From Eledone cirrhosa (taxonomy: Eukaryota), in NCBI GenBank assembly GCA_964016885.1, contig CAXHJY010000958.1:1-15105 (forward strand): a stretch of 15,105 bases of DNA. The letters run 5' to 3'. The notes beneath the pieces are model-generated. The model worked only from the letters and a program-made list of their open reading frames with translations. It was not told where the DNA came from and searched no databases. Both the position numbers and the translations under genes were made by a program. Every line of letters begins with the position of its first letter. Within the stretch, counting starts at the first letter, position 1. Below, one piece after another: positions 1 to 15,105 of this stretch.

Positions 1-737
1 ATGCTCAGTCACTATACTTTATTTCATAAGAAGGCTCTTCCATTGGTGAAAAACTAAAACATGTATCATCAAAACCACGGATGTTTATTCTATTCCATTC
101 CAACATAATTGTAACCGATCAGTCACTGCAAGATTGGTAGAGAAAATTTATGTAATTAAAAGCAAGAATTAAAGAACGATTCCAAGCAAAGATATTCTCA
201 TCTCATTTCATCTCATCTCGTGTACAAAATTAACAAATTAAGCAAATACGTTTGATAGCCTCAAAGAGATATAGCGTAAATTTTACTGAGTAATTAATTT
301 TTATTTTTAAAGCAAGAGTTATGTCTCCTTAGGCTGATAAAAGACACAGAGCTTTGCGCCGATAGTCGAGACAAATTGAGATCGTTTAAAGCCTAAAATA
401 GTTTCTAATGTCTGGCAATTGCTGTGTTTTTGTTGACGTTTATTTTACTTTGTTTGTCTGTTTCTCTTTTTTTCCTCATTCGGATAATTGTATACTGGAA
501 ATAAAATCTGATTTAATAGTTCCTGATTGATCCATATTTCATATTATTAAAACTAATTCGAGACGAAAAGCGAGAAATCGAAAACAATAACAAAGAAGGC
601 AAAAGAAAAAAAAAGAAATTTACAAAAAAACACTCAAAACAATGAATGAAAAATGAAAAGCAAACAATTTGTTTCTCCCAAGGAATTGTTAAAATCGATA
701 TAATTATTGATATGACTAAGATAGGCAATCAAACACG

Positions 738-2420
<1,683 letters not shown>

Positions 2421-2980
2421 CAAAGTGTACACAAAGAAAGACACACAGACGTATGTGCACAGACGTAAAGGACAGACGTCTTGATAACCTCACATAACAG
2501 CTAAATATATTTCATATATTTAGACTTGTAGTACATATAGACATACACACAAACAGACACACAAACGCACAAACACACGTATATGTGTGTGTATATATAT
2601 ATAGAGAGAGAGAAAGTGGAGAGATATAACATTATATATAAATATATGTATATGTTCATTTCACGGTCACACTCCCTATATCTTCAAACACACACAGACA
2701 CACAGACATATACACGTTGTCTATGTAAGAATATTTATATAGATTTGTGTGAGCGTATAATTGTAGTAAGCTAAATATATACACTCAGAGTGAGAGAGAG
2801 GGGGGAGAGAGTGAGAGAGACAGATTCATTATTAAACGGAGATAAAAAAAAAACTTCATGCGGGCATTGGTGTGAAATTGGATTAATTTAATTAATCATA
2901 TAAATTATTCTTGGCCAAATATACAACTAACTGTTTATCTGTATACGAAGATGCAATTTATGATTTGCAGGGAAGTTGTC

Positions 2981-3032
2981 GAGAATTATGCTGATGAGGT
3001 CTAATAGACAGAAATATGTATATAATTGTCTC
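2981..3032 (+). ncRNA. Minimal type I hammerhead ribozyme motif (Penelope/retrozyme-type), one core-adjacent mismatch
   Basis: Stem I AATTATG (2984-2990) pairs with TATAATT (3021-3027); CTGATGA 2991-2997; stem II GTCT/AGAC (2999-3002/3006-3009); GAAA 3011-3014; minimal stem III A3014-U3019 with loop TATG; GUA triplet 3018-3020. The G10.1-C11.1 pair is G2998/A3010 (mismatch). Confidence 0.55.
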
Positions 3033-3384
3033 TTGCCTTAAACATATAATAGATTGTCTTTTATGAGACATGCGAAGTAATACGAGTAATTTCGTTTTAA
3101 TTTCGTGAAATTAAAATTTTCTCTACTTGAGATTCGCAAGCAATTACCACTTGGCAAACGTTTTCTGTATTTTAATGAGAAAGGAATTAAGGATTCATTG
3201 CAGACTACCTTATAAGTACACACACACACATATATATATATACCTATATACATATATATATATATATAATTGATGTCTGCTCGGTACATTTTATCGCTAC
3301 CGAAAGATTCGAAACATGCCCTTCTATAGGATTTAAATATTTTTTATGACCTAAGTTGAATCTGCTTTTCAATGGGGTTTTTCT

Positions 3385-3590
3385 TCAAAATATTTTTTCT
3401 ATTTCTTATTTTTCTTATTCTTCTCCATCTTTCCATATCTTTTATTTTTTTTCTCTCTTCTGCTGAATCACTGGAACCGAAACGTTAAGCATATTTTCCT
3501 ATTGTACCAAGTGTTAAACAAATATATATTCACGTTATACCCTATCGTTTGTACACAGTCGTATCATTTTCATGTTTATTTGTATCATAT
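3385..3590 (+). mobile_element. Highly decayed interspersed repeat with a hammerhead-like core remnant (possibly Penelope-derived)
   Basis: Pyrimidine-rich tract followed by CTGCTGA (3460-3466)...CGAAACGTTAAGC (3478-3490), resembling a recalled CTGACGAAGAGC..GCTCGAAACGTTAA repeat motif. Stem II does not pair; boundaries are approximate. Confidence 0.25.
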
Positions 3591-4496
3591 TTTTGTCATT
3601 GTTAATGTTGTTTTATTGTGGTTGTAGTTGTTATTCTAATCCCAATTAAGAAAACAACTAACTTGTCCCTTACAGATAAATCTATGGACTCAAGACTTTG
3701 TGTTTTTGCCACGAATACTATTTCTGAATATCATTTTGGCTCTCAGAATCTATTTTGATCACGTATTAAAATATATATCGTTTAGTTTAGTTTTAATCCG
3801 GTCAAACTATACGCATAACCATCTATATTTTCGTCCCAGCATAAAATAGGTAAAAAAAAGGATTCTTTATATTTATAATAGACTTAAATTGAAGATTTCA
3901 GTGATCAAGTATTTTATAAAGAAAAACTACATGTGTTGGCAGGGCGACAATTTATTCAAATTAAGAAGAAAGAATACCGACAATAAAAATAAAATCCCAG
4001 ATATTCACAAAAAAAACATAAGAATATATAAGCTAAATATTTCTTTAATATTCTTTTATATTTCTGTTGTAAACCAAATAATCTGAGCCAAATAAACACA
4101 TTATCTTGTAGCGAGGTGATTATTTCCAAGAACATTTAAAAAGAACTCAATATTCAGTTAAATGTTTAAAGGGTTGGATCCATAAAACTCCGAAACATAT
4201 TATATAGTTTTATATAGATACAATAATAAAACAAACAACATATATTTTAAAATATATATAAAAGTTTCTCTTTTATAAAAGAAAATATTTCGGAGCTGTA
4301 AACAGAAAAATAAGATTTTCAGTGAATATTAATATTCATTTTTCATATTGAAAAATAAGAATAGGTAAAATGAAAATAGAATTTTGTGAGTTAGACGCTC
4401 CATACAGTTGGTGCAATAATATATGATTGATGATTCCCTGTATATGGAGAATTGATATAAATTTATATACCTTCCTACATACAGATACAAGTATTC

Positions 4497-4499
<3 letters not shown>

Positions 4500-4527
<28 letters not shown>

Positions 4528-4734
4528 GATATAGATAGAGAGAGAGAGAGAGGCATACACTCATATATATTTGGGTTTGTGTGTGTATATGTATTTATTT
4601 GTGTGTATATGTATTTATTTGTATGTATATATATATATATATGTGCGTGTGTGTATATATATATATATATATATGTGTGTATATATATATGTGTGTATAT
4701 ATATATATGTGTGTGTGTGTATATCTATATATAT

Positions 4735-4772
<38 letters not shown>

Positions 4773-4840
4773 CTTTCTATATATGTGTGTGTCTATATAT
4801 ATATACATATATATATATACATACATATACATAACATACA
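4500..4840. repeat. Compound (TA)n/(GA)n/(TG)n microsatellite
   Basis: Directly visible dinucleotide runs. Confidence 0.95.
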
Positions 4841-5274
4841 TGCACATAAATCTATATAGTTTCAAATACGGCTTCAAACAGTGGTAGAAGGAAAGGGATT
4901 TGTTTCAAATGAAATTCCTCAATAGATAAGTACCAAACTAATTGATACCCAGTGATTAGAAGTGAAGCAAGTTAATTGTTTAAGTCTAAATGAAGGGATT
5001 AGAATCCAAAAGAATTGGTATATGGAAGCACTGATCGCATAAAACGCAACTACAAAGAACCATTGAAAAGTTTGGTCTTTTGAAGTATTCATCAGAACTG
5101 AAGAAATGGAGCTTTGAAAATATTCCATCGTTTCCTGTTCACTATTAACTCTGTGAATGTAAAAGTGAAAACAACGAACCGGAACCGGATACACATAAAA
5201 TCAGGATTTTCTCTGGTCGACAAACCATGTATCAACAATTAGATGTTCTGATCTACTCTATGATAGCTTGCCTT

Positions 5275-5395
5275 TAAACATTTCTTTCTTCTACCAATTT
5301 CCCACAAAAGGTTGGCTCAGAGCTATAGTTAATGTCACGTGACCAAGATACCAGGCAATGGATTCGAAACTTGGACTTTGTGATTATGAATCTAA
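5275..5395 (-). mobile_element. Degenerate tRNA-derived SINE fragment
   Basis: Minus-strand B-box-like GTTTCGAATCC (5360-5370); the flanking CTACCAA..GCTATAGT..CCAAG pattern resembles a recalled octopus SINE consensus. Confidence 0.4.
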
Positions 5396-5845
5396 CACAT
5401 ACATGCGCGCACACGCACACGCGCACGCGCACGCAAACGCACATACACAGAGAGATAGATAGATATATAGGTGTGTGTAACGTGTAACCACCAAGGTGTG
5501 CCCAGCCAATAAATATATATTAACCAATATCTGACAAAATGTCTTTGGGCCTTAATAGTACATAAGAAAATATTTCTTGCACTTGAATCTTGCGTATAGC
5601 CTTTTTTGTTTCCTTTCTTCTTGAACACTTTCTTCTTCCCCTTCGTCCCCTCCTTCCTCCCCTCCTACCACCACAGATAATACTCTACATTGTGTAGTGT
5701 TAAATTTCTCAATTCAAAATGTTCAAAACTTCATCACAGGAAGTTACTTTAGATATTAAAATATTTCTCTTCTTTTGAATCACAATTTTTTTAATATTTG
5801 GTTTCTAGTGAATTATTTGAAATATACGCGTGTGTGTATGTGTGA

Positions 5846-5882
<37 letters not shown>

Positions 5883-5974
5883 TATTCTATACAAATGTGT
5901 ATATATATATACACATATATATGATATTCTCTCTCTATCTATATATCTGCGTTGATATATATATATATATATAT

Positions 5975-6096
5975 ATAGGAAAATGTATTACCCCGACGGC
6001 AGAGCTCAAGCCGTTTCGACGGCTATTTCTGTCCAGAAATAGCCGTCAAAACGGCTTGAGCTCTGCCGTCGGGCTCATACATATACATTTTCCTAT
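5975..6096. repeat. Long near-perfect inverted repeat (foldback)
   Basis: 40-bp arms 5992-6031 and 6034-6073 (one mismatch, C6017/A6048; 2-nt spacer TC), plus perfect 14-bp outer arms ATAGGAAAATGTAT (5975-5988) / ATACATTTTCCTAT (6083-6096). Confidence 0.97.
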
Positions 6097-6171
6097 TACC
6101 CCTCTACTATCCTAAGTATTGAGTACTCTGCTGCGTTATGGTTCATCTGGTTCCTTACCACAACTCCTTCG

Positions 6172-6172
<1 letters not shown>
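5978..6172. mobile_element. ~195 bp insertion in a (TA)n tract; candidate inverted Penelope-like pLTR fragment or MITE
   Basis: GC-richer island bounded on both sides by pure TA runs (5955-5977, 6173-6225); contains the foldback and hammerhead half-motifs. Confidence 0.45.
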
Positions 6173-6227
<55 letters not shown>

Positions 6228-6631
6228 TCAACACAGATGCACGCTCCCTAAGGTTTGAAAGCCTACTCTAGCAGAGATATTAGAGAAAGTACATCTGCTA
6301 GTGTTCCTTACGTGAAATATAAGCAACATAAGCAGACATAGTCTTAATGACTTGAGCAAGAGTAGGATTTGAACGTTGAGTAGAATGTAGCTGTGTTGAG
6401 TATGTATTTATACTGAGATAGTTTAGTTCTGTACTTGACACAGAGGTCTCTTTTTCTTATATCCAGTGAACGGAAACTTTTGACACTCCCTCACACACAC
6501 ACATTATGTACATATATATTCCCTACATACAGGTATTGATGAATACATACATACATACATACATACATACATGGTGGCTGCCAACTCGTTTTCGAGTACG
6601 GCCACTACTTTATATCCATGTAGGAGAACCC

Positions 6632-6706
6632 CTACCGATGTGCTGAACGAGTGTGACTTTTTAGTCCAGCCAGCGACTTTAAAACTCTGGTACAAACACT
6701 ACACAT
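6632..6706 (-). pseudogene. C2H2 zinc-finger remnant of an RTE ORF C-terminus
   Basis: Manual translation MCSVCTRVLKSLAGLKSHTRSAHR* (C-x2-C-x12-H-x4-H), in a frame absent from the ORF track; matches the CxxCxRxxxSxxGLxSHxRxH pattern typical of RTE C-termini. Confidence 0.7.
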
Positions 6707-7098
6707 GTGACAATTATTGACACATAGTGCTGGGCCCATGGTACCATGTGACGACAAGTGCAGATATATCTCCAGATATAAAGCAATGCCTGTGCCGTGA
6801 AGCTTTTATAGTGAGCAAAGGCACTGCACAAAGCCAGTCCCACTCTCTTAACCAAGATGATATTTACCAAAAAGAAGAACAAGTCAACATCATTGGATAC
6901 CATCAGGGTTGCAGGTGTTATATCAGAGTTTTCCTTCTCCTAGAATTCTGCCTTGACAAAGGCTAAGGGATCATCTCACCCGGTGATTTTGGATGGCCAT
7001 TGACTCTTAAGAGCTCCTTTGCCCTTTGACAGGTTTTGTTTTTAGTCCTGCAGGATATCCAAAGTCACCCTCCTCACCAAGAATCCTTGGTGGGGTTG

Positions 7099-7176
7099 CC
7101 AGTTTAGTCGCCAACGACCCGACCATGAGACAGGTTGTACTGGGATACATGTTACCAGTAACACAAGCTGGTGACC
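7099..7176 (-). ncRNA. Possible decayed HDV-like ribozyme at the RTE 5' end
   Basis: Minus strand: P2 CCAGU (7139-7143)/ACUGG (7099-7103); L3-like ACCUGUCU with CC able to pair GG; P4 UCG-UUGG-CGA; J4/2 CUAA. P3 (ACA/CAU) and P1 are broken or weak. Confidence 0.3.
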
Positions 7177-7180
7177 TGAC

Positions 7181-8594
7181 ATAACATACATATATACATA
7201 CATACATATACACATATATATATACACATATATATACACATATATACATATATACATATATATACACATATATTACATACATATACACATACATACACAT
7301 ATATATACACACATATATATATTCACATATATATATACACATATATATATACACATATATATATACACATATATATATACACACATATATATATACACAT
7401 ATATATATACACACATATATATACACACATATATATACACACATATATATATACACATATATATATATACACATATATATATATATACACACATATATAT
7501 ATATACACACATATATATATATATACACATATATATATATACACACATATATATATACACACATGTATATATATACACACATATATATATATACACACAT
7601 ATATATATATACACACATATATATATATACACACATATATATATATACACACATATATATATATACACACATATATATATATACACACATATATATATAT
7701 ATATATACACACATATATATATATATATATACACATATATACACATATATACACATATATATATACACATATATATATACACATATATATATACACATAT
7801 ATATATACACATATATATATACACACATATATATACACACATATATATACACACATATATATATACACATATATATATATACACATATATATATATACAC
7901 ATACATATATGTACACATATATATATACACATATATATATACACATATATATATACACATATATATACACATATATATATATATACACACATATATATAT
8001 ACACATATACATATACATATATATATACATATACACATATATATACATATACACATATATATATATATACATATACACATATATATACATATACACATAT
8101 ATATATATACATATACACATATATATATATATACAAATACACATATATATATATATACATATACACATATATATATATATATACATATACACATATATAT
8201 ATATACATATACACATATATATATATATATACATATACACATATATATATATATATACATATACACATATATATATATACATATACACATATATATATAT
8301 ATATACATATACACATATATATATATATATACATATACACATATATATATATATATATACATATACACATATATATATATACATATACACACATATATAT
8401 ATATACATATACACATATATACATATACATATACACATATATACATATACATATACACATATATACATATACATATACACATATATACATATACACATAT
8501 ATACATATACATATATATACACACATATATACATATACATATACACATATATACATATACATATACACATATACATATATACATATGTATATAC

Positions 8595-8647
<53 letters not shown>
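7181..8647. repeat. Long compound (TA)n/(CA)n microsatellite
   Basis: About 1.45 kb of TA runs punctuated by CAC/CACAC and later CATATACAC units, ending in pure (TA)n. Confidence 0.97.
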
Positions 8648-8650
<3 letters not shown>

Positions 8651-8954
8651 CTGCATTATTAATAATGTTCAGTTTGAGGAAATTTTGTCTTTTCGTCTGC
8701 TGTCTTTTATTACACAAGGAAATCTGTAGTTGGCATCAAAAACATTATGTTAATAAGTAGGAGGGTATTCAGAAATAGCAAGTACCAGGAAATATGAACT
8801 TACAAAGCAAGTAAAATGCCAAAACATTTTTAGCTATCGAATTTATGTCGAATTGAATACAAAAAACAAAACAAACTATTGATTTCCTACAATAACGACA
8901 GCAAAATCTAAAAAAACTAAAGATAAAAAGCAAAAGAATAGAAGACAATAAAAG

Positions 8955-8955
<1 letters not shown>

Positions 8956-8999
<44 letters not shown>

Positions 9000-9104
9000 G
9001 TATGTGTATGTATGTACATATATATGTATGATTGCGTGTGCATATATATATATATATATATATATTATGTATGTGTATGTATGTACATATATATGTATGA
9101 TTGC

Positions 9105-9136
<32 letters not shown>

Positions 9137-9175
9137 TATGTATGTGTATGTATGTACATATATATGTATGATTGC

Positions 9176-9212
<37 letters not shown>

Positions 9213-9285
9213 GTATATGTATGTATGTACATATATATGTATATGTGTCTGTGTTTTTGTGACTGTGTATATGTATATATATATA
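8956..9285. repeat. ~70 bp minisatellite built on (TA)n
   Basis: GATTGCGTGTGC at 9030, 9099 and 9170 (periods 69 and 71), each preceded by ATGTATGTGTATGTATGTACATATATATGTAT; partial fourth copy at ~9211. Confidence 0.95.
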
Positions 9286-9431
9286 ATGGGTGGAATATTA
9301 TGTTTTCTGTGTGGTTACATAGAATAGAAAACAGCCAAAAAACAATGACGGCATCAGCTATAACACAAATATTGGCGTTAAAGGACAGCTATATATACGT
9401 GTTTACGGATGGATAGATATACCGATGTCTT

Positions 9432-9770
9432 TATATATATATATATATAAAGATATATATATAAAGATATATATATATATATATATATATAAAGATATAT
9501 ATATATATATATAAAAATATATATATATAAAGATATATAAAAATATATATATATAAAGATATATAAAAATATATATATATAAAGATATATAAAAATATAT
9601 ATATATAAAGATATATAAAAATATATATATATATATAAAGATATATAAAGATATATAAAAATATATATATATAAAGATATATAAAGATATATAAAAATAT
9701 ATATATATATAAAGATATATAAAGATATATAAACATATATATATATATAAAGATATATAAAAATATATAT

Positions 9771-9843
<73 letters not shown>

Positions 9844-9994
9844 AAGATATATATATATATATATATAAAGATATATATATATATATATATATATATAAAG
9901 ATATATATATATATATATATATATAAAGATATATATATATATATATATATATAAAGATATATATATATATGTATAAAGATATATATATATATAA

Positions 9995-10032
<38 letters not shown>

Positions 10033-10042
10033 ATATATATAA

Positions 10043-10086
<44 letters not shown>

Positions 10087-10114
10087 ATATATATATATAA
10101 TATGTGTGTGTGTG
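9432..10114. repeat. (TA)n microsatellite with AAAG/AAAAA interruptions
   Basis: Repeated TATAAAGATATA and TATAAAAATATA units. Confidence 0.96.
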
Positions 10115-10250
10115 TACACAAGAAGAAAAAACAAAGAGCACTGCTACAATATGATAACGACAACAACTAGAACGACAACCATAATAATAATAAGGATTTC
10201 TTTATTTATTTTTATTTTATTTTTTTTATTTATTTAAATAATAATAATAA

Positions 10251-10315
<65 letters not shown>

Positions 10316-10400
10316 AACAGTAGGAAAAATAACAATGGCTGTGGTACTTCCAAACATCAAATTCTATTCACCTTCCGAAACAAAACAGCGTCCTTCCGAA

Positions 10401-10530
10401 TCACCATCACCATGATCACCATCACCATCACCGTCACCATCACCATCACCATCACCATCACCATCATCGTCACCATCACCAACAGCAGCATCACCATAGT
10501 AACCATCGTTGTCATAATTGTTGCCATCAT
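10401..10530. repeat. (CAC/CAT)n trinucleotide repeat
   Basis: Directly visible CACCAT units. Confidence 0.92.
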
Positions 10531-10588
10531 AGCGACACAAATATAAATTAAGTAAAACAACAAAAGCAATAACAACGAAACTAGCACC

Positions 10589-10786
10589 AATAATAATAAT
10601 AATTGTTTATACTTTTGGCACAAGGTCAGCAATTACCCCCAGTGCATTACTGGTACTTTATTTTATCGACCCCGTAAGGATGAAAGGCAAAGTTAACCAT
10701 GGCGGGATTTGAATCAGAACGCAAAGGGCCATAACTCTATGCGTCAAAGCATGGCGTCCGAACCTCTGCCGATACTGCCAATCCCC
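10589..10786 (-). mobile_element. tRNA-derived SINE, copy 1
   Basis: Minus strand: A-box-like TGGCAGTATCGG (~10769-10780), B-box-like TTCAAATCC (10705-10713), central GCCTTTCATCCTTACGGGGTCGATAAAATAAAGTACCAG, and (ATT)n tail at 10589-10603. Confidence 0.88.
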
Positions 10787-10998
10787 ATAATAATGGCTTA
10801 TGATTTAGGCACAAGGACAACATTTTTGGCAGATGGGGAAATCGACCCCAGTGCATTACTGGTATTTTATGTTATCGATCCCGTAACGATGAACATCAAA
10901 GCTAACCTCGGCGGGATTTGAACTCAGAACATAAAAGGACGTAAATAAAACTCCCCAAAACATTTTTGTCTGGCATTCTGTTGATTCTGCCAGTCTCT
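10787..10998 (-). mobile_element. tRNA-derived SINE, copy 2 (tandem with copy 1)
   Basis: A-box-like TGGCAGAATC (10983-10992), B box GTTCAAATCC (10914-10923); shares CCCCAGTGCATTACTGGTA and GGCACAAGG with copy 1; short ATT tail at ~10787-10794. Confidence 0.88.
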
Positions 10999-11198
10999 AA
11001 CAACAACAACACTGATGACAAACAACAACAACGACAACAACAACAACGACAACGACAACACTGACAAACAACAACACTGACAAACAACAACGACAACAAC
11101 AACAACAACGAGAACGACAACAACGAGAACGACGACAACAACGACAATGACAACAAGAACAACAACAACAACACTGATGACAAATAACAACAACAATA
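10999..11198. repeat. (CAA/CGA)n trinucleotide repeat
   Basis: CAA runs with a recurring ACACTGA(TGA)CAAA interruption (four copies). Confidence 0.93.
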
Positions 11199-11280
11199 AA
11201 ATCAGTACAATTATAAACTTTAATATATGTGGAATTTTCTACGACAATCAACAGTGTTGATCAGTATTGTCACCATTTAT

Positions 11281-11472
11281 TTGGTAAAGCGTCGCACAAC
11301 ATGCTTTGTGGCATAGAGTTGCGTCCCATAACGTTCTGAGTTCAAATCCCACCAAAGTTAGATTTGACTTTCATTCTTACAGAGATCGATAAAGTAAGAT
11401 ACCAGTAAAGAACTGCAGTCAATTTAATCGATTTTTTCCTCACCACCAAATTGCTGGTTAAAAGTGGAAACA
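11281..11472 (+). mobile_element. tRNA-derived SINE, copy 3 (opposite orientation)
   Basis: GAGTTCAAATCCC B box (11338-11350), CTTTCATTCTTACAGAGATCGATAAAGTAAGATACCAG core and AAATTGCTGG 3' part; GCATAGAGTT (11311-11320) is the reverse complement of AACTCTATGC in copy 1. Confidence 0.82.
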
Positions 11473-11475
11473 AGC

Positions 11476-11606
11476 GTCATCGTCATCATTATCATCATCA
11501 TCACCATCATCACCATCATCACCATCGTCATCATCACCATCGTCATCATCATCATCATCATCATCATCACCATCATCACCATCACTATCATCATCATCCA
11601 CCACTT
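11476..11606. repeat. (CAT/CAC)n trinucleotide repeat
   Basis: Directly visible. Confidence 0.93.
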
Positions 11607-11768
11607 CAACAGTAGCTGCTAGAAAGGTTTATATCGACATCACAAATTTACGAAGCTATTAAATGCCGTTAAAACAGTTATTTATACATGACTATATATG
11701 GCATTATCATAAAGAAGATATATTTTCATTGGAACTGTAGAAATAGAATTCAATTTCACTGCAGCCTC

Positions 11769-11818
11769 ATATATATATATATATATACATATATACACAT
11801 CTATACATATATATATAT

Positions 11819-11876
<58 letters not shown>

Positions 11877-11998
11877 CTATATATATACATACATATATAC
11901 ACATCTATACATATATATATATATATATATACACATCTATACATATATATATATACACATGTCTATACATATATATATACATATACACACACATATCT

Positions 11999-12035
<37 letters not shown>

Positions 12036-12108
12036 TATACATAAATATATATATATACGCATCTATATATATATACGCATTTATATATATATATACATAT
12101 ATATATAT
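11769..12108. repeat. (TA)n microsatellite with recurring ACACATCTATAC unit
   Basis: The CATCTATA motif recurs several times within TA runs. Confidence 0.94.
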
Positions 12109-12316
12109 TTAGCTCTGTTTTGTTTGAGGGAGGCGAGGGGGGGGGGGGTTATTGACTCTTTTCTGACATTTATTTTCGTGCAATCACAATTTTTTTTCTC
12201 GTAAAATCTAAACGTTTAATGGAATAGAGTTAAAACTGGTGAAATGACAGTTTTAACTTTGTTTGTTGACCAAATATCTGAGGACTGTCCTGATTAACGT
12301 GAGTTGTCGTCCTTAT

Positions 12317-12450
12317 ATTTGTTGTTGTTCTTCTTCTTTTCCTCTTTTTTCCTCACTTCCTTCTTCTTTTTCTTCTTTTTCTTCTTTTTCTTCTTTTTGT
12401 TGTTGTTGATAATGATGCTGATATTGTTATTGCTGTTTATGTTGTTTATG
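12317..12450. repeat. Low-complexity (TTC/TTG)n tract
   Basis: TTCTTCTTT and TTG units. Confidence 0.85.
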
Positions 12451-12607
12451 TTTGGCCAAACGTCAGTCCGCATCATGAAGTCCTACTATGAAATACTTTG
12501 CTAAGTTTCGAGGGAATACATAAATTCAACATATCCGCTCTTTTAAATTTGATTTTGTTTTGCCACAAGTGCTTAGTTTTTTTCTTTTTCTAAAACCCTT
12601 GTAGATG

Positions 12608-12871
12608 ATTTGTCATGACCAAACTACACAACGGCCATTTCTCGCAATCGACACTGACTTTGTAACATATTTTAACTGTCTGTTGTTATGGTACTAGACA
12701 GGATCTCCATCTCCACATACCAGTCAAATAGTTGGTTCGACCACATTTGTCATGATCAAACTACACAACGGCCATCTCTCGCAATCGACACTGACTTTGT
12801 AAGGTGTCTGTCTTTTGGGGACTAGACACGGTCTGTGCCTCCACGTACCAGTCAAATACTTGGGTCGACAC
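12608..12871. repeat. Diverged tandem duplication (137 bp + 127 bp)
   Basis: Units 12608-12744 and 12745-12871 both begin ATTTGTCATGAYCAAACTACACAACGGCCATYTCTCGCAATCGACACTGACTTTGTAA and end TACCAGTCAAATASTTGGKTCGAC. Confidence 0.95.
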
Positions 12872-12930
12872 ATTCAATTCATCCCCCCGCAGCTCCAAAA
12901 TGTCTGGCCTTGCGCATGAAGTACAAAATA
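12846..12930 (+). mobile_element. 3' fragment of the same SINE family
   Basis: TACCAG...TGGGTCGA...CCCCC...CTGGCCTTG order matches the 3' half of SINE copies 1-3. Confidence 0.55.
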
Positions 12931-13084
12931 TTTGTCATATAAAAATACTGAACTTAATATGATACAGACAGATTCAGAATTGGAAGAAACTAGTGATGGT
13001 TTATTTCAGAAAATAAAGTCATCAGTAACTGAAATCTCTTCATAGAGGGAGAGTTCCGTTGTTAATCGCCCTGGTCCTCTTGAA

Positions 13085-13160
13085 AAGGAAACATTTCAGT
13101 ACATTTAATGTCCAACTAAGCAGGATTTGAACTCAGCAGACGTGAAGTAGTATTGAATAC
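13085..13160 (-). mobile_element. Decayed SINE head fragment
   Basis: GGATTTGAACTCAG (13123-13136) is identical to the B-box region of SINE copy 2; the flanks are degenerate. Confidence 0.45.
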
Positions 13161-13210
13161 ATTTCAGTCTAATTCAAGGCAGAGAGAGAAGGTAAATTAA
13201 CGAAAGATAA

Positions 13211-13217
13211 CACACAC

Positions 13218-13251
<34 letters not shown>

Positions 13252-13404
13252 ACATATATACACATATATATACACATATATATACATATATATACACATA
13301 TATATAACATATATATACATACATACACATATATACATATACATACACATATATACATATACATACACATATATACATATACATACACATATATACATAT
13401 ATAT

Positions 13405-13435
<31 letters not shown>

Positions 13436-14330
13436 AATATATATATATAAATATATATATATATAAATACATAATTTTGAAAAGGAAGTTGCATTATCAC
13501 AAGGTATGTCACTAATTATATATATAAATATATATATATATAAATATATATATATAAATATATATATATATAAATATATATAAAGATATATAAATATATA
13601 TAAAGATATATATATAAATATATATATATAAATATATATAAAGATATATAAATATATATAAAGATATATATATAAATATATATATATAAATATATATTAT
13701 TATTATTATTATATATAAATATATATATATAAATATATATTATTATTATTATTATATATAAATATATATATATATATAAATATAAATATATATTATTATT
13801 ATTATTATATATAAATATATATATATATATAAATATAAATATATGTAAATATATAAATAAATATAAATATATATAAATATATAAATAAATATATATAAAT
13901 ATATATATATAAATATATATATATAAATATATATATATAAATATATATATATAAATATATAAATATATATATATATAAATATATATATATATAAATATAT
14001 ATATATATAAATATATATATATATAAATATATATATATATAAATATATATATATATAAATATATATATATATAAATATATATATATAAATATATATAAAT
14101 ATATATATATAAATATATATATATAAATATATATAAATATATATATATAAATATATATATATAAATATATATATAAATATATATAAATATATATATATAT
14201 AAATATATATATAAATATATATATATATAAATATATATATAAATATATATATATATAAATATATATAAATATATATATATATAAATATATATAAATATAT
14301 ATATATAAATATAAATATATATAAATATAT

Positions 14331-14361
<31 letters not shown>

Positions 14362-14599
14362 AATATAAATATATATAAATATATATATATAAATATATAT
14401 AAATATATATAAATATATATATATAAATATATATAAATATATATAAATATATATATATAAATATATATAAATATATATATATAAATATATATAAATATAT
14501 ATAAATATATATATATAAATATATATAAATATATATAAATATATATAAATATATATATATAAATATATATAAATATATATATATAAATATATATATATA

Positions 14600-14633
<34 letters not shown>

Positions 14634-14907
14634 AATATATATATATAAATATATATATAAATATATATATATAAATATATATATATAAATATATATATAT
14701 ATAAATATATATAAATATATATATATAAATATATATATAAATATATATATATAAATATATATATATAAATATATATATATAAATATATATATATAAATAT
14801 ATATATATATAAATATATATAAATATATATATATAAAAATATATATATATAAATATATATATATATAAATATATATAAATATATATAAATATATATAAAT
14901 ATATATA

Positions 14908-14939
<32 letters not shown>

Positions 14940-15045
14940 AATATATATAAATATATATAAATATATATATATATAAATATATATATATAAATATATATAT
15001 ATAAATATATATATATAAATATATATATATAAATATATATATATA

Positions 15046-15077
<32 letters not shown>

Positions 15078-15105
15078 AATATATATATATAAATATATAT
15101 ATATA
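13211..15105. repeat. Very long (TA)n/TAAA microsatellite running off the window end
   Basis: CA-interrupted TA at 13211-13400, then TA runs punctuated by AAA; a short unique spacer at ~13470-13515; no G or C seen after 13845. Confidence 0.97.

What the first reader, a model, noticed from the sequence alone, without database searches (positions are those of the whole stretch)
5992..6073. Mirror-image 'half-hammerheads': each foldback arm encodes GAAA-stem III-GUC
Seen: the minus strand of the left arm reads GUC-GAAA-CGGC-uugagcucu-GCCG-UC-gggg, i.e. conserved GAAA (6017-6014), a 4-bp stem III plus A-U pair, a loop containing the palindrome GAGCUC, and a canonical GUC site (cut between 5995 and 5994). 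The right arm carries the same on + with GAAA>AAAA (6048-6070). The central palindrome occupies the stem II position, and the CUGANGA half is missing. Inference: two inverted pLTR copies were fused by template switching within a long stem II, replacing the catalytic strand. Transcripts could be substrates cleaved in trans by intact family members, as a split-ribozyme arrangement.
Basis: partly seen in the sequence, partly recalled or inferred. Interest (0 to 1): 0.72.

Follow-up and report, generated by a model that had tools for sequence, protein, structure and literature searches.

The report
Penelope stub missing its ribozyme's front
This palindrome is one of at least 19,000 short head-to-head stubs of a Penelope-like jumping gene, and each arm holds only the back half of a hammerhead (self-cutting RNA) motif, likely because the element's RNA starts in the middle of that motif and was copied twice from its front end.

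Summary
The two half-hammerheads are real and at the stated places. They are the arms of a 197-bp insertion (5976-6172) in (TA)n: two 5'-truncated ends of an abundant Hydra-clade Penelope-like retroelement (PLE), joined head to head, with an 80-nt tail on one side. Longer copies carry RT plus GIY-YIG and a complete type I hammerhead whose core is UUGANAA (U3-A8 swap, published for Schistosoma PLEs), not CUGANGA. The genome holds 66,833 exact 3' halves, 6,309 catalytic halves and 19,178 short junctions, nearly all different, so each stub formed separately. Arm ends pile up 12-22 nt before GAAA, inside loop II, often after a non-parental G (5,202 G against 863 A). That likely marks the capped start of the element's RNA, copied twice and end-joined. 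Read-through RNA of this stub is predicted to be a locked hairpin, so trans-cleavage of it is unlikely. No RNA data were available. The scan reached the same reading before on other DNA of this genome; I found it in none of the papers searched.

The parts
5956..5977 (.). (TA)n target tract, left
   Evidence: the 30 closest copies sit against TA-rich runs at both ends
5976..6031 (-). Untailed arm: PLE 3' end starting 14 nt upstream of GAAA; carries the stem II 3' strand, GAAA (6017-6014), stem III, GUC (5997-5995) and the stem I 3' strand
6031..6031 (.). Head-to-head junction with 1 nt of overlap (2 nt if the -15 A allele is allowed); the most frequent junction type among many
6031..6095 (+). 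Tailed arm: starts 17 nt upstream of the GAAA position, 1 nt inside the inferred RNA start; GAAA>AAAA at 6048, GUC at 6068-6070, private 6-nt duplication near 6078-6089
6096..6172 (+). 80-nt 'tail' on one arm only; in full-length copies it is part of the 5' UTR leading to the ORF, inferred to lie between two RT start sites
   Evidence: 134 of 143 junction loci have exactly one tail; L139:3110-3190 continues to the ATG; PMC11167929
6173..6225 (.). (TA)n target tract, right

Best explanation
The palindrome is a head-to-head pair of 5'-truncated ends of a Hydra-clade Penelope-like retroelement inserted in (TA)n, and it likely lacks the catalytic half because the element's RNA likely starts inside loop II of its own hammerhead. 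Shown: the parent element, its complete UUGANAA hammerhead motif, the copy numbers, the pile-up of arm ends and the excess of a non-parental G. Inferred steps: (1) An internal promoter in the pLTR starts a capped RNA about 18 nt (some about 22 nt) upstream of GAAA. (2) The element's protein nicks both strands of a TA run and starts reverse transcription at two internal sites 80 nt apart in the 5' UTR. (3) Both cDNAs run off the RNA's 5' end after about 58 and 138 nt, sometimes copying the cap as G. (4) The two ends are trimmed and joined by end-joining. The stub is predicted to be a dead end whose read-through RNA forms a long hairpin that does not cut.
For: Parent: L139 has pLTR-tail-718-aa ORF-pLTR with Hydra motifs. 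Hammerhead: the intact region folds as a three-way junction (z -2.4); position 7 varies while A8 is nearly fixed. Separate origins: 47 different junctions among 52 loci; the two arms of one insertion differ by 2.5 nt in 40, against 5.6 between loci. Template end: of 101 arms, 60 end at -12..-22, 18 at -1..-11, 4 at -24..-56 and 19 keep the core; tailed and untailed arms have the same median, 15. DNA contig depth steps about 15-fold at that place (run X1). Cap sign: G before AGTMCAG 5,202 times against A 863 times. G stands at that position in 1 of 79 intact copies, and 24 of 30 G-arms belong to four subfamilies whose 59 intact copies all have T. The partner arm does not supply the G in about half of the 30 (16 by script, a few of them mis-parsed). 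Among 68 copies that run on into the 5' UTR, 8 begin at -12..-22 and 1 at -23..-59 (read by eye). End-joining: 24 of 54 junctions have 0-1 nt overlap, 14 have filler and 16 have 2 nt or more; the tailed arm is longer in 24, the untailed in 22, equal in 7. Precedents: internal RT starts bounding the tail and extension of both strands (PMC11167929); an internal pLTR promoter (PMC2377424); an extra G from the cap in L1 (PMC11702581).
Against: No RNA was examined, so the start site and cap are inferred from DNA. The edge is not sharp: many arms reach -21..-23. In 9 of 30 G-arms the partner arm can supply the G. One subfamily with no intact copy sampled (3 of 30) may have G as its parental base. 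Among 100 rows where both arms pass -18, my hand count is T 68, G 14, C 11, A 7, only 2:1 for G over A. Samples come from the first part of one contig. Hammerhead pairs show no covariation above shuffles (334 of 500 as high), and about a fifth to a quarter of the first 100 cores listed have an unpaired C3/A8.
Confidence: 0.72

Rival explanations
1. Same PLE origin, but the RT stalls on full-length RNA at stem II or at the small loop II hairpin and then switches template or strand. This is.
For: A weak hairpin is predicted in loop II with its 3' side at about -16..-22; ends also cluster at -12.
Against: The RT would already have passed the stronger stems I, III and II. A stall does not explain a non-parental G at one position. 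Long arms mostly pair with long arms and short with short.
Confidence: 0.13
2. Snap-back: one cDNA folds on itself at its 3' end and primes its own second strand, and the endonuclease resolves the hairpin, leaving the tail on one side.
For: It explains the near-identity of the arms within a locus; 16 of 54 junctions have 2 nt or more of overlap; PMC8557442 ascribes the tail to endonuclease resolution.
Against: 38 of 54 junctions have 0-1 nt overlap or filler, and neither arm is consistently longer (24:22). Some loci have G on both arms around a filler (L265, L269).
Confidence: 0.09
3. The palindrome is a self-propagating non-autonomous element (MITE- or retrozyme-like) whose arms serve as substrates cleaved in trans by intact family members.
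For: The window's junction type recurs among the closest copies, which were selected for likeness. An isolated arm plus a catalytic half cofolds into a hammerhead, ddG -15.4 kcal/mol.
Against: 47 of 52 unselected junctions are distinct; there are no terminal inverted repeats at the true ends; the whole palindrome folds at -98 and -109 kcal/mol and the catalytic half does not pair with the arms; the right arm has lost G12.
Confidence: 0.04

Closest known systems
Hydra clade of C-terminal EN+ Penelope-like elements (Craig et al. 2021, PMC8557442; includes Hydra-1_Obim)
   Same: Single ORF with RT and C-terminal GIY-YIG; DKT, CxCX5C, CxxC and CxH motifs; (TA)n targets; hammerhead near the 3' end; inverted 5'-truncated copy plus one-sided tail (noted for Penelope-13_HM in the supplement).
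   Different: A different family from Hydra-1_Obim (different protein and hammerhead, compared by eye). The unit is 3.1-3.5 kb and the tail 80 nt rather than 30-40. The core is YUGANAA, whereas every hammerhead in that paper's File S2 table has CTGANGA. Most copies are stubs cut inside the ribozyme.
U3-A8 minimal hammerheads of Schistosoma mansoni Cercyon PLEs (Cervera and de la Pena 2014, PMC4209133)
   Same: U3-A8 in place of C3-G8, long stem II, G10.1-C11.1 pair, type I topology in a pLTR.
   Different: Here stem III is a 4-5 bp stem with a 7-9 nt loop, so dimers are not obviously needed; U3/G8 and C3/A8 subfamilies also occur.
Poseidon_Ac (PAc) in vitro mechanism (Frangieh et al. 2024, PMC11167929)
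   Same: Two internal RT start sites bounding the tail, AT-rich target, extension of both strands.
   Different: Different clade; that paper reports no run-off at an RNA start inside the ribozyme and found no reads ending at the cut site.
Drosophila virilis Penelope internal promoter (Schostak et al. 2008, PMC2377424)
   Same: TATA-less promoter inside the pLTR.
   Different: There the start lies 46 bp before an intron whose 3' end abuts helix I (PMC4209133), so the transcript holds the whole ribozyme; here the inferred start is inside loop II.

Membership tests
Hydra-clade PLE (parent element) | Single ORF, RT followed by C-terminal GIY-YIG | tested here: met
   L139:3283-5436, 718 aa, YRDDG then VIYQ...AYIG. 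Pfam is weak: GIY-YIG E=0.069 on L091 and nothing on the full ORF. 2,216 homologues at E<=1e-20 among 7,998 scored.
Hydra-clade PLE (parent element) | DKT and RWK motifs | tested here: met
   SDKTG present; RWR in place of RWK
Hydra-clade PLE (parent element) | CxCX5C linker, CxxC and CxH around E and N, no CCHH | tested here: met
   CNCPDRSIC; CNLC..EE..LN..CKH; one Cys between the GIY and YIG parts
Hydra-clade PLE (parent element) | Insertion into (TA)n | tested here: met
Hydra-clade PLE (parent element) | Canonical CUGANGA hammerhead, reported as universal in the clade | tested here: not met
   Core is YUGANAA; G8 in 57 of 6,309. A descriptive trait of the families then known; the variant keeps the 3-8 pair in most copies.
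Hydra-clade PLE (parent element) | Placement in the RT phylogeny | not tested
   The reference proteins lie only in the paper's supplement; compared by eye
EN+ PLE complex insertion (window copy) | Inverted 5'-truncated copy adjoining the forward copy, tail on one end | tested here: met
   134 of 143 loci have one tail; same layout at kilobase scale
Type I hammerhead ribozyme (window copy) | Both core strands and three helices | tested here: not met
   No first core strand; the arms pair with each other
Type I hammerhead ribozyme (intact family copies) | Core residues, three helices, NUH site | tested here: met
   90% of cells paired against 29-53% when slid; U3-A8 in 16, U3/G8 in 6 and unpaired in 4 of 26 (the G8 rows were picked on purpose)
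Type I hammerhead ribozyme (intact family copies) | Covariation of helices | tested here: inconclusive
   Not above shuffles; copies too alike
Type I hammerhead ribozyme (intact family copies) | Self-cleavage | not testable with these tools
   Indirect only: segments beginning at or within 2 nt of the cut site in L252, L388, L393 and L418; no clear spike among 100 short partners
MITE or retrozyme | One fixed unit copied as a whole (terminal inverted repeats, or tandem units with whole ribozymes) | tested here: not met
   47 distinct junctions of 52; asymmetric ends

The most novel reading that the evidence does not exclude
The element uses a split hammerhead on purpose. Its capped mRNA starts inside the ribozyme, so the 5' end carries only the substrate half and is safe from cis-cleavage. 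The catalytic strand in the 3' UTR of the same or another transcript can pair with that half and cut off the cap, producing the RNAs that begin at the cut site, run into the ORF and are recorded in some copies. That would be a natural trans-acting hammerhead switch in a retroelement.
Probability: 0.12. Interest if true: 0.72.

Novelty: new variant of a known kind. Interest (0 to 1): 0.36.

Why it matters
PLE insertion is poorly understood, and the origin of the inverted copy and the role of the ribozyme are open questions. If the reading holds, tens of thousands of stubs record where the element's RNA starts and where RT begins. They support a model of two cDNAs plus end-joining, and they show a promoter placed so that the mRNA's 5' end cannot self-cleave. 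Natural U3-A8, U3/G8 and C3/A8 subfamilies allow a direct test of whether cleavage matters. The window's copy itself is ordinary decayed debris, and the scan has recorded the same reading in this genome before.

Tried and rejected
A search for canonical CTGANGA 6-36 nt before GAAA gave 50 matches. In the 30 loci read these were flank, filler or rearranged sequence, and none was the family's own core. C3 with G8 in the proper place occurs in only about a dozen of the 57 G8 cores. Neptune was my first guess for the clade (note); I dropped it after reading the EN alignments and the Hydra section. A 3' splice site at TTTAG|TCCAG was rejected because the sequence upstream of the G varies from locus to locus. 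My early tally that partner arms ending at -18 are followed by G in 5 of 5 loci shrank to 2 of 2 once a subfamily with possibly parental G was set aside. Bins at extent 25-26 were matching artefacts, fixed. Rfam found no hammerhead. Expression: no RNA holder listed. The covariation test was uninformative. A genome-wide count of arms starting at the cut site was not made; the local sample shows only a modest excess at -3..0. Literature searches showed no paper describing PLE stubs that end at an RNA start inside the hammerhead. Subscription journals are mostly not covered, and supplements other than that of PMC8557442 were not read.

Full report
Observation. The motifs are as described. The foldback spans 5976-6095, is followed by an unpaired 80-nt stretch to 6172, and sits between (TA)n runs. 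It folds far better than shuffles. The window is otherwise microsatellite-rich and shows no PLE-like ORF.

It is a repeat. The 201-nt query has 4,208 candidate places in the 3.0-Gb genome, of which 40 were scored. The 30 closest copies share both ends and TA-rich flanks. Exact patterns give 66,833 3' halves and 19,178 short head-to-head junctions.

Parent. Copies that extend further upstream lead to foldbacks of kilobase arms (L091) and to a pLTR-ORF-pLTR copy with an intact 718-aa ORF (L139). The protein has RT followed by GIY-YIG, with RWR, DKT, CxCX5C, CxxC and CxH. These match the Hydra clade as defined in PMC8557442 (seen: passages, section 11, supplement searches and part 2). It is not Hydra-1_Obim (compared by eye). 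No tree was built. The 'tail' is part of the 5' UTR: in L139 it continues to the ATG, 231 nt after the inferred start.

Ribozyme. Intact copies read ACCCC-UUGANAA-G...stem II...C-GAAA-CGGC/GCCG-UC^GGGGU and fold as a three-way junction. There are 6,309 first halves. Position 7 takes all four bases, position 8 is G in only 57, and about a fifth to a quarter of the first 100 listed have C3 with A8. The U3-A8 swap is published for Schistosoma PLEs (PMC4209133, parts 1-2 of 4 read). All hammerheads in the Hydra table of PMC8557442 have CTGANGA. Covariation is not above shuffles because the copies are too alike. Activity is untested. Four loci contain segments that begin at or within 2 nt of the predicted cut (L252, with both arms and one filler base; L388, L393, L418). 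This hints at cleavage, but 100 short partner arms showed no clear spike there.

How the stub forms. Junctions are nearly all different (47 of 52), the two arms of one insertion are closer to each other than to other loci, and 134 of 143 loci have exactly one tail. Untailed arms mostly end 40 nt and tailed arms 120 nt after GAAA. So each stub is a separate insertion with two fixed 3' starts, as shown in vitro for Poseidon_Ac (PMC11167929, parts 1-2 of 4 read). The 5' ends are set by the template, not by length: of 101 arms, 60 end at -12..-22, 18 nearer, 4 at -24..-56 and 19 keep the core, with the same median for tailed and untailed arms. Contig depth from a DNA run steps about 15-fold at the same place (this run may be the assembly's own sample). 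Position -18 is the A of TYAGTM and -22 the A of TCATTT, both resembling the initiator TCAKTY (consensus recalled, not from a call). A G that the parent lacks precedes -18 in 5,202 arms, against 863 for A. Intact copies have G there in 1 of 79. An extra G marks cap copying in L1 (PMC11702581, passages), and Penelope has an internal pLTR promoter (PMC2377424, passages). Copies that run on into the 5' UTR also begin in this window: of 68, 8 start at -12..-22, 1 at -23..-59, about 33 have the whole upstream pLTR, and the rest start further downstream or are unrelated (by eye). Junction overlap is mostly 0-1 nt or filler, and neither arm is favoured, which fits end-joining of two cDNAs better than snap-back.

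Against this reading: there are no RNA data; the edge is soft, with many arms to -21..-23; 9 of 30 Gs can come from the partner and 3 of 30 may be parental; G over A is only 14:7 in the subset (hand count); and samples come from the start of one contig.

Trans-cleavage. An isolated left arm cofolds with a catalytic half from L091 into a hammerhead, but the right arm (AAAA) does not. In the full palindrome the arms stay paired with each other. The natural half-hammerhead RNA would instead be the 5' end of the element's own mRNA. The novel case rests on that RNA, and DNA cannot separate trans-cleavage there from cis-cleavage in tandem read-through transcripts.

Known or new. The inverted copy with a tail, the Hydra clade and U3-A8 are published. 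An RNA start inside the ribozyme with run-off stubs did not appear in my searches. Also seen: bioRxiv 10.64898/2026.07.22.740005, part 1 of 5, and PMC13282606, passages; neither describes it in what I read. I noted the idea; earlier scan reports on the same genome, seen, give the same reading and are not independent evidence. The host looks like an octopod from its repeats and from those notes; this was not tested.

Verdict. A real feature, ordinary as a locus and informative as a family: PLE origin about 0.97, RNA-start run-off about 0.72, purposeful split ribozyme about 0.12. Interest 0.36.

Noticed in passing
L180, L291, L296, L304, L311, L317 (junction of the arms): Runs of extra T (up to about 20) just upstream of AGTCC on the sense strand, as if the RT stutters on the UUU at the template's end; reminiscent of repeat addition by telomerase-like enzymes.
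   Followed up: no
L118, L338, L343, L348 against L066, L112, L143, L148: Subfamilies carry U3/G8, U3-A8 or C3/A8 at the core pair, a possible stepwise walk from C3-G8. The mismatched C3/A8 form is about a fifth to a quarter of the first 100 cores and is mirrored in both arms of single insertions.
   Followed up: partly
L388, L393, L418: Composite insertions in which a segment starting at or within 2 nt of the ribozyme cut site is joined to the 5' UTR or ORF start of another segment, suggesting template jumps on cleaved or circular RNA.
   Followed up: partly
L368-L371 and G000:C1:437200356-437210963: Head-to-tail arrays of four units with a period of about 3.53-3.54 kb, longer than the 3,118-nt unit of L139.
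   Followed up: no
window 6162-6174: The tail ends in TTCGTTAT; the same letters follow the hammerhead in a coral Hydra element printed in the supplement of PMC8557442, a possible shared RT start signal.
   Followed up: no
window 10600-10990 and 11300-11470: Two tandem pieces and one opposite-strand piece of what looks like a SINE (judged by eye).
   Followed up: no
window 12610-12870: A direct repeat of roughly 140 bp in two copies (seen by eye).
   Followed up: no
window 6935-7185: A repeat fragment whose right end also appears next to a family insertion in L190.
   Followed up: no
window 738-2418, 7186-10103, 13218-15105: Very long degenerate (TA)/(TACA) tracts.
   Followed up: no
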